Source: Candidatus Thorarchaeota archaeon (lineage in GTDB: Archaea > Asgardarchaeota > Thorarchaeia > Thorarchaeales > Thorarchaeaceae). From it: a stretch of DNA of 64,000 bases. The notes beneath the pieces were generated by a model. The model ran no database searches. It was not told the origin of the DNA and saw only the letters and a program-made list of their open reading frames with translations. The stretch's first letter is position 1, and every line of letters begins with the position of its first letter. The stretch spans positions 12,326 to 76,325 of the forward strand of contig SDNP01000013.1 in assembly GCA_004524445.1 (NCBI GenBank). Reading direction: 5' to 3'. The position numbers were made by a program, and so were the translations under genes. This document shows positions 1 to 64,000 of the stretch, one piece after another.

Positions 1-26
1 CCTAGGTTGGGGAGAAACCCATAAAA

Positions 27-365
27 TTATGAGAAAATCACTTCTTCCCTGATTTTTGTGCGCATTTTGGACATTTTTGAAAAGAAATGAGCATAGGCCT
101 TTGCTACCTTGTCTCTTTTATTATTGAGCAGCCAATCAAGTGATGAATAGTCGGGTACCCAAAAGACCCACATCGAATCCATATCTCCGCCTATACCGTC
201 AGTCGCTGCGAAAATCCCATGTATCCAATCCGCCTCTTGGACAGCCTCATGAAGCTCGACTGCGGCATGAACTTGGTCTGGCTCTGTGTCACTAGTTGCC
301 GGCCAACTAAATTCTACAATGAGATACAATCCGGGTGTCTGTTTATCGCATGTCATTCGTGTCAC
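27..365 (-). CDS. Hypothetical protein, possibly dimeric alpha/beta-barrel-like
   Basis: 112-aa ORF with protein-like composition; no recognised motif. Confidence 0.55.
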   Translation of the reverse strand: MTRMTCDKQTPGLYLIVEFSWPATSDTEPDQVHAAVELHEAVQEADWIHGIFAATDGIGGDMDSMWVFWVPDYSSLDWLLNNKRDKVAKAYAHFFSKMSKMRTKIREEVIFS

Positions 366-513
366 CTGTTCTGCTTGCAGTTCACTTTATGCCATGTTCC
401 CGAAAGAGATAAGGTAGCTACTTTCCTCACAGTTGATAGGTCCTATGGTTTATTTGTTCAAAATACTAATACTATAATGAAGCCATAATTGGATATAGGT
501 CATGGGATGAATA

Positions 514-753
514 ATGATACTTTTGTACGGCATCATTGGTGCCATAATTTTTTTCATTCTTCTTTATCTTTACAGTACTACTTTGAGGAGCAGACACAGC
601 ACAAAGGGTGTTCTGGAGGAAAGCGACCCGCAAGATCATGTAGTAATGTTCACCCCTGAGAGGTATCATGGCGGTAAAACCGGCCCCTCAGACAACAAGT
701 GGGTGGCACTAGGCGGAAAAGACCTCGGTTCCATCTATGACGATGATGATTAG
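514..753 (+). CDS. Small single-pass membrane protein
   Basis: N-terminal hydrophobic helix followed by a polar/acidic tail. Confidence 0.55.
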   Translation: MILLYGIIGAIIFFILLYLYSTTLRSRHSTKGVLEESDPQDHVVMFTPERYHGGKTGPSDNKWVALGGKDLGSIYDDDD

Positions 754-819
754 CTCAAATATCGGTAGTCATGTCGAAGGAGTATTATTCAGTCACTAGC
801 ACCAGAAATACGATGGCAA

Positions 820-1017
820 ATGGCACAAGAAGCCTCCCCTAAGAATGTTTCAGAGGAGTATCGTAGAATCATTCTTCTCTTTTTGCTATTTTTGCTGGTG
901 TCCCCTGGTGCTTTCATAATATTCATTGGCCCAGAAAACTTAGCTCCTGTCATCCTCCTTCTCTCAGTTCCCTTATCACTATCAATCGTGTATTGGATAG
1001 TGAGAAGGAATAGGTGA
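820..1017 (+). CDS. Small two-TM membrane protein
   Basis: Two hydrophobic segments flanked by basic residues. Confidence 0.55.
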   Translation: MAQEASPKNVSEEYRRIILLFLLFLLVSPGAFIIFIGPENLAPVILLLSVPLSLSIVYWIVRRNR

Positions 1018-1085
1018 TGGCTCCAGCAATCGGCAATCATAAAGCAATATCTGGAAAAATGCACCAACGAGGTCTGTGTTCACTA

Positions 1086-1511
1086 ATGATTGATGAAGGG
1101 GAAAAGGGGCATGATGAATCCGGCTTGAATAAACGGTCAAGATGCTGTCGGTGGACTGTCTTTGGAGTAATTGGAGTATTAGCTATTATTACGCTCTTCT
1201 TAACATTCCTGTATTCCCCATTCGAAACAATTGTTCCCTTCTCCTTACTAGCTATCCCAATAGTTGTTTTCCTGGTGTATGTTGCATATCGGTGGGCATC
1301 TGGTAGCTCTGTATCAGGTTATAACAGCGGACAGGATGAAAGAATTCTCGAGAGCATGAGAAAGCATGCTCTTCGTGCAGAGAGAGTTGGTGATTTCGAA
1401 ATGTACAGGTGCCCAGGCTGTCAAATCTCTTTTGAAATTGTTAATGCACTGCCAATTGAAGATGATACGGTGCTTTGCCCGCATTGTGGGACCCGCCTGT
1501 TAGTAGGATAA
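1086..1511 (+). CDS. Two-TM membrane protein with C-terminal zinc ribbon
   Basis: Two TM helices, then CPGC...CPHC; start uncertain (ORF open from 1014). Confidence 0.65.
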   Translation: MIDEGEKGHDESGLNKRSRCCRWTVFGVIGVLAIITLFLTFLYSPFETIVPFSLLAIPIVVFLVYVAYRWASGSSVSGYNSGQDERILESMRKHALRAERVGDFEMYRCPGCQISFEIVNALPIEDDTVLCPHCGTRLLVG

Positions 1512-1576
1512 CATATCCTACTACAACAAAAAAATCTGCGGGGCCTTGAGTTCATGTAGTTTGGGCTCTTACCATA

Positions 1577-1613
1577 AAAAAGAGAGTGTGGAGGTGGCTC
1601 AAATGAGGCCACC
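1577..1613 (-). terminator. Probable hairpin + U-tract terminator of the BON gene
   Basis: GGTGGCCTC-ATTT-GAGCCACC followed by CTCTCTTTTTT on the minus strand. Confidence 0.45.
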
Positions 1614-1630
1614 GTCTGCTGAGTTGTTGT

Positions 1631-2293
1631 CTACTCTATCTTGAGACTATCCTCGATTTCAATGACGCCTGCAGTGAATTCAGCTGCATTGATAGCAGCT
1701 CGATATGCAGACCAGCTGGGAACCGTGCCCGTTAGGGTCACTTCACCATTCTTGACTCTAACATCGACATCGTCAACATCAACATTGAGATTTCGATCTA
1801 ATGCCGAGGTGATGTCCTCTGCAATTGCTTTATCGACAATACTCTCTGTCGGAACTACAGCAAGCTCATTCTGAATCTTTATGACTCCGTCAACATCGCT
1901 TGCCAGTTGTTTAGCACGAATTTTCTTCCAATATGCATCAACAGTTCCTTCTAACTGAACAAATCCAGCATCAACTTTAGTATGCACATCTGTTGAGTCT
2001 ATGTACGTATTCCATAGGAGTCGGTTGTCGATTTTCGTTTGAACTGTGTCATCTGTCGGTACCTTGTACGTCGTGGGAAATTCGACTTCAATTTCGTTTT
2101 CCACAGCGCTTACACCGTCAATAGTCCAGGCATCAAGGACTGCATCTTCTCGCGCCCTGTAGCTGGGCACATTGCCGGATAGTTTCACAGTACTGCCATG
2201 CACTTCGACACTTATGTCAGAAGCATCAACACGGTCGTCCCAATAGAGTTGGTCAACAACGCGTTTCTTGAGTGATTCTTCTGTCCTGGTCAT
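1631..2293 (-). CDS. BON-domain (OsmY-like) protein, three BON repeats
   Basis: Three repeats of the I-x-V-x-V...G-x-V-x-L-x-G-x-V...A...GV..V.N.L pattern. Confidence 0.9.
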   Translation of the reverse strand: MTRTEESLKKRVVDQLYWDDRVDASDISVEVHGSTVKLSGNVPSYRAREDAVLDAWTIDGVSAVENEIEVEFPTTYKVPTDDTVQTKIDNRLLWNTYIDSTDVHTKVDAGFVQLEGTVDAYWKKIRAKQLASDVDGVIKIQNELAVVPTESIVDKAIAEDITSALDRNLNVDVDDVDVRVKNGEVTLTGTVPSWSAYRAAINAAEFTAGVIEIEDSLKIE

Positions 2294-2502
2294 CTTGAAA
2301 ACCTTCAGGCAAGGAATCTCCTTGCACTAATGCTACATTATATACCCAACTTTTAAGAATTTGCATAATATGCACCAATAAAATGTATAAATAGTGCAAA
2401 AAATAAAACGCATCCTAAATCGAATGTTGTCATGTACTGGAGTTCACCTTTCATATTATACATAAACACAGTCACGCTATCACTACACAGAGGATAATTG
2501 AG

Positions 2503-3672
2503 ATGTCACAAACGAAAGTTATGGACATATACACGCAAGACTATGCATCGGTAAACGAAACTGATAATCTATCCAAGTGCATCAATCTCTTTGAGGAAAA
2601 ACGAGTACCAGCTCTTGCTGTAAGAGGTGCAAATGGAAAGATTGTTGGAATGCTGAGTAGGAGATGGATACGGCGTTCAGCTCTTGACCCCTCATCGACC
2701 AAGGTCAAGACACTTACTCGTTCTCCACCAACAGTTGGAATTCATGACAACATCACGGAGGCAGCTCGATTGATGATTGAGAACCAAGTAATGAGGCTGC
2801 CAGTGTATGATGGTGAGAAACTGAAGGGCTTTGTGACAGATGAAGACATATTCAATCATCTCGCGCAACAAGACTGGGGTAAAGCTCCAATTGACAAAGT
2901 AATGACTCGGGATCCTGAAACTGTTAACCATGATGATTCGGTAGCAAAAGTAATGACTCTATTTCGCGAGAATGGTTTTTCTCATGCACCTATTCTCAAA
3001 GACGGGCTTCTTGAGGGAGTTGTGAGTATTCAAGACGTAATTGATGTGGCGTATGGCCCACGAAAGAGACAAAGTCGTGGTGAGCGGGCTGGAGAGAAGA
3101 TTGATCTATCAGGCATGTCAATTTCAAGCGTTTGGTCAACTCCCGTAGTAGAGGCTGAACGAAACGAAAAGCTAGCCAATGCTTGGAAAAGAATGAAACA
3201 GAACGACGTTTCGTGTCTAATCATAGCTGAAAATCGAATTCCCATCGGGATTATAACGAAAAAAGACCTGTTGGAGCCCATTGCACAAGAGTCAATGGAG
3301 TCTCGTCAGATGACTCTCCAGTTCTCGGTCAAACCTGATATCAAGATATCAGAGGGGGCACGCCAAGCAATACTCAAGGATTTTGACTCCTTTATTCGAA
3401 AATACAAGAAACACCTAGGATTGGGCAAGCTCTTTGTCTACATGAAGGGTCATGGATCCATGAAGAAGGGAGACCAACTTATTCACTGCAGGCTTCAATT
3501 CCATACAAGTGCTGCACAATTCTATAGCAAAGCAGAAGCTTGGAGTGCTGAAGAGGCATTCTCATTGGCGCTAGACAGACTTGAGCGCAGAGTGATTCAG
3601 AGCAAAGAGATGAAACTGGATCCAAAGCAACGGTGGAAGCATTTCGACCGTTTCATGGAATCGGAACTCTAG
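2503..3672 (+). CDS. 4xCBS + C-terminal HPF/RaiA-like domain protein (candidate ribosome hibernation factor, Hib type)
   Basis: Four CBS repeats; C-terminal IHCRLQF...FYSKAEAWSAEEAFSLALDRLERRV matches the HPF/RaiA pattern. Confidence 0.8.
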   Translation: MSQTKVMDIYTQDYASVNETDNLSKCINLFEEKRVPALAVRGANGKIVGMLSRRWIRRSALDPSSTKVKTLTRSPPTVGIHDNITEAARLMIENQVMRLPVYDGEKLKGFVTDEDIFNHLAQQDWGKAPIDKVMTRDPETVNHDDSVAKVMTLFRENGFSHAPILKDGLLEGVVSIQDVIDVAYGPRKRQSRGERAGEKIDLSGMSISSVWSTPVVEAERNEKLANAWKRMKQNDVSCLIIAENRIPIGIITKKDLLEPIAQESMESRQMTLQFSVKPDIKISEGARQAILKDFDSFIRKYKKHLGLGKLFVYMKGHGSMKKGDQLIHCRLQFHTSAAQFYSKAEAWSAEEAFSLALDRLERRVIQSKEMKLDPKQRWKHFDRFMESEL

Positions 3673-3710
3673 GTCCACTGATGCTTGCTCACCAATTGTA
3701 TTGTGTAAAA

Positions 3711-3861
3711 TGGCGCTGAGGGAGGGATTTTCCCGCCCATTGGAAGTCAATGAGGCTTTCGAACCCTCGCGCGCTCACGGCGCACCAGCTGTCAGCCAGC
3801 CCAATCTATCGGCGCAGAGCTGATAGCAGGCTGGCTCCATACCAGGCTAGGAGACCTCAGC
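3711..3861 (-). tRNA. tRNA-Ser(GCT) with two introns (37/38 at ~3791-3823; T-loop ~59/60 at ~3728-3757), CCA encoded
   Basis: Reverse complement folds: acceptor GCTGAGG/CCTCAGC, anticodon stem CCAGC/GCTGG, long variable arm, T-stem GAGGG/CCCTC, G73-CCA. Confidence 0.92.
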
Positions 3862-3989
3862 TCGAATCAGAGCGGTCAATACTAGTCACTTAAACATTAT
3901 CGTCTGAAACTAGATATTCTCGGTTAAGCTTATAATTGGGCAGAGATTTGATATCGGAAAAAGTCCTACTATTGTATCGGTGGCGAACG

Positions 3990-4682
3990 ATGAGCGACTT
4001 AACAACGGAGAGTGTTGTAAAACGATACTTGGCCTTTGCAGTGGCTTACTGTGCAACAACAGCAATCCTACTGCTGGGCCCTGTCTTCATACTAGAGGAT
4101 AGACTAGTCGCGTTGATTTACTATCAGATGGGTGGATACGATATTCTAATACTATACCTGCTGGTCCTTCCATTCCTCACATTGTTTGCATCGAATTTCT
4201 ATTCATTTGGCATGGAATTCGGAACCATCACCGAGAATAAATCCCGTGTTCTGTTAGGCATCATCATTAGTGTGGTTGTGGCCTCAGCAGAAATCTTCTT
4301 GGCCATCTGGGTAAACAATTCAATTCAAAGCGCTTATTGGGAGTCCATGACATATGTTGTGACGGGCGCTCTCCTCATTCTAACCCTAATCATGGCCCAT
4401 ACATTAGTCACTGTGATGGCATTCACGGATACACCTCGGAGAACAGCAAAGCGGATAGTGTCTGACCCCACTTTCTGGTTTGCCTTCCCTATCATTCTTG
4501 GTCTCTTGTTGCTATCTCTCTATCCGGTCTTTGAAGCACAAACACTAGAAGGTCTTCTCCCTCAACCGTTCCAAGATGATTTCTGCCGGTCTATAGTGGA
4601 GCTCTTCCTTGTCATTCCCACCTGTTTCTTGATTCCTGCATTACCATGGATTATGCAACAAGCAGCTGCCCATGAAATATAA
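3990..4682 (+). CDS. Multi-pass membrane protein of unknown function
   Basis: About 6 hydrophobic helices; ATG at 3990 preferred over TTG at 3936. Confidence 0.7.
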   Translation: MSDLTTESVVKRYLAFAVAYCATTAILLLGPVFILEDRLVALIYYQMGGYDILILYLLVLPFLTLFASNFYSFGMEFGTITENKSRVLLGIIISVVVASAEIFLAIWVNNSIQSAYWESMTYVVTGALLILTLIMAHTLVTVMAFTDTPRRTAKRIVSDPTFWFAFPIILGLLLLSLYPVFEAQTLEGLLPQPFQDDFCRSIVELFLVIPTCFLIPALPWIMQQAAAHEI

Positions 4683-4702
4683 GGCTCTGAATGAAAAGGA
4701 GG

Positions 4703-5017
4703 TGCGGCAGATCCACCTCATCGTATGTCGGTAGGCGCTGGACTGAACAGTGCGGTTCTCAGAGCAGCTACCTCCGGGGCTCCACAACCCCTCGTTAGTG
4801 CTGTTCCCGCCAGGACCTGACACGGTTCCGAGGATTAAGCTACTCACAGCAATCCTACGATTACTGCTGTAGCAGAAGCGGACTCCAGAGACCGCTCATC
4901 AACGTCCCGCAGCTGGGTCCAACGGTTTCCCGGTTCATTCTCAGTGGTGGTTACTGGCTCCGGCTATTGCCATACCGGTTACAGGTCGCGGCAAACGACC
5001 CAGCCCTACCTGCCGCA
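4703..5017 (-). ncRNA. ffs: Archaeal SRP (7S) RNA
   Basis: Terminal helix GCGGCAG/CTGCCGC, ~315 nt, helix-8 motif GTGTCAGGTCC-TGGC-GGGAACAGCAC. Confidence 0.88.
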
Positions 5018-5074
5018 GTTCAAGTTCAAGGCTGATAGCCCTAAAAACATTATCAATTGGATACAAACGGAGGC

Positions 5075-6856
5075 TTAAACAAAGGCGCCTGCATCACGCC
5101 TTATCCTGACAATCTCTTCTAGTACTTCAAGTTCTGATGGTGTCAAGTCCTCTTTGAATTTTTTACGTATTGCAAGGATGTGCTTGTCTGGCATGAATGT
5201 ATAGAGCACTTCGTCGCTCTTGACCTGACGCCCAATTGTAGGTCCTCTTATTGAAACAGCGACCTCCATACCTTCAGTGGCCTCATCTATGTTAACACTG
5301 CGATCTTGAATCTGATTGATTATGCCGACTCTTTTTCCCTCACTATTCATCAGAGCTACTTTGGGACGTATAACGCCATGAACTTTGACTCCCACAATTG
5401 CAGGTTTACTCTGTCTGAATACATAATCCGGGATTAATTCAATCTTACCTGGCCTGATAATGGAGCCTAATGACTCCGCCTTCGCTTGCTCTCTCTTGAC
5501 AATGAGCCATGCATTGTAGTCATCATAGAGTCGGTAAATGACATCGCTTAGAAAGACCTCAACACCATATTCTGCAGCCAGTTCTTCAATGTCTGGTGCG
5601 AATTTGACATTAAACCCTAGGACTACTGCATTTAATGGGTCTGTGTCCCCTGCTGCACTTGCCTCGATGATGTCCCTCTTTATAATGGGTCCAACATCAG
5701 CTAATCTAACCGGTACGTTCCGTTCTTGTAGGAATGTAGAAACCGCCTCCAAAGACCCAAGTGTATCCGTCTTCAATACGACTCCAGACTTGTCAGTTTC
5801 TATCCTGATTGAGCTTACCTCATCCCGAATCTTTTGTTTCATTGGTTCTAGATTCTCTTTGTCCCAGACAGCATAGACTGGCGCCCCTGCAACAGCCCCC
5901 TCTAAATCTGGTGCCACAATCTTGACACCTGCTGCAGCATGTACCTCTGACACGTTTGTGAACCGTTCTCTAGGGTCGCGAATTTCATCGAGTTCTCTGG
6001 GCTGCAAGAGAGCCCTAATCTTAGCCACCACAACATCTTCGAGTCCTCCAACTACAATCGTGTCATTTTTACGAAGAACCCCATCATAGACAATCGTGTC
6101 CAATGTAAGCCCCAGTCCTGTTTCTTCACGTACTTCAAGAATGGCGCCCTTTGCAGGACCTGATGTGACCTGTAACCGCTCTTTCAAGAACTGCTGAGTA
6201 AGACCAGATAATACCATTAGAAGCTCGGGGATCCCATCTCCCGTTATGGCGCTTGTTGGAACAATCGCCACGTTCTTTCTGAAATCTCTTACTCGATCAA
6301 ATCTTTCCGACATAATGTCGTTTGCTGAGAGTGCCCCCACAATCTCGTATATTCTCTTATCAATCTCACTCTGAACAGTCTTTGATTGTGCCTTCATTGC
6401 CTGTGCAAGGGCGAGATTTGGTTTAGGATTCCACCCCGGAATCTTGTCTAGCTTATTGGCAGCTATAAGAAAGGGGGTCTTCCCAGACCGGAGGATTTTG
6501 AGAGACTCGTAGGTTTGAGTAAGTGGCCCCTCCGTAATGTCAACAACTAGGATTGCTATGTCTGCGATTGCTCCTCCCCGTCGTCGAAGATTTAAGTATG
6601 CCTCGTGACCTGGCGTGTCTATAAAGAGCAAACCGTCAATTGTAAGTTCTCTCGCCAAATTTTTCAATAAGCCTCCACAAATTGACTTGATGGTATCTGT
6701 AGGGAAAAATGAGGCGCCAATATGCTGAGTAATTCCAGCAGCTTCACGACTTTGTACTCCTGTACCACGCATTTTGTCCAGTAACGATGTCTTGCCGTGG
6801 TCAATATGACCTAGTACAGTAACTATAGGCGAACGCAATTTGGTGTTCTCTGTCAA
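5075..6856 (-). CDS. infB: Translation initiation factor aIF5B/IF-2
   Basis: LRSPIVTVLGHIDHGKT, AGITQHIGA, DTPGHEAY, NKLD; probable TTG start after a GAGGTG SD. Confidence 0.97.
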   Translation of the reverse strand: MTENTKLRSPIVTVLGHIDHGKTSLLDKMRGTGVQSREAAGITQHIGASFFPTDTIKSICGGLLKNLARELTIDGLLFIDTPGHEAYLNLRRRGGAIADIAILVVDITEGPLTQTYESLKILRSGKTPFLIAANKLDKIPGWNPKPNLALAQAMKAQSKTVQSEIDKRIYEIVGALSANDIMSERFDRVRDFRKNVAIVPTSAITGDGIPELLMVLSGLTQQFLKERLQVTSGPAKGAILEVREETGLGLTLDTIVYDGVLRKNDTIVVGGLEDVVVAKIRALLQPRELDEIRDPRERFTNVSEVHAAAGVKIVAPDLEGAVAGAPVYAVWDKENLEPMKQKIRDEVSSIRIETDKSGVVLKTDTLGSLEAVSTFLQERNVPVRLADVGPIIKRDIIEASAAGDTDPLNAVVLGFNVKFAPDIEELAAEYGVEVFLSDVIYRLYDDYNAWLIVKREQAKAESLGSIIRPGKIELIPDYVFRQSKPAIVGVKVHGVIRPKVALMNSEGKRVGIINQIQDRSVNIDEATEGMEVAVSIRGPTIGRQVKSDEVLYTFMPDKHILAIRKKFKEDLTPSELEVLEEIVRIRRDAGAFV

Positions 6857-7047
6857 TTCTCGGCACCTCACAGAAGACTATTTTCGCTGAAAAATCCTAA
6901 TCTTATGAAACTGTCGTTTGTGTAATCTCTTTCAACAAGAAAAATACATTGTCATAACGCTAAAATAAAAACAGGGTGGCTGGCTGAATTGAAGCCAAAC
7001 ATACTTTGTTCGAAGGCATTGCAAATAGAAACTATTGGTGACATAAA

Positions 7048-7704
7048 TTGGAACGATCTTTAGTAATCATAAAACCCGACGCAACAGTTCGAAGGAGAAT
7101 AGGAGCTCTTGTTATCAAAGCTCTCATGGACCGTGATTTGAAGGTAGTAGCATTCAAAGAGATGAATGTCCCTGACTCTCTGGCGAAATTGCATTATGAC
7201 GTCCATAAAGACAAGCCTTTCTTTCCTTGGCTTATTGATTTCATATCATCTGCTCCCGTTATTACAATGATTCTCGAGGGAGAAAATGCAATCGAAGATA
7301 TTCGAGATGCATTGGGAGCCACATTCGTACAAAAAGCGGATTCCTCCTCATTGAGAGGAAAGTATGGTGTTTGGGCGGGAATTAATATTGCTCACGCATC
7401 AGATGCGCCCGATACTGCTACCAAAGAGATTATGCTTTGGAAAGAGGAGGGAGGACTTGAAGAAACCGACGACGCTCAAGAAATGGCACTTGATTATATC
7501 AGGAAATATAGCGCCAATAAGCGTGATTACACATCGGAAATTCGAAACACCGTCAATACTGCAATTGAAAGAGAGGACACCTCGGAAGATGTTTTACAGA
7601 GGCTAATCGATCTATTAAGCAAAGATGCCGAAGACATCACAGAAGAGGAAATCAACAATCTAGCAAGGGTAGTGTTTGATTACATCAAAGAAGAAGTTGA
7701 ATAA
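7048..7704 (+). CDS. ndk: Nucleoside-diphosphate kinase with ~85-aa C-terminal extension
   Basis: ERSLVIIKPD, HYDVHKDKPFF, SLRGKYG, NIAHASD. Confidence 0.93.
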   Translation: MERSLVIIKPDATVRRRIGALVIKALMDRDLKVVAFKEMNVPDSLAKLHYDVHKDKPFFPWLIDFISSAPVITMILEGENAIEDIRDALGATFVQKADSSSLRGKYGVWAGINIAHASDAPDTATKEIMLWKEEGGLEETDDAQEMALDYIRKYSANKRDYTSEIRNTVNTAIEREDTSEDVLQRLIDLLSKDAEDITEEEINNLARVVFDYIKEEVE

Positions 7705-7836
7705 TAGATGAAGCAGCAGGTTGGTCCCTTTAAGAGCAACCCTTGCTTTCCATCTAATGAAGATAAGAATTCATTGAAATTGGGTCTGTTTCATGTGCTT
7801 TTGTAGGGGTTGGAATGGACTGCCATCCAGATGAGC

Positions 7837-8025
7837 TTAGCTACCTTTCTCGAAATTTTCTGTCCATTTTGTATCTCGAGGCTTCATCCGGCGTTTCAAC
7901 ATGGCGGTTTTACATTTGTTAGAACAGAACCACTGCATTGTCCCATCCTTAGTACGGACAAAAGCGATACCCGTTCCTGGTTCGATGTCTTTTCCACAGA
8001 AATCGCATTTTTGGGTTCCGACCAC
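7837..8025 (-). CDS. rpl24e: 50S ribosomal protein L24e
   Basis: CDFCGKDIEPGTG...FCSNKC...KWT. Confidence 0.96.
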   Translation of the reverse strand: MVGTQKCDFCGKDIEPGTGIAFVRTKDGTMQWFCSNKCKTAMLKRRMKPRDTKWTENFEKGS

Positions 8026-8027
8026 TT

Positions 8028-8249
8028 CTAGCGCCTCCTCATCTTACGTGCTTCTCGTTCTGTTTCACGAAGGATGAGTATGTCTCCTTGTCGGATGGGC
8101 CCTTTCACATTGCGAGTCAAGACTCGCCCTTTATCGCGCCCTTCCAGGATTTTGACTCTAACCTGCGTAATCTCACCAGTAACTCCAGTTCTTCCCAGGA
8201 GCTGAATCACTTCAGCGGGGATTGCAGGTGTTGTGTCTGTATCACTCAT
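8028..8249 (-). CDS. rps28e: 30S ribosomal protein S28e
   Basis: [14 protein letters not shown]...[23 protein letters not shown]. Confidence 0.97.
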
Positions 8250-8268
8250 GGTTCTACTTCACCCGATA

Positions 8269-8640
8269 CTATTTCCTAAGTCCTGTAATTTTGTCGACGA
8301 CATCCTCTACAAGGTCTTTGGCTTTTCCTTCAACAACAATTGAAACTGCAGCAGTTGGCCTCTCAATGCCTACTGCGCCGCCCAAATCCTGTTTGCTGGG
8401 CACATAGATGTAAGGTGCTTTCTTATCATCACATAATCCAGGCAGGAACATTGTTATCTCGGGGGGGTCTACATCCTCAGCTATCACAACGATTTTGGCA
8501 TTACCTCTTTCAATGCTCTTTGTTGTCTCGTTAATCCCTTTCTTGACTCTGCCAGTATCTTTGGCAATTTCTAGGGCTTGGAGTGCTTTCTTTTGAAGCT
8601 CCTCGGGAGCTTCCCATTCTACAAAACTTGGTTTTGGCAT
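8269..8640 (-). CDS. rpl7ae: 50S ribosomal protein L7Ae
   Basis: KKGINETTKSIERG, IAEDVDPPEI, YVPSKQDLG. Confidence 0.97.
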   Translation of the reverse strand: MPKPSFVEWEAPEELQKKALQALEIAKDTGRVKKGINETTKSIERGNAKIVVIAEDVDPPEITMFLPGLCDDKKAPYIYVPSKQDLGGAVGIERPTAAVSIVVEGKAKDLVEDVVDKITGLRK

Positions 8641-8647
8641 CACTGTC

Positions 8648-8672
8648 TACCTCAGTTTCTACTTCATTGGTA
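8648..8672 (-). promoter_or_regulatory. K-turn in the rpl7ae 5' UTR overlapping the SD
   Basis: UACC-AAU-GA-AGU-AGAA-ACU-GA-GGUA: C-stem, 3-nt bulge, tandem G.A/A.G pairs. Confidence 0.75.
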
Positions 8673-8774
8673 CTCAGCATTTACCTGAATACGAACTTGT
8701 CGCAACCATGGGGTTGCGTCCTTTTGCGCCTAGTCTAGAATTCTTTTAAAACTGTCGAACTGACAGAATGAATC

Positions 8775-9776
8775 CTAGTACCCTACCTTCTCAATGGCTA
8801 ACAGCATGTCCTCGTGCTTTGCATGGACATGCTTGAGGACAGAATACCTATTGCGCTTATTCATGATTCTAATCGCATGATCGATATCATCGAGGAATAA
8901 CTCCCTTGTTAAATCCATCTCATCAAAGGTAACAGGCATTTCTTCTCTCTTCATGAATCGCAGAATTTCTGTAGGGGAATATTTTCCATAGTCAGTCTGC
9001 TCCATAAAATGGAGACTAAATGGAGTTGCGAATGCAACTTGTATTCCATGGAGATTATGATTACGTCTGTCCATGGCGTGAGAGATTGCATGTTCAGTTC
9101 CAGAGCAAGGTCGTGAACTACCGAATTCACTCATTGCAATACCCGCATCAATTACCGACCCAACGAGTACCTCCAGTGAGCTGTTAGTTAATACCGCCTC
9201 CAAGGCAGCCTCAACGGTCGCATATACATCAGAATCATACTCCTCGTCAGCGTAATCTCTTGCAAGGCGCCACTCTGCAAGACTTGAAGCTTTACTAATG
9301 ACGTCTCCCAATCCTGAGAGTCGAAGATGAGGTGGAGCATCGTCCATGATGTCCAAATCCGCCAGAATCAATTTGGGTCGTTTACATTTCTCTGAATAGC
9401 GATATCCGTTATGCATCACTGATGCCACTTCACTTGCTATGCCATCATGAGATGCTGCGGTGGGGATTGAAATCCACTCGATGTGGGAATCTCTCGCCAT
9501 AATTTTTGCTTGATCAATACTCCTCCCTCCTCCAAAGCCCAAAATAATATCTGCATCAATCATACTCTTGGTATTCTTAGCGATTCTATCATTAATGATT
9601 AACCACTCAAGCTTCTCACCTACAATTGATGAAACCAATTTGCTGTACTTCTCGTAAAGCAGTAAATCAGTCACACAAATTGGTTTGTCATACCCTTCTA
9701 GAATGCCATCAAGTTTCTCTATCGCCTCCCTTGCAACGATTACTTTACTGGAACAATTGGAGGTCATGAGTTGCAA
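8775..9776 (-). CDS. egsA: sn-glycerol-1-phosphate dehydrogenase (NAD(P)+)
   Basis: GFGGGRSID, PTAASHDGIAS, SSRPCSGTEHAISHA, LHGIQV. Confidence 0.9.
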   Translation of the reverse strand: MQLMTSNCSSKVIVAREAIEKLDGILEGYDKPICVTDLLLYEKYSKLVSSIVGEKLEWLIINDRIAKNTKSMIDADIILGFGGGRSIDQAKIMARDSHIEWISIPTAASHDGIASEVASVMHNGYRYSEKCKRPKLILADLDIMDDAPPHLRLSGLGDVISKASSLAEWRLARDYADEEYDSDVYATVEAALEAVLTNSSLEVLVGSVIDAGIAMSEFGSSRPCSGTEHAISHAMDRRNHNLHGIQVAFATPFSLHFMEQTDYGKYSPTEILRFMKREEMPVTFDEMDLTRELFLDDIDHAIRIMNKRNRYSVLKHVHAKHEDMLLAIEKVGY

Positions 9777-9964
9777 TCCTTCTAATCATCATCACTGTCT
9801 GCAGTGAATTGTTAGCAGACGTGGTCGTTATTAACATTGACCAATAGAAGCCTTCAGAAACATATTACCATGGTAGGAAACAGAAAGCGAGTGTTACCTC
9901 TGAAATACTCTAGCTGATATGTCTGGAATGTTCCCTTTCCTATATACGAGAGGAGTCAACACAT

Positions 9965-10462
9965 ATGACCCGTTATCTCAAGGTTGCGCTCATGGGTTCA
10001 GGATATGCAGGCAAATCTACCCTAATACGACTTCTAACCGATGAAACTACCAAATTAAAGACAAATTATACCCCTACTGCCGGGATGGACTGCGGAACGA
10101 TTACATTAGACAGTTCTACTAAGGTGACCCTCGTTGAGATGGGCGGACAAACGCACTTTGAGTTTATGTGGCCAGATTTGCTGAAAGGAAGTAAAATGGT
10201 TGTTGTAGTTACAGAAAGCACACCCAAGGCTGTGTTAAGAACCCGACAACTTCTTCAAAAATACAGGAATGAACTTGAAGGAGTTCAAGTCATGGCGATT
10301 GCCAACAAGCAAGACCTTCCAGGTTCAATGAAACCGGGATCCGTACAGGACTTACTTGGAATACCCACTTATGGTATGGTTGCAATTGACCCCAAGCAAC
10401 GACTTCATGGCTACAAGTTGCTAGTAAGTGGGCTTAGAGATATGTGTGAAGTAGCGGCTTAG
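9965..10462 (+). CDS. Small Ras-superfamily (Arf-related) GTPase
   Basis: G1 GSGYAGKST, G2 PTAG, G3 variant EMGGQ, G4 NKQD. Confidence 0.88.
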   Translation: MTRYLKVALMGSGYAGKSTLIRLLTDETTKLKTNYTPTAGMDCGTITLDSSTKVTLVEMGGQTHFEFMWPDLLKGSKMVVVVTESTPKAVLRTRQLLQKYRNELEGVQVMAIANKQDLPGSMKPGSVQDLLGIPTYGMVAIDPKQRLHGYKLLVSGLRDMCEVAA

Positions 10463-10526
10463 ACTAATGGTCTGATTCCATCAGTCTTATGATAACTCTT
10501 TTAAACTAACAAAGGTCTGGACGATT

Positions 10527-10605
10527 GCCCAGGACACGGGCGACAGAGCTGGTTGGAGCTTGCTCACCATCTAGCGAGTCCGTCCGGGACTAGTGTCTTT
10601 TGGGT
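10527..10605 (+). promoter_or_regulatory. Structured 5' leader (or small RNA) upstream of the rpoD operon
   Basis: Extended imperfect hairpin starting ~20-25 nt after a TTTTAAA TATA-like box. Confidence 0.45.
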
Positions 10606-10633
10606 GTAACTACCACCATGATTAGGTGAGAAT

Positions 10634-11434
10634 ATGGAGATTACAATCCTTCACAAAGATGAGAGAAAGGTCAATTTCCTCTTAGAGGGTGTGGATGTGG
10701 CCTTTGCGAATGCACTTCGCAGAACCATGTTAACCCGTTTACCTTCAATGGCAATTGATGAGGTCCTCATACTCGAAAATACAAGTGTCATGTATGACGA
10801 GATGTTGGCACATCGACTTGGACTTGTCCCACTGACAACAGTTCTAGAGGACTACAACCTTCCAGAAGAATGCGATTGTGAAGGAAAAGGATGTAGTCTC
10901 TGTCAGTGTACACTCACCTTGGAAATCGAGGCCGAAGATGATGACAAGATTGTCTACTCACGTGATTTGTCTTCTCAAGATCCGAAGGTAGTTCCAGCCT
11001 CAGGCGACATACCTCTTGTAAAACTAGCACCACGTCAACGGCTCATTATTGAAACATATGCAAAGCTTGGCAAAGGGGTTGATAATGCAAAATTCCAGCC
11101 CGTTGCAACAGTTTCATACAAGTATGTACCGCTTGTAACCGTTGATAAATCAAAGTGTGATCAGTGTGGAGACTGTGTAGAGGTATGTGCGAAGAATATT
11201 CTGAAGCTTGAGGATGATACAATTGTCACACAAAACACGCTAGATTGCAGTCTTTGTGAGGCATGTGTAGAAGAATGCGAATCCGGGGCCATAACAATCG
11301 ATACCAAAAAGAACAGCTTTCTGTTTAAAATAGAATCTACAGGTGCGCTTCCTCCAGAAGAGATAGTGGAGAAAGCTGCAGAACTGTTGATGGAACGAAT
11401 TCAAGTGGCGCTTGACTTTGCTAATTCACTCTGA
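10634..11434 (+). CDS. rpoD: RNA polymerase subunit D (Rpo3) with ferredoxin-like domain
   Basis: ANALRRTML, NTSVMYDEMLAHRLGLVP, two CxxCxxCxxxC motifs. Confidence 0.97.
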   Translation: MEITILHKDERKVNFLLEGVDVAFANALRRTMLTRLPSMAIDEVLILENTSVMYDEMLAHRLGLVPLTTVLEDYNLPEECDCEGKGCSLCQCTLTLEIEAEDDDKIVYSRDLSSQDPKVVPASGDIPLVKLAPRQRLIIETYAKLGKGVDNAKFQPVATVSYKYVPLVTVDKSKCDQCGDCVEVCAKNILKLEDDTIVTQNTLDCSLCEACVEECESGAITIDTKKNSFLFKIESTGALPPEEIVEKAAELLMERIQVALDFANSL

Positions 11435-11444
11435 GGGAGCAAAA

Positions 11445-11807
11445 ATGGTAAGGACTGGACCAACTGACCCTAATACACGCGCGTTAATTAATGCGCTTAG
11501 AAAGACTTCAACGAAACACGATACTGGAATTTGGAAACGAGTGGCTGAGCTGTTATCTGCACCAACTAGAAAACGGGCCACAGTCAATGTCAGCAAGATT
11601 CAGCGACATACCAACGATGGTGATGTCATCGTAATACCTGGAAAGGTACTGGGCTCAGGAATTCTAACGAACAAAGTCACAGTGGCTGCATTAAACGCAT
11701 CAACATCTGCTAGGTCGATGATTATTGATGCTGGCGGTTCTCTAATTTCAATCCACGAGTTATTGAATCAGGCTCCCAGCGGAAAAGGAGTAACGATAAT
11801 TACATAG
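11445..11807 (+). CDS. rpl18e: 50S ribosomal protein L18e
   Basis: IWKRVAELL...VNVSKI...VIPGKVLGSG. Confidence 0.96.
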   Translation: MVRTGPTDPNTRALINALRKTSTKHDTGIWKRVAELLSAPTRKRATVNVSKIQRHTNDGDVIVIPGKVLGSGILTNKVTVAALNASTSARSMIIDAGGSLISIHELLNQAPSGKGVTIIT

Positions 11808-12269
11808 GTGACTGAGATGAGCGACGATAGCGTAATAGTCTATGATGCCAAGAATATGGTTGCCGGCCGCTTAGCATCGAAAGTTGCAAAGGCAGCACTA
11901 CTCGGAAGGAACGTGGTTGTTGTGAATGCGGAAAAGGCCATCATCACAGGAGATAGAGATACTGTGGTCCAGGCATACAAAGAGAAATCCAATATCAGGA
12001 CTTCATACAATCCACAAAGAGGTCCATTTCATAACAGACGGCCCGACAAGATGCTGCGCCGTATAATCCGCGGAATGCTTCCCTATCCCAAACCTCGGGG
12101 AAAGAAAGCATTCAAACGCATTCAAGTATACATGGGCATACCCTATGAATATGAGGAAGAAGAAAAGGTAATTCTCGAAGGTTCTAAGTATAGAAGTCTG
12201 ACAATGAAATACATCACCATTTCCGATCTTTGCCATGAATTAGGTTGGAGAAATCCGGAGGTAGCATAG
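11808..12269 (+). CDS. rpl13: 50S ribosomal protein L13
   Basis: DAKNMVAGRLASKVAK, IRGMLPY. Confidence 0.96.
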   Translation: MTEMSDDSVIVYDAKNMVAGRLASKVAKAALLGRNVVVVNAEKAIITGDRDTVVQAYKEKSNIRTSYNPQRGPFHNRRPDKMLRRIIRGMLPYPKPRGKKAFKRIQVYMGIPYEYEEEEKVILEGSKYRSLTMKYITISDLCHELGWRNPEVA

Positions 12270-12270
12270 A

Positions 12271-12669
12271 ATGCGTGTAGTAGTATCAACAGGAAAGAGA
12301 AAAACATCGATTGCAAAGGCCACGGTAAAGGATGGTAGGGGGCAAGCTCGGATAAATGGGAAGCCTCTGGAGATAATACAGCCCGAGGTTGCAAGAATGC
12401 GAATGATGGAGCCTCTTATGATGTTTGGAGATGCATGGAAGAATTACGATATCAAAGTCAGAGTAAGCGGTGGGGGATTCATGGGACAGGCTGATGCTGT
12501 ACGAATGGCAATTGCCACAGGTCTAGTGAGGATGAGCCAAGACTTTGAGGCACGGTCAAAAATGCTTGAACACGATAGAACCATGATTGTTGGTGACCCC
12601 AGACGAACCGAGTCAAAGAAGTTTGGAGGGCCATCAGCTCGGTCTAGATATCAGAAGTCTTACAGGTGA
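12271..12669 (+). CDS. rps9: 30S ribosomal protein S9
   Basis: GKRKTSIA...[17 protein letters not shown]. Confidence 0.97.
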
Positions 12670-12682
12670 GGAGAGAAGAAGG

Positions 12683-12910
12683 ATGATTATTCCAGTTCGG
12701 TGCTTTACTTGTGGCAAAGTTGTTGCTGACAAGTATGAGCAATTCAAACGTGAAGTGCGGCAGGGAGAAGACCCAGCAGATGTACTTGATAAGCTAGGAC
12801 TAGAGCGTTATTGCTGTCGTCGGATGCTTTTGTCCCATATTGACATTATTGACAGTTTCATAGCTTTTTCTACAACTGAAGCTCGTGCGGAGGTAAAAGA
12901 TTTTGATTAG
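12683..12910 (+). CDS. rpoN: RNA polymerase subunit N (Rpo10)
   Basis: [11 protein letters not shown]...RYCCRRMLL. Confidence 0.97.
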
Positions 12911-13541
12911 TGAGAGTGATTTGGGAGAGGTTGACCTTCTGACCCCGATGGACAAATATCTAGCAGCTGGTTGTCATATCGGCACACAGGTTAAAACTCA
13001 GGACATGGAACCATTTGTGTACAGACAGCGCCCAATAGGTCTATACGTTTTGGATGTGAGAGAAACCGATGAGAGAATCCGTACAGCTGCCAAATTCATC
13101 TCTCGATTTGACCCAGACAAGGTTGTCGTTGTTTCTGGACGTGTCTACGGGAAACGACCAGTTGAAAGCTTTGCTAAATTCATTGGTGCTCATGCTTTCA
13201 CCGACCGATTTGTTCCTGGGACATTAACCAATCCAAATATTGCAGGTCCACGAATTTACATTGAGCCTGAACTTGTTATCTTAACAGACCCTCGGACCGA
13301 TGAACAAGCTCTATCAGAAGCTGCCAAAATTGGCATACCCGTGATAGCCCTTTGTGACACGGACAATAACACGACTAATGTTGACCTTGTAATCCCTTCA
13401 AATAATCGTGGTCGCAAGGCACTTGCTCTGGTGTATTTCCTATTGGCAAGAGAGGTTCTAAGGGAACGGGGTGATATCCCTGTGGATGCAGAAGTCGCAT
13501 TCAGTACAGAGGACTTTGAACCCCAACTACAGAGGATATAG
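12903..13541 (+). CDS. rps2: 30S ribosomal protein S2
   Basis: [31 protein letters not shown]. Confidence 0.97.
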
Positions 13542-13548
13542 TTTCACT

Positions 13549-13935
13549 CTAGCTAACAATGGAGATGACGCCCTCTGCGGCGTCAACTTCTACTTTCTGC
13601 CCCGTCTTTAATTTCTTGATATCTACTTTATCAACAGCAGGAATTTCTGATATTATACAGCCCACAGCCACAACGGGATCCGTTGACTCATTTATGATTG
13701 CTAATGGCGCCTTTCCAGCTTTACTAAGCGCGTAGAGTACATAAGAGCCTACAGTCGACCCTTTGCCCGTTGGGAAAGCCAGCACCTTTCCCGATACGGA
13801 CTTGCCTTCCAGCTCATGCCCCTTCTCAACAATCACACCCGTTTCAGGATCACATCCCCCATAGAAGGAGATATCCTCCGAGGTCATCAGTACTTCTCCC
13901 CTGGCTTTCCCTTTGAATATCGTTCTCCCCTTCAT
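13549..13935 (-). CDS. Phosphomevalonate dehydratase small subunit (AcnX type 2, DUF126)
   Basis: ISFYGGCDPETG, GKGSTVGSYVLY; ATGA overlap with the large subunit. Confidence 0.9.
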   Translation of the reverse strand: MKGRTIFKGKARGEVLMTSEDISFYGGCDPETGVIVEKGHELEGKSVSGKVLAFPTGKGSTVGSYVLYALSKAGKAPLAIINESTDPVVAVGCIISEIPAVDKVDIKKLKTGQKVEVDAAEGVISIVS

Positions 13936-15119
13936 TTGATTGCCTCCTCTAAACATTCTTCAACAGTCCGTATCTTGGTGCGAAAATCATTCTTACCTCG
14001 TGCATAGAAACAAGCTTTTGCAGAGTCTGTCATTAGGCCTGTGAAACGTCCCTTCAATGGCGCTACTGCACAACACGCATCACTGACGAGATATGCGCCC
14101 GCATTCTCTATAATATCATAGTACCCCATCTTTCTTGCGAGGTCTTTAGTTGGACGCGCAGTGGTAATCCAAACTGTCTTGCCAGCGGCTATTTTCTTCC
14201 CCTTCAGTATTTCTGCTACGCGGGCAATTTCCTTTATGCTAGCATGCGGGCAACCAATGCTGATAAAATCGATATCCGCATCCTCATCGTCAAGCTTAAC
14301 TCTTGCCGACTCTAATTCGTCTTTTGTTACAATCTCAGTTTCTTCAGGAATAGTCGTTCTATTTGGCGTGATGCCCTCCATATGATAGATTGCCACCCCT
14401 CCGAATGTGGCAACAGATGCACCGAATGATTTCAATTCCTCAGTTGATGCATGTTCTATTCCTGTGATATACGGTATCTTGTTCCCCGTTCGCTCACCGA
14501 TAACCTGACCTAATAACCCAAAATCATCTGTTTCCTCAATGTTCGCTTCAATTTCATATGTAATCTGTGCGTTTCGATTCTTCTCCAAATGAAGACCATA
14601 TTCAGCGGTTCTCCCAGTAAGGGCTGCTGCAAGTGCGCTTGGTCCGCCTTCTCTATTGGTCCGTGCTCCTATCACCGAATTTGCAAAACACACTGCTGAT
14701 GATTCAGCCCATGCAATATGTTCGCCATAATGGGGAAGATTACCAATTAGATACGGGGTACAAGTACAGGTGGTCACAACTCCCATTTTGGAAAATGCAT
14801 CAACCACCCGCTGTTGATTCTCAGCAAAATCTTCGCTTATGCCATGTTTTTTCCACTCTTCAAGATCCATACCTGCAGGATTAAGGGTTGTGAGTACTTG
14901 AGTCGTTCCATCCTCTGCCATTTCATCTAGGTACTCAAGTCCAGCCTCTCCGAGATTATGGTATGAAACCCCAGCAATCTGCACGCTTGAAATTGGTATC
15001 AAACGCTCAGCACCATAGATGGTACCCAGAGTTGTGATAATTTCCATGGCCTTTTTGGTAGCTATTCCATAATCTCCGTTCAGCATAGCTTTCTCTTCTG
15101 TGTTAAGCTCAAGTCCCAT
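13932..15119 (-). CDS. Phosphomevalonate dehydratase large subunit (AcnX, DUF521)
   Basis: TCTCTPY, AWAESSAV, IGARTNREGGP, IGCPHAS, TDSAK. Confidence 0.92.
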   Translation of the reverse strand: MGLELNTEEKAMLNGDYGIATKKAMEIITTLGTIYGAERLIPISSVQIAGVSYHNLGEAGLEYLDEMAEDGTTQVLTTLNPAGMDLEEWKKHGISEDFAENQQRVVDAFSKMGVVTTCTCTPYLIGNLPHYGEHIAWAESSAVCFANSVIGARTNREGGPSALAAALTGRTAEYGLHLEKNRNAQITYEIEANIEETDDFGLLGQVIGERTGNKIPYITGIEHASTEELKSFGASVATFGGVAIYHMEGITPNRTTIPEETEIVTKDELESARVKLDDEDADIDFISIGCPHASIKEIARVAEILKGKKIAAGKTVWITTARPTKDLARKMGYYDIIENAGAYLVSDACCAVAPLKGRFTGLMTDSAKACFYARGKNDFRTKIRTVEECLEEAIK

Positions 15120-15125
15120 TCACAG

Positions 15126-16430
15126 TCACCCCACATATTTGTCCAATTCTACTTCTGGAAATTCCGCCTTTTCAAAGCTCTTTCCTTTAGACTCCAGAAC
15201 TTTTGTACAATCAAATCCAACTTTTGTCGTCATTTTCGTCCCGGGTTCAGCACTGGGATCGAGGGAACTTCCAGGTTCCTTGTCCTTGATGAGAAGGTCC
15301 ACATCTGCCTGAAATCGTGTAGCCATAGCCCATTCACGCTCTTGTTCATTATAGATGTCAATGTCATCATCATAAACCCAGACGTGTTTTGCACTTGTGT
15401 GTCCTTCAAAAGCAGCCTCCATGGCTTTAATGCCGTCATCTTCGTTCTTTTTATTGACCTTCACTGCAATGTGAAGCCAACTTGCACCGCCTGGTGTTAT
15501 ATTCACGTCAATCACTTCTACGCCGCGGTCCTTTACTTTCTTGTAAACCGTCGGCTCCCTAGGCATTCCCATCAGAATCTTGTGTTCTGCTCTTCCCGGT
15601 AGTAATGCTTGCCAAATCGCGTTTTTCCTGTGGGTTATTTTCTTTACATGAAATACTGGTTCCTGCCTCACAACATCGACTGTTTCAGTGAGATCAATAA
15701 ATGGACCTTCGTCATGTTTCTCTTCCAAATAGACAGTCCCTTCCAACACAAATTCTGCATCAGCAGGAATAAGCAAACTCGAGGTTTCTGCTTTTGTCAC
15801 TCGAATCTTCCTAAGCGCATTGGCTATCTCTAATTCATTTACCCCGGTTTCTACTGACGTAGCAGCAGCAATAAGAATCTCTGGAGTATTCCCTATGCAC
15901 ATTGCTATGTCTACCTGTCCTCTTTTCTCGAGGAATTTCGAGAAGTCCCGCCCCCTAACGACTCTAATCACCATCTTGTCTTTATCAAACTGCATTCCGC
16001 GATGGAAATCTAAGTTCTGGCCATATTCTGGGTCCGACGAAACAACCACACCTGAAGATACGTACGGTCCCCCATCAGCCTTGTTGTGGAGAAGAATGGG
16101 AATCATATCCAAGTCCACCTCTTTCTCCACAACTTCTTGACAAGGTGCATTATTCACTATCTCTGGTGAAGAACGATTATCGATTGCCGCACTTAATGTA
16201 GGAATAATGTCTTCTTTCTCAATACCGAAGTATGATGCAACTTGACCTTTTGTGCAAAATAGATTTCCTGCCACCCTGTAGTCCGAATCGGTCAAATTCT
16301 CAAAAATCGCCGGTTTGGGCTCAAGAGCCTTCAATACTCCAGCAATCTCATATTTCTTCGATACCGGTTTTCCAATTACGGTTAACTTCCCTTCTTTTTC
16401 TAGTTCCTTCATGTAGTTCTCCAAAATCAA
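15126..16430 (-). CDS. UbiD-family decarboxylase, probably anhydromevalonate phosphate decarboxylase
   Basis: DGGPYVSSG, EGPFID, WAMATRFQAD, GSSLDPS; operon with MVK and AcnX. Confidence 0.88.
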   Translation of the reverse strand: MILENYMKELEKEGKLTVIGKPVSKKYEIAGVLKALEPKPAIFENLTDSDYRVAGNLFCTKGQVASYFGIEKEDIIPTLSAAIDNRSSPEIVNNAPCQEVVEKEVDLDMIPILLHNKADGGPYVSSGVVVSSDPEYGQNLDFHRGMQFDKDKMVIRVVRGRDFSKFLEKRGQVDIAMCIGNTPEILIAAATSVETGVNELEIANALRKIRVTKAETSSLLIPADAEFVLEGTVYLEEKHDEGPFIDLTETVDVVRQEPVFHVKKITHRKNAIWQALLPGRAEHKILMGMPREPTVYKKVKDRGVEVIDVNITPGGASWLHIAVKVNKKNEDDGIKAMEAAFEGHTSAKHVWVYDDDIDIYNEQEREWAMATRFQADVDLLIKDKEPGSSLDPSAEPGTKMTTKVGFDCTKVLESKGKSFEKAEFPEVELDKYVG

Positions 16431-16446
16431 TAATCATGCCTCCTCT

Positions 16447-17385
16447 CTATCCGAAAGTAGTTCGCAATACTGTCGCAGCTCCACGTCCTTCAAGTGCAGC
16501 CGCGATTTTGTCACCAGCAGGCTTGTCTGGTGGAAGTGAAATCATATTTCCGCCTCTGCCTGTACCCGTTAGTTTTGCACCCAAGGCCCCATTGGATAAA
16601 GCAATGTCAACAAAATTGTCGAGCTCTTTACATGAAACTGTTAGTTCCTGTAGTAGTTCGTGATTTCTACTCATTAGTTCGCCAACTCTCTTGAGGTCGT
16701 GCTGCTTTAGAGCCTCCAAACCATCTTGAACGAGTGATTTGTACTCATCAGCGATATTATCAAACCACTCAGGATTCTCTTCTCTCTTTCGACGCACATC
16801 TCCGACCACTTCTGTCGTACTTGCAGTGCGACCGGTGGATGCGATAACAAGGCTCACAGGGTCATCTAACTCAATTCTTTTGAAAGTTGGTGACCCGCCA
16901 TCAAGATTTCTCTCATACCATACAAGTCCGCCATACGTGGATGCAGTGTTGTCAATTCCCGAGGGAGTTCCATGATACCCTTTCTCCCCCTCATAAGCTG
17001 CTTCGTTTATTTTTTCATCATCTAAACCAAGGTCAAATTCATCATTCAGGGCGCGTGCAATGGCTACACAGCTTGCGGCGCTTGCGCCAATGCCCGACGC
17101 ACAAATCAAATTTCCTCCAAGCTCGATGTGTATGCCTTGTTCCGAAATATCTAGTCCAACATGGTCAATGATGTTGTTTATCGAAATTTTCTGTTCATCA
17201 AGCTTCTTTTCCTTGTATCCTGGAGTAGCTGGTCTATCATCATCCAGACTCCATCCAGGCTTATCTTTTCTCGTGACTTTCGCCACTGTTTCTGAATCTA
17301 TACCTGCAGCTAATGCGGGCAAACCATATACAACAAAATGTTCACCAAAAAGGATGCTTTTTCCACGGCCTTTGCCAATTCCCAT
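16447..17385 (-). CDS. mvk: Mevalonate kinase
   Basis: GKSILFGEHFVVYG, SGIGASAA, HGTPSGIDN, GAKLTGTGRGG. Confidence 0.93.
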   Translation of the reverse strand: MGIGKGRGKSILFGEHFVVYGLPALAAGIDSETVAKVTRKDKPGWSLDDDRPATPGYKEKKLDEQKISINNIIDHVGLDISEQGIHIELGGNLICASGIGASAASCVAIARALNDEFDLGLDDEKINEAAYEGEKGYHGTPSGIDNTASTYGGLVWYERNLDGGSPTFKRIELDDPVSLVIASTGRTASTTEVVGDVRRKREENPEWFDNIADEYKSLVQDGLEALKQHDLKRVGELMSRNHELLQELTVSCKELDNFVDIALSNGALGAKLTGTGRGGNMISLPPDKPAGDKIAAALEGRGAATVLRTTFG

Positions 17386-17539
17386 GTTATCACACTCGAT
17401 ATATTGAGTCTGTCACTTGCCCGTAAATAATCGCCTCTTTTGAATTCTTCCTTCGACAAATCGCTAAATGTCTTTAAGGGGGCAGTGACTCATCTCTTGA
17501 GGAAAAAATATCTCATGCTATGGAGCAGGAACGTCAGAT

Positions 17540-18514
17540 ATGTCAGTTAAATTGGTGGACTTATTTTGTGGTGCAGGCGGTTTCTCAACAGGATTCGCTC
17601 AGCTGAAGCCGTCTCTGCATGTTGGCATTGATTATGACCAAATCGCCTTGGAAACCTTTTCTCGGAATCATCCTGATGGAATAACATATCACACTGATAT
17701 CAGTACGCTCCACGCCAATCATATCATCTCAATGCTTGATGGCCATCCTGACATTGTTTTGGCTTCTCCTCCATGTGAGGAGTTCAGTTTGGCGAATCCA
17801 AAGAGTGCAGAGTCTGCTATAAATCGTATCTACGGTGATGGTAGTGCACGGCTTATACTTGATGCAATTCGTCTGATTGGCGATCTCAACCCCTCCGTTT
17901 TCATTATAGAAAATGTCGCGGCTGTTCTGAAAGGCGATGGAGCGAGTGTAATCAGGTCAGAATTAGAACGAATTGGGATGGACAGAATCCACTTCAATTT
18001 GATTAGGTGCCATCATCACGGGAACCCATCTAAACGGTTGCGGGTCTTCATCAGTAATAGAAAAATCCGGCTATCCAAAACAATTCCCTCCAGAGTTATA
18101 GATGTAATCGGTGATCTCCCTCCACTTGATGTGACTACCATTCTCTCACCACATAGGCATATGCCTAACCACGACTATGTTCCTGTGAGCAAAGACAAAC
18201 TAAAACGGATTCGACGGACACGTTGGGGCTTTGGAGCAAGACATGTACGTGTATCAAGGAGGCGCACCCTGAAGGATTGGGTTCGTCTTCATCCCAAGCA
18301 GGTGTCCACATCAATAATTGGAAAGTCTAGATACATCCACCCCTATGAAAATCGACTACTAACAGTGAGAGAGCATGCTCGATTGATGTCCTATCCCGAT
18401 GAATATATTTTCAAAGGACATACCGATAGTCAGTTCGACCAAGTTGGAGAAAGTGTTCCCCCAGTAGTTTCACAGAAGATTGCAGAGGAGGTAATGAGAC
18501 AAATTGACAAATAA
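17540..18514 (+). CDS. C5 DNA cytosine methyltransferase (orphan)
   Basis: DLFCGAGG, SPPC, ENV, RLRVF, LTVREHARLMSYPD, VGESVPP. Confidence 0.9.
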   Translation: MSVKLVDLFCGAGGFSTGFAQLKPSLHVGIDYDQIALETFSRNHPDGITYHTDISTLHANHIISMLDGHPDIVLASPPCEEFSLANPKSAESAINRIYGDGSARLILDAIRLIGDLNPSVFIIENVAAVLKGDGASVIRSELERIGMDRIHFNLIRCHHHGNPSKRLRVFISNRKIRLSKTIPSRVIDVIGDLPPLDVTTILSPHRHMPNHDYVPVSKDKLKRIRRTRWGFGARHVRVSRRRTLKDWVRLHPKQVSTSIIGKSRYIHPYENRLLTVREHARLMSYPDEYIFKGHTDSQFDQVGESVPPVVSQKIAEEVMRQIDK

Positions 18515-18971
18515 TTATGATAACGTGTTTGTAGTATTGCATAACGTGCATGCGGTATCGAAGGTAATAGAGACCGCCCAAGTTGTCTATGGACTTGGAT
18601 TCAAAAATTTTGTAGTATCTCGTGCTGCCGGTTCCGCGGCTCAGACAGGCGTCCCTGACGCAAATCGTTTAGCCCTGAAAATGAAACGTAACTTTATGGT
18701 TCTCCCTGACTTAGTTGATGTAAAGGAACTACTAGATATTGAACAGCCTGTTATCATTCCATCCCCTGTACTTACCAAGGAGCGGCTCGACCTAGATACC
18801 GTTAGTAAAGACATCAAATCAGGGGAACGCATTGTTATTGTGGTATCAGGAAGCAATAGTTCGTTCTCCAGAAAGGAAATGGATATGGGTATCTGTCGTA
18901 GTTTACATGCTGATGTTGATATTGGGCCTGCGGGAACAATTGCAGTAATTCTGTATCACAGCTTAATCTGA
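18504..18971 (+). CDS. SPOUT-like / DUF2122-type archaeal protein
   Basis: VVLHNVHAVSK...GSAAQTGVP...FSRKEM...IGPAGTIAVIL resembles the archaeal DUF2122 family. Confidence 0.65.
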   Translation: MTNNYDNVFVVLHNVHAVSKVIETAQVVYGLGFKNFVVSRAAGSAAQTGVPDANRLALKMKRNFMVLPDLVDVKELLDIEQPVIIPSPVLTKERLDLDTVSKDIKSGERIVIVVSGSNSSFSRKEMDMGICRSLHADVDIGPAGTIAVILYHSLI

Positions 18972-18976
18972 AGGTG

Positions 18977-20260
18977 TCAGAGAATATCTGGTATGAGTGC
19001 TCTTGACCCTCTTAATTTTGCCAACAGCAAAGCCTTGAGTGCTTTCCTCTTGGAAGGCACCATGTCCAATGGACTCACTCCCATTAGTTTGCATAATGCG
19101 GTGGTGGTGGCTGCAAGTCGATTACATGTGGGGCTAACAAATACATTCTCCCTTCCCAATTTGTTCTCAAGAAACTGTTGTGTTTCTTTGATTGCACAAT
19201 CGCCAGCAATCAATACTTGCTCATCAATGGACTCGAGCTCCTTCTTGTCAAATCCCTTGCCCATGACAATCGAGAAACCGCCCTTCCCATCATAGTCATA
19301 GTAGAGCAACTGGAGCAGCATTCTGACATTAAGGTCACATCCCTCTGCACATAGCTTCTCTCTGCCCCGAATAATTCTCACATCCTCGGGCATCTGGTCC
19401 AGGATATCACAGGGATATTTCTTGTTGAAACGTTCAAGATTACCAATGACTTCGATCTCATCGAGTTTTCCTTCGCCCAAGCCATCTTCATAAACAAGTT
19501 TCAGATGTTTGACTTCCTCCAGATCATAACCCAGTATTCTGGATGCAACCACATCCGTTGCCAAGGTATCACGTCCGGCCACCAAGATACCAAGTTCCTC
19601 GATTGATTCACTCACAAACGTCTGCAAGGGATAATGACCATTAAACACAACATGTGTACCGTCAATCAGAGTATAATCCGGCTGTACAAGTCTATAGAAA
19701 TCAGCAAGTCTCCTGTGGAGATTATAGTTATGATGATATCCGCGATCCTTGTGACGTGGAAAGCCCATTTGGTTCTTCACACCAAGTGTCACGGTCGTCA
19801 TTGAATGGGTCTTGAGTTTTGGTACTGATATGTAGGTATGATCCTCAGATTCCTCAATCAGTTTTTCAACAACAACCGTGGGAAACTCAATAGGGTCTTC
19901 AAAATTATCCAGTGTTACTTCTTTTGTATCCATCTCATCCAAATAGAGTGGGTTTGCCCCTGTCCTGTTACAGACATCCTTGTAGCCTGTGAACTCATAC
20001 ACAATTCTGGTCATATTAGCTTGTGTCGAGTTTTCCATGAGGTAGATCTCTTCTGCCCCCTCCTCCTTCAGATGATTGATTAGAAACTCGAGAACTCTGG
20101 GATCCGTAAATGCATAGGGCTGAAAATCTATGCCATTGGGCTTGATATATACCTCACCAGAGGATTTAATCAATCTGCGTGCTTCGATGGTGTCTTTGAA
20201 TGCCTTAGCTATGGCTGCTTGAAGACTCTCTCCGATGTCTACTATTGTCACACGCGTCAT
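18977..20260 (-). CDS. DUF362-domain protein with Cys-containing C-terminal domain
   Basis: VYIKPN, TDP, PKLKTH, TLGVKNQMG, ATDVV. Confidence 0.85.
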   Translation of the reverse strand: MTRVTIVDIGESLQAAIAKAFKDTIEARRLIKSSGEVYIKPNGIDFQPYAFTDPRVLEFLINHLKEEGAEEIYLMENSTQANMTRIVYEFTGYKDVCNRTGANPLYLDEMDTKEVTLDNFEDPIEFPTVVVEKLIEESEDHTYISVPKLKTHSMTTVTLGVKNQMGFPRHKDRGYHHNYNLHRRLADFYRLVQPDYTLIDGTHVVFNGHYPLQTFVSESIEELGILVAGRDTLATDVVASRILGYDLEEVKHLKLVYEDGLGEGKLDEIEVIGNLERFNKKYPCDILDQMPEDVRIIRGREKLCAEGCDLNVRMLLQLLYYDYDGKGGFSIVMGKGFDKKELESIDEQVLIAGDCAIKETQQFLENKLGRENVFVSPTCNRLAATTTALCKLMGVSPLDMVPSKRKALKALLLAKLRGSRALIPDIL

Positions 20261-20300
20261 GTATATTCAGTTTCTAAATGGTATCACGAGATGAAAAAGA

Positions 20301-20377
20301 TGGTGGGCCGGAGGCGATTTGAACGCCCGATCCCTTGGATCCGAACCAAGAATCATACCAAGCTAGACCACCGACCC
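20301..20377 (-). tRNA. tRNA-Pro(CGG), intronless, CCA encoded
   Basis: GGGTCGG...CTTGG-TTCGGAT-CCAAG...GGGCG-TTCAAAT-CGCCT-CCGGCCC-ACCA. Confidence 0.93.
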
Positions 20378-20420
20378 TTTGTTGAACCCAATCGATTTAA
20401 CTAAGGATTTAATGATTTCG

Positions 20421-21263
20421 TTAAAGAAATGCCTCCGATAATCGGGTCTGAAGGTGCTCAACCGAACCAAGATTGATACCATTGTTGCTATACGCAGTGG
20501 CAGACAGCAGATTACTACAGTTATTCTCGAAGATGGGTCCAAGGAACCGAGCATCAGGGCGATTAATCTGAATTCCTATGACAAGTTCGTTGAAACTAGG
20601 TAGCGTTACCATTGTTTGAAATCCCTTTTTATCGGACTTGGGCAGACCCGCGTTTCTTCTAACGCATTCCCTATCCAACTTTGACTTCACAAATACAGGA
20701 ATTGACTTTGCAGATCGAAGTTTATCTCTTCTTCCAAGGTTAGGGGTGGAAACCACCTTGATTCGTTTGATTGATGGATGATTATGACCCACAAGCATAA
20801 GCTTGCAGTTGAGAAGATCTGATGCAGGCCAAGCATGTCCATGAAGTAGAGCAATCTGCTCTTCTGATGTTTCATGAATAACACCTCGTATACTTGACGA
20901 TTCCACGCCCCGCGGCAGCAAGTTCTTCAAATCACCGTCGTGGTTTCCAGGAACTATGGTAAGACTGGCTAGTTGTGCCAATCTAGCGATGAACTGCGGA
21001 ATGATACTCCAGTTGTAGTGCTTGTCTGGTGAAATCGTATGCTTAATATCACCAAGGAGATACAAGTCAGTCACATCATAGGCATAGACTAGCTTTTCTA
21101 TCCGCTCAATCATCGCCGCATTTTGTGGAGGAAAGCTGACATTGGTCTTTTCCGACAGCGCAACCTCGTAGCCGAGATGAATATCAGCAATGACTAAAGC
21201 CGTAGCTTCTTCTGAGCTAATTAACATGGCTCGGTCATCAAACAAGATATTCATTATACCCAA
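20421..21263 (-). CDS. Metallophosphoesterase (calcineurin-like; Lhr-associated type)
   Basis: ADIHLG, LGDIKH, GNHDG, HGH, GHNHP, LPSFN. Confidence 0.9.
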   Translation of the reverse strand: MGIMNILFDDRAMLISSEEATALVIADIHLGYEVALSEKTNVSFPPQNAAMIERIEKLVYAYDVTDLYLLGDIKHTISPDKHYNWSIIPQFIARLAQLASLTIVPGNHDGDLKNLLPRGVESSSIRGVIHETSEEQIALLHGHAWPASDLLNCKLMLVGHNHPSIKRIKVVSTPNLGRRDKLRSAKSIPVFVKSKLDRECVRRNAGLPKSDKKGFQTMVTLPSFNELVIGIQINRPDARFLGPIFENNCSNLLSATAYSNNGINLGSVEHLQTRLSEAFL

Positions 21264-21317
21264 TTTCCTCTTTTCCAGATAGTTTTAAACCGCTTCTTTG
21301 TCAGTTTGTGTATATCA

Positions 21318-21704
21318 ATGATACTCTCTCCGTACGAAGAAAAACGGATTGGTAGGACCACACTCTCTCAGAGTGATATTCAGTATTTTCGCAACCGTTA
21401 TGGCAAGCGATTCATTCGTGCCTTGCGTGCTGTAGAAGAGGATAAAGTAGTACAGTATCATTTTTTTCCGAGCGATTCTATCACATGGATTGTAAAGGGC
21501 AGTGCGCGACAATACTTGGTCATTCCAGATACCTATTGTACCTGTAGGAGCTTCTATCAAGATGTTGTTATTGCGGGCGCTTACAAGTTCTGTTACCATT
21601 TACTTGCACAATCGATAGCGGAAATCAGAAACCAATTCACCGCTAGAAAATCCAATGATGCTGAACGTCGAATCTTGTATGACAAATGGCGACGGACTGA
21701 CTGA
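21318..21704 (+). CDS. SWIM zinc-finger protein
   Basis: YCTCRSF...CYHLLA. Confidence 0.85.
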   Translation: MILSPYEEKRIGRTTLSQSDIQYFRNRYGKRFIRALRAVEEDKVVQYHFFPSDSITWIVKGSARQYLVIPDTYCTCRSFYQDVVIAGAYKFCYHLLAQSIAEIRNQFTARKSNDAERRILYDKWRRTD

Positions 21705-21792
21705 CATGGTGTACTCTTTTTGTTCTGAAGATACATTTAAAACTCGCTTCAAAATTTACACGCTGACTGAGCAGGAAGGTCGCGACTAGCCA

Positions 21793-22887
21793 ATGATTAA
21801 TCGTAAGAGAATTCCTAAACTACTCGCTGTGGCAATCACTCTAATGATATTCATATCCGGAGTCCAGTGTTCAGCAAAGGCTCAAGACACCGAGCTAGAC
21901 CCCATTGTAGTGATGTACGAAGCCAGCCATGCTCCACAATTTTCTGCAGATAATGCTGAAGACGGGCTCAAATTAATGTTGGATATGGTCAACGAGTCAA
22001 CACGCTACCTTCTGCGGGTTAATCATGAACCCCTCAATGATACAATTCTTGAGGATGTTGATATTCTAATAATAGCGGAGCCCGATGAGAGTGCTGAGTT
22101 TGAACATGAAGAAATTCTTGCCATTGATGAGCTCTTAACTAATGGCAGTTCCCTTTTTATTTTAGGTGACCCCAGCATCGACCAAAACTCGGCATACTGG
22201 AGCAATCAGCAATTTAGAGATTTAGGTGAAAATGTTGCCATCAATACATTTCTAGATCAGATGAACATTACAACAGTAAGATTTGGTCTTAATGAATCAG
22301 CAACTGGTCGAATTTTTGGTGACACCATGTTTGATTACGAGCATTCGTTGAATTCATCGTATCCTTCAATTATTCAATTCGATTCCACTACGTGGGATAC
22401 AAGCCACCCGATTTTCAAGGATATTAATACAGTAATATCCATGACGGCAACTCTCAAACCTATTGACCTGGTGAGTGGAATTGCCCATGGGTATGAGACC
22501 TCTTTTGCACAATACCGGCGTGGGCCAAACACATTCGGGAACCTTACGTTTCCCAATATGACTTTGGAAGAATTTCAAGAAGCTCCGAAATCATATTCCG
22601 CCATAAACGGGACATTCCCTCCATGGCTCTCTGCCTTTCGATATGGCAATAGCAGAATTGTTGTGGGAGGCTCCGCATTGATGTTTACGGGACGTAATCT
22701 CGACTTGCCGGAGAGTGAAGAAAAGTGGTTCTATCAGGGAGATAATTCTAGGTTATTCATGAACATTATGAGCTGGCTTTCATATGACTTTGTCAACCCT
22801 GAAAGTCCAATTCTTCCTATGTTGATTATCTCATCAGTAATCTTATTGATTGGGGTAGCATACTACCTCTTCAAGAAACTGAGATAG
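21793..22887 (+). CDS. Type I membrane glycoprotein with GIFT (GldG/IFT52/Wbp1-like) domain
   Basis: Signal peptide, GNSRIVVGGSALMF, DNSRLFMNIMSWL, C-terminal TM, many N-X-S/T sequons. Confidence 0.7.
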   Translation: MINRKRIPKLLAVAITLMIFISGVQCSAKAQDTELDPIVVMYEASHAPQFSADNAEDGLKLMLDMVNESTRYLLRVNHEPLNDTILEDVDILIIAEPDESAEFEHEEILAIDELLTNGSSLFILGDPSIDQNSAYWSNQQFRDLGENVAINTFLDQMNITTVRFGLNESATGRIFGDTMFDYEHSLNSSYPSIIQFDSTTWDTSHPIFKDINTVISMTATLKPIDLVSGIAHGYETSFAQYRRGPNTFGNLTFPNMTLEEFQEAPKSYSAINGTFPPWLSAFRYGNSRIVVGGSALMFTGRNLDLPESEEKWFYQGDNSRLFMNIMSWLSYDFVNPESPILPMLIISSVILLIGVAYYLFKKLR

Positions 22888-22891
22888 ATAC

Positions 22892-23512
22892 TCACCATTT
22901 GGGCAGTTTGAAATCCTGTTCTTGCAGGCTCTCTTGAATTGCTCGTTTCAGCTCTCCCACTCCTTCCTTTTTGCGAGCTGACATTGCTACAATATGTGGC
23001 ATTTGCGTTGGAACTGCCTCATGCAACTTGTGGTACAAGAACGCAATTTCTTCATCTCGTCGTCTATGACTCACTTTGTCAATCTTGTTTGCGGCCACAA
23101 TTACCTTCGGTGATATCTCCGAGAGAAAAGAATAGAATTCTATGTCTATCGGTATTTCTCCTCTCTCTTCCCAACGCTCTACCAGTTCTCTGAAAATTGA
23201 AATATCTATAATCAATACGCACAGAGCAATTTGGTCGCTTCGCTTTTCAAGGTTTCTTACAATCCGGGTCTTGGTGTGATCAATGCGTCTCCTACTTTGG
23301 CCCGACATATGCCCAAAACCTGGAATATCGATAAAAAGCACATTACCCAAGTCTATGATTTGCTCGGTTCGAGTACTACCAGGTTTTTTTCCGACTCGAA
23401 TCCGAAGTCCTGTTAAAGCCCTAATTACGCTGCTTTTCCCAACGTTACTTCGGCCTGCAAAAATGACAAGCGGTTTTCCGGATTCAATCCCAGAAGGGTC
23501 GTGTACGCTCAT
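22892..23512 (-). CDS. engB: GTP-binding protein EngB
   Basis: FAGRSNVGKSS, KPGST, DIPGFG, NKID. Confidence 0.92.
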   Translation of the reverse strand: MSVHDPSGIESGKPLVIFAGRSNVGKSSVIRALTGLRIRVGKKPGSTRTEQIIDLGNVLFIDIPGFGHMSGQSRRRIDHTKTRIVRNLEKRSDQIALCVLIIDISIFRELVERWEERGEIPIDIEFYSFLSEISPKVIVAANKIDKVSHRRRDEEIAFLYHKLHEAVPTQMPHIVAMSARKKEGVGELKRAIQESLQEQDFKLPKW

Positions 23513-26324
23513 ATTCTTGCTCCGCCTTTGCTATCGAATGCAACAGTGTAAGCCTATCGGTTTGCCCCGGTCTTAGAACTCTTGATGCAGTTGTCGGACC
23601 AATCCCTCTTCCTGCCAATGCCAATAACGCCTTTTTTCCATATTGTGCAACAAGACTCGCGGTAAGTGATGCATTTTCATATCTCTTTTTCTCCTCACCT
23701 GATAACATTTCTCCAGCCTTGACTTTTCGCAATATTGTAGGCAAATTTTTGACCCTCTCTCTGACGGCAGCAATCATCCTTGAATTACAGATTGGACAGG
23801 TGATCTCATCATCAAGCGTAGATATAGTCCGTACAGAATTCCAGTCATTCTTCGCCATGCAGATCAGTCTAAATTTTCTAGACAATAATCGCTCTTCCAA
23901 GAAACGTAAGACCTCATCTTCATCACTTATCTCCCCCATAACCTCAAAGCGTGTCTTCTCCTCAATGATGAGTCGGGCAAGCAAGGAGGGTTGTTTCCGT
24001 TTAGAAATTACCGTTTGAATCTCTCCCGTGTCGATTTTTTCGAAAACCTCGAGCATACGATTCTCATCAAGCTTCTCTCTAAGTATTTCCTTCATGGCTT
24101 CATCGAAGACTGGTGACGACTCAAAGACATCGATTAGCCGTCTAGATGGTATTTCCTTAAATTTGGCAGTCCTTCGAATAATTCCCATTCTTCTTCCTAC
24201 ATGAATGAAACGTGACGCAAATGTTTGTGTCTGCCTTACTGCTAATCTCAAAATGGTGGAAATTTGGGCACCTTGATAGCTACTAAAGACATCTAGTAAA
24301 TACTGGGCATCAATTCCGCCGCTGGCGGTGAGAAGGATTCTATAGGGGTCAGTTTCCACAGCCACCTCCTTTCCCAACCTAGTTGTGAGTAATGCCGCTA
24401 GAACAACTCCAATTGTGTCATTTGTTTTCGTTCCGAAAGGGGCGTGAAATACAATCCCGTCCGGGATAGTTTCGATTATGAGGTGAGTTTCTGTAGGTAT
24501 CGAACCTAGTTGTTCCTTCGCAGTTGTGACACTCTCAACGAGATAATTTGATGACGTTTCATTCATCATATAATTTGTTTCCAACCAACTTGATGCTTCA
24601 TATGATAAATCCCCAAGACGTTCCCAAACATCGGCCACTTCAGTTGCCACCTCAAATGGAACCGGTATCATTTCCCCTATCCATCTTGGTGCCTCAACCT
24701 GAGTGTCAGTCACAGGAGCACAAAGAACCTCTTCACGTTCTTCATCAATTGATACAACCCGCCAGGGCCTTCCTCTGATAACGAATATAAATCCGGTTTC
24801 TACACTCTCAGTGACAAAATCTTCATCAAGAACTCCTATTCCTGTTCTCGTGGCAATGTCTACAGCTCTGACTTGTTGCACATCGGGTATTGTACTCAGA
24901 TGTTCATAGTAGTAGGGCAACGTACCACCATATCGCTTGATTAGGTCGTCTTCTATGAGAAGAAATCGACGTCTAACCATGAAGTCCAACAATCTGTCGA
25001 GTTCTTTTTCATTAACCTCTCTGAAAGGATATGCGCCTTTTATAATCCTCAGCAATTCACTCTTGCGGATTTCTCCTGTATCCAGTAACACTCCGCTTAC
25101 TTGCTGACAAAGGACATCCCAGGTCTTCTGGGGAATATCAGCGGGTTCTACCTTGTTGATTCGAGCTCGTTTCAGTATTACGGCAGACTCCGTGATATCA
25201 TCCACATTCATTGTAGAAATGATTATACCTTTGGAAACTCTCCCGACCCGATGTCCCGATCTACCGATTCGTTGAACCGCTCTAGATACTTCTCTGGGTG
25301 AAGAATACTGGATTACTAAATCCGCCAACCCAATATCTATTCCCAACTCAAGACTAGATGTCGCAATAATTGCCTTTGACACGCCTCTTTTCAGCCTATC
25401 TTCGGCACTCAATCTCACTTCTTTTGAGAGTGATCCATGATGCACATCAAACTCAAACGGTGGTGAAATCGTACGCATCTTTGCTCCCAAAACCTCTGCA
25501 AAGGAACGCGTGTTTGTAAAAACAATCGTGGTCTGGTGGCTTTCAATAAGATCCTTGATTCTTTCTAGCCTAGCGGCAGAATGTGGTGGATAGGAAATTT
25601 GCCTACCTAGTTCTATATGTTGGCTGTTAGGCTGAGGCATTTCCACCTTGAGATGTATTTGCCTCTCTTGATATCCCGCCCATAATGTATGGATTTTTTT
25701 CCCACTGCCTCTAAGAAGGAATGCTATTTCATTGGCATTTCCCACTGTAGCGGATAGTCCAACTCTTTGAATCTTATTGCCAATCCAATGGACTAATCGT
25801 TCCAATGCAAGTGATAGTTGGGTTCCTCGCTTGCTTCCTGCCAACTCATGTATTTCATCAACAATTACTGCCATAACTGAGCGAAGATGATATTTCATCC
25901 GTTTTCCAGGTAGAATTGCCTGAAGCGTTTCTGGTGTTGTGATGAGTAAATTTGGAGGCGTTATTGCCTGCTTGCGTCGGAAATACTGAGTAGTGTCTCC
26001 ATGGCGTACGGCAACAGTGATTCCCAAGTGCTCACAGAGGTCTTCTATCCTGCGAAAGACATCCCGATTTAATGCGCGCAGCGGCGTAATATAGAGTATG
26101 TATATACCAAATAACTCATCATGTAACTTTCTTTCGTAAAGGTTACTCAGAAGTGGCAATATTGATGCCTCTGTCTTTCCACTTCCCGTGGGCGCAAGGA
26201 GCAGTGCAGAACCTCCACTACGAATCCTGGGAATCGCCTTCTCTTGAATCTCTGTTGGTTTAGTAATGCCTTCTCTAGTGAGATATTCAACTATGTCCGC
26301 ATGAAGCGACTCGAATCCATTCAT
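23484..26324 (-). CDS. lhr: Lhr-family SF2 helicase with C-terminal Zn finger
   Basis: APTGSGKT, YITPLRALNRD, DEIH, HHGSLS, SLELGID, QRIGRSGH. Confidence 0.93.
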   Translation of the reverse strand: MNGFESLHADIVEYLTREGITKPTEIQEKAIPRIRSGGSALLLAPTGSGKTEASILPLLSNLYERKLHDELFGIYILYITPLRALNRDVFRRIEDLCEHLGITVAVRHGDTTQYFRRKQAITPPNLLITTPETLQAILPGKRMKYHLRSVMAVIVDEIHELAGSKRGTQLSLALERLVHWIGNKIQRVGLSATVGNANEIAFLLRGSGKKIHTLWAGYQERQIHLKVEMPQPNSQHIELGRQISYPPHSAARLERIKDLIESHQTTIVFTNTRSFAEVLGAKMRTISPPFEFDVHHGSLSKEVRLSAEDRLKRGVSKAIIATSSLELGIDIGLADLVIQYSSPREVSRAVQRIGRSGHRVGRVSKGIIISTMNVDDITESAVILKRARINKVEPADIPQKTWDVLCQQVSGVLLDTGEIRKSELLRIIKGAYPFREVNEKELDRLLDFMVRRRFLLIEDDLIKRYGGTLPYYYEHLSTIPDVQQVRAVDIATRTGIGVLDEDFVTESVETGFIFVIRGRPWRVVSIDEEREEVLCAPVTDTQVEAPRWIGEMIPVPFEVATEVADVWERLGDLSYEASSWLETNYMMNETSSNYLVESVTTAKEQLGSIPTETHLIIETIPDGIVFHAPFGTKTNDTIGVVLAALLTTRLGKEVAVETDPYRILLTASGGIDAQYLLDVFSSYQGAQISTILRLAVRQTQTFASRFIHVGRRMGIIRRTAKFKEIPSRRLIDVFESSPVFDEAMKEILREKLDENRMLEVFEKIDTGEIQTVISKRKQPSLLARLIIEEKTRFEVMGEISDEDEVLRFLEERLLSRKFRLICMAKNDWNSVRTISTLDDEITCPICNSRMIAAVRERVKNLPTILRKVKAGEMLSGEEKKRYENASLTASLVAQYGKKALLALAGRGIGPTTASRVLRPGQTDRLTLLHSIAKAEQEYERTRPFWD

Positions 26325-26578
26325 TTTTTCTTCTGTCCAGCGACGAGATGTCTTCTTTCATTGAGCAAAATATTGATATCAGTTCGGATGGTAGCATCAG
26401 CATCTTTTGAAATTTTACTCAACTCACTACGGATTCGTCAATGGGCCGTCAATCGATTTTCAGCTTATTTACTATGATTTTTACTTGATGAAGATTAGAA
26501 ATATGAGATACTATGTTCTCGTAGGCTAATTGGAGTAATTCATTAGTTTTGATGGGTTCTCCATCCTTTTCAACTACT

Positions 26579-26698
26579 CTATTCTTCCCCGCGTTCTTCT
26601 CCATATACAGAATATGCAAGGATTATGACCAAGGCTATGATGCCCAGTGCGTTCAATAGGATAAAGAGCACCGATTCGATGAAGGTTGTTGATTGCAT
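26579..26698 (-). CDS. 39-aa single-TM micropeptide, OST4-like (absent from the ORF track)
   Basis: Translates as MQSTTFIESVLFILLNALGIIALVIILAYSVYGEERGEE; TTATAA ~30 nt upstream. Confidence 0.55.
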   Translation of the reverse strand: MQSTTFIESVLFILLNALGIIALVIILAYSVYGEERGEE

Positions 26699-26765
26699 GG
26701 GAATCGCTTCTGCACATTTGGGCTGGTCTTATAATCATTGCTGAAGAGATGGACTTGTACTAGTC

Positions 26766-27020
26766 CTATGCAGTGCCCGCTTGCCGGGCCTCATAAAATC
26801 TATCAATAAATGAACCGTATATATCAACAGGTTCAGTCAGCTCGTTGACTTCGTCGATTGTCATCTCTAGTCCGCAAGATCCGCACTTGACAGTTGCCAT
26901 CACTTCTTTACGATACAAGTCAATTTTGATGGCAGTATTTCCGCATGAAGGACAAGGATAAACATCAGGAATTCTCTTCTGCGGCCTTCTTCTGGATTTT
27001 TGTCTTCGTCTTCTTCCCAC
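26766..27020 (-). CDS. elf1: Transcription elongation factor Elf1
   Basis: MGRRRR...CPSC...CGSC...EPVDIYGSFID. Confidence 0.9.
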   Translation of the reverse strand: MGRRRRQKSRRRPQKRIPDVYPCPSCGNTAIKIDLYRKEVMATVKCGSCGLEMTIDEVNELTEPVDIYGSFIDRFYEARQAGTA

Positions 27021-27174
27021 TGTTTGTCACCAAACTTGCCTATTTCACACTTAGAGCTCAAGTCTAGGTAGAAACAGAGCAGTTGGACCCTCGAGGGTGT
27101 TGATTTAAAGATTATGATACCTATTTAGCTCAAAGAGCAAAGCTTTCATATTAGAGTCCTATGCCGATTGCTTA

Positions 27175-27408
27175 ATGTCAGATTTATCGAAGAATGCCAA
27201 ATGCGTCTTGATGATCTTAGAAAGAGAAGGATCACTGACCACATCAGAGATCCTAGAAGTCGCGAAACAAGAACCTTACTCACAGTACTGTTCAGACTGT
27301 GCAGGTGGAGACTCTTTTGTGGCGGCCGCTAATCATTTAGTGAACGAAGGCTTAATCGAGAGGAAGTTTGGCAAAGGCGGCTACCGCTGGGAACTTGTTA
27401 AGGAATGA
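27175..27408 (+). CDS. Small winged-helix-like protein with CxxC
   Basis: LTTSEI...CSDC...LVNEGLIERK..GGYRW; ATGA overlap with sufS. Confidence 0.65.
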   Translation: MSDLSKNAKCVLMILEREGSLTTSEILEVAKQEPYSQYCSDCAGGDSFVAAANHLVNEGLIERKFGKGGYRWELVKE

Positions 27409-28655
27409 TTAGAATGAACAAATGGGAAACAATCAGAGAAGAGTTTCCGGCTCTTCAGCGTACAATAAATGGCAGGAAGCTGGTGTATCTTGACAGTGCA
27501 TGCATGTCATTGAAGCCTAATTCAGTAATTGAGGCGATGGACGAATACTACATGAAGTTTCCCGCGTGTGGTGGCAGAAGTATTCATCACCTTGGGGAGG
27601 AGGTTTCCAATGCCTATTCAGCGGCAAGAGATAAATTTGCCCGCTTCATAAATTCGCCCGAACCAAAACAAGTCATATGGACCCGAAATGCCACCGAGTC
27701 ATTGAATATAGTTGCACGATGTATTGACCTTCCCAAAAAATCAAAGATAGTTACCACAACTCTTGAGCATCATAGCGGGTCTCTCCCGTTTGTTGAACGG
27801 GCTCAGAGAGATAGTCTTGATATCGAGATTATTCCAGCTAATGATGATGGAACCTTCGATATTGAGGACTGGAAGAAGGCCATCGATAACAAAACAAGAC
27901 TGGTATCCGTAGTGCATTCATCCAACGTCACGGGAACTGTGGCCCCTCTAAGAGAGATAATTGAGATTGCACATGATAGAGGCGCACTTGTTGTGTCAGA
28001 CGATGCACAATATGCCCCCCACCACCCCTTGAATGTTAGGAAATTAGATGTTGATTTTTCCGCCATATCGGTACACAAGATGTGCGGTCCTACAGGCATG
28101 GGTGTGCTATATGGCAAGGAAGAACACTTGGATGAAATGGATATGCTCCTTCACGGTGGAGATACTGTCAGCAATGTCCGTCTTGAAAATGGAAAAATAG
28201 TGCCCGAATATCTACCTCCTCCGGAGAAATATGAAGCAGGTTTGCAGAATTATGCTGGAGCAATAGGAGCGGGGGCCGCAGCTGAGTTCCTTCAATCTAT
28301 TGGAATGAAGGCTATCGAAAAGCACGAACGCTCCATCTTGACTGATGTTTTATCCCAGATGCAAGATATGGAACATGTGCATATTATTGGGACAGATAAC
28401 ATCGACATAAAGACCGGTCTTGTGACTTTCTATGTCGACACAGTCGAATCTGCCCATGATGTTGCTACATTTCTTAGTGAAGAATTTGCAGTAATGATTC
28501 GAAGTGGGGCACATTGTACCCATCCATTCCATTATCAATTAGGTCTCTCTTTGACAAAGGGTACCGCTCGGGCAAGTTTCTATCTGTATAATAATAAGCA
28601 AGACGCCAAGATGTTCATTGATGGTCTAAACACGCTAATAGATGCAAGTACTTAG
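27405..28655 (+). CDS. sufS: Cysteine desulfurase, SufS/class II
   Basis: VYLDSA, EHH, SNVTG, SVHKMCGPTG, RSGAHC, RASFYLYN. Confidence 0.9.
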   Translation: MIRMNKWETIREEFPALQRTINGRKLVYLDSACMSLKPNSVIEAMDEYYMKFPACGGRSIHHLGEEVSNAYSAARDKFARFINSPEPKQVIWTRNATESLNIVARCIDLPKKSKIVTTTLEHHSGSLPFVERAQRDSLDIEIIPANDDGTFDIEDWKKAIDNKTRLVSVVHSSNVTGTVAPLREIIEIAHDRGALVVSDDAQYAPHHPLNVRKLDVDFSAISVHKMCGPTGMGVLYGKEEHLDEMDMLLHGGDTVSNVRLENGKIVPEYLPPPEKYEAGLQNYAGAIGAGAAAEFLQSIGMKAIEKHERSILTDVLSQMQDMEHVHIIGTDNIDIKTGLVTFYVDTVESAHDVATFLSEEFAVMIRSGAHCTHPFHYQLGLSLTKGTARASFYLYNNKQDAKMFIDGLNTLIDAST

Positions 28656-30430
28656 CCCAATAGATCCTCTATACTTGCCTTCATCTTCTTCACTTCTTCC
28701 ACCGGATTGGCGAAGGAAAGACTATTCGCCCCAATGTCTAAGGATTCTCTATATCGATTAACACGTCCTCTAACAACAACATAGGTTCCTAACATCTTGT
28801 CCATCTTCTCATCAATCGGTGCTCGTTCATTACTGGTCTTCTGAATTAGATCTTGAGCCTCTTCAGCCGTCATCTCCAGAAGCTTCTCACCTGCTTCCCC
28901 AAAAAGTGTGGTTCTAATCGAACCAGTGCCATCATCCACCGTTATTTTGTATAGCATTCGATATTCCGGTTGTTCCACTTCTTCGCCGCAACTCTTGCAG
29001 GTGTAGTTCCCTCTCTCTCCCACATCGAGTTTTTTCTTACAGCTTGGACATGCCGGATATACGGGACTAATTTGCCCTACTCCCACGATTATGCCACACA
29101 CTTCAACATTCTGTCCTTCAACTGCTTCGTCAATGTCAACAATAGCTGTCCTATCTGCTGCCCCCGTTGGTCTTGAAGGCGCCTCCGGAAGCTCCAAATC
29201 CTCAATCTCAGAATCATCCGGATCGATTGATATGTCAGCAAATTTTCCTACTCCAAATTCTACGGCATCTCTGTACCCCTTCTTTACATATCCGTGTTCA
29301 ATACGGATTATGTCTCCCTCTTTCAAACTCTTAATCTTTTCAACATCATCATCCCAGAATGCTGCACGGATAGACTGTCCAGACTCATCCACCACTATGA
29401 TATTCTGTACTCGTCCAGTTGAATCATCACGATCGAACTCAGTAACGGGGAATATGCGGAAGACTTTTCCCTCCAAATCAACATCCCTCATGCCCACATT
29501 CATCTCATCTATAGTCTTTCTGCCAAGAGGTTCTCTGCGAGGTGTTTCAACCGACACCGCATCAATCTCCTCATCGAGATTTCTCTCAACTTTTGAAGAG
29601 CGCCCACTATGAACTTCCAGTTCGTCTGATCGTCCCTTTCTCGTGTAAGCCCCCCTTATTCGAATTACCTCTCCCTCTTCAATACCATCCATTTGCTCAG
29701 CAAGGTCATCCCAGAAGACTAACCGAATGCTCCCAGTTTCATCAGCGACAATCATACTCATTACTTTCCCCTCACTACTGTCTGACTTACGAGTGAATGT
29801 AGAAAGCGGGAATACCCTCTTGGTTTCAACAGTCAGGGTGACATCATATTGTCTTTCCTCTAGGCTTTCAATCTTCAACGAATCCGGTGCATCAATATCA
29901 AAGTCCAATTCGAGCTCCTCTATTTCATAGTCTTCCAGTATGCGCAGCCCGCCCATTCTACCAAGATTCAGTTCGATTTGATCTCGAAGCCCTTTCTTTG
30001 CATATGCACTTCTGAGTTGTACTACATCACCGATGCTTACAGCCCCCTCAGAAACTGCTTTTGTGACATCATCCCACAATGCCACTCGAATGCTTCCAGT
30101 CTTATCTGCTACAACCATGCTAGCAACTTTGCCTTCTCCGGCATCCTTCCGGGAGAACTTACGAACCGGCCCAATATGAACAACTTTAGCTGTAAGTGTT
30201 ACATTTCGAGTGTTCTCTGAAATGTCCTCAATCTTTTGGCGCGATCTCGGAGAAACCTGTTGCAAATCAATGCCCAATTCACGTGCCACAATCATTGCTG
30301 CAGACTCTTCATTGATAATTTCAGGACCCAATTCTTGCCGTTTTTCCTCAATCAAATTGAGGACTTCTTTTCTATCATACTCCGGCAAATGCTTTAGTAT
30401 TGCTTGAATGGTTTCCTCCAGTGTTATCAT
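28652..30430 (-). CDS. rpa: Replication protein A large subunit (multiple OB folds + Zn finger)
   Basis: Repeated DxTGSIRxxxW OB motifs; YPACPSCKKK...CKSC; start approximate. Confidence 0.92.
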   Translation of the reverse strand: MITLEETIQAILKHLPEYDRKEVLNLIEEKRQELGPEIINEESAAMIVARELGIDLQQVSPRSRQKIEDISENTRNVTLTAKVVHIGPVRKFSRKDAGEGKVASMVVADKTGSIRVALWDDVTKAVSEGAVSIGDVVQLRSAYAKKGLRDQIELNLGRMGGLRILEDYEIEELELDFDIDAPDSLKIESLEERQYDVTLTVETKRVFPLSTFTRKSDSSEGKVMSMIVADETGSIRLVFWDDLAEQMDGIEEGEVIRIRGAYTRKGRSDELEVHSGRSSKVERNLDEEIDAVSVETPRREPLGRKTIDEMNVGMRDVDLEGKVFRIFPVTEFDRDDSTGRVQNIIVVDESGQSIRAAFWDDDVEKIKSLKEGDIIRIEHGYVKKGYRDAVEFGVGKFADISIDPDDSEIEDLELPEAPSRPTGAADRTAIVDIDEAVEGQNVEVCGIIVGVGQISPVYPACPSCKKKLDVGERGNYTCKSCGEEVEQPEYRMLYKITVDDGTGSIRTTLFGEAGEKLLEMTAEEAQDLIQKTSNERAPIDEKMDKMLGTYVVVRGRVNRYRESLDIGANSLSFANPVEEVKKMKASIEDLLG

Positions 30431-30646
30431 ATTCAATCTCATTCCTGAGGCAAGATGGTGGTGTACCTCACTACTAGTGATAATCGTATATGCTTTAAAG
30501 CTCACTACTCGTAAAAAGAGAGAAACACAATAAGTGAAGAAAACTTACAGGCCGGCATGGCAACTCTAAAAAACAGACACCCATATCAAGAATCAAAACG
30601 TCCGAAAGATAGAATATGAATCCTACAATAACAAGAGTGAATAGAA

Positions 30647-33600
30647 GTGAATGATTCACGACCTCCTCTTCCAAAGCATAGTGTCAGCTACAAAGAATAC
30701 TTCGACTCTCTTAGTGAACAGATAGATGAGATATACAAAGTGGCTGAAAAAGCTAGAGCTACAGGATGGGATCCCGCACCAAGGGTAGAAATACCAAAAG
30801 CCCATGATGTGGCCGCGCGTGTGGAGGCTACTCTTGATGGTCCTACTGGTGTAGCTAGCCGCATACGGGAGCTACAGGAACAAAACTCTCGAGAAGAGGT
30901 AGCGTTTCAAGTCGCTAAGGAAATCGCCCAGGGAACTCTAGGAAACATTACTGATATGGAAAAAGCGGCTGATAAGGCGGTACGTGTTGCCTTGGCTATT
31001 CTCACAGAGAGTATCACTGCAGCCCCTCTTGAAGGGATCTCCAAAGTGCGGATCCATGACCCCAAGGGAACTCCTTATTTGGCCCTTTATCTTGCGGGAC
31101 CCATCAGGGCTGCAGGCGGTACAGAGGCGGCCGTAACAGTCTTGGTTGCTGATTATGTTAGACAAGTTCTTGGTCTACCTGCATTCGTTGCTACAGAAGA
31201 AGAAGTTGAGCGATCGTTGGAAGAAGTTGAGCTGTATGCTCGGTCTGTTCATCTTCAGTACCCCGTTCATCCCGAGCTTGTGCGATTTGCGGCTTCAAAT
31301 CTGTCTATAATGCTGACTGGTGATCCAACTGAAGAGTTCGAGGTGTCTGCTGGACGCAACCTAGATAGAATTGAAACCAATAGAGTTCGGGGCGGATCAG
31401 TTTTAGTCTTGAATGATGGTGTGGTAGGCAGGGCATCAAAACTAGCTAAGATTGTACATAGCCTCAAGATATCTGGCTGGGAGTGGCTGGATGAACTTGC
31501 CGCAAAGATGTCAAAAGCTGATGCTAGCGAATCCGAAGAAACATCCACGAAGGAATTGGAACCCAAATCTGACTATCTCGCGGATGTGATTGGTGGCAGA
31601 CCCGTATTTGCTCATCCCTCCAGAATTGGAGGATTTCGTCTTCGATATGGGCGGTCAAGAAACACAGGTCTCGCTGGAGTTGGGGTTCATCCTGCAACTA
31701 TGCTCTTGGTTGACGAATTTCTGTCCCCTGGAACGCACATTCGCACAGAACGCCCTGGTAAGGGTTCAATCGTAGCTCCAGTTGATACCATTGAGGGGCC
31801 TATAGTTTTGCTAGAAGGCGGAGAAGTTCGGCAGATATTTTCATATACAGAGGCTAAGAAAGTAGCAGATAAGGTTCAAAGAGTTCTATATCTGGGGGAC
31901 ATTCTTATCGCTTTAGGCGAATTTTTGGAAAACAACCATCCACTTGTGCCATCGGGTTACTGTGAGGAATGGTGGTCCCATGATTTGGAGAATGCGTATA
32001 CTGGACTAAGTAGCACTGAGTCGGAAAAGATTCTTCATGATAAATCCGTTTCAATTGATGAAATCAATGCCCTAATCGAATCACCACTCTCTCTGATTCC
32101 TCGTCCCGAGAAGGCTCTTGATATCTCTCTGGCACTTGATATCCCTCTTCATCCAAGATACACTTGGCGGTGGCAAGCTCTTTCAGTTAACGAATTTCTC
32201 GAATTGAGGAGCTGGATTTTATCTTCACTTACAGAATCAAAAAACAAGAAAGAAGATTCCATCACTTTGCCCCACCACCTCGAAAACAAGAAACTTCTAG
32301 AAAAGATGGGAACTCCTCATTCCCTAGATGATGAAAACAATCTATTGATTACAGCAGCTCTAGATGTGATATTGGCTCAGTTGGGTGATAGTAAATCGAC
32401 TCCAATCGGAGAAACCCCTCTTGAAGCCGTCAATTCGGTATCAAAAGTCGAGATTCGAGACCGAGTCGGTTTCTCTATTGGAGCTCGCATGGGTCGCCCT
32501 GAAAAAGCTGAAGTTAGAAAAATGCGCCCAGCAGTTCATGTACTATTTCCGGTGGGCCGTGCAATGGCCAGTGAGCGTCGAATCGAGCGAGTTGCTGAGG
32601 GCGTTGAATCTGTGGCAAAACTAGACTCATTCCATATAACTGACCGTCAAGATCGGGCACCCACAAAAGAAAAACAAAAATCTGGTATTGAGGTCGAGCT
32701 CGTAAATAGGCAGTGCCCCGAGTGTGGGGAGAAAACCTTCAAAGCTAAATGTCCGGCATGTGGGACACATACAGAAACCCAACTCTTTTGTTCTCATGTC
32801 GATTCTCGTGGGGAAAAATGTGATCTTCCTCTTGACAAATCAAAGGGCACCTGTCCCCGCGGACATGATCTCAATCTGTTACTCTCAACGGATAGAGTAT
32901 TTGTTGACATTCAGGATGAGCTGAATCAAGTCAAAATGATGCTAAACGAGCCACAGACTTATGACTTGAGAGGCGTTCTTGGCCTGACCAATGATCTCAA
33001 AATTCCCGAGTTCTTAGGTAAAGGGGTGTTGAGGGCGAAACACGATGTGTACTGCTATCGCGATGGGACAGCACGGTTCGATGCCACTGATGCACCTTTG
33101 ACACATTTCACGCCAAACGAAATCGGTGTACCCTTCTGGAGACTAAGAGAACTGGGATACCATTCCGATTATGATGGCGAACCACTGACTTCTGATAACC
33201 AGACTCTTGAGTTGAAAGTTCAAGATATTATCATTCCTGAGAAATGTGCAGAATACATGATACGAGTCGGAAATTTTGTCGATGATTGTTTAGATAAGAT
33301 ATATGGTCTCGAACGGTTCTATAATTTCTCTGTGCCAGAAGACGTGATTGGACATTTAGTCATCGGCCTCGCTCCTCATACATCAGCTGGAATCATTGGA
33401 CGAATCATAGGTTTTACTACAGCGAGTCTTTCATACGCTCATCCTTATTGGCATGCAGCCAAGCGCCGTAATTGTGACGGTGATGAGGATGCCATCATTC
33501 TCGTCATGGACGCATTAACGAATTTTTCAAGGCACTATCTTCCGAAGGGACGGGGCGGGTTCATGGATGCCCCTCTCGTTCTCTCAGTGATTCTAAACCC

Positions 33601-34213
33601 CTCCGAAGTCGATGATGAGAGCCACAATATGGAGGTATGCAGACGCTATCCAGCTCATTTTTATGAAATGGTCGCAGAGGCAAAGCATCCCAAGATTGTT
33701 GAGAATCTAGTAGATATCATTGCATCCAGATTGGATTCAGAAGCTCAGTATGAGGGCTTTGGATTCACTCACAACACTTCCAACTTTGATATGGGTCCTA
33801 CAAACACCCGTTACAAGACTCTCGGCAGCATGGTTGAGAAACTTGAGGCGCAATTACAGCTTGCCACGCTTATTGATGCAGTAGACTCAAAGGATGTCGC
33901 AGAACGAGTTCTCTCTCATCACTTTTTGCGGGACATTCGAGGCAATCTAAGAGCATACTCCACCCAGAAGACACACTGTGTAAAATGCCACCGTGTATAT
34001 CGTCGCCCTCCGCTCTCAGGCAAATGCGTCTGTGGTGAAACCCTATCCTTAACGGTGCGGGAGCGAAATATTAGCAAATATCTTGAGCTTGCCCAAGATG
34101 TGATTGATAATCATGGGCTTGGAGAATATCTAAAACAGCGGCTCAGCTTGATTAATCAATCACTTGATTCGCTTTTCGTTTCCGAACAGACACTACTTGA
34201 GGAATTTTTCTAG
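30647..34213 (+). CDS. polC: DNA polymerase D large subunit DP2
   Basis: AGPIRAAGGT, GFRLRYGRSRN, IGARMGRPEKA, HAAKRRNCDGDED. Confidence 0.97.
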   Translation: MNDSRPPLPKHSVSYKEYFDSLSEQIDEIYKVAEKARATGWDPAPRVEIPKAHDVAARVEATLDGPTGVASRIRELQEQNSREEVAFQVAKEIAQGTLGNITDMEKAADKAVRVALAILTESITAAPLEGISKVRIHDPKGTPYLALYLAGPIRAAGGTEAAVTVLVADYVRQVLGLPAFVATEEEVERSLEEVELYARSVHLQYPVHPELVRFAASNLSIMLTGDPTEEFEVSAGRNLDRIETNRVRGGSVLVLNDGVVGRASKLAKIVHSLKISGWEWLDELAAKMSKADASESEETSTKELEPKSDYLADVIGGRPVFAHPSRIGGFRLRYGRSRNTGLAGVGVHPATMLLVDEFLSPGTHIRTERPGKGSIVAPVDTIEGPIVLLEGGEVRQIFSYTEAKKVADKVQRVLYLGDILIALGEFLENNHPLVPSGYCEEWWSHDLENAYTGLSSTESEKILHDKSVSIDEINALIESPLSLIPRPEKALDISLALDIPLHPRYTWRWQALSVNEFLELRSWILSSLTESKNKKEDSITLPHHLENKKLLEKMGTPHSLDDENNLLITAALDVILAQLGDSKSTPIGETPLEAVNSVSKVEIRDRVGFSIGARMGRPEKAEVRKMRPAVHVLFPVGRAMASERRIERVAEGVESVAKLDSFHITDRQDRAPTKEKQKSGIEVELVNRQCPECGEKTFKAKCPACGTHTETQLFCSHVDSRGEKCDLPLDKSKGTCPRGHDLNLLLSTDRVFVDIQDELNQVKMMLNEPQTYDLRGVLGLTNDLKIPEFLGKGVLRAKHDVYCYRDGTARFDATDAPLTHFTPNEIGVPFWRLRELGYHSDYDGEPLTSDNQTLELKVQDIIIPEKCAEYMIRVGNFVDDCLDKIYGLERFYNFSVPEDVIGHLVIGLAPHTSAGIIGRIIGFTTASLSYAHPYWHAAKRRNCDGDEDAIILVMDALTNFSRHYLPKGRGGFMDAPLVLSVILNPSEVDDESHNMEVCRRYPAHFYEMVAEAKHPKIVENLVDIIASRLDSEAQYEGFGFTHNTSNFDMGPTNTRYKTLGSMVEKLEAQLQLATLIDAVDSKDVAERVLSHHFLRDIRGNLRAYSTQKTHCVKCHRVYRRPPLSGKCVCGETLSLTVRERNISKYLELAQDVIDNHGLGEYLKQRLSLINQSLDSLFVSEQTLLEEFF

Positions 34214-34214
34214 A

Positions 34215-35063
34215 CTACTCATTAACTGTGAGTTTCAAGAGCGTTTTATCTTCAATCATTCCAATCAGATTGCCTGTTGCCGATAGAACTGGTGCTTGGT
34301 CTATGTCATTCTTGCGAAGAACACGGACACACTCAGAAACCGTTGAAACCTCACTAACACTGATGATGCTTTCTGTCATAACTTCCTTTATGGGCACGTT
34401 TGGCAGCTTCAGGAGGCGTTTGGTTACTACAAGAAAGTCTTTGGAGGTCCAACCCCAGTCGACCTTCTTGTCTGTTCCACTATAAGTAGTAGAAACATTG
34501 TCCTCTATCTCCACCTCCGAGAGTCGGATATAATCACTTACAGAAATGAGACCAGAAATGCCGCCTGCAGTATTCACAACAACCAGTGCATTCTTATTGG
34601 CCATTTCCATTATCAGATAGGATAGCGGCAGGGGCGTTTGATCCCACACTGAAACTATTTGTCTGGAAACAAAGTCCTTGATACTCATTGATTGGTATTT
34701 TTCGTCGCCCTCCAATAATGCACCAAGAATATCTGGAATCGATATCAGTCCCACAAGCTCCTCATCTTCAACAACAGGTAATCTTCTATATCCCCTTTCC
34801 AGCATCATTTTGGCGGCTGTTTTCGCATGAGTTCTTGGCGTTACAGTATCCGGGTCTCGTACCATAAGCATCGCAAGCTGATTCTCATCAGCTTTCTGCA
34901 ACAAGTCTGACCTGGTAACTATCCCTACCAATTTCTTGTTTTCTTTCTTCACAACGGGCAGTCCATTGATTTGCTTTTCAGCCATTATTTGTAGAACGTC
35001 CTCTCTAGTACCAGGTACTGAAACATATACAACATCTGATTGCATACAATCTTTTACTAACAT
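34215..35063 (-). CDS. 4xCBS-domain protein
   Basis: CBS repeats; likely start MLVKDCMQ. Confidence 0.88.
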   Translation of the reverse strand: MLVKDCMQSDVVYVSVPGTREDVLQIMAEKQINGLPVVKKENKKLVGIVTRSDLLQKADENQLAMLMVRDPDTVTPRTHAKTAAKMMLERGYRRLPVVEDEELVGLISIPDILGALLEGDEKYQSMSIKDFVSRQIVSVWDQTPLPLSYLIMEMANKNALVVVNTAGGISGLISVSDYIRLSEVEIEDNVSTTYSGTDKKVDWGWTSKDFLVVTKRLLKLPNVPIKEVMTESIISVSEVSTVSECVRVLRKNDIDQAPVLSATGNLIGMIEDKTLLKLTVNE

Positions 35064-35222
35064 TGCTGAGTACTCCTCTGCCAGATTAGGGTTGAACATA
35101 GCGTACCTCAATATATTCTTCAATGAGCACGCTTACTGCATAATTCTTCGGAACATGAATAGAGTGCTTGAGAGCCTTTTATGTGTATCCTTAGTTCAAT
35201 CTCCGAACATATGGATGTAGTG

Positions 35223-35783
35223 TCACCAGGGGTTATCTTTTAGCCCTAGAAGAAAGCTGATTGCATTTGAGAACCAATGAACTCCCAAAGTCACACCAAC
35301 AAGAATGATGACATAAATCGCAGCTGGTTGGATAATAGGTGATGCAAAGATAAGGGACATAATGATGAAACCAATTTGATCCAAAACCGGTGCTGGATTA
35401 CCACTCTTCACATCAATTCTTCTTTTCACAAATGATCCAATAAGGTCGCCCATAAGAGCGCCTAAGGAAAGAAGAAACCCCGTAATAGGGCCAATGAAGA
35501 GCAGGCTTTCCATCTCTGCAGTGACAACAACGTACTCCGTCAAGACTGGAAAAATAAGGGGCGCAATGCTGCTCTGAATAAAACCTGTTAGGGTCCCCAA
35601 GAGAACCCCAACTACAAAACCACGGATAGTCTTGCCATCGCCTAAAAGCCTATGCCCGTCACGAAATAGTGTGCCTCTGTCAATGGGCATACCCCCGCCA
35701 AAGATGACTGGTGTAGAATTTGCAATCCATGCTGGAAGGGCGAACCAAATGGCAATTTCCAGCAGAGCGATTTCTTCATACAT
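35223..35783 (-). CDS. carS: CDP-archaeol synthase
   Basis: LPAWIANSTPV, DGKTIRG, GDLIGSFVKRR, LDQ. Confidence 0.93.
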   Translation of the reverse strand: MYEEIALLEIAIWFALPAWIANSTPVIFGGGMPIDRGTLFRDGHRLLGDGKTIRGFVVGVLLGTLTGFIQSSIAPLIFPVLTEYVVVTAEMESLLFIGPITGFLLSLGALMGDLIGSFVKRRIDVKSGNPAPVLDQIGFIIMSLIFASPIIQPAAIYVIILVGVTLGVHWFSNAISFLLGLKDNPW

Positions 35784-35833
35784 TCAGATTATGGCTCCTA
35801 AAATGATTCCACGTAAATTTCATTTCACTCTTT

Positions 35834-36529
35834 CTACTGCGTGTCGTTGGTAGACAGTCCATGACTAGTGATATTAACGAGCCCTTTTGATGGTTCACCA
35901 TCAGGTACAAGCCTTTCAAGAAGCCGTTCTCCTCTTTGAGGACGAGTTCTCATTCTCACTACTACATCTGACCAGTAATCTAGGATATTACTTGCAACCG
36001 GCTCAAACCTATTTATGCCATTCATACTAGCTGTAACTTGATTTAATGCAAGCACAGCTACTCGCTTATTCCTAGCCAACCCCTTCAAGAACCCACAGTG
36101 CCTATTCAATTCGCGATGCGCCACATAATTGCTCTTCTTATCATCAAGAACCGTCCTGTACAATCTCGTTAAAGTATCAAATACCAATAATTTCGTATTG
36201 GGTTTCATATATAGTTCCAAGTCTTCAATTAGTGTCCCCTGCTCATTAAAAGAATGGGGCATAAATATTTGGAAATGCGATTTCATACTCTCCACATCCT
36301 TTCCTGCAATTTGCTCTAGCCTTTCAATAGGTGAGGAGCCTTCAGTATTGACATAAATGACTGCCATATCCAGCCGTATCGCACTCCTCACGAACTGAAG
36401 GGCAAACGTAGTCTTTCCCGATGCGGCTTCCCCGAATACGTGTGTAAGTAGTCCTCCACGAATTCCGCCGGCTAGAACTTTATCGATTACATTCACCCCA
36501 GACGGAAGAATCAAATTATAGGTCACCAC
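35834..36529 (-). CDS. radB: RadB-like RecA-family protein
   Basis: SGVNVIDKVLAGG, GEAASGKT, NTEG, LNQV; no N-terminal HhH domain. Confidence 0.88.
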   Translation of the reverse strand: MVTYNLILPSGVNVIDKVLAGGIRGGLLTHVFGEAASGKTTFALQFVRSAIRLDMAVIYVNTEGSSPIERLEQIAGKDVESMKSHFQIFMPHSFNEQGTLIEDLELYMKPNTKLLVFDTLTRLYRTVLDDKKSNYVAHRELNRHCGFLKGLARNKRVAVLALNQVTASMNGINRFEPVASNILDYWSDVVVRMRTRPQRGERLLERLVPDGEPSKGLVNITSHGLSTNDTQ

Positions 36530-36532
36530 GCT

Positions 36533-37351
36533 GTGAATTATACTGCCAGAGTGATAAGCCTAGCTAAGAAGGAAGCAAACGTGCAAAGATGTGATGTAAC
36601 AATCGCGACACGAAACCCCAAGACATACTATCTTCTAATTAAAATTCTCAAAGCACTAAATTTGGAATTCGTTAGCTGTACTCCAGACTCTGGCTTAGCA
36701 AATGATGCTAGGGTGGTAGTGACGACCAAGGTAGAATCCGTGGATGGTGCCAATGGGACAGTAGTTTTGGTTGAAGAAGAACCAGATCCTATGACTGCAT
36801 CCGTTAGAATAATGTGTGCATATTTCGGAATCAGTAATCCCAAAGAAGCAATAATCGGGGTCGATCCGGGTATGAGATTTGGTCTAGCCCTGGTAATAGA
36901 TGGGAATGTTATCTATACCAAGACCGTAACATCTCCCCCCTCGGCAGCAAATCTTGCACAGAAACTGGTAAAACACCTTGATTCACTTTTTCCCGAATCT
37001 GCACTATCCATTCGTTTGGGAACGGGTTCTCGACTTTATTCAGCACTATTCCTACGTAGTCTGGGCGAGCTGACCAAAAACACGAACATCGAGCTGGTGG
37101 ATGAGAAGCATACCACTATCCCAAACGGATACACCAAAGATCAGCTCTCCGCTATCCTAATTTCAGGACGGCCGGGGCGGCCCCCATCACCAAAAGACAC
37201 GCGTCTAACCAACAAGAGGGGCTACATTCGATCACTACGAAATCTTGTCAGACGTCTATCTGATAATAAGAAACGCATGAGCGTGAAGGAGGCTCGAAAA
37301 GTCTTGCAGGGAGAATCTTCTTTGGATGATTTCATTGACATCGACCCCTAG
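36533..37351 (+). CDS. Hypothetical protein with RNase H-like (YqgF/RuvC-like) motif
   Basis: IIGVDPG...GLA, IRLGTG, LVDEKHTT, D..SA. Confidence 0.6.
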   Translation: MNYTARVISLAKKEANVQRCDVTIATRNPKTYYLLIKILKALNLEFVSCTPDSGLANDARVVVTTKVESVDGANGTVVLVEEEPDPMTASVRIMCAYFGISNPKEAIIGVDPGMRFGLALVIDGNVIYTKTVTSPPSAANLAQKLVKHLDSLFPESALSIRLGTGSRLYSALFLRSLGELTKNTNIELVDEKHTTIPNGYTKDQLSAILISGRPGRPPSPKDTRLTNKRGYIRSLRNLVRRLSDNKKRMSVKEARKVLQGESSLDDFIDIDP

Positions 37352-39273
37352 GAAGCAAAGAACTCAGAGATACGGTTAGATAGCATCTCAGGGCTATTTG
37401 GAATCACAGTTGTTACTTCTTCTAACCAGGATGGAAGAAATCTTCTTAGATAAGGCGTGGCAAATCGTTGATCAAGAAGAACAATTGCGCCTCGGTCGTT
37501 GAGTCGCCTAACCGGTCTTCCAGCAGCTTGGGTAGCTCGTGTAACAGCAGGCAAGACATAGGCATAGTCACGCCCACGATTATTGAAGCGTCTATCATAA
37601 TAGGCAATCAAGGCATCAATACGGGGCATTGGTTTTGCATAGGGTACACCTACTACCACCACACATTCCATGGTTTCACCAGGGAAATCGCCCCCTTCAG
37701 AATTTCTTCCCCCTTGTACCCCGAGAAGAACTGCGCCTTTGCCTGTAGCTCTGCTCTTGAATTCGTTTATCATCTTGTCATTCTCTGAGCTTTTCATTCC
37801 CTGCTCTTCAAGGAAGAGCTTTTTCTCTAGCTTCTTCTCTAGACCCATTTTTAGGAGGCTTCGACCTATATGGTAACTTGTTGTAAAAATGCCTGTATTT
37901 CCCGGAGTTGCATTTGCTGCTGCTGCACAATGTTCAGCCATTTGTGTGTATACGTCCTGTCCTCTAGATTTATAGGATGTATCAACTCCGTCTACAATAA
38001 TGCCAATTCTATTTTTCAGAGCAAATGGGCTTCTAAATGATGCTCTCACGGCTGAGTTCTCGAATCCCAACATTTCCGAATATGCCTCAAGAGGGGAAAG
38101 AGTTCCTGAAATTGCCACAGATCCCCTAATCATGGATAAGATTGGTTGAGTTACCGATGTTGGATCCAATGCATGAAGGTCCAACGATACTCTTCGACTA
38201 CTTCTGCGGATTTCCGATTTCAAGAGAAATGCATAATCAACACGGTCACTATGACTAACCCATCTTTGCATGAATTTAGCAACACGAAATATCGTTGAAC
38301 GTGGAAATTTCCCTGCCTTAAGCAGCCCTATTTTGATTTTTGCTCCGAGGTCTTCCATGTGTGCCAGCGGTTGCTCCTCTCGCTCCACCCCTGAATTTTC
38401 CAACGCTGCAGACATTATCCCCTCGGGCTTCAGGATCATCTCTTCATTATCTCCCATCTCACTTGAGAGGTCTAGGACACTCTTGGCGAGCCCTCGACAG
38501 AATTGCTTACCAAGCGTATCATTGTATTTGTTCGCTTCTCTCATTGCCTGCCTGATTGTTCCCAGAGTCAAGGAGTCGCTGGCTGAGTCTAGTGCGGTAG
38601 AAGGTACATTATGAGCCTCATCCTGAACGAGAATCACATTCGAAAGCCGAGTTTCAATCTCTGGAATGAATGTTGACATTATGAACGGGTCGAAGACATA
38701 AAGATATGATAGAGCAACCACATCTACCACTTTTGCAAGTTTTTTAGCCAACTCATAAGGGCATAACTTTCTCTTCTTTGCTACTTTGATGATTTGAGGG
38801 GCACTCAGTACTGAAATAGCAATTTTATCAAGAAAATCATATGGATCCAATCCACGTAGTCTCTCATAGAATGGACAGCGGTGTTCCGCCTTTAGCTGAC
38901 CACAGACTTCACTTAGTGGTATTGAGGAATCCATGTTCTCCATTATGAATGGATTAATGCACATGTGTCTTCGCCCGCGAAAGGACACTCCTGAAACTAC
39001 ACGTTCACCATCATCAATTGCTGAGAGCTCTTCGATGACCCTATCAAGCTGCTTGTGAGTTCTCGCACAGTATAATACCTTTCCTTCATTTTCTTTAACC
39101 CATGGCAGAACGCCCGCTAGTGTGACACAGGTCTTCCCGAATCCATTGGGTGCTTCGCAGCATATATTACGTCCCTCTCTCACTACCTGATTTATTGTCT
39201 GCATCATGTCCTCTTGGCCTTCGCGTGGTGCATCATAAGGGAAGAAATCAATATAGGAAAGCTCGTCGGTCAT
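37348..39273 (-). CDS. xpd: XPD/Rad3-family Fe-S helicase
   Basis: EAPNGFGKT, RTHKQ, four Fe-S Cys, DEAH, SGTL, QAAGRPVR. Confidence 0.92.
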   Translation of the reverse strand: MTDELSYIDFFPYDAPREGQEDMMQTINQVVREGRNICCEAPNGFGKTCVTLAGVLPWVKENEGKVLYCARTHKQLDRVIEELSAIDDGERVVSGVSFRGRRHMCINPFIMENMDSSIPLSEVCGQLKAEHRCPFYERLRGLDPYDFLDKIAISVLSAPQIIKVAKKRKLCPYELAKKLAKVVDVVALSYLYVFDPFIMSTFIPEIETRLSNVILVQDEAHNVPSTALDSASDSLTLGTIRQAMREANKYNDTLGKQFCRGLAKSVLDLSSEMGDNEEMILKPEGIMSAALENSGVEREEQPLAHMEDLGAKIKIGLLKAGKFPRSTIFRVAKFMQRWVSHSDRVDYAFLLKSEIRRSSRRVSLDLHALDPTSVTQPILSMIRGSVAISGTLSPLEAYSEMLGFENSAVRASFRSPFALKNRIGIIVDGVDTSYKSRGQDVYTQMAEHCAAAANATPGNTGIFTTSYHIGRSLLKMGLEKKLEKKLFLEEQGMKSSENDKMINEFKSRATGKGAVLLGVQGGRNSEGGDFPGETMECVVVVGVPYAKPMPRIDALIAYYDRRFNNRGRDYAYVLPAVTRATQAAGRPVRRLNDRGAIVLLDQRFATPYLRRFLPSWLEEVTTVIPNSPEMLSNRISEFFAS

Positions 39274-39414
39274 GTGGGATTCATATTTTGGTTCTATCCA
39301 ACATTGATAATCATGTTGTTTTCCTCGTTGCTTTGTTTGCCCGCCCGAGCACATATCCTAATGCAAACCAAGACATTTTTCTCCAAAGTAATGCAAGTTT
39401 CAAGAGTGAATACC

Positions 39415-39759
39415 ATGCCTTTCGATGACATTGACGAATTTGAGAAGGAATTCTCTGAAGGCAAACTCAAAATTAGAATTGTAGAGCTAGAAAATGGTTT
39501 GCTCATTCTCCTATCTGACTCCGAAAAATATCGGATGGGGCATTCAGCAGCAGCAATACCCCCCAGCCATACAAGACCACAACCAACCTCAACGGGTCTC
39601 TTTTCTACCGGCCCAGATTCTGTTCTGGTCCGCACCTTAGCAGAACGAGTTGCAGACATAACGAAGCAAATGGTCATGATTGTTGCGGGAGTTCAAGACT
39701 TGAACCCAAATACTATGATAGAATTAATGCAACTGCTCAAGAATCATTTTGTTCAATAA
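39415..39759 (+). CDS. Proteasome assembly chaperone PAC3/PAC4-like protein
   Basis: MGHSAAAIP...PTSTGLF...LAERVA...MVMIV resembles the PAC4 (PSMG4) pattern. Confidence 0.65.
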   Translation: MPFDDIDEFEKEFSEGKLKIRIVELENGLLILLSDSEKYRMGHSAAAIPPSHTRPQPTSTGLFSTGPDSVLVRTLAERVADITKQMVMIVAGVQDLNPNTMIELMQLLKNHFVQ

Positions 39760-39961
39760 GATACACTACAACCTCTCTAGCCCAATCTCCAAGGTTCTCC
39801 TCGCCCACCACTTTCTCCAGATACTCTTCCCATCCAATCCCATATGCCCGTTTCCAAGCCGCAAATGCCCACTCCAGACTATGTTTCGCTTCGGCATGAT
39901 ACTCGCAAAGACTACATTGTTCTAGAACAGGCCTTGAGCATATATCACACTCTTTGGTCAC
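39737..39961 (-). CDS. Small Zn-binding protein coupled to topA
   Basis: CDIC...CEYH, WKRAYG..WEEYL; overlaps the topA stop. Confidence 0.7.
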   Translation of the reverse strand: MTKECDICSRPVLEQCSLCEYHAEAKHSLEWAFAAWKRAYGIGWEEYLEKVVGEENLGDWAREVVVYLIEQNDS

Positions 39962-42072
39962 TTTTCATCCTCTCCTTTCTTCCCACGTTGTTTCTCTAGC
40001 TTCCTGAGGTCTTCCTGCCTACCGGGGCAATCCGCCCAGTTGACGCAGGTTTCCCAGGCACGTCTCCCAGAAACTATCTTCAACATTTGATAACCGCAAT
40101 GGGGGCATTCCTTCTCAAGTGGAACAATACGCCCCTTTTGAGGGAGTGGGTACGTCTGGGTGCAATTACCCTCCTTGTAGTTGGAACAACCTATGAAACG
40201 TTTTCCACTTTTTGGCGACCTGACTATGATGAGAGTACCATCTCCGCAACTGGGACAGGGCCCAATCTCCCGCTTTTCCTTCCAATACCCTCTAAGTCCT
40301 CTGACCAGCTTCTCACCAATTTCCTCCTCACTCTTCTGGAATGGTTCCAGCAATCTCAGCAGTTCTCTCTTTGCCTTTGATAATACAATCTCTTTCTCGA
40401 TGTCGTTTCGTTGTATTTTGTCCATGTCTGTTTCTAAATTTCTTGTAAACTCGACGGATAGCAAGTCAGGCACGTAGTCCTGCATGGTTTCAAATACCGC
40501 ATATCCTAAGTCGGACATCTCAAAACGGTCAGTTAGAGTATACCCCCTTGATTTCACTGAGTCTACAATGCCGGCTCTTGTAGCCTTTGTTCCCAACTCC
40601 TCTTTTTCTAGCTTCTTCAGTAATGAAGATGGATTATACCTGGACGGCGGATTCGATCTCTTTTCTTCCTTTCTCACATCAATTATTTGCACGACATCTC
40701 CCTTTTTTAAATTTGGAACGAAAGTATCTTTCTCAATAATAAACGGCTTATAGATTCTCAACCAACCATCCTGCAAAACACGCGATCCTCTTGTGAAGAG
40801 TCGATGATCTCCACAGACAAAATCAACGCGCATACTCTCCTTGTCAGCATTCCTATCGCAAGAAGCAAGAAACCTTCTCACAATCAAATCATAGATTTTT
40901 TTCTCGGCAGCCTTTAGTTTGCGTTCTGGTTGATCCCCAGTGGGATGAATTGCTGGATGCGCCGGATCCTTCTTCTTACCCTGTTGGGGAGCAACTCGTC
41001 CAGCGACCAATAATGAGCTGACTATCTTACTATATGTCCTCTGTTTCCCAAGATTCGTGATGATTTGCTTAACGTTAATGGAATCAGGAATCTGCTGACT
41101 GCTGGTTCGTGGATAGGATACTAGTGCGTCCAAGTATAGTGCTTGGGCGATGGCAAGCGTCCTGCTGGGTTTGTAGCCAAAATGGCGGAATGCCTCTCCT
41201 TGGAGATCACTCAGATTGAATGGCGACGGTGGAGGACGCTCATATGTTCTTCTATTTACTTCATTGACTTCTGCGCTCTTCTCACGTAATGCGTTAGTAA
41301 TAGACGTGGCATTTTCCAAAGTTTCAATTTTTTTCTTGATGTATTGTAGCTCAAACTCCTCCCCCTCATGACTCGCCTTTACATCAATATGCCAGTAGGG
41401 TTCCGGGACAAATATTTTGATTTGACGGTCCCTCCCGGCAACGAAGGCCAGACTCGGGCCCTGAACTCGTCCTGTTGATATTATCTTAAACCAGCCTGAA
41501 GCAGCCTTCACAGATAATGTGAGAGCACGAGTTAGGTTGATTCCATATAGCCAATCAATACGATGTCTTATCTCCCCAGCATCAATCATTGGGAAATTAA
41601 GGTTCGGAAGGGCGTTTTCATACGCTCTTTGTATGTCTTTTTTTGTCAATGCGGAAAATATCATTCTCTTGGCTGTGTTTGGTTCTACACTGCATGCATA
41701 TTTCAAGATGAGATAACCTATCAAGCTCCCCTCAATATCATAATCACATGCAACAACAAACTTGTCAGACTTGGCCGCCAAATTGCGCATCAGTGTTATC
41801 AGATGTTTTGATTTTTTGTCTTTCTTAGAAACCTCATACTTCGGGACCCATTCCATCTCTAATCTGGGATATTTCCACCCCTTTTCTGTCTGCTTCAGCT
41901 CATAGAGGTGACCTAGCCCATAGGCAACCACCAGAACATCACCATCACGATGGCTCTGAAAGTACGACCCTCCGCGTTTCTTGACCTCTTCAGGATCACC
42001 GTCTTCGTCCAGTGCTTTCGCAAGGCGTTTCGCCGCCGTTGGCTTTTCAGAGATTATCAATATCTGTGACAA
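39958..42072 (-). CDS. topA: Type IA DNA topoisomerase
   Basis: SEKP, DYDIEG, STGRVQ, SYPRT, AHPAIHPT, LGTKATR, C-terminal Zn ribbons. Confidence 0.96.
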   Translation of the reverse strand: MSQILIISEKPTAAKRLAKALDEDGDPEEVKKRGGSYFQSHRDGDVLVVAYGLGHLYELKQTEKGWKYPRLEMEWVPKYEVSKKDKKSKHLITLMRNLAAKSDKFVVACDYDIEGSLIGYLILKYACSVEPNTAKRMIFSALTKKDIQRAYENALPNLNFPMIDAGEIRHRIDWLYGINLTRALTLSVKAASGWFKIISTGRVQGPSLAFVAGRDRQIKIFVPEPYWHIDVKASHEGEEFELQYIKKKIETLENATSITNALREKSAEVNEVNRRTYERPPPSPFNLSDLQGEAFRHFGYKPSRTLAIAQALYLDALVSYPRTSSQQIPDSINVKQIITNLGKQRTYSKIVSSLLVAGRVAPQQGKKKDPAHPAIHPTGDQPERKLKAAEKKIYDLIVRRFLASCDRNADKESMRVDFVCGDHRLFTRGSRVLQDGWLRIYKPFIIEKDTFVPNLKKGDVVQIIDVRKEEKRSNPPSRYNPSSLLKKLEKEELGTKATRAGIVDSVKSRGYTLTDRFEMSDLGYAVFETMQDYVPDLLSVEFTRNLETDMDKIQRNDIEKEIVLSKAKRELLRLLEPFQKSEEEIGEKLVRGLRGYWKEKREIGPCPSCGDGTLIIVRSPKSGKRFIGCSNYKEGNCTQTYPLPQKGRIVPLEKECPHCGYQMLKIVSGRRAWETCVNWADCPGRQEDLRKLEKQRGKKGEDEK

Positions 42073-42179
42073 ATTATATCCTCTCTAGGTGTTGGATACA
42101 CGATTTTGGGTGGTACACTTCTGCATATCACGATATTCTTAAAAGCAGACCGCCGAAGGAAGCGTCTTGTGGTCCTAAC

Positions 42180-42611
42180 ATGAAGCTATGGTGGCCAAGA
42201 AGAATCATAAGACCTCGAGTCAGACTCAAGAGACCGAGATTTACCACTCCAACTCGACCTCCAGATGTGGTTCTATTTGGAGTCCTGTTTATCGTCGTAC
42301 TATTCATCCTTGGCGGTAATATCTATACCTTAGTTAGGTCCCCGCCAGCTATTGCTGGTGGTTCGGGTGGTTCTCCAATCCTGATTTCTCCTGGCATCGA
42401 TTCACAATTAGGTTTGGAAGGTATTGTTGCCTCCGTCGTCATTCTAATGGGAACGATAGGATTGGGACTGATCTACTACGCTTCAAAATATGTATTTCAA
42501 CCAGGTTATGCCAACCGTCTTCTCTTGCTTGGCATGTTACTCAGTGGACTTTCTTTCCTCATATTTGGCTATCTCTTTGGGTACAAATTGGGTGCCTTTT
42601 CGCAAGGCTAA
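42180..42611 (+). CDS. Oligosaccharyltransferase subunit OSTC/DC2-like (OST3/OST6-family TM domain)
   Basis: PRVRLKRP, FILGGNIY...PPAI, QLGLEGIVAS, MGTIG, NRLLLLG, KL; three TMs. Confidence 0.8.
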   Translation: MKLWWPRRIIRPRVRLKRPRFTTPTRPPDVVLFGVLFIVVLFILGGNIYTLVRSPPAIAGGSGGSPILISPGIDSQLGLEGIVASVVILMGTIGLGLIYYASKYVFQPGYANRLLLLGMLLSGLSFLIFGYLFGYKLGAFSQG

Positions 42612-42637
42612 GATGACAATAATGGGGTAGTTCTTTG

Positions 42638-43351
42638 CTACCTCATAATTTCATATTTTACATCGGTTGTTTCCCAGAGATGACCAAGCAGACGCTGTGC
42701 AATTTCTAATTTCTTTCTTTTCTTCTCTGGCGCTCTAATATGGTCGATATACTCTGGTTTAGACCATTTCCCAACCACATGTCCAAAATCCATCCCTGCG
42801 AGAACCAGCTTGGCTGGCTTGTAATGCGTTGCAAGATAACAACCCCTATCTCCATCTGTGAATCCTCCCCACAAGAATACATTAGGTTGTGGCTCGACTT
42901 GAGTGCTACCAATAACCGTTTTCAATGAAGGCAAAAAATCCTCAACAATATGCATATTGTCTCCGTGAGCATGTACTATTGGTATTGCGCCTTGTTTTAT
43001 TGCATTTTTAATATCACCTAAATCTCCATCTAGGTCAGTCACAATAATATCCACTTGAATTCCTTCCTCCAGTAAAGCCGAAGTGGCACCGTCAGCTGCA
43101 ATAAATGTCAATCTCTCAGTTAGTTCTTGTCTTTCAATTCTCTCTAGATGATTCTTCAATGAAGGTCCCGCCCCACAGACTACCACGATTCTCTCTCTAA
43201 TCAGCACTCTCAATTCTTGTAACAACAAGCTGGAATTCCGTCCTATTAAAATCGAACTTAGAATCTGTGTTGCTCTTCTGTCCTCCTCAGGATTAAGTCC
43301 CAGCTCGCTTACAATTCCGTTGTACAATGGTTGCCATTCTGACCATTTCAT
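42638..43351 (-). CDS. mptE: 6-hydroxymethyl-7,8-dihydropterin pyrophosphokinase MptE
   Basis: GAGPSL, AADGA, VTDLDG, VHAHGDN, GGFTDGDR, GMDF. Confidence 0.9.
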   Translation of the reverse strand: MKWSEWQPLYNGIVSELGLNPEEDRRATQILSSILIGRNSSLLLQELRVLIRERIVVVCGAGPSLKNHLERIERQELTERLTFIAADGATSALLEEGIQVDIIVTDLDGDLGDIKNAIKQGAIPIVHAHGDNMHIVEDFLPSLKTVIGSTQVEPQPNVFLWGGFTDGDRGCYLATHYKPAKLVLAGMDFGHVVGKWSKPEYIDHIRAPEKKRKKLEIAQRLLGHLWETTDVKYEIMR

Positions 43352-43386
43352 TGAATCACCTTCAGAAGAATTACTCGACACCTATA

Positions 43387-44238
43387 TCATTCCGCTCTTC
43401 TCAGCTTCTTGCCAATCCTACATGCCACTGCTGTTTCCTTCACGTCGTGGGTCCTCACGATATCTGCCCCATTCGCTACTGCAATACTAGTCACCGCAAT
43501 ACTGCCCTCCAATCTATCACTAGGGTCCTTCTGGTCAAGAAAGAAGCCGATGAACGCCTTCCGGGAAACTCCAATTAAGACGGGATGACCAAGGTATGTG
43601 AATCTCTCAAGTTCTCGGATTATGTCAAAATCTATGTTCGGGGCTTTTCCAAATCCTATACCGGGATCTACTATTATCTTCGTCGGCTCTATATGTGCTC
43701 TCTTGGCGATATGAAGGCTCCTTTTCAATGAATGTAATGACTGCTTTATTGAGGTACATGTACTTGCACAGGAAGACATCACCACGACAGGTACATTTCC
43801 ATCTGAGATTATCTGCGCCATGTCTTTATCCGCTTGTAGCCCTGACACATCGTTTATCATGGAGGCCCCCAGTTCTAAGGCGCGCTCAGCCACTTGAGAA
43901 GATGTTGTATCAACAGAGATAGGCACGTTCACAGCGTCAGTAAGCACCTCCAAAGCATGTTCGATTCTTTCGATTTCAACTTCCGTTGAAACTTTTTTGG
44001 CATCATAGTAGGCAGCCGGTGCAGTGGAACTCCCACCAATATCTATAATATTTGCTCCTTCGTTTACCATTTCTCTGGCTTTTGCAACTATTTCCTCGCT
44101 TTGGACCTCTACTGACTCAGCATAGAATGACTCGGGTGAGATATTTAGAATCCCCATTACACGCACTGGAAATTCTTCACCTATGCCAAGTGTGCCAACG
44201 AGCACGGAATTCCTTAACAAACACAACAACTCCAACAA
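43387..44238 (-). CDS. folP: Dihydropteroate synthase
   Basis: MGILNISPESFY, DIGGSST, SVDT, DPGIGFGK, SRKAFI, RTHDV. Confidence 0.92.
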   Translation of the reverse strand: MLELLCLLRNSVLVGTLGIGEEFPVRVMGILNISPESFYAESVEVQSEEIVAKAREMVNEGANIIDIGGSSTAPAAYYDAKKVSTEVEIERIEHALEVLTDAVNVPISVDTTSSQVAERALELGASMINDVSGLQADKDMAQIISDGNVPVVVMSSCASTCTSIKQSLHSLKRSLHIAKRAHIEPTKIIVDPGIGFGKAPNIDFDIIRELERFTYLGHPVLIGVSRKAFIGFFLDQKDPSDRLEGSIAVTSIAVANGADIVRTHDVKETAVACRIGKKLRRAE

Positions 44239-44310
44239 GACGAGGAACCCATAGAATGAAATAAAACCTACTTACTGTTCTCCTGACCTACTGATACCAG
44301 GTGAATTCCA

Positions 44311-45456
44311 ATGAATAACAATTTCAGACGAACACAGCTTTATGAATGGCACAAGGAGCATGGCGATGTAATTCCTTTTGCTGGCTGGGAGATGCCCGTA
44401 CGCTACACCGACATTCGAGAGGAGCATATGGCGGTACGAGATGCTGTTGGAATATTTGATACTTCACACATGTATCGCTTCTTTATTGAAGGCCCCGACG
44501 CAGCGGATTTTCTGCAGACTCTTACTACAAACAATGTTCACAAGCTATCTGTAAATGATGGTCATTATTCAACGTGTTTGAATGAGAACGGCGGTACCCA
44601 TGACGATTTGATGCTTTACCGAGTTGGTGAAGAGAAATACATCTGGGTTACCAATGCGGCAAATGGGCCCAAAATTTGGAAGCACATGAATGCTCACACC
44701 GATGATTTTGAAGTAAGCGTAAATGACCGTTCAAGAGAGATAATAATGGTTGCAGTTCAAGGTCCAAAAGCCGTAGCACTATTATCCAAATTGGCCGGAT
44801 CTGATGTTGCAGAATACTCACGCTTTACCGCAAATAGGGTCAAATTGGCTGGATTTGATACTTACCTTTGTAGAACCGGATATACGGGTGAAGATGGCGG
44901 TGAGCTGTTGGTGCTGGACACGCCCTTAACAGAGAACGGCAAAGAACGGGCAATCAGCTTCTGGAATACGCTATTGAAACAGGGTAAGGAGTTTGGTATC
45001 AAACCCTGTGGGCTTGGAGCTCGTGATTCCACACGGCTCGAGGCTGGATTTGTCCTGTATGGACACGAACTTGATGAAGAAACCTCACCGATTGAAGCGA
45101 GAATTCCCTATGCTGTAAAGTTCAAGGTCGACCCTCACTATATTGGATATGATGTGGTCAAGACACAAAAGAAGGAGGGTGTCGAACGAACACGCATTGG
45201 TTTTGAGATGATTGACAGAGGCATACCCCGAGAGGGCTATGACATCCTACTATCTGGCTCAAAAATTGGAGTGACCACAAGTGGCGGTCTCTCACCTGTC
45301 CTCAATAAGGGAATTGGAATGGGATATGTTCCGCCAGATACGGTTGAAGAGGGTGATACTGTTGAGATTGATATCAAAGGCAGGGTCCGCAAGGCCAAGG
45401 TTACCAAATGGCCATTCTATGATTCTACCGAGTATGGCGCCACACGAACCGACTGA
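44311..45456 (+). CDS. gcvT: Glycine cleavage aminomethyltransferase T
   Basis: FAGWEMPVRY, FDTSHM, RTGYTGEDGGE, GARDSTRLEAG. Confidence 0.96.
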   Translation: MNNNFRRTQLYEWHKEHGDVIPFAGWEMPVRYTDIREEHMAVRDAVGIFDTSHMYRFFIEGPDAADFLQTLTTNNVHKLSVNDGHYSTCLNENGGTHDDLMLYRVGEEKYIWVTNAANGPKIWKHMNAHTDDFEVSVNDRSREIIMVAVQGPKAVALLSKLAGSDVAEYSRFTANRVKLAGFDTYLCRTGYTGEDGGELLVLDTPLTENGKERAISFWNTLLKQGKEFGIKPCGLGARDSTRLEAGFVLYGHELDEETSPIEARIPYAVKFKVDPHYIGYDVVKTQKKEGVERTRIGFEMIDRGIPREGYDILLSGSKIGVTTSGGLSPVLNKGIGMGYVPPDTVEEGDTVEIDIKGRVRKAKVTKWPFYDSTEYGATRTD

Positions 45457-45513
45457 CAGTTAGATGCATTTAAAGGGACTGAACAATCCCATTATATTCG
45501 TTGGTGGAAAAAG

Positions 45514-45912
45514 ATGTCCGAAGGTCAGGACGTAAGAAAAGACAGGTCTTATAGTAAGGAGCACGAATGGGCTAAAGTCGATGATGGAATTGTTGTAATC
45601 GGCATCAGTGATTACGCTCAGAACTCTCTGCATGAGATTACATATGTAGAAGTCACAGAGGTTGGAACAAAAGTCGAAAAGGGAGATGAATGCGGTCTGG
45701 TCGAGTCTATGAAAGCATCATCTGACATTTATACGCCAGTAAGCGGCGAAATAGTCGAAGTCAACGATAAACTTGAAGACGCTCCAGAGATTGTGAATGA
45801 ATCGCCATATGACGAAGGTTGGTTACTGAAAATCGAACCGTCCAATCTTGACGATGATATGAATTCACTCATGAGTGCAGAAGAGTACGAAGAGTTCATT
45901 GAAGATCTTTAG
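45514..45912 (+). CDS. gcvH: Glycine cleavage H protein
   Basis: YSKEHEW, GISDYAQ, VESMKA (lipoyl Lys), NESPYDEGWL. Confidence 0.96.
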   Translation: MSEGQDVRKDRSYSKEHEWAKVDDGIVVIGISDYAQNSLHEITYVEVTEVGTKVEKGDECGLVESMKASSDIYTPVSGEIVEVNDKLEDAPEIVNESPYDEGWLLKIEPSNLDDDMNSLMSAEEYEEFIEDL

Positions 45913-46138
45913 AATAATACATCTGATCAATGCTTGGGACAATCGTCTGTAAAGAATACCACGGTTGTCCGAAGCTAACCTATTTTTTCTGGTCCGACCT
46001 AAAACAACCAAATGCTATTTGGCAGTTCATTTCGTCCCTCTTTTCTGGTTGGTACAGAAATGAATCTATCCGAAACCCTTTTAGCGAATACGAGATTGCT
46101 CCGCTTAGCTTCGAGTCGGAATGGAGAGAGCACACCGA

Positions 46139-48898
46139 ATGTCCAAATTCAATAGATTCAAACGGTCCGCGGGTCGTTTCCTGAAAAGGGTCTTCCGAAG
46201 GCCAAAGGCAGAAATTAGTCGTGGGTCCGTAATGATAATGGTGGCATTAGCAATCATTTTCATATCTGCACTGGCTCTAAGGCTGGAACCATTAATCAAT
46301 GCTCAGCCTGTTGTAAGAGCTTTTGACCCCTGGTTCCAGCTGCGAGTGACAGAATATGTGGCGGAAAATGGGTATGCTGCATATTTCTCTTGGTATGATT
46401 ATACAACATGGGTGCCTTTTGGACGTGATATGACACAAACTAGCTATGTCGGTGTGCCATTTACCACTGCTTTCTTCTATTGGGTCGTAAATCTATTCGG
46501 AATCGAAGTATCCGTAACCTATGTTGCAATAGTTCTCCCTGCATTCATGGGCGCACTGACCACTATTGTTGCATTCTTCTTCGGACGAGAACTATACAAC
46601 AATACTGTTGGATTGTTGAATGCCCTATTCATGGCTTTCATGCCAGCATTTATCCAGAGAACAATAGTTGGATTCTTTGACAATGAGAGCATAGGAATCT
46701 TTGCGATTGTACTTACCATGTACCTATTCATTCGTAGTATTCGACGTGGTTCAAGCATTTCGGGAGTCGCTGCAGGTTTGTCCCTAGGGTATCTACTTGC
46801 GTCATGGGGTGCTGCTGATTTCATGTTGGGCCTTTTTGCTCTTTATGGCCTTATTATGCTCATGATAGGGCGATACAGCAAACGATTGCTGAGCTCTTAT
46901 CTATTGACATTGGCTCTAGGTATGTTCATTGGATGTCTTGTGCCGCGAAATGGTTTCGAGAGCCTTACGTCGTTTACATACCTTGCCCCGATGGGTGTAG
47001 GAATTCTTCTTGCGGGGTATGAAGTCTGGCTGAGAATAGGTTCACTTAGGGACGCCACTGCGACAAGACTTGCACCTCACTTGAAGTCAATTCTGGTTGG
47101 AATTATCGCCCCAGTCGCAGGAATGATCGCTTATGTGATTTACTCGAGTGGATTAGACCTCGCGATTGTTACCACAGCATCGAATCCCTTTACAGTTATT
47201 GGAAATAAATTCCTTAGTGTAATTAATCCATTTTACCGTCTTGATCAACGGATATTTGCATCTGTGGCTGAGCACTTACCAAGCCCATGGGGAAGTTTCT
47301 ATCAGACATTGTTGATACTAATCTTTTTCCTGCCTCTAGGAATGTACTTCTTATTCCGAAGAGGTCGAGATGAGGACTATTTGATTCTCCTCTTTGGCAT
47401 CACAGCTGTATACTTTGCAGGAAGCATGATTCGACTTAGTTTGATTCTTGCGCCTGCAGCTGCAATTCTTTCAGGTATAGCAGTTAACGGAATATTGAGC
47501 CCATTCGCCAAGGTTGTAACTCAGGACTCGGTCTTTGAGCGAAGAAGATTCAGAATGAGTTCATCTCTGACATCCGAGCATGCCATTGCCGCATTCGGAT
47601 TTGTTGGTCTGCTTCTATCTGTAAATCTGATTCTTGGCGTTTCTTATGTGACGAACTCGGTGAGCAATCCCGAATTTGCGCCGTCTCAGATCACATCCGA
47701 CCGCCAGTTTGCTGATTGGCAGACGTCGATGAACTATATCAGGAACGTTCTACCAGATGATGCAGTTATTGCTAGTTGGTGGGATTACGGCTACTGGATA
47801 AATGGGGCTGGTGACGGACAAACGATTGTTGACAATGCCACTTGGAATCGTACGCAAATTGCCTTAATGGGTTACGCACTGATGGCGCTCAATTTAACAG
47901 AGTCACTAAAGACGTTCAAGCTCTGGAATGCCTCACATGTATTGGTCTATTGGGGTCATACCAGTTCCGGTGTTGGCGGTGATGAAGGTAAATGGCCCTG
48001 GATGGTAAGAATTGCGGAGGACCGCTTTGGCAGCTCAGTCATCGATGATGCAACTTATCTTGGTGACAATCCTGCTACCGACCAGGAGGAGTCAGAATAC
48101 ACCCAGGACGCATTCTTCCAGTCCACTATATACAAGCTTATGATGTACAACGAGCCAACATCATTAGAATCCGGGCAACAGAGGGGACTAACTAATGAGC
48201 GCTTGGGCTGGGATAGGCAGTACATCGAAAATCCAGATAAGCGCTGGCTTAATAATATTCCACAGACCCTTCACGGTGCCTTCAAAGAAGCCTTCATCAG
48301 CTATGCATATGGCTTTGTCAAGATTTACGAGATTGACTATACAATGCTTGAGCAGTACAACAACCGTACCAGTTCAGACTGGCGGCTGAGACAAGACTCA
48401 CTATCTCAAGTATCAATTGATGGCAGCCTTTCCCCGCAAGAGGAGGACTTTCAGAGTTTCAATACGGTATTTGGTGGTGGCTACGACGCTACTGTCTACA
48501 CACGGGCGAACTCAACCCATGTCTATTATGGGATACAGATGGATAACTACACTCTTGGAGAAGACGCCTTCGGACTGCAGATATCTCCAATCGATACTAC
48601 TTCAGTATCAGACATTCGAGTTGTTAACTACCAAGGGCAGGAGTATTTCGATGGACATATCGACTATTATGGCGACTGGGTGGCTGATGCCCAAAGTGCA
48701 AACGAATCTGAGGCGGCAACTGGTGAAAATGTGATAGAGTTCCTGCTACCGTTGGAATCCGATGATCCAGATGATATACATCTTGCCCCTGGAAATAAGT
48801 ACCAAATACGCTTCCTATTCTGGAACAATATGCAAACTGGTGAACCAACACTCAATAGTGACTGGACGGTCTTCTGGGTTCCTGTAGAGCTACATTAG
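46139..48898 (+). CDS. aglB: Oligosaccharyltransferase catalytic subunit AglB/STT3 with C-terminal extension
   Basis: FDPWF, FDNE, SVAEH, WWDYG, DNATWN, GKWPWMVRIA; start 46121 or 46139. Confidence 0.95.
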   Translation: MSKFNRFKRSAGRFLKRVFRRPKAEISRGSVMIMVALAIIFISALALRLEPLINAQPVVRAFDPWFQLRVTEYVAENGYAAYFSWYDYTTWVPFGRDMTQTSYVGVPFTTAFFYWVVNLFGIEVSVTYVAIVLPAFMGALTTIVAFFFGRELYNNTVGLLNALFMAFMPAFIQRTIVGFFDNESIGIFAIVLTMYLFIRSIRRGSSISGVAAGLSLGYLLASWGAADFMLGLFALYGLIMLMIGRYSKRLLSSYLLTLALGMFIGCLVPRNGFESLTSFTYLAPMGVGILLAGYEVWLRIGSLRDATATRLAPHLKSILVGIIAPVAGMIAYVIYSSGLDLAIVTTASNPFTVIGNKFLSVINPFYRLDQRIFASVAEHLPSPWGSFYQTLLILIFFLPLGMYFLFRRGRDEDYLILLFGITAVYFAGSMIRLSLILAPAAAILSGIAVNGILSPFAKVVTQDSVFERRRFRMSSSLTSEHAIAAFGFVGLLLSVNLILGVSYVTNSVSNPEFAPSQITSDRQFADWQTSMNYIRNVLPDDAVIASWWDYGYWINGAGDGQTIVDNATWNRTQIALMGYALMALNLTESLKTFKLWNASHVLVYWGHTSSGVGGDEGKWPWMVRIAEDRFGSSVIDDATYLGDNPATDQEESEYTQDAFFQSTIYKLMMYNEPTSLESGQQRGLTNERLGWDRQYIENPDKRWLNNIPQTLHGAFKEAFISYAYGFVKIYEIDYTMLEQYNNRTSSDWRLRQDSLSQVSIDGSLSPQEEDFQSFNTVFGGGYDATVYTRANSTHVYYGIQMDNYTLGEDAFGLQISPIDTTSVSDIRVVNYQGQEYFDGHIDYYGDWVADAQSANESEAATGENVIEFLLPLESDDPDDIHLAPGNKYQIRFLFWNNMQTGEPTLNSDWTVFWVPVELH

Positions 48899-48908
48899 AT
48901 CAGAAGGC

Positions 48909-48931
48909 GGCGGCTTTTCTTTCAAGCCGCC
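48909..48931. terminator. Hairpin between convergent aglB and nop10
   Basis: GGCGGCTT-N7-AAGCCGCC. Confidence 0.45.
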
Positions 48932-48950
48932 CCATCTCCACTTTTAATAA

Positions 48951-49127
48951 TCAGTCGGATTCCAGTCTTTTTGCCTTTCTCTTGGCTTCGCGTCTGTATT
49001 TTCCATACTTGTCCTGAGGAGAAAATCTCGGAGGAGCGGGACCGGTTACTTGTCCCCCACAATAAGGGCATCCCTTTTGTTCGAGGGTGTATTTGTTGCA
49101 TTCGGTGCATTTGAATAAAGGCGGCAT
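48951..49127 (-). CDS. nop10: H/ACA RNP protein Nop10 (absent from the ORF track)
   Basis: MPPLFKCTECNKYTLEQKGCPYCGG...PAPPRFSPQDKYGKYRR; usual position after aIF2a. Confidence 0.93.
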   Translation of the reverse strand: MPPLFKCTECNKYTLEQKGCPYCGGQVTGPAPPRFSPQDKYGKYRREAKRKAKRLESD

Positions 49128-49136
49128 ATGAGCTAC

Positions 49137-49946
49137 CTACTTGCGAGTAAACTTGAAAGTACCATCTTTCTTCTCAATAATTTTTTTAACGGAGTCCAGT
49201 ATCTCATCTAGCAAGTCCTCTGCTTCTTTATAATCCGGACTCACGATTCTAAGTTTGTATCTTGGGGAGCCAAGTGTATAGATCTCGACAGATGATTTAT
49301 CCTGTTTTTTTCCGACTTCAAGTCCTTTTTTGAGGCCCTCTTTTATCACACTAACCCCTTCGGCTCCTGGAACAGTAATGGTCATTTCGCCATCTATTTC
49401 AATGGAAGGAATCTCTATTCTATCCTCTGCAAGTTCAGCTACCTGCTTAAGGTATTTTTTGGGCGCATCCACATCATCGAAAACAGAAACATCTCCGTCT
49501 GCAGCTGCTTCAAGGCCCTTGTATATCTCTCCAAAATACTCTTGAATTGGCCATCCAATCTTCTCATAAGCCTCTTCCAGAGTCATATCATTTTCCTTAG
49601 CAACGAGCTCCAACAACCTCTCTGCTCTTTGTGCCCTCTTCCATTCTTCATTTTTTACTCTCTTGGCCTCTGAAGAAACTCGGCGAAGTGAACAATCAAT
49701 ATGTCCCTTGACTTCATCAACCTTAAGAACTCGTACAACCACCCGTTGGTTTTCTGCAATATGATTACGAATGTTCCTAACCCATGTGCTCGAGACCTCT
49801 GAAATATGAATGAAGCCTTCCTTGTCATCATATTCAGGAAGTGTAACATATGCTCCGTATGGGGCTACCTTAGTTGCTACTGCAACTACATATTCGTCAG
49901 GACTCGGCCATTCTGCTCGTTTCAAAACCATCTCGGGAACCTCCAC
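49137..49946 (-). CDS. eif2a: Translation initiation factor aIF2 alpha
   Basis: S1 domain YGAYVTL, FIHISEVSSTWVRNIR, GHIDCSLRRV, GSPRY. Confidence 0.95.
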   Translation of the reverse strand: MEVPEMVLKRAEWPSPDEYVVAVATKVAPYGAYVTLPEYDDKEGFIHISEVSSTWVRNIRNHIAENQRVVVRVLKVDEVKGHIDCSLRRVSSEAKRVKNEEWKRAQRAERLLELVAKENDMTLEEAYEKIGWPIQEYFGEIYKGLEAAADGDVSVFDDVDAPKKYLKQVAELAEDRIEIPSIEIDGEMTITVPGAEGVSVIKEGLKKGLEVGKKQDKSSVEIYTLGSPRYKLRIVSPDYKEAEDLLDEILDSVKKIIEKKDGTFKFTRK

Positions 49947-49969
49947 TAGGACCTCTGGATTTCAGAATC

Positions 49970-50170
49970 CTATTGTAACGTTTCTACCTCTCTTGCGATT
50001 GGCTGGAGCTTTGTCTTCCCGCCAACAGGTTTTGCCAGAACTTTATCACACTTTAGACATTTTACTTCTGTAGAAGCATTGCCGAAAATAATCTGTTCAT
50101 TCTCACAGTCTAGGCATTTTACCTTCAAGAATCGTGAGTTGGGTTGTTGAACTATCTCTCCTTTGGTCAC
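49970..50170 (-). CDS. rps27e: 30S ribosomal protein S27e
   Basis: PNSRFLKVKCLDC...CLKC...PVGGK; probable GTG start. Confidence 0.95.
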   Translation of the reverse strand: MTKGEIVQQPNSRFLKVKCLDCENEQIIFGNASTEVKCLKCDKVLAKPVGGKTKLQPIAREVETLQ

Positions 50171-50325
50171 TATTACCACCAGTTTGTTCGAGGTTTCAGT
50201 ACTGCCTTCACGGCAGAAAAAGGCCCAAACATATGGACACTTTAACGTCGGAACAGGGTTGCATTATAACTCTATCGACACGCCATTTCGTTTGACGCCC
50301 TCAAGAACGTCTATGGGCTTATCTG

Positions 50326-50607
50326 CTAAACTCTGGAAATTTCAACCTTTTTGAGTCTCATACCATCGGTCTGAATGGTATATCCACATTCTCGACATTT
50401 TAATTTGAGTACCGTCTTCTTTGTTGTCTTGGCGAATCGTTTCTGAATCTGCTTTGGAAATGAACCATACCCCTTTGTCTTTCTCTTCATCCGTCGAGCA
50501 CCTTGGGCCATTGGGCTCTGTGCCCCCTTTTTGTAAATACTTGTGCTATGCTCAGTATGCGTCTTGCACTTGGGGCAATATTTGTTCATTACGGCAGGGA
50601 CCTTCAT
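50326..50607 (-). CDS. rpl44e: 50S ribosomal protein L44e
   Basis: MKVP...YCPKCKTHTEH...KTTKKTVLKLKCRECG. Confidence 0.95.
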   Translation of the reverse strand: MKVPAVMNKYCPKCKTHTEHSTSIYKKGAQSPMAQGARRMKRKTKGYGSFPKQIQKRFAKTTKKTVLKLKCRECGYTIQTDGMRLKKVEISRV

Positions 50608-50796
50608 CATCAATTCACCTTTGCATGGAACGTGTTCGCTAAAGCTCTCGCAGTCGGTTGGCTTCTTAATCTTATCGTTTTGCACAAAGGTAAGATCGAG
50701 ATACCTAGACATGCGTTAGAATTTGAAAGACATTATGACGGTATTAATTCAAAGCATGGTATCAAAACTAGCCAGAACGAACACACCTTTTAGTTA

Positions 50797-51018
50797 CTAG
50801 CCCCAAAATTGAAGTTGTTGCCCAATATGGGAAACCACGGTAATGATTACTAAAATAGCTGCCATGACGACAACAAGGGTTGGTCCAACTTTTATTCCGG
50901 GAGTTTCATCTTCGAAGAACCTAATGAGCCCAGCGCCACCGGAGGGCATAGGACCGGAATCTCGGCTGCTACTCCGTCTTGTCTTTTTCTTCTTCTTCCT
51001 CTTAGCGGACTTTGGCAT
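50797..51018 (-). CDS. secG: Preprotein translocase subunit Sec61beta
   Basis: GAGLIRFFEDETPGIKVGP followed by a TM helix. Confidence 0.92.
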   Translation of the reverse strand: MPKSAKRKKKKKTRRSSSRDSGPMPSGGAGLIRFFEDETPGIKVGPTLVVVMAAILVIITVVSHIGQQLQFWG

Positions 51019-51105
51019 TCCGTCTTTGCCTCCTAGGCTAGATGAGAATCAGTTTATTCAGTTTTTAATCCTTTCCTATTGCCATAAAGTTGAAGGCCAT
51101 AATTC

Positions 51106-51393
51106 CTATTTGCAGGCACAGGGTGTTTGGAAACACTTCGGACAACCTTTCCCGTATTTCATCAAAAAGGCACGTGTCATATCAATTTTGAGCAAATTTG
51201 CTAGCGAGAGCAGCCAAGCAAATACGTCTGCTAGTTCATCCTGAATATCCTTCATAGTCTGATTCTTAGAAACTGCCTCACTCAGTTCTGCGAGTTCTTG
51301 AAAGGTGCGAATCAAGGTTCCATTCACCCCTCTCGTGTTATCTCTCTCGAGATATATTTCACGCATAAGATTCTGTCCGTCACTTATATCCAT
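51106..51393 (-). CDS. MazG-like nucleotide pyrophosphohydrolase
   Basis: QELAELSEA...DELADVFAWL, C-terminal CPKC...C.C. Confidence 0.88.
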   Translation of the reverse strand: MDISDGQNLMREIYLERDNTRGVNGTLIRTFQELAELSEAVSKNQTMKDIQDELADVFAWLLSLANLLKIDMTRAFLMKYGKGCPKCFQTPCACK

Positions 51394-51434
51394 AATAACA
51401 CCTCAATAAAGAGGTGGCCCGATTTAACGGGCCT

Positions 51435-52757
51435 TTACTTGAAGCGGAGATGCTCGTAAGCAGGAGTCTCAGTGTCAAAGGCATAGTGTACCTTCTGATA
51501 CTCCTTTCTGTATTCGGAAACCTCTTCTGCGACCTTTTTGACATCTTCTTCTTTCATGACTACACGATAGAGGAAATCCGCAACATCCTCCATCTCGCCC
51601 TCTTTCAGTCCTAATCGAGTAACCTCACTAGATCCAAGTCGTATTCCGCCTGGTTTGCGATAATCACGACCCATCTTCTTGTCCCACGGTAGCAGATTGC
51701 GGTTGATGATTATATTCGCCTTTTCAAGTTCCTCTTCCACCTTTCTACCATTCTTCATGGGTGTATCAGCAACATCAACGAGAACGACATGCGACTCGGT
51801 GAAACCTTTATGTTCTGCGACTACCTGAAAACCCTTGTCGTGTAGTGCCTGAGCAAGAGCCTTCGCATTTTTCAGAATCTGGTCGGTGAAGTCTTCTCCA
51901 TACTCCATCATTTCTGCAAGTACGACCGCTAGGCCTGCTACATTATGCAAATGATGATTACTCATGAGGCCGGGGAATGCCGCCCTTTTGATCTTATCAG
52001 CCCACTCCTCCTTTGCCAAGACCATTCCATGCTGTGGGCCCGGTAGAGTCTTGTGAGTTGAAGCCGTTACAATATCGGCACCCTCCCTTAACGGGTCTTG
52101 GAACCGTCCAGAAGCAATGAGGCCTGAAACATGTGCCGAGTCATATCCAATTGTCATATCATATTCATCGGCAATATCTGTGAATTCCTTAACTGGATGT
52201 GGGAATGGAAAGACACTTGCACCAAAGAGAAGGAACTTGACCTCGTTTCCATCCTCGAAGAGTCTCCTAATCTGTTTCTTACTTGCGTCAACATCAATAT
52301 TGAACTCTTCTTCATCAAAGTCCCAAGTTCTGACTTTATGTCCTCGAACAGCTCCAGCAGTACCGCCCAGACTTTGTCGCGCGTGGGAAATATGTCCGCC
52401 ATGCGCAATAGCCAGTGCCATCATTCTATCCAATGGCTTCATAGCTGCTGTATACATCATTAAATTTGCAACAACCCCTGAGATGGGTCGGACATCCACA
52501 AAGTCAGCTTTGTATAGCTTCTTGGCAAGGTCAATACAAATCAATTCAACCTCATCAATATACTTGCATCCTGCATAGACACGTTCACCCGGCCATCCCT
52601 CTGCATAGCGATCTCTAAAGTCGCAGACCGTTGCAGAACGTACAGCGGGGGATGATACGTTCTCTGAAGCAATTAAGTTGATAGTGTTACTCATCCAGTT
52701 ATCGTGACGCTCTATCAGATCGAAAATACGATCATAGCGCTCTTTATGCTCTGTCAC
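51435..52757 (-). CDS. glyA: Serine hydroxymethyltransferase
   Basis: NLIASEN, YAEG, HGGHISH, STHKTLPGP. Confidence 0.96.
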   Translation of the reverse strand: MTEHKERYDRIFDLIERHDNWMSNTINLIASENVSSPAVRSATVCDFRDRYAEGWPGERVYAGCKYIDEVELICIDLAKKLYKADFVDVRPISGVVANLMMYTAAMKPLDRMMALAIAHGGHISHARQSLGGTAGAVRGHKVRTWDFDEEEFNIDVDASKKQIRRLFEDGNEVKFLLFGASVFPFPHPVKEFTDIADEYDMTIGYDSAHVSGLIASGRFQDPLREGADIVTASTHKTLPGPQHGMVLAKEEWADKIKRAAFPGLMSNHHLHNVAGLAVVLAEMMEYGEDFTDQILKNAKALAQALHDKGFQVVAEHKGFTESHVVLVDVADTPMKNGRKVEEELEKANIIINRNLLPWDKKMGRDYRKPGGIRLGSSEVTRLGLKEGEMEDVADFLYRVVMKEEDVKKVAEEVSEYRKEYQKVHYAFDTETPAYEHLRFK

Positions 52758-53100
52758 TTTCTTCTCTCCTCTTTCGAAATCTCAGTGGAACCTACAATAG
52801 TATGCATGGCTCTCCTTTAAAATTGATTCAAACAGGACCCATTCAAAAACCTTTACTCCCAGACCTTGGGACGCAACATATAGAAAGGCTGGCAGTATAA
52901 CTCATCTGCCACAAATTTGTACTCACGCCTGGACTCATAACAGACAATTGAGCATATCCTACTCAAGTGGCGCACTTGGCTCTTGCTTTCGCAGCTGAAA
53001 ATTCCTTTCTGTTGATGGCCTAGATTGGATCAGTTATTCCTTCCGTGCTTATTAGTCCTCATAAAAGCAGTTATCTACCTTCGCCAATCCCATTGGAAAA

Positions 53101-53120
53101 ATTAGAACACGTGTTCTAAT
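53101..53120. promoter_or_regulatory. Perfect 20-bp palindrome, putative transcription-factor operator
   Basis: ATTAGAACAC-GTGTTCTAAT in the divergent glyA / 53199 intergenic region. Confidence 0.55.
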
Positions 53121-53198
53121 ATATTTTGAAGGCATGGTTTACGATTTGCTGTTCACCTAGCATAATCGATTTATACTTACAAATTCCTGCGCTCTGTT

Positions 53199-53597
53199 AT
53201 GCATCTGCCGGATGAGGATAAGGTAGAAAACGTATGTGGTATTCTGATTGTAGAAAAGGAGTCGGAGAAGGAAGCGCTCAAATCATCTAATGCAATGAAG
53301 GAATGTCCACGGTTGATTGCAGTGGGGACGAACGGGAATACGTACTATTGTGTCTTCATTGTACCCAAGGACAAGACTTGGTGGCTCGAGATACCCGAGG
53401 CAAAGCCAGAGATTCTTGGCGCTAAATCGGTTAAGATGTATATCACCGAAGAGCTTGTCTACCCTGAGGAGTATGAGTTGAGATTGCCCGAAAAGAAATC
53501 AGAAGTATCACCCTGTGGATCCCATTGTTCAACCTGTCCCATGGTCAAAGAGAATGATTGCCCTGGATGCCCTGCTACAACTCATTACAAACTATAA
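53199..53597 (+). CDS. Hypothetical protein with C-terminal Cys cluster (possible Fe-S)
   Basis: PCGSHCSTCP...CPGCP; N-terminal part possibly Lrp/RAM-like. Confidence 0.7.
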   Translation: MHLPDEDKVENVCGILIVEKESEKEALKSSNAMKECPRLIAVGTNGNTYYCVFIVPKDKTWWLEIPEAKPEILGAKSVKMYITEELVYPEEYELRLPEKKSEVSPCGSHCSTCPMVKENDCPGCPATTHYKL

Positions 53598-53751
53598 GTC
53601 TGTGTAATTCCAGTGGTTTCAATATCCATTAATTGAAATCATGACATTGGTATATTGTCCACAAGGGGAATATATCGTAGACAGTCTTGTTGGAAACTTA
53701 GATTATTCCGAAACCTCTATAACCGAAAATCGTAAAGAACCGAACAATCGC

Positions 53752-53917
53752 GGGCCAGTGGCTTAGCCAGGTAGAGCGACAGGACCTCCAGAATTTCTCT
53801 GGTGTGTCGAAGCTCTTAACTTGTAGAGCTTGGGACTTCCCCACGTTCAAGGAATGGCCGAGGGTTCTGCTCTCTTGGTTTCCAATTGGGCGCCCAAAAA
53901 TCCCTCCTGGCCCGCCA
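53752..53917 (+). tRNA. tRNA-Lys(CTT) with three non-canonical introns (30/31, ~43/44, 56/57), CCA encoded
   Basis: Removing 53783-53811, 53825-53854 and 53868-53897 gives a 77-nt cloverleaf; BHB-like motifs at the junctions. Confidence 0.88.
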
Positions 53918-53945
53918 TTCACTCTTTACGCTGACTTACTTCCAT

Positions 53946-54929
53946 CTAATTGGATATTCTTTGGAGGTGAGAAATCGTTTCTTCAGCCTCAGCCATTATC
54001 CTATCCAGCAATTCCTTCACAGTGGGAATATCTTTGATTAGGCCTACCCCTTGACCACAGCTAACAACCCCGAGGTCTGTATCTCCGTGCTTATACATCT
54101 CTTCTGCTTTTTCTCCAGAAGCAGCTTGAATAAGCTTGAAAAGGGGTGCTCCTTCAGATTCTAGCTCAAGTACCTTCTGTGCTGCCTCATTGTTCCATAC
54201 CCTATGTGTGTTTCCAACCGAACGCAATGCTAAACAGGTGTCAGTTTCTGCAGCTTCAACGAAGGCATGCTTTAGATTTTCATGAATAGGACATTCTTTA
54301 GTGGCCATCATTCTTGTTCCCATAATCACCCCTTCCGCGCCTAGTGCCAAGATGGCAGCAACTCCTCTACCATCTGATACTCCGCCACCAGCAATAACAG
54401 GAATATCTACTGCATCTATCACAGATGGAGCCATGACCAGGGTTCCAATATCCAATCTCCCAGTAGCTCCACCATTCTCATAGCCAACAACCGTTATCAA
54501 ATCGGCACCCAGAGACTCCCCCTTCTTTGCATATCTTACACCAGCGCATTTGTGAATCCAGATGGCACCTCCATTCTTGAATTTGGGGACCAATTCCTCC
54601 GGAGCCTTGTGACCGCTGGTTTCGATGATTTTCACATCTTCTGCTAATGTTGCATCCACATAGTCGTCCAGTTTATCTTGGGGCATCAGGGCGGGGAATA
54701 AATTGATGTTTACTGCAAATGGTTGGTTTGTAAGCGATTGAGTCTTATTAATTGCGTCACGCAATTCGTCAGGCGATTTGTAATTTGCACTTGCTAATAC
54801 TGCACAGGCGCCTGCATTACTAGCAGCAGCCACAAACTCAGGATTAGAAATTCTTGCCATGGTTCCAGCGATAATTGGATATTTAGATCCCAAAATCTCC
54901 GTAACTTTCGTCTTTATCATTTGGTTCAC
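53946..54929 (-). CDS. Nitronate monooxygenase / FabK-like flavoprotein
   Basis: GYENGG, PVIAGGGVSDGRG, LGAEGVIMGTR, CGQGVGLI. Confidence 0.9.
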   Translation of the reverse strand: MNQMIKTKVTEILGSKYPIIAGTMARISNPEFVAAASNAGACAVLASANYKSPDELRDAINKTQSLTNQPFAVNINLFPALMPQDKLDDYVDATLAEDVKIIETSGHKAPEELVPKFKNGGAIWIHKCAGVRYAKKGESLGADLITVVGYENGGATGRLDIGTLVMAPSVIDAVDIPVIAGGGVSDGRGVAAILALGAEGVIMGTRMMATKECPIHENLKHAFVEAAETDTCLALRSVGNTHRVWNNEAAQKVLELESEGAPLFKLIQAASGEKAEEMYKHGDTDLGVVSCGQGVGLIKDIPTVKELLDRIMAEAEETISHLQRISN

Positions 54930-55091
54930 ACACAGCTTTCATCAATTGATTGCCTGCTTATAGATAAATATCGTCATGGATAGGCTATTCCAAAAATGCG
55001 AGAAGAACGGGTGGAAAACGATTGGTGATGAGCCAATTATCTCTATGATTTTTTGACCCTGCAGGAATAGAGCAATGCAATCGTGAAGATT

Positions 55092-55433
55092 CTATTCCTT
55101 TTTCCTGGACTTGAACAGTTGGTAAACTGCGGCTCCAGCAACAATCGCTCCTACACCAACTATTGCTCCCAGAACTCGAGGCGCATCCTCCACCAGATGT
55201 TCAATCGGATGTGTCAAGGGATTCTGTTTATCTCTATGAATCTCCCAGTGATCTCCAAAGTCATAGGCATGTAGATTCATACAGGCACATCGATATTGAG
55301 CAATCATCCCCCACCTTGGTTCACCGAGAATAGTCGGTTTGAAACAAGACGGCAGCACGGGAATCTCCTCTTTTGAAAATCTCTTTTTCACACTGTGGGG
55401 AATATCATTAAAGATTTCGTGAAGGTCTATCAT
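55092..55433 (-). CDS. Conserved-looking hypothetical protein with C-terminal TM
   Basis: HRDKQNP...PIEHLVEDAP then hydrophobic tail and basic end. Confidence 0.65.
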   Translation of the reverse strand: MIDLHEIFNDIPHSVKKRFSKEEIPVLPSCFKPTILGEPRWGMIAQYRCACMNLHAYDFGDHWEIHRDKQNPLTHPIEHLVEDAPRVLGAIVGVGAIVAGAAVYQLFKSRKKE

Positions 55434-55700
55434 AGAATCAAATCCTTGGCTGGCTCAAAGTGGATGCGCTCGTATCAATTTTCACCATAAAGCAATATAA
55501 CTCTCTGCATAGTTATACAGGCATCGGCTGCATCAGTTACTACGGGGTTATTGAGTAGGACCCGCCCTTTCAATTTAGGTCAAAAGAAAAATCTGATTAT
55601 TCGCTGTTTGTCGAAGTTGATGTAGACAGTGTTGTAAAGTATTTATTGTGCCAAAAACTGAGCACATAGAATCCTATCAGTTGTAATCCCAAGATGAGGA

Positions 55701-57347
55701 ATGCATATGAGTGAGATACTGAAGACGAACAAATACGTTCTGACAGTCTTTGTCCTGACCATAGTAATAGCTGGAATGACCTTTGGGAACCTTCCGGGGC
55801 CAGCGACGCCCACTACGGTTCAGACAATTGACGGCATAACCTATGATTTCAATGACTACAAATCAATAAATCACGAACAATTAGCACTTTTCAACTATCT
55901 CAACACAATCGTTAGTAGCGATTATCAAGGCTATGGCGAGTGGGATGGTTGGTATGCTGAGCATTATCACGGACTGCATCACTATGTCTTAGCTTTCATG
56001 GACTATGCAGTTTCATCCCTCTTCGAAACCACACCTGGATACCGTACTGATTATTATCGTGAGTTCGCCTATGATCTCATCAAGAAGATGAACACAACAG
56101 AGGAGGAATGGGGAAACAGCAGCATTGAATGGAAGGAATGGACCCACCCAGAATATAATTACGTAGATTATTACCATCCCAATGACCCAGACGATCCTGA
56201 TGCAATCTATACAGGGGGTTGGCGTGGTCCTGCCAATATCATGTGGACGGGGCACTTCGCGCTTATGGAGAGTCTCTATGAACGCAATTTCAATACTGGC
56301 GAGTTTAAGGATGAGATTAATTGGTTCGTGAATGACTGGAACAATTCTCTTCTCACAGACGGCCATGGAAACCCGAAAGATGGAGGAATCTGGGGGACCG
56401 GACTCATCCCCTGTGAACCATATATTGTATTCTCCCAATGCAACTCAATCCCGATTGTGACAACAGAACTCTATGATAGTCTCTATGGTACGCAGTACAT
56501 TGAAGGGGGTATGTGGGACTATGGCCTCAACTTCATTAACACCATCATGCAGGACCGATATGACCTGTTTATGGATGGCTATTATGTAGATAGGCCAACA
56601 TCCTCTTACTATGATACCGATCGTCTTCCTCAAGAAATACCTGGCCCTGCTATATCTCTCTACGCAGATGATGGGCGCTGTAAGGTATCATCCTATAACA
56701 ACGGTTGGGCACTCGCTTTTCTGCAACATATTCAACCCGAGGAAACATTGCATGACTATCCAATCTTCTTAGAGCATTTCATGAAAGATATATCCGGAGA
56801 TATGGCTTACATGATGGACACATACAACAACCCCGATGGCTTTGGTACCTATGACATTCTTGGTACTATGTTCACTATGCACCTTGCCAACCAGATGGGG
56901 GATTATGTGACTAGAAACCGACTTGTGAATTTCCTCTATAGCTCGTTCAACAAAGTATGGTCGGAAGATGGACGCGAACTGCATTACGACACAATGGACC
57001 TCGAACCGTTTCTTCAGCCAGTTATGGCATTTGGTTCCATATGGGCACATGCTCCAGTGACAATAATGGATTTGGCTGATGCTCGCCATGCAGGATTCTG
57101 GGAATTTCCATATATCAGCGAGGCAGATGACAGCAAAATCTGGGTCTATCAAGCTCAATGGGATCCTGAAAAGGAGGGATTCATCCTCAATATACAAGTA
57201 GACCAACCAGCAACTCTCGTGTTTAGTAATTTTGAATCCAGTCCAACAGCATATGCTAATGGCGTGGCTATCGGCGAATTGCTACAATTAGACTCTGGAC
57301 ACCAGCTTTCTCTAGAAGAAGGCAGCTACCTCTTGGTGATAAAGTAG
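55701..57347 (+). CDS. Secreted linalool dehydratase/isomerase (LinD)-family protein
   Basis: Signal/anchor helix; NIMWTGH, IPCEPYIVFSQCNS, LYDSLYGTQY, SSYNNGWALAF match LinD motifs. Confidence 0.8.
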   Translation: MHMSEILKTNKYVLTVFVLTIVIAGMTFGNLPGPATPTTVQTIDGITYDFNDYKSINHEQLALFNYLNTIVSSDYQGYGEWDGWYAEHYHGLHHYVLAFMDYAVSSLFETTPGYRTDYYREFAYDLIKKMNTTEEEWGNSSIEWKEWTHPEYNYVDYYHPNDPDDPDAIYTGGWRGPANIMWTGHFALMESLYERNFNTGEFKDEINWFVNDWNNSLLTDGHGNPKDGGIWGTGLIPCEPYIVFSQCNSIPIVTTELYDSLYGTQYIEGGMWDYGLNFINTIMQDRYDLFMDGYYVDRPTSSYYDTDRLPQEIPGPAISLYADDGRCKVSSYNNGWALAFLQHIQPEETLHDYPIFLEHFMKDISGDMAYMMDTYNNPDGFGTYDILGTMFTMHLANQMGDYVTRNRLVNFLYSSFNKVWSEDGRELHYDTMDLEPFLQPVMAFGSIWAHAPVTIMDLADARHAGFWEFPYISEADDSKIWVYQAQWDPEKEGFILNIQVDQPATLVFSNFESSPTAYANGVAIGELLQLDSGHQLSLEEGSYLLVIK

Positions 57348-57359
57348 GAGGACAAAAAG

Positions 57360-57989
57360 ATGAAGGAAAATACCAATGATTCCCAACGCATCGAGTCTGA
57401 AGAGTCGGACATAGACTTGTTTGCCACTCTACAAATTGATGGCATGGAAATGTTTGCATGGACCATTGTCTATGGTTTCTTGGGTGCTGTCTTGTATATG
57501 CTGGTATCTCTTATTCCAATGCCATATACCATGGTCTCCCTGTTCAAGTTCGGCCTTCTGCCCTCTATTTCAATAGTAGCGATCACGGGTGCAATACGTG
57601 GTCCCCTCGCGGGATTTCTGTCGGGTTATATAGGAGTCTTAATCTACGACTGGATATCTTATGGTCTGGTAGTAACCCTAACACTGCCGGCCATGGCTTT
57701 TGGTGTAACAGGTTTTGTTGTAGGTATGGCATCGTACCGTTTTGACACAGGACGTTCTCTGGCAAAACTATCGGTGCTATCAATGATTGGGTTTGTCTTC
57801 ACAACCCTCTTGGTAGTTGTCATTGGACTCATAGTGGAAGGCTATGCTACGATGGCAGCAATTGGGTTTGTCATGTTGCCAATGTTGACACTGGGATTAC
57901 CCTCGGCATTTCTGTTGCCACCTATTCTTGCAGCTGGCTGGCAAGTCATCACATCAAAAATCATACCATCAGCCATTCCTGAGAGGTGA
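57360..57989 (+). CDS. ECF transporter S-component
   Basis: GAIRGPLAGFLSGYIG..IYD, about 5-6 TMs; 12 nt after the LinD-like gene, own GGAGG SD. Confidence 0.8.
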   Translation: MKENTNDSQRIESEESDIDLFATLQIDGMEMFAWTIVYGFLGAVLYMLVSLIPMPYTMVSLFKFGLLPSISIVAITGAIRGPLAGFLSGYIGVLIYDWISYGLVVTLTLPAMAFGVTGFVVGMASYRFDTGRSLAKLSVLSMIGFVFTTLLVVVIGLIVEGYATMAAIGFVMLPMLTLGLPSAFLLPPILAAGWQVITSKIIPSAIPER

Positions 57990-58036
57990 TTCAAGGGGGC
58001 CATTGGGCCCCCGCATCTATTTTTGCAAATGAAATA

Positions 58037-58462
58037 CTATTTATCTTGGCACTCTGGGCAGATACCCTCTATATTGAATGTACTATTTTCGGGAAGAAAG
58101 TTTCTTTCCTCCGCAATTTGAGTGACCAGAGCCTTGATACTTTGAGATTCGTGGTCTATGATTTTTCCACATTTCTTGCAGACTAAGTGAACATGAAGAT
58201 TGATAGTAGGATCGTATCTTATCCCACCCTCGGTCGTTGCGAGTTCTTGAGCCAAACCAATATGTGAAAATAGCTGCAATGCCTTGTAGACGGTGGCTAG
58301 GCTGATTGAAGGATCCTGTTCCTGAGCGTACTCATAAATCTCTGCCACTGTGGGATGGGACCCTGCATTCCACAAGGCCTCATAAATCAAAATTCTCTGA
58401 TAGGTGGCCCTATGGCCGCTATCCCTAATTGTTTCTGCTATCTCTTCTCTATCTACAGCCAT
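58037..58462 (-). CDS. Fur/PerR-family transcriptional repressor
   Basis: RATYQR, HPTVAEIY, SLATVYKAL, HVHLVCKKCG, CPEC. Confidence 0.93.
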   Translation of the reverse strand: MAVDREEIAETIRDSGHRATYQRILIYEALWNAGSHPTVAEIYEYAQEQDPSISLATVYKALQLFSHIGLAQELATTEGGIRYDPTINLHVHLVCKKCGKIIDHESQSIKALVTQIAEERNFLPENSTFNIEGICPECQDK

Positions 58463-58514
58463 TGCAGGTTGTTGATGGTGCCCAAACAAATAAAGATATT
58501 CTTTACGGAAAGCA

Positions 58515-58530
58515 ATTATCTATAGATAAT
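58515..58530. promoter_or_regulatory. Putative Fur/PerR operator
   Basis: Perfect AT-rich palindrome ATTATCTA-TAGATAAT between the divergent fur/perR and peroxiredoxin genes. Confidence 0.6.
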
Positions 58531-58669
58531 AAGACTTAAATAATAGTGATTATTGATAAATAACAAGTTAACAAACTTGAAGAACCTACAATTTGACGGC
58601 ATGAAAATGGGAGTGGGGGACCAAGTTTGTTGAAATCAAGATAAAATGTCTATCAAGGAGAATAGAATT

Positions 58670-59326
58670 ATGGAAGAAGCACAAACCGTAGAAAAGAGAA
58701 TGCTATTAATTGGTGAGGAGGTTCCAGATTTTGAAACGGAAACCACTCATGGCCCAATCAAGTTTAGCGAATGGGCAAAGGACAGCTGGGTAATCCTGTT
58801 TTCACATCCCGCTGATTTCACTCCGGTCTGCACCACGGAATTCATGGCATTTCAAGACATCTACCCGGAATTGAAGAAGCGAAATGTGAAGCTAATTGGA
58901 TTGAGCATTGACAGCCTTTATTCGCATATCTCATGGGTCAGAACAATAAAAGAGAAGCTGGGCAAAGACATCGAGTTTCCAATTATTGAAGATCTCAGCA
59001 TGGACGTAGCCAGGAAATATGGGATGATCCATCCAGCCGAGAATGCTACAGCTGCAGTCCGAGCAGTCTTTTTCATTGATCCGGAATTCAAACTCAGGGC
59101 ATTAATCTACTACCCACTTAGCAATGGGCGAAATATGCAGGAATTCCTCAGAATCATTGACGCATTCCAGACAAGCGACAAACACAAAGTAGCGACACCG
59201 GCAAACTGGCAGCCTGGAGACGCAGTTATTGTTCCGCCGCCCAAGACCCAAGCAGATGCAGAGAAGCGACTCAAAGAAGGTTATGACTGCGCAGATTGGT
59301 TCTTCTGCAAGAAGACAATCGAGTAA
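58670..59326 (+). CDS. Peroxiredoxin (Prx6/archaeal type)
   Basis: FSHPADFTPVCTTEF, YYP..NGRN, TPANW, DWFFC. Confidence 0.95.
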   Translation: MEEAQTVEKRMLLIGEEVPDFETETTHGPIKFSEWAKDSWVILFSHPADFTPVCTTEFMAFQDIYPELKKRNVKLIGLSIDSLYSHISWVRTIKEKLGKDIEFPIIEDLSMDVARKYGMIHPAENATAAVRAVFFIDPEFKLRALIYYPLSNGRNMQEFLRIIDAFQTSDKHKVATPANWQPGDAVIVPPPKTQADAEKRLKEGYDCADWFFCKKTIE

Positions 59327-59346
59327 ATATTTGAATACAAAATCCC

Positions 59347-59390
59347 GAGGAACGTGGGCTCTTTCCACGATCCTCTTTCTACTTTCTTTT
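59347..59390 (+). terminator. Hairpin + U-rich terminator after the peroxiredoxin
   Basis: GAGG-AA-CGTGG-N7-CCACG-AT-CCTC followed by TTTTACTTTCTTTT. Confidence 0.5.
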
Positions 59391-59516
59391 GATTCAATTT
59401 GAATATACAGAGCTAGTTCGACAAATGCCTAAATGGGCATCGGCGCTCTCAACATATTTATAGCCTCCTCTTGACCCTGTGAGAGTCGACCTTTATTCAT
59501 AGGAGGAATCAGAAAA

Positions 59517-60323
59517 ATGGTATTCAATCCACTCGGGCCTGATTTACAGGTATTATGGGATATAGTCGCCTTTTTCATCTCGTTCATCTTGGTATTACTT
59601 GTTGTTCAAATAAACGGAGCTATTGAGAAGAGCGGTAAGTTATCGGCAGATGTCACCAGAAAGATTGTACACATCTTTGCAGCCCCAGTGTTCTTAGGAT
59701 CTTGGATTCTTTTCTCCGGCGGAGTGTTTAGTAGGTGGATAGCAGCAACTGTACCACTGATGTTTGTTTTACTCTTTGTTGCTATTGGAACCGGGAAAAT
59801 GGTCAATGAGGCATTTGTTGGCTCGATGTCACGTACTGGTGATCCTAGAGAGTTGTTAGGTGGAACGCTGTACTATTCAATCATGCTAGTAGTTGTCACC
59901 CTCTTCTGGTTCTACGCTCCCGTTACTGGAATCGGTAATGCTGTTCCCACAGCATTCATTATATTTGGATGCGTGGCTGGAGGAGATGGTCTTGCAGATG
60001 TGATAGGCCGTAAATATGGGGGCACGCAAAAGTTTGGAATTGGCGGAGCTGAACGCACAGTGGTTGGCTCTGTAGCAATGTTCGTGGGCTCATTCCTGTT
60101 TAGTTATACCTTAGTCGCAATATTCTCCATCGAAGTACCCTCTTTCAATATTGTTGCATTACTTATCCCCATCTTGATACTAAGTTTAGTGGCTACATTC
60201 ACTGAAGCCCTCTCTCCGAAAGGACTCGATAATTGGACAGTGCCAATCTCAGTCATTATCGTGATTGTGTTATTCACCTTTTTGATTCCGAGTTGGTGGC
60301 CCTTTCCCCTCCTAACAATATAA
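59517..60323 (+). CDS. CTP-dependent phytol/farnesol/dolichol kinase-family membrane protein
   Basis: TRKIVHI, SRTGDPRELLGGTLYY, GGDGLADVIGRKYG, GLDNWTVP (VTE5/DGK1/SEC59 superfamily). Confidence 0.85.
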   Translation: MVFNPLGPDLQVLWDIVAFFISFILVLLVVQINGAIEKSGKLSADVTRKIVHIFAAPVFLGSWILFSGGVFSRWIAATVPLMFVLLFVAIGTGKMVNEAFVGSMSRTGDPRELLGGTLYYSIMLVVVTLFWFYAPVTGIGNAVPTAFIIFGCVAGGDGLADVIGRKYGGTQKFGIGGAERTVVGSVAMFVGSFLFSYTLVAIFSIEVPSFNIVALLIPILILSLVATFTEALSPKGLDNWTVPISVIIVIVLFTFLIPSWWPFPLLTI

Positions 60324-60337
60324 GCTGGTGAACGCCC

Positions 60338-61156
60338 ATGAGCAATGACTTAACTGTGCTCAAATTGGGCGGTTCTCTGCTTACAGACAAATCCAAGCCT
60401 TATACTCCTAGAATGGCAGTCATGAAGTCTGTTTGTGAAGAGATACGCCAGTGCATAAATGATGAATTACTGGGTTCATTGATACTGATTCAGGGAGTCG
60501 GTTCATTCGGGCATCCTCCAGTTCTCGAACACCATCTTCACATGGGATTCAAAGGTCCCAAGCAATTACTGCCTCTTTCTGACACACAATCCACTGTAGG
60601 AAAGTTTCGGGCAATGCTGGTTGAACAACTCCAACAAGCGGATATTCCGGTTTGTCTTATGTACCCATCATCGATGGTGGTGGCAGAGAGAATGAAAATG
60701 ACTCGATACTTCTTTGAACCGCTGCGTGGTTTCTTATCCATTGGAATGGTCCCATTATTGGGAGGCGATATTCTGATTGATTCAGTGATGGGATTCACCG
60801 TGGGAAGTGGTGACCAACTGGCTGTCCTCATAGCCAAGGAACTCAAAGCTAAGAAGATTATTTTTGCTTCAGATGTCGCGGGCATATTCGACTCAGATCC
60901 CAAGACCAATCCCGATGCCGAACTCTATTCTGAGATAGATATTGGAGAGGTTGAGAGGACCGTAGAAGAGATGGGCAAGTCAACCGTAATTGATGCAAGT
61001 GGCGCAATGAAAGGAAAACTGAAGTCTCTCATCCCTGCAAGACCCTTGCTTGAGGCGGGCCTTGAAGTTTCGATACTCTCGATGATGGAATCTGGGAACC
61101 TAGCAGACTATCTGAAGGGAAACACATCTACATCAACCCAGATTGTCAGTCGATAA
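60338..61156 (+). CDS. ipk: Isopentenyl phosphate kinase
   Basis: VLKLGGSLLTDK, GVGSFGH, VPLLGGD, SGDQ, DASGAMKGK. Confidence 0.88.
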   Translation: MSNDLTVLKLGGSLLTDKSKPYTPRMAVMKSVCEEIRQCINDELLGSLILIQGVGSFGHPPVLEHHLHMGFKGPKQLLPLSDTQSTVGKFRAMLVEQLQQADIPVCLMYPSSMVVAERMKMTRYFFEPLRGFLSIGMVPLLGGDILIDSVMGFTVGSGDQLAVLIAKELKAKKIIFASDVAGIFDSDPKTNPDAELYSEIDIGEVERTVEEMGKSTVIDASGAMKGKLKSLIPARPLLEAGLEVSILSMMESGNLADYLKGNTSTSTQIVSR

Positions 61157-61163
61157 GCAGCTT

Positions 61164-62378
61164 TCATTCGGCACTTCTCAATACGCTATGATAGGTTTCT
61201 AGTAGAGAGTCCACATGGTGCTGTATGTCAAATCGTTTCTCTACAGTATTTCTGGCGCATTGACCTATTTTCTCCCTCAATTCTGCATCTTCTAGCAGCA
61301 GATTGACCGCCCGCACAATCGCATCAGTATCTGCAGAATCCACCATGATGCCATCAACTCCAGCGGTGATTATTTCTCGGGGCCCATATCTATTGGAGGT
61401 GACCACTGGAGTTTTGCATGCCATCGCTTCAACAATCGAGAGCCCAAATGGTTCTCTCTTGGATGGATACAGGAAGACTCTGGACAAATTCAGGATATTT
61501 GGTATTTCTTTGGCAGGAATAATCCCCAAATGATCAACTGTGTTGCCTAATTTCCGTTTCTTGAACTCGTCAAATAGAAACTGCTTTTGTGAACCCTCCC
61601 CCGTCATAACAAACCTGAGCACGCCTCGTATTGCCTTGAGCTTGGATAGAACATCCGGGAAGAGATGAACAGACTTCATATCTTCTAATCTTCCCATGTA
61701 GGCCAAATCCCACTTCTCTTCAGTCTTCTGCGGATTGAAGACATCCAAATTGATGCCCAAATACTGTCTCTTAATGGGTAGGATAGCACCACGCTTTCTA
61801 GCCTGCTTTTTTAAAGCAGTTTTGACAGTATCACTAACAGCCAAGATCAGGTCAAAGGGCAAGGCACGGAAAAGCATCTCATAGTCTGTGGTTTCTTCCC
61901 CGCTAGGCAGTATAAGCGGTTTGGGCAATCCATGAACAGTGAGGATGACGGGTGGCAGGTCGTTGCCATACTGTGCTGCAATTTGGGTCAAAACGTGATT
62001 GAACACAACATACGTGCTATGGCAGTGAATCAAATGGGGCTGTTTCTTATCAATGAGTTGCCACAGTTCAGCTGCAAGTTTTTCGATATTCTCTTCCAAA
62101 TCGTTTTGGTTGAAGTATTCATCAACCAATGAATCTCGTTTCTCTGCTGGATGCGCAAGAAACTCCCATTTTCTTGCCTCGAGTAAGTTACCACGAAGGT
62201 GATGAATCTCAGAAGGACCTTGGGGTTCACTCAGCGGCAAGCTTCTGCTTGATGCTTGCGTTACTATCTCTGTATCGTGCTCTCTTTTGCGGAATTCCAG
62301 TGATAGATAGTGGAGGTAGCTCTCATAGCCTCCAATTCCTGCGGGATTTATACTATCACAAACATGTAGAATCCGCAT
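61164..62378 (-). CDS. GT4-family glycosyltransferase
   Basis: GGYE, GRL, EPFGLSIVEAMAC. Confidence 0.92.
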   Translation of the reverse strand: MRILHVCDSINPAGIGGYESYLHYLSLEFRKREHDTEIVTQASSRSLPLSEPQGPSEIHHLRGNLLEARKWEFLAHPAEKRDSLVDEYFNQNDLEENIEKLAAELWQLIDKKQPHLIHCHSTYVVFNHVLTQIAAQYGNDLPPVILTVHGLPKPLILPSGEETTDYEMLFRALPFDLILAVSDTVKTALKKQARKRGAILPIKRQYLGINLDVFNPQKTEEKWDLAYMGRLEDMKSVHLFPDVLSKLKAIRGVLRFVMTGEGSQKQFLFDEFKKRKLGNTVDHLGIIPAKEIPNILNLSRVFLYPSKREPFGLSIVEAMACKTPVVTSNRYGPREIITAGVDGIMVDSADTDAIVRAVNLLLEDAELREKIGQCARNTVEKRFDIQHHVDSLLETYHSVLRSAE

Positions 62379-62475
62379 CTATCTAACCTTCTTAACAAAG
62401 ATGAGTTATTCCGAAACTTAATCTTTGTTGCAGATTGATGACCAAGGTAAGCAATGAACAAGGTATGTATCAAGA

Positions 62476-63528
62476 ATGCAGTTCCGTGACCGTGATATCA
62501 TCAGAGACTACTCTAATCGCATCTATGTGGTTCTAGGTCATATTCAGCCTGATTCCCAAGTCATTTGTTTTCTGAAGTACGTTCCCAGTCCAAATGGCAA
62601 ATGGAAACAGGGTAATGAGTCCTTTGAGAGAGTGTTTTGGGGAGGAGTGCAATCAGTTGACACGGGAAAAGATTTGGTGCCCCCAGACTTCATCAAGAAT
62701 GATATGCATTTTGGAACAGAACTCCTAGAAGTTCCTGTGTCTATGATAAAGAAACATTATCAACCGGAGGAAAGATTGGCGTCTATATTGGCTGCAGAGT
62801 TCAATGATCAACTAGAACAATCCGTGAAGGCAACTGCTATCGCAATCAATCAGTCCCTTGAGATTGGATTAGAATCTCTGGGTGTTGCAGGCAGCATTCT
62901 CTGGCAGGCCCATAATACTAGTTTCTCAGATATCAACATGAACGTATACGGTTTTGAGAATTCCAAAAAGCTACAGGAAAGATTGGGTCGGGTTGCAGAA
63001 GCCAGTCCAGATATCCGTACCCGAAGAAAGAATGAATGGAAAAATGCGATATCCAGAGTAATTCAGAGAATCCCGTGCTTGTCACACTCTGATTTGGAAC
63101 TGCTCTTTTCTAGGCGAAAGGCAATTTTTCATAAAGACAGGTGCATAGGTATTTCTCCCATTTTGTATCCCAATGAGTCGCCAATTCCATACGATTCAGA
63201 GATATACAAGACAGTCTCACCTGATCCAATCCATGTAAAGATGTATATCGAAAAAGACGAGCACGGCATATTTCACCCAGCATTATATCTAGGTGAGTCA
63301 GAGCCAGTGACGATGGCTGATAATGGGCAGATTACTCGCATAATGGTATACGATGGAGCTTTCGGAGGAGTTATCCGAAAAGGAGATTCAGTCGAGGTAT
63401 CAGGCACGCTTCAAGAAGTTCAAGCAGTGAAGGAAGGCAAAATCACGGGAAATCAAAAGAGATTCTACCAGCTGATGGTAGGTACAGTTGATGGTGCTGG
63501 AAAGGAGTTCATTCGGTTAAGTGAATGA
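62476..63528 (+). CDS. Predicted archaeal nucleotidyltransferase-domain protein
   Basis: FRDRD, FLKYVP, LGVAGSIL...SDINMNVYG, C-terminal OB-like GDSVEVSG. Confidence 0.7.
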   Translation: MQFRDRDIIRDYSNRIYVVLGHIQPDSQVICFLKYVPSPNGKWKQGNESFERVFWGGVQSVDTGKDLVPPDFIKNDMHFGTELLEVPVSMIKKHYQPEERLASILAAEFNDQLEQSVKATAIAINQSLEIGLESLGVAGSILWQAHNTSFSDINMNVYGFENSKKLQERLGRVAEASPDIRTRRKNEWKNAISRVIQRIPCLSHSDLELLFSRRKAIFHKDRCIGISPILYPNESPIPYDSEIYKTVSPDPIHVKMYIEKDEHGIFHPALYLGESEPVTMADNGQITRIMVYDGAFGGVIRKGDSVEVSGTLQEVQAVKEGKITGNQKRFYQLMVGTVDGAGKEFIRLSE

Positions 63529-63566
63529 TATTCCAGAAAGATATTATGAAAAGGCTAGTATAGACG

Positions 63567-64000
63567 ATGAAATCGAATCAAACAAGTCAAAAAATGCCCT
63601 ATGTATGTGTTGAGAAAAAACACGGTGAAGAAATACGGAGAGCACTTCTTGAACACGACCTTCTGAATCCTGCATTTCGTATCATCTCAAAGGATAACAG
63701 ATTGTATTTCCCCCTCAAGAGGAATCATGAAACAGCTGAAAGACTGCTTCTTCTAAGTCCGCGCTCACTTACCTTTGGCACAAGAAGGTTCGAAGAAATC
63801 GTTACGCCCCCCTCATCTCTACCTGACGCCTTGAAGGGCTATCTCTCTCAGGACGAGTTGGAAATGATTCCGCGCGCGTACGATTTAGTTGGGGATATTG
63901 CAGTACTTGAGGTCCCAGAAGAACTTGATGCAGTTAAAGAGCAAATTGGGAGGCACTTCTTGAAAATTCACCCGAATTTTGAAACCGTTTTGAATAAGAA
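63567..64000 (+). CDS. Trm5/Taw2-family tRNA methyltransferase (runs off the window)
   Basis: Translated by hand: GEEIRRALLEHDLL...LYFPL...IPRAYDLVGDIAVL. Confidence 0.82.
   Translation, partial: MKSNQTSQKMPYVCVEKKHGEEIRRALLEHDLLNPAFRIISKDNRLYFPLKRNHETAERLLLLSPRSLTFGTRRFEEIVTPPSSLPDALKGYLSQDELEMIPRAYDLVGDIAVLEVPEELDAVKEQIGRHFLKIHPNFETVLNK

Follow-up and report, generated by a model that had tools for sequence, protein, structure and literature searches.

Does a 39-amino-acid open reading frame beside elf1 in a Candidatus Thorarchaeota archaeon encode a counterpart of OST4, which is the smallest of the subunits that make up the eukaryotic oligosaccharyltransferase (OST)? The window, by which we mean the whole stretch of 64,000 nucleotides analysed from contig SDNP01000013.1, had been given a sequence-only reading that proposed such a resemblance. 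The minus-strand ORF that it quoted is present exactly as given, with a TTATAA sequence 31 to 36 nucleotides before its ATG, and the STT3 and DC2-like proteins that it placed in the same window were both found. It had also called the ORF unannotated, which holds for the ORF track that was used; NCBI and JGI Thorarchaeota records do call relatives of the product, under the name "hypothetical protein". The relevant features are the following.

26579..26698 (stop codon included), minus strand: coding sequence of a 39-aa single-pass membrane microprotein, with an ATG start (MQSTTFIES...GEERGEE)
26701-26705, minus strand: conserved GATTC, at -7 to -3 from the ATG
26728..26742, minus strand: conserved promoter box AGCAATGATTATAAG (BRE + TATA), between -44 and -30 relative to the ATG, with TTATAA at 26729-26734
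26766..27020, minus strand: elf1, encoding a Zn-ribbon Elf1 protein (PF05129, E 1e-18), the upstream neighbour of the microprotein gene
26321..26619, minus strand: small gene of the MJ1579/PF2048.1 family, in two frames (26449..26619 and 26321..26422), directly 3' of the microprotein gene
23484..26324, minus strand: Lhr-type helicase (DEAD, Helicase_C, WH_Lhr and DEAD_assoc domains)
46121..48898, plus strand: AglB/STT3 (PF02516, E 2.7e-46), the predicted partner of the microprotein
42180..42611, plus strand: Ost3/Ost6-family protein of 143 aa, TM-only, with DC2-like architecture (PF04756, 36.6 bits, cut-off 27)

The microprotein ORF is a real, conserved gene under selection. A six-frame search with the single sequence was run on 24 genomes from its GTDB family and found the frame open, free of stops, in all 24. 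A family profile built from 20 members (alignment A1), on which the window peptide scores 73 bits, recovers it in 43/43 genomes of that family (f1) at E <= 1.2e-10, with values ranging from 1e-10 to 2e-20. The conservation in related genomes on which the sequence-only reading had made its proposal depend is therefore evident, and elf1 lies upstream in 20/20 of the family loci examined. Public protein sets hold ~180 called relatives of 36-48 aa, some of them from Candidatus Thorarchaeota, all named "hypothetical protein" and none (0) with a Pfam domain. On the gap-free 24-codon core of the alignment, comparison of the window with its congener gives pS 0.30 and pN 0.019, indicating purifying selection, and the means over 190 pairs are pS 0.77 and pN 0.30. 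Variability per codon position follows the order 3>1>2.

Sequences 5' to the ORF are conserved as well. A 15-nt box, AGCAAyGrTTATAAG, occupies -44 to -30 in 20/20 related loci, one of which reads TTTTAAG, and the GATTC at -7 to -3 is kept in all 20. The box represents a BRE/TATA promoter of archaeal type; the usual TATA-to-start distance would make the microprotein mRNA near-leaderless, with transcription probably starting around GATTC. Contigs from RNA libraries of two salt-lake studies span the ORF (26587-26737 and 26433-26691), which is weak evidence of expression because such libraries may contain DNA and the contigs give no strand, ends or level. An Rfam scan of 26200-27100 returned a single match, IS009, at 15.7 bits and thus far under its cut-off of 117.

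Members of the family are 33-41 aa long, and the window protein is 39 aa. Residues ~9-32 form one hydrophobic helix, whose 19-residue hydropathy maximum in the window protein is 3.05. M1, Q2, L23, Y29 and G33 are invariant in the alignment, and G19 and A22 are present in 95% of members. The C-terminal tail is acidic throughout the family, its net charge ranging from -3 to -5 (EERGEE in the window peptide). The N-terminal flank is neutral to -2, and neither flank is positive.

No test says that the microprotein belongs to the Ost4 family by sequence. A Pfam hmmscan of the peptide found no family at E <= 10. When the Pfam Ost4 model (PF10215, curated cut-off 25 bits) was run in six frames on the organism's own genome, the locus was not found and only two unrelated weak places appeared. 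At E <= 0.05 the same model matched 0/43 genomes of the family, and in 201 Asgard genomes it produced no match at or above the cut-off. The profile comparison that the sequence-only reading had proposed thus yields no match, either for the peptide or for the 43 genomes. A 74-aa frame in another locus, L001, that is a weak PF10215 place was set aside as it is not a TM microprotein. Searched against the PDB, the family profile found no OST4 chain at E <= 10; its only match, TM3 of MrpC at E 0.57, was taken as chance. An ESM Atlas search for look-alikes by features reached 0.80 at best, a weak value shared with generic small-TM families, and recognition by this search was below a useful level.

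The gapless match of the TM segment to human OST4, with which the proposal had begun, does not rise above chance. The human sequence given there agrees with the fragment MLGVSLFLLVVLYHYVA from the PDB search (chain 2lat_A, 37 aa). On the family HMM, the OST4 fragments of yeast and human reach 1.2 and 1.4 bits, respectively, about the median of TM segments: of 1105 such segments, taken from this genome's long ORFs, 37-40% do equally well. In the reverse direction, a small Ost4-like HMM gives the window peptide 1.1 bits, a value reached by 26% of the TM segments. OST4 therefore scores like ordinary TM helices; the sequence-only reading had itself warned that short hydrophobic matches can arise by chance. 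As this case shows, a gapless match is statistically worthless when the peptides compared are short TM segments.

Some likeness to eukaryotic OST4 and yeast Ost4p (PF10215; PDB 1RKL, 2LAT, 6EZN, 6C26, 6S7O) is nevertheless seen in overall plan. Both kinds of protein have one TM helix and are of similar size, 34-37 aa in OST4 and 33-41 aa here. Both have a mid-helix Gly, with a Tyr nine residues on at the cytoplasmic end. This G-x9-Y pattern is common to the window peptide and the yeast and human fragments, and in the microprotein family its G is present in 95% and its Y in 100% of members; the pattern occurs by chance in 1.5-6% of the background TM segments. The differences are also clear. Significant sequence or profile similarity is lacking, the His that follows the Tyr in OST4 is replaced by S, T, M or A, and the microprotein has an invariant M-Q start and residues L23 and G33 that have no OST4 counterpart. 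In the N-x-L-G motif, whose conservation the sequence-only reading had treated as decisive, the N (N16) is variable, being present in no more than 45% of the family. That reading had also likened both the length and the charged tail to those of OST4. The comparison stands for size; it fails for the tail, which carries -3 to -5 here and is polar or basic in OST4 (the human protein ends in NNPKKQE, as quoted in that reading). Any common descent of the microprotein with Ost4 is conjectural.

The remark that OST4 was unreported in archaea has been overtaken by Eme et al. 2023 (Nature 618:992; PMC10307638), who report homologues of both Ost4 and Ost5 from the majority of Asgard classes. Theirs is the same kind of claim, of an Ost4-type subunit alongside Ost3, Ost5 and STT3. 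The published Ost4 set may or may not include the acidic-tail family described here.

A second type of microprotein, which we call Y-H, is encoded in other Asgard families (L027:1480-1593 (+) in f9, L036:1459-1587 (+) in f23, and also in L035). Like the window peptide, these proteins have a single helix with a G-x9-(Y/H) pattern. Unlike it, they have basic tails and are not found beside lhr or an MJ1579-family gene. The Y-H ORFs are 38-43 aa long (G-x9-Y/H-H/Y), and their only PDB matches are human and yeast OST4 chains (E 0.07-0.15), such that L027 and L036 serve as a positive control for the PDB profile search. These putative Y-H microproteins look more like OST4 than the window peptide does. 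No synteny links the two types, and loci L023-L037 have no elf1, lhr or MJ1579-family gene nearby. The acidic-tail and Y-H types may replace each other, because the families that yielded the Y-H type yielded no acidic-tail microprotein. No microprotein was found upstream of lhr in f22 or f23.

A possible function is suggested by structure prediction. We modelled full-length AglB (42-row alignment A3) together with the peptide (alignment A1), along with three controls. The AglB-peptide prediction has an ipSAE of 0.78, whereas the best of the three controls reached 0.00; in calibration, that score was reached by 58/80 solved complexes and by 2/110 mismatched pairs. Prediction runs share at least 92% of their contacts, and the partner pLDDT is at least 76. 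The predicted interface on AglB comprises residues 34-60 (TM1), 160-173, 456-467 and 492-511 (TM12/13), and residues of the peptide that make contacts are more conserved on average (0.70) than those that do not (0.53). Peptide numbering falls as the numbering of TM1 and TM13 rises, so the predicted orientation is N-out/C-in, the orientation of OST4. With an acidic tail and neither flank positive, the peptide sequence on its own offers no positive-inside signal for this orientation.

In yeast, Ost4 sits snugly against Stt3, between its TMH1 and TMH13, according to a review of cryo-EM structures (PMC7226087), and the predicted peptide site on AglB is this published Ost4 site. An interface at the OST4 site of STT3, which had been put forward as a check of the original proposal, is thus what the model predicts. 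This success may be model memory, since the STT3-OST4 complex has already been solved. It may also reflect generic docking of any hydrophobic helix, because the two 39-residue decoys may not be membrane helices.

The tails of the two proteins may offer a further point of contact. Peptide residues E34/E35 lie near AglB R34/G35 in the predicted complex, and R34 and G35 are both invariant in 42 relatives. The AglB N-tail (window 46121-46240, plus strand) has 12 K/R in ~32 residues before TM1. The charge of this tail is +3 to +10 in peptide-bearing families versus -3 to +6 in others, which is a hint only, the survey being crude: start codons are unknown, 10/28 loci have no frame, and kin are not independent.

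Other OST genes of this organism were sought in its assembly. AglB is the single STT3 gene found, and an 82-aa frame matches Ost5 (PF05251) at 27.6 bits, barely over the curated cut-off of 27.4 (G000:C20:18493-18672, minus strand). A multi-subunit OST is therefore plausible. A search of the genome with PF04597 (Ribophorin I) gave no matches anywhere, a result that is uninformative on presence. The plus-strand region 21793-22887 of the window has elsewhere been called Wbp1/OST48-like. It matches PF09822 (ABC_transp_aux, GldG-like) at 38 bits (cut-off 34.7); its match to IFT52_GIFT is weak, and no OST48 family is among its Pfam matches.

We tentatively interpret the microprotein as an Ost4-like accessory subunit of AglB, a reading that falls somewhat short of probable and in which binding, site and orientation are as predicted by the model. 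The single-pass microprotein would be transcribed from its own TATA promoter, and its helix would seat N-out/C-in in the groove between TM1 and TM13 of AglB, where it would also contact TM12 and helix 160-173. Helix-helix contact would be made through a face of small residues comprising G19, A22, L23, I26, Y29 and G33. On the cytoplasmic side, the acidic tail of the peptide would meet AglB's highly basic N-tail (R34/G35), presumably held by electrostatics. Binding could stabilise AglB/STT3, and perhaps hold the Ost3/DC2-like protein too.

Genes surrounding the microprotein gene point in a different direction. All 20 of 20 f1 loci have the gene order elf1, microprotein, second small gene, lhr. 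In most relatives the second small gene is intact and encodes a helical protein of 75-88 aa (alignment A4) that resembles PF2048.1, a Pyrococcus furiosus structural-genomics protein (PDB 6E4J/6NS8; E 2.4e-13). Its database relatives belong to Pfam PF27357, "MJ1579", and examples of loci of this family are L005:1619-1846, L044:2106-2363 and L050:2072-2296. A PF2048.1 fragment used as a query found no related locus.

Weaker relatives of the microprotein, among them small ORFs detected by the family profile, occur in ~10 further Asgard families; their plan is a hydrophobic helix that ends in ..ILAY.., followed by three or four residues and an acidic tail. Most of these lie 5' of a small gene of the MJ1579/PF2048.1 family, and often 5' of lhr. 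When MJ1579-family genes were used as the anchor, the same kind of microprotein was found directly upstream in f7, f13, f18 and f19. The MJ1579-family gene is directly 3' of the microprotein gene in f1, f2, f7, f8, f13, f15, f18 and f19, and the pair is present in at least eight Asgard families. lhr is a downstream neighbour of the microprotein gene in f1, f8, f15 and f16. The window peptide has the plan of this acidic-tail family (M-Q ... G-x9-Y ... acidic tail), as seen in its profile match, its small open frame and its position relative to the MJ1579-family gene and lhr. Outside the Thorarchaeal family, the upstream gene encodes a SWIM-type zinc-finger protein (..FYCSCDDFY..CYHILA..) and is not elf1 (L044, L047, L048, L038, L040, L057-L059 and L067).

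This arrangement raises the possibility that the microprotein is a membrane partner of another machine, most plausibly forming a module with the MJ1579/PF2048.1-family protein as its anchor or regulator, in which case the docking to AglB would be an artefact. We regard this explanation, the chief alternative, as unlikely, but as one to be taken seriously. It accounts for the direct succession of the two genes in eight families and for the frequent position of the pair 5' of lhr. It also fits the fact that the neighbours of the microprotein gene are informational or function-unknown genes (elf1, MJ1579-family, lhr) and never OST genes. Thermococcaceae provide a parallel, in that their MJ1579-family gene likewise follows the gene of a membrane protein, of the PrsW-protease family, with a 4-nt gap. 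The C-terminal helix of that PrsW-like protein was considered as a relative of the microprotein and rejected, the likeness being unconvincing.

However, the MJ1579-family gene is broken by frameshifts both here and in the congener (G001:C2:73619-73833), and at different sites (profile positions 2-41/41-73 versus 3-27/27-73), while the microprotein remains intact under strong selection. In the split copy of the window, independent contigs reveal no indel. The split gene is either decaying in this genus or read via frameshifting. Moreover, f16 retains the microprotein at lhr without an MJ1579-family gene, which also argues against the module.

Alternatively, the ORF might be a translated leader, or uORF, that controls the downstream small gene and lhr, with a peptide that has no membrane function. 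Its conserved place at the head of a same-strand array that ends in lhr in four families, and the strong conserved promoter immediately 5' to it, are both compatible with such a role. Leader peptides are usually not 22-residue hydrophobic helices, however, and selection here acts at the amino-acid level, with invariant positions on one face of the helix and a fixed acidic tail. Relatives also persist in f13, f19 and f22, in which they lie apart from lhr or from the small gene. We therefore consider regulation by a leader very improbable. That the ORF, which is short, belongs to no family in the databases and shares its span with ORFs of other frames, arose by chance in an intergenic spacer is refuted by its presence in 43/43 f1 genomes, its purifying selection, its conserved promoter and its ~180 called homologues, leaving this reading next to no probability.

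Among these explanations, action on AglB in the manner of Ost4 is the best-supported mechanism. It rests mainly on one model prediction, and we accordingly hold it as a distinct possibility, close to an even proposition without quite being one. A stronger version would make the acidic-tail family the archaeal Ost4 itself, a bona fide AglB subunit in many Asgard classes that would clamp TM1/TM13 and have its acidic tail paired with the basic one of AglB. The Stt3-Ost4-Ost3/DC2 "subcomplex II" would then be pre-eukaryotic, in a form so diverged that sequence methods miss it. We find this version doubtful.

The idea of an Asgard Ost4 is already known, having been published in 2023 (Eme et al., PMC10307638). 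What is new is that the family is now defined by clear motifs and open to testing, that its interface and orientation have been predicted, and that it shows a conserved linkage, which was not expected, to the Lhr helicase and an MJ1579-family gene. If the binding to AglB is true, the oligosaccharyltransferase of Thorarchaeota and of several more Asgard classes would consist of multiple subunits. Archaea would in that case possess a counterpart of the smallest eukaryotic OST subunit, one missed by profile searches, which would bear on how the glycosylation machine of the ER was assembled.

Follow-up and report, generated by a model that had tools for sequence, protein, structure and literature searches.

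The window analysed here is a stretch of 64,000 nucleotides from a Candidatus Thorarchaeota archaeon, in which six genes lie one after the other. The first two, on the plus strand, encode a 548-aa protein of the LinD/Ldi family (55701..57347) and, after a 12-nt gap, a 209-aa ECF S-component-like membrane protein (57360..57989). The S-component gene and perR converge, and a hairpin (57995..58012; 7-bp GC-rich stem followed by T5; folding energy -19.8 kcal/mol, z -2.0) lies between them; it looks like a terminator 3' of the S gene. The Fur/PerR-family regulator (58037..58489; Pfam FUR, 93 bits) is on the minus strand and is followed on the plus strand by a 1-Cys-type peroxiredoxin (Prx, 58646..59326; AhpC-TSA and 1-cysPrx_C domains; NF009668, 314 bits). 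The last two genes, again on the plus strand and with a 14-nt gap between them, encode a putative VTE5/FOLK-type membrane prenol kinase of 268 aa and approx. eight helices (PolK, 59517..60323) and a 272-aa PolK-linked paralogue of isopentenyl phosphate kinase (IPK2, 60338..61156). Direct reading of the plus strand upstream of the kinases (59454..59506) gives TTTATA at approx. 59458 and GGAGG at 59502, 11-15 nt upstream of the PolK ATG; these may be the pair's own transcription and translation signals, and each two-gene unit apparently has its own transcription signals. The reading frames and both gaps match the original prediction exactly, and its picture of four same-strand genes in two tight pairs around PerR/Prx holds; perR itself is on the minus strand. 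This observation is confirmed; the integrated pathway that was built on it is only partly supported. Contigs of a salt-lake metatranscriptome match portions of each of the six genes with at least 95% identity, with strand and level unreadable, and as contigs only, which could reflect DNA carry-over, they are weak evidence of expression.

The 548-aa protein scores 70 bits against Pfam Ldi PF18566 (cut-off 26) and matches the PDB sequences of LinD (5g1u/5hlr) with an E value of 2e-10, with the motifs NIMxxGH and CEPx5QCN aligned; the proposed LinD-family membership holds. Even at 28% identity, the lowest among the 16 sequences compared, residues M181, H185, C238 and C247 do not change, and the protein is a true LinD/Ldi relative in which the Met/His/Cys/Cys site is kept. 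It had been described as secreted. It has a single hydrophobic segment (approx. residues 12-28, after two Lys), and an N-terminal membrane anchor, or export, is the better reading. After this anchor or signal come a catalytic domain of the (alpha/alpha)6 type and approx. 90 additional aa as a C-terminal tail.

LinD (Ldi) of Castellaniella defragrans (PF18566; PDB 5g1u, 5hlr, 5i3t) belongs to the same sequence family, and the equivalents of its catalytic Cys170/Cys179 and of Met124/His128 are kept and do not vary. Location outside the cytoplasmic membrane is also common to both, although for the archaeal protein it is predicted. Other features differ: sequence similarity to LinD is low (phmmer E 2e-10), the archaeal protein exceeds LinD by approx. 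170 aa and has a C-terminal tail rich in beta structure, it is predicted to be anchored while LinD is soluble, the capping disulfide Cys48-Cys101 is missing, and, unlike that of LinD, its gene is always partnered by an S-component gene. Lis of Thauera linaloolentis is, by its description, likewise related to LinD and bound to the membrane; its catalytic domain is also large (approx. 500 aa), and its distance from LinD (20% identity, E 3e-10) is similar to that of the archaeal protein (PMC4791888). By the same description, Lis carries four N-terminal membrane helices of its own, and the predicted location of its catalytic domain is the cytoplasm, whereas the archaeal protein would have only one anchor and a domain that faces outwards, the six helices of its partner being on a separate protein.

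That partner was modelled with AF2 (pLDDT 87.6), and in Foldseek the best 26 matches of the model are all ECF S components (probability 0.57-1.0, TM 0.36-0.67), among them ThiT, RibU, FolT, PanT and BioY. The S-component fold proposed for the 209-aa protein is therefore confirmed at the level of the model, while the sequence score against Pfam PF07155 (24.8) is just below the cut-off of 26.7. The protein shares its predicted six-helix fold with the group II S components named above, and like theirs its gene stands apart from the ECF AA'T-type modules, of which the genome carries three. It is, however, very divergent from them and differs in being genetically tied to an exported enzyme; to our knowledge, no S component tied in this way has been described. 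The tie itself is strict: the S gene immediately follows the LinD-like gene in all 54 testable loci, as well as in L060, and the same two genes occur together in non-Asgard Methanomethylicia. The LinD-like gene and the S gene are an invariant cassette.

For this cassette, an isoprenoid-type substrate can be put forward only tentatively; it is favoured by the invariance of the Met/His/Cys/Cys constellation specific to LinD, and by the fact that acyclic terpene alcohols are the substrates of LinD and Lis, the family's sole characterised members (PMC6600392, PMC4791888). These same points speak against a non-isoprenoid role, in which the LinD-like protein, with its S component, would process and import some other micronutrient or precursor, or would act on a component of the cell surface or membrane. 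We consider that role doubtful as well, although it has its own arguments: known S components (as in the PDB matches) bind vitamins and precursors, the protein lacks the LinD capping disulfide and its counterparts of the subunit-interface residues were not confirmed, and in other lineages the neighbours of the cassette (MacB/FtsX-type ABC systems, dehydrogenases, permeases) are unrelated to isoprenoids.

PolK has no match in Pfam, NCBIfam or the PDB sequences, while a profile search returned 4520 relatives. Among the named relatives that were looked up, the nearest is a plant phytol kinase, the Marchantia 'phytol kinase' (33% identity, E 7e-35), which bears out the proposed assignment to the VTE5/dolichol-kinase family; VTE5 (phytol kinase) and FOLK (farnesol kinase) belong to the same family. 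The protein carries the motif GGDGLADxIGRKYG. Its AF2 model (pLDDT 90.7) is closest in Foldseek to CdsA (4q2e/4q2g; probability 0.69-0.90, a moderate match with E 0.04), and the C-terminal half is similar to CarS (5guf, Z 7.7), the CdsA/CarS fold match as a whole being moderate (Z 5.8-7.7). The genome holds three further PolK-family paralogues and a gene of the DUF92/VTE6 family, and roles could be split among these otherwise than proposed here.

IPK2 was correctly named as an isopentenyl phosphate kinase (NF040647, 161 bits, cut-off 120). It is of the same fold family as canonical archaeal IPK (NF040647; PDB 3k4o, 3ll9, 3lkk, 8u0k), has the same catalytic Lys/His/Asp residues and conserves K9, H59, D144 and D159. 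By sequence, it is a second, divergent IPK: since the genome also has a canonical IPK (on contig C33, adjoining rpS10, 29% identical to IPK2) and encodes HMG-CoA reductase, IPK2 is an extra copy. For the same reason, the suggestion that the locus feeds lipid synthesis without mevalonate is not needed. Unlike canonical archaeal IPK, IPK2 belongs to a separate clade, is always next to PolK and bears the signature G54V, A62V, M87V, N91R, aromatic142G and I155V, with the clade-specific changes near the alkyl pocket being Ile to Val at R4, Met87 to Val and aromatic142 to Gly.

When positions R1-R4 are taken as defined in PMC8500459, the four pocket residues of IPK2 (L/T/I/V) show no clear reduction in size against those of IPK1, the canonical IPK (I/I/V/I), and therefore the long-chain substrate is putative and may instead be a C5 alcohol. 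The kinase pair would then salvage isoprenol or prenol to IPP/DMAPP, as a natural analogue of the isopentenol utilisation pathway that has been engineered, and members of the IPK family do prefer chains of 4-6 atoms (PMC8500459). As the role of the pair, this seems improbable to us: PolK is an integral membrane protein from a phytol/farnesol kinase family whose known substrates are lipophilic, bulky-to-small changes (M87V, I155V, aromatic142G) lie beside the IPK2 pocket, and the canonical IPK is already available for C5 substrates.

The two kinases are an invariant pair. In all 20 loci, which were retrieved by their IPK2 homologues and come from six Asgard families, PolK is followed by IPK2 on the same strand. 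All 29 PolK-adjacent IPKs, with IPK2 of this genome as a member, fall in one clade (support 99/97), and the 41 non-adjacent IPKs lie outside it. Sister to this clade is the IPK half of P0420, in which an IPK part (NF040647, 176 bits) is fused to a PolK domain, although this fusion is known from one protein on one 7.2-kb contig and is possibly a gene-calling or frameshift artefact. The adjacency, dedicated clade and fusion give strong comparative support to the predicted conversion of a prenol to its monophosphate and diphosphate, which by sequence we regard as the probable function of the pair. They weigh against PolK being a dolichol or polyprenol kinase for the N-glycosylation carrier, with IPK2 as a second IPK of the mevalonate pathway that merely lies nearby, since a second kinase is of no use to a dolichol kinase. 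That reading would agree with the JGI label 'dolichol kinase' on many PolK homologues, with the GT4 glycosyltransferase encoded by the next gene and with some Heimdall genomes that have PolK homologues and no IPK; still, the nearest named relative looked up is a phytol kinase, any of the three paralogues could fill the dolichol role, and we hold it to be decidedly unlikely.

The original prediction joined all four genes into one pathway, and the comparison with relatives separates them. Linkage is conserved within the pairs and largely not between them, a lack that had been named beforehand as an argument against the pathway. In the family, 33 genomes have both LinD-like and IPK2 genes, 12 only the former, 28 only the latter and 12 neither; the share of genomes with IPK2 is thus 73% when the LinD-like gene is present and 70% when it is absent, absences being counted in incomplete MAGs. 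A genome of the same genus (G386) has an identical locus (L077; NMO-orf113-PerR-Prx-PolK-IPK2-GT4-orf350) that lacks only LinD-like and S. When L077 was aligned with the window by blastn, synteny ended at approx. 55440 and restarted at 58036, and because G386 has 165 nt in place of the 2.6-kb LinD-like+S segment (55441..58035), the difference is a clean indel. PolK is within 6 kb of the cassette in only 16 of 55 loci, and in the loci outside Thorarchaeota (Heimdall/Hod, Atabeyarchaeia, Methanomethylicia) the pairs are never adjacent. We conclude that the stretch very probably consists of two independent two-gene pairs.

A chain in Thorarchaeota, in which the LinD-like enzyme makes a primary prenol outside, S brings it into the cell and PolK and IPK2 each add a phosphate, is nevertheless chemically coherent, as LinD and Lis convert tertiary allylic alcohols into primary ones and back (PMC4791888, PMC6600392). 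The pairs adjoin in 16 of the 33 family genomes with both, and in four loci (L036, L042, L050, L064) one pair directly follows the other on the same strand, with no PerR/Prx in between; therefore some functional hand-over may exist in this lineage. However, adjacency within one family may be mere inherited gene order, and together with the uncorrelated presence, the indel in G386 and the apparently separate transcription signals this makes the chain unlikely.

We therefore favour, at somewhat better than even confidence for the statement as a whole, two independent units, a kinase salvage module and a LinD/S accessory cassette. In the salvage module (59517-61156), PolK would phosphorylate a free isoprenoid alcohol, with CTP as the probable donor; the likeliest substrate is a C15-C20 prenol that dissolves in the membrane, for example geranylgeraniol, farnesol or phytol. 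IPK2 would then add the second phosphate to give a prenyl diphosphate usable by prenyltransferases. In the accessory cassette (55701-57989), the LinD-like protein would be an acid/base (Cys/Cys/His/Met) hydratase-isomerase anchored at the outer side of the membrane and acting on some allylic or tertiary alcohol or diene; the S component would bind what this enzyme uses or makes, and one of the genome's three free ECF energising modules could be its docking partner. The identities of the genes, their pairing, the clade structure, the fusion protein, the indel and the missing co-occurrence are results of the comparison; substrates, use of CTP, direction of transport and any hand-over of a product from the cassette to the kinases are inferred. 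The same two-step logic, from alcohol to monophosphate to diphosphate, is found in the VTE5 and VTE6 salvage of plants and cyanobacteria, with the difference that the second kinase is a DUF92/VTE6 membrane kinase in that salvage and a soluble IPK-family protein (amino-acid-kinase fold) in the archaeal pair; the archaeal genome does have a DUF92 gene, but away from the PolK-IPK2 locus. Two successive kinase activities that convert free C20 prenol to its diphosphate were described in Sulfolobus in 1996, the same phosphorylation as proposed here; they are known as activities only, and the reviews that cite them (PMC9385802, PMC9782597) name no genes for them. PolK-IPK2 is a good candidate for this long-missing two-step recycling of isoprenoid alcohols.

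Around both units a backbone is conserved in Thorarchaeota (NMO ... PerR, Prx ... GT4, orf350). PerR is present in G386 despite the absence of LinD-like and S, and PerR and Prx are part of this syntenic backbone, outside both pairs.

The original prediction read four genes of the window as one chain for salvaging terpenes and prenyl alcohols, and the six open reading frames, together with the 12-nt and 14-nt gaps inside the two pairs, were found exactly where it had placed them. The LinD-like gene (55701-57347, + strand) is followed after 12 nt by the gene of an S-component-like partner (57360-57989, +); a Fur/PerR gene (58037-58489, -) and a peroxiredoxin gene (Prx; 58646-59326, +) lie between the pairs, and the gene of PolK, a 268-aa membrane protein (59517-60323, +), is followed after 14 nt by that of the kinase IPK2 (60338-61156, +). 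The window covers C30:12326-76325 of a 2.79-Mb genome in 64 contigs, which is 90% complete; base composition is uniform over the region, and Thorarchaeota MAGs are the source of all best homologues.

PolK gave no match to Pfam (even at E 10) or to NCBIfam, and none to the PDB sequences, against which both the single sequence and a 17-sequence profile were run. With the profile, made from 17 PolK homologues, 4520 relatives were collected among 1.8 billion representatives, and PolK is 33% identical over 253 aa (E 7e-35; profile E 1e-45) to a “phytol kinase” of Marchantia polymorpha, a name which is itself an annotation. Because of this match PolK was filed, on sequence grounds, in the VTE5/FOLK-type prenol kinase family, in line with its earlier assignment. 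The Pfam model CTP_transf_1 (PF01148) is absent from PolK and from the plant relatives tested, and reaches a sub-threshold score only in P0420 and P0422, library proteins that are distant relatives; since the plant relatives are also without a match, the model does not cover PolK’s branch. The genome’s only PF01148-type match is CarS (CDP-archaeol synthase), at window positions 35223-35783 on the - strand (Pfam, 166 bits). The fold match of the PolK model (pLDDT 90.7) is supportive but weak: the top four Foldseek matches are TmCdsA, a CDP-diacylglycerol synthase (probability 0.69-0.90, E 0.04-0.16, TM 0.32), and in VIA-align the C-terminal half with the motif GGDGLADxIGRKYG matches CarS (5guf) with Z 7.7 and CdsA with Z 5.8, values that are within the noise range for helical proteins. 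A wide VIA-align search with the same model returned mostly designed helical bundles, the CarS and CdsA rows alone being meaningful, and these weak.

Three more PolK-family paralogues are present in the same genome (C20:58-885 +, C53:26834-27562 + and C2:3236-3991 -; E 2e-28, 8e-18 and 9e-11 to the PolK profile), none of them adjoining another, so PolK need not be the housekeeping dolichol kinase here. Profile matching also found one DUF92/VTE6-family membrane protein (C1:1435-2376 +, 224 bits), which is not beside the PolK paralogues. At locus L075 (G095:C33), a PolK fragment and a full-length PolK-like gene with GGANFAS in place of GGDGLAD (8556-8870 and 9193-9951, both -) stand beside IPK2; the second of these may be an inactivated duplicate.

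The last gene had been called an isopentenyl phosphate kinase (IPK), and the call holds: IPK2 scores 161 bits against NF040647, where the equivalog cut-off is 120, and the catalytic Lys, His and Asp are present, with K9, G11, H59, D144 and D159 invariant. The other, canonical IPK of the genome (IPK1) lies on contig C33 beside ribosomal protein S10 and scores 203 bits; with HMG-CoA reductase also present, the genome has an intact mevalonate route. A maximum-likelihood tree was built from 71 IPK rows, picked by similarity to IPK2 or IPK1 and with a few non-adjacent loci duplicated; in it all 29 IPKs that adjoin PolK group together in a single clade (UFBoot 99, SH-aLRT 97), with the other 41 outside; PolK adjacency is an observation independent of how the rows were picked. 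IPK2 does not behave as an ortholog of the mevalonate-pathway IPK: it belongs to this separate clade and is only 29% identical to IPK1.

The pocket of Thermoplasma IPK (THA), a small C5 alkyl pocket, has Y70, V73, V130 and I140 at its positions (PMC8500459), and a hand mapping via the 8u0k alignment, from sequence only, places these at L80, T83, I145 and V155 of IPK2. Position R4 is Val in 93% of clade members and Ile in all other IPKs. In the clade Val replaces Met87, which lies a helical turn past R2, and Gly replaces the aromatic residue at 142, before the catalytic Gly-Asp, while G54V, A62V and G119M are changes from small to larger residues. The IPK2 clade thus appears to have an active-site signature of its own, which would fit a different, possibly longer substrate, although the four published positions do not clearly point to an enlarged alkyl pocket.

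PolK adjoins IPK2 homologues on the same strand at 20 of 20 loci, from six Asgard families. Protein P0420 of the representative library (487 aa) matches the IPK model over residues 2-246 (176 bits) and the PolK profile over residues 255-479 (E 1e-40), and is a predicted natural IPK-PolK fusion; in the tree its IPK half is a long branch next to the PolK-linked clade, as its sister (88/81). Long IPK reading frames in families f14 and f28 were also considered as PolK fusions and were rejected. In Asgard family f28 the canonical IPK is part of one long open frame, at L092 (G298:C23; a 654-aa frame at 2126-4090, -, with the IPK at residues 25-279) and also in G299 and G300; the C-terminal part resembles FMN-dependent TIM-barrel enzymes, with residues 507-576 similar to the window’s NMO protein, and such a frame may encode an IPK joined to a type-2 IPP isomerase. 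At L091, L093 and L094 (f14) the canonical IPK sits in a stop-to-stop frame of 449-452 aa with about 187 extra N-terminal residues, which may mean either a fusion or no more than an upstream frame that happens to be open.

As predicted from the pairing, PolK would convert the alcohol to the monophosphate and IPK2 the monophosphate to the diphosphate, and such sequential phosphorylation is the most economical reading of the pair. The two-step logic is the same as in VTE5/VTE6, with the difference that an IPK-family enzyme stands here instead of the DUF92 kinase. The closed or near-closed Heimdallarchaeia genomes G065/G400 and G067/G404 have the LinD-like gene with its S partner and two PolK homologues each, with no match to IPK2 at E <= 1e-10 and no amino-acid-kinase gene near PolK. 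Replacement of IPK2 by a DUF92/VTE6 protein or another amino-acid kinase was considered for the Heimdall genomes and rejected, as neither is near PolK there.

Re-phosphorylation of free prenols is known from bacteria, plants, animals and archaea. It figures as “the missing pathway” in a 2022 review, since outside photosynthetic organisms hardly any of its genes are known, and VTE6 is the only known form of the second kinase (PMC9782597); a prenol kinase of Plasmodium was identified in 2024 (PMC10849223). With PolK always beside its own IPK paralogue, and sometimes fused to it, the pair is a directly testable candidate for the second kinase step. If this is true, the IPK family would become a candidate enzyme type for the second step, still unidentified in animals and parasites, and the PolK-IPK2 pair would be nature’s counterpart to the isopentenol utilisation pathway built by engineering. 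For Asgard biology the pair suggests a capacity of these archaea of sediments and salt lakes to recycle or scavenge isoprenoid alcohols for their ether lipids.

Turning to the other pair, the 548-aa product of 55701-57347 had been assigned to the LinD family, and profile and structure-chain searches bear this out, with 70 bits against Pfam Ldi PF18566 (cut-off 26.1) and E 2e-10 to the PDB LinD chains in phmmer. Its NIMWTGH aligns to NIMYKGH of LinD, which contains Met124 and His128 of 5hlr, and these residues of the NIM-x3-H motif we take to be catalytic in LinD. Likewise, CEPYIVFSQCNS aligns to CEPDNYFVQCNS of LinD, so that Cys170 and Cys179 of 5hlr, which are reduced and catalytic in LinD (PMC6600392), correspond to C238 and C247. 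Across 16 aligned archaeal sequences of the family, with identities as low as 28%, N179, I180, M181, H185, C238, P240 and C247 are invariant; the protein has three Cys in all (238, 247 and 327), of which two are conserved. The disulfide Cys48-Cys101, which caps the active site of LinD (PMC6600392), is not kept, Cys48 aligning to Gly79 in a low-confidence stretch. In LinD the active site lies at a subunit interface of a pentamer, and myrcene, linalool or geraniol is the substrate. Because the Cys/Cys/His/Met site is conserved, the enzyme would use acid/base chemistry of the LinD type, with a diene or an allylic or tertiary alcohol as its substrate.

The N-terminus of the LinD-like protein has one hydrophobic segment with lysines before it, so the catalytic domain should face the outer side of the membrane, and an extra tail of about 90 aa is found at the C-terminus. 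Linalool isomerase of Thauera (Lis) is a protein of 644 aa that combines four helices with a domain of about 500 aa, and its identity to LinD is 20% (PMC4791888); in size and membrane attachment Lis is as much like our protein as LinD is.

The 209-aa partner scores 24.8 bits against PF07155 (riboflavin-type S components), just under the cut-off of 26.7, and about half of its homologues have a precomputed PF07155 match. Its AlphaFold model (75 sequences, pLDDT 87.6) has the six-helix S-component fold, and every one of its 26 best Foldseek matches is an ECF S component (ThiT, RibU, FolT, PanT and BioY; probability 0.57-1.0, TM 0.36-0.67), which agrees with the original assignment. Three CbiQ/EcfT genes are present in the genome (contigs C33, C24 and C1), each beside ABC ATPase genes, and a shared energising module is therefore available.

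Neighbourhoods of the LinD-like gene were collected at 30 loci from the phylum and 54 more from the species-representative collection; the latter were found with two archaeal-type peptide patterns, which detect archaeal members and not bacterial ones. Wherever there is room for it, the S gene is the next gene downstream in the same orientation (54 of 54 loci, and L060 as well); the linkage extends to relatives of 32-36% identity in Heimdall/Hodarchaeia and Atabeyarchaeia and, outside Asgard, to two Methanomethylicia MAGs. LinD-like+S is a strict two-gene cassette. Tandem duplicates of it, 50-62% identical to the window’s protein, occur in G366 (L042) and G377 (L064), and at L042 Prx and PerR stand between the two. 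Because the S partner is invariant, we propose that it binds, and probably imports, the substrate or product of the LinD-like enzyme. The cassette would be an unusual coupling of enzyme and transporter, and it extends to archaea a very small family of alkene-hydrating enzymes that biotechnology values highly. Full-text searches of an incomplete literature library gave no description of the PolK-IPK pair or of archaeal LinD homologues.

The tight pairs of the original prediction stand; the tie between them, on which its single four-gene pathway depends, does not. Of the 33 genomes with both pairs, 16 have them as neighbours, and at four loci the pairs directly adjoin, as an integrated pathway would have it, but among the 85 MAGs of the window’s family, where an absence is weak evidence and related genomes do not count as independent cases, IPK2 (best E < 1e-50) is present in 73% of LinD-positive and in 70% of LinD-negative genomes. 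The LinD-like gene occurs in 45 of these 85 genomes and IPK2 in 61; by hand count 33 have both, 12 the LinD-like gene only, 28 IPK2 only and 12 neither. G386 (94% complete, same genus) also speaks against integration, as it has the order NMO, orf113, PerR, Prx, PolK, IPK2, GT4, orf350 at 74-94% protein identity with the cassette absent, 165 nt standing there in place of window 55441-58035 (blastn). The reverse is seen at ten fetched Thorarchaeota loci, where the cassette, with or without PerR/Prx, leads straight to GT4/orf350 and the kinases are absent; some of the genomes concerned carry the kinase pair at another place, and in others it was not found.

The transcription signals point in the same direction, since the S gene is followed on its 3' side by a GC-rich hairpin and a T-run, and PolK has a TATA-like box and a ribosome-binding site of its own. 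At the Heimdall/Hod loci L141, L142 and L145 the cassette is followed instead, on the same strand, by a conserved set of genes, namely an ORF of 152-156 aa with no family, a MacB_PCD/FtsX permease (398 aa) and an ABC ATPase, possibly another set of partners with which the LinD-like enzyme works. We therefore regard an integrated four-gene pathway as unlikely, and a facultative hand-over between the pairs in Thorarchaeota as possible. For two separate modules, the fullest reading is that IPK2 is the long-missing polyprenyl-phosphate kinase, providing with PolK a natural, gene-encoded two-step route by which free farnesol, geranylgeraniol or phytol would become the diphosphate, and that LinD-like+S would be the first case in which an ECF S component serves only what its own ecto-enzyme makes; we put this forward tentatively, as rather less likely than not.

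Salt-lake metatranscriptome contigs from two studies, 95-100% identical to the window, cover parts of all six genes, which indicates presence in RNA libraries, with DNA carry-over possible, and says nothing of strand, level or operon structure. Parts of the stretch have no contig, and none of the contigs clearly spans the junction of two genes; X2 record 12 comes nearest, with 28 letters inside the S gene. Among the conserved Thorarchaeota backbone genes around the pairs, orf113 (55092-55433, -) and orf350 (62476-63528, +) have no family in Pfam/NCBIfam, and orf350 is syntenic with GT4 at almost all fetched loci.
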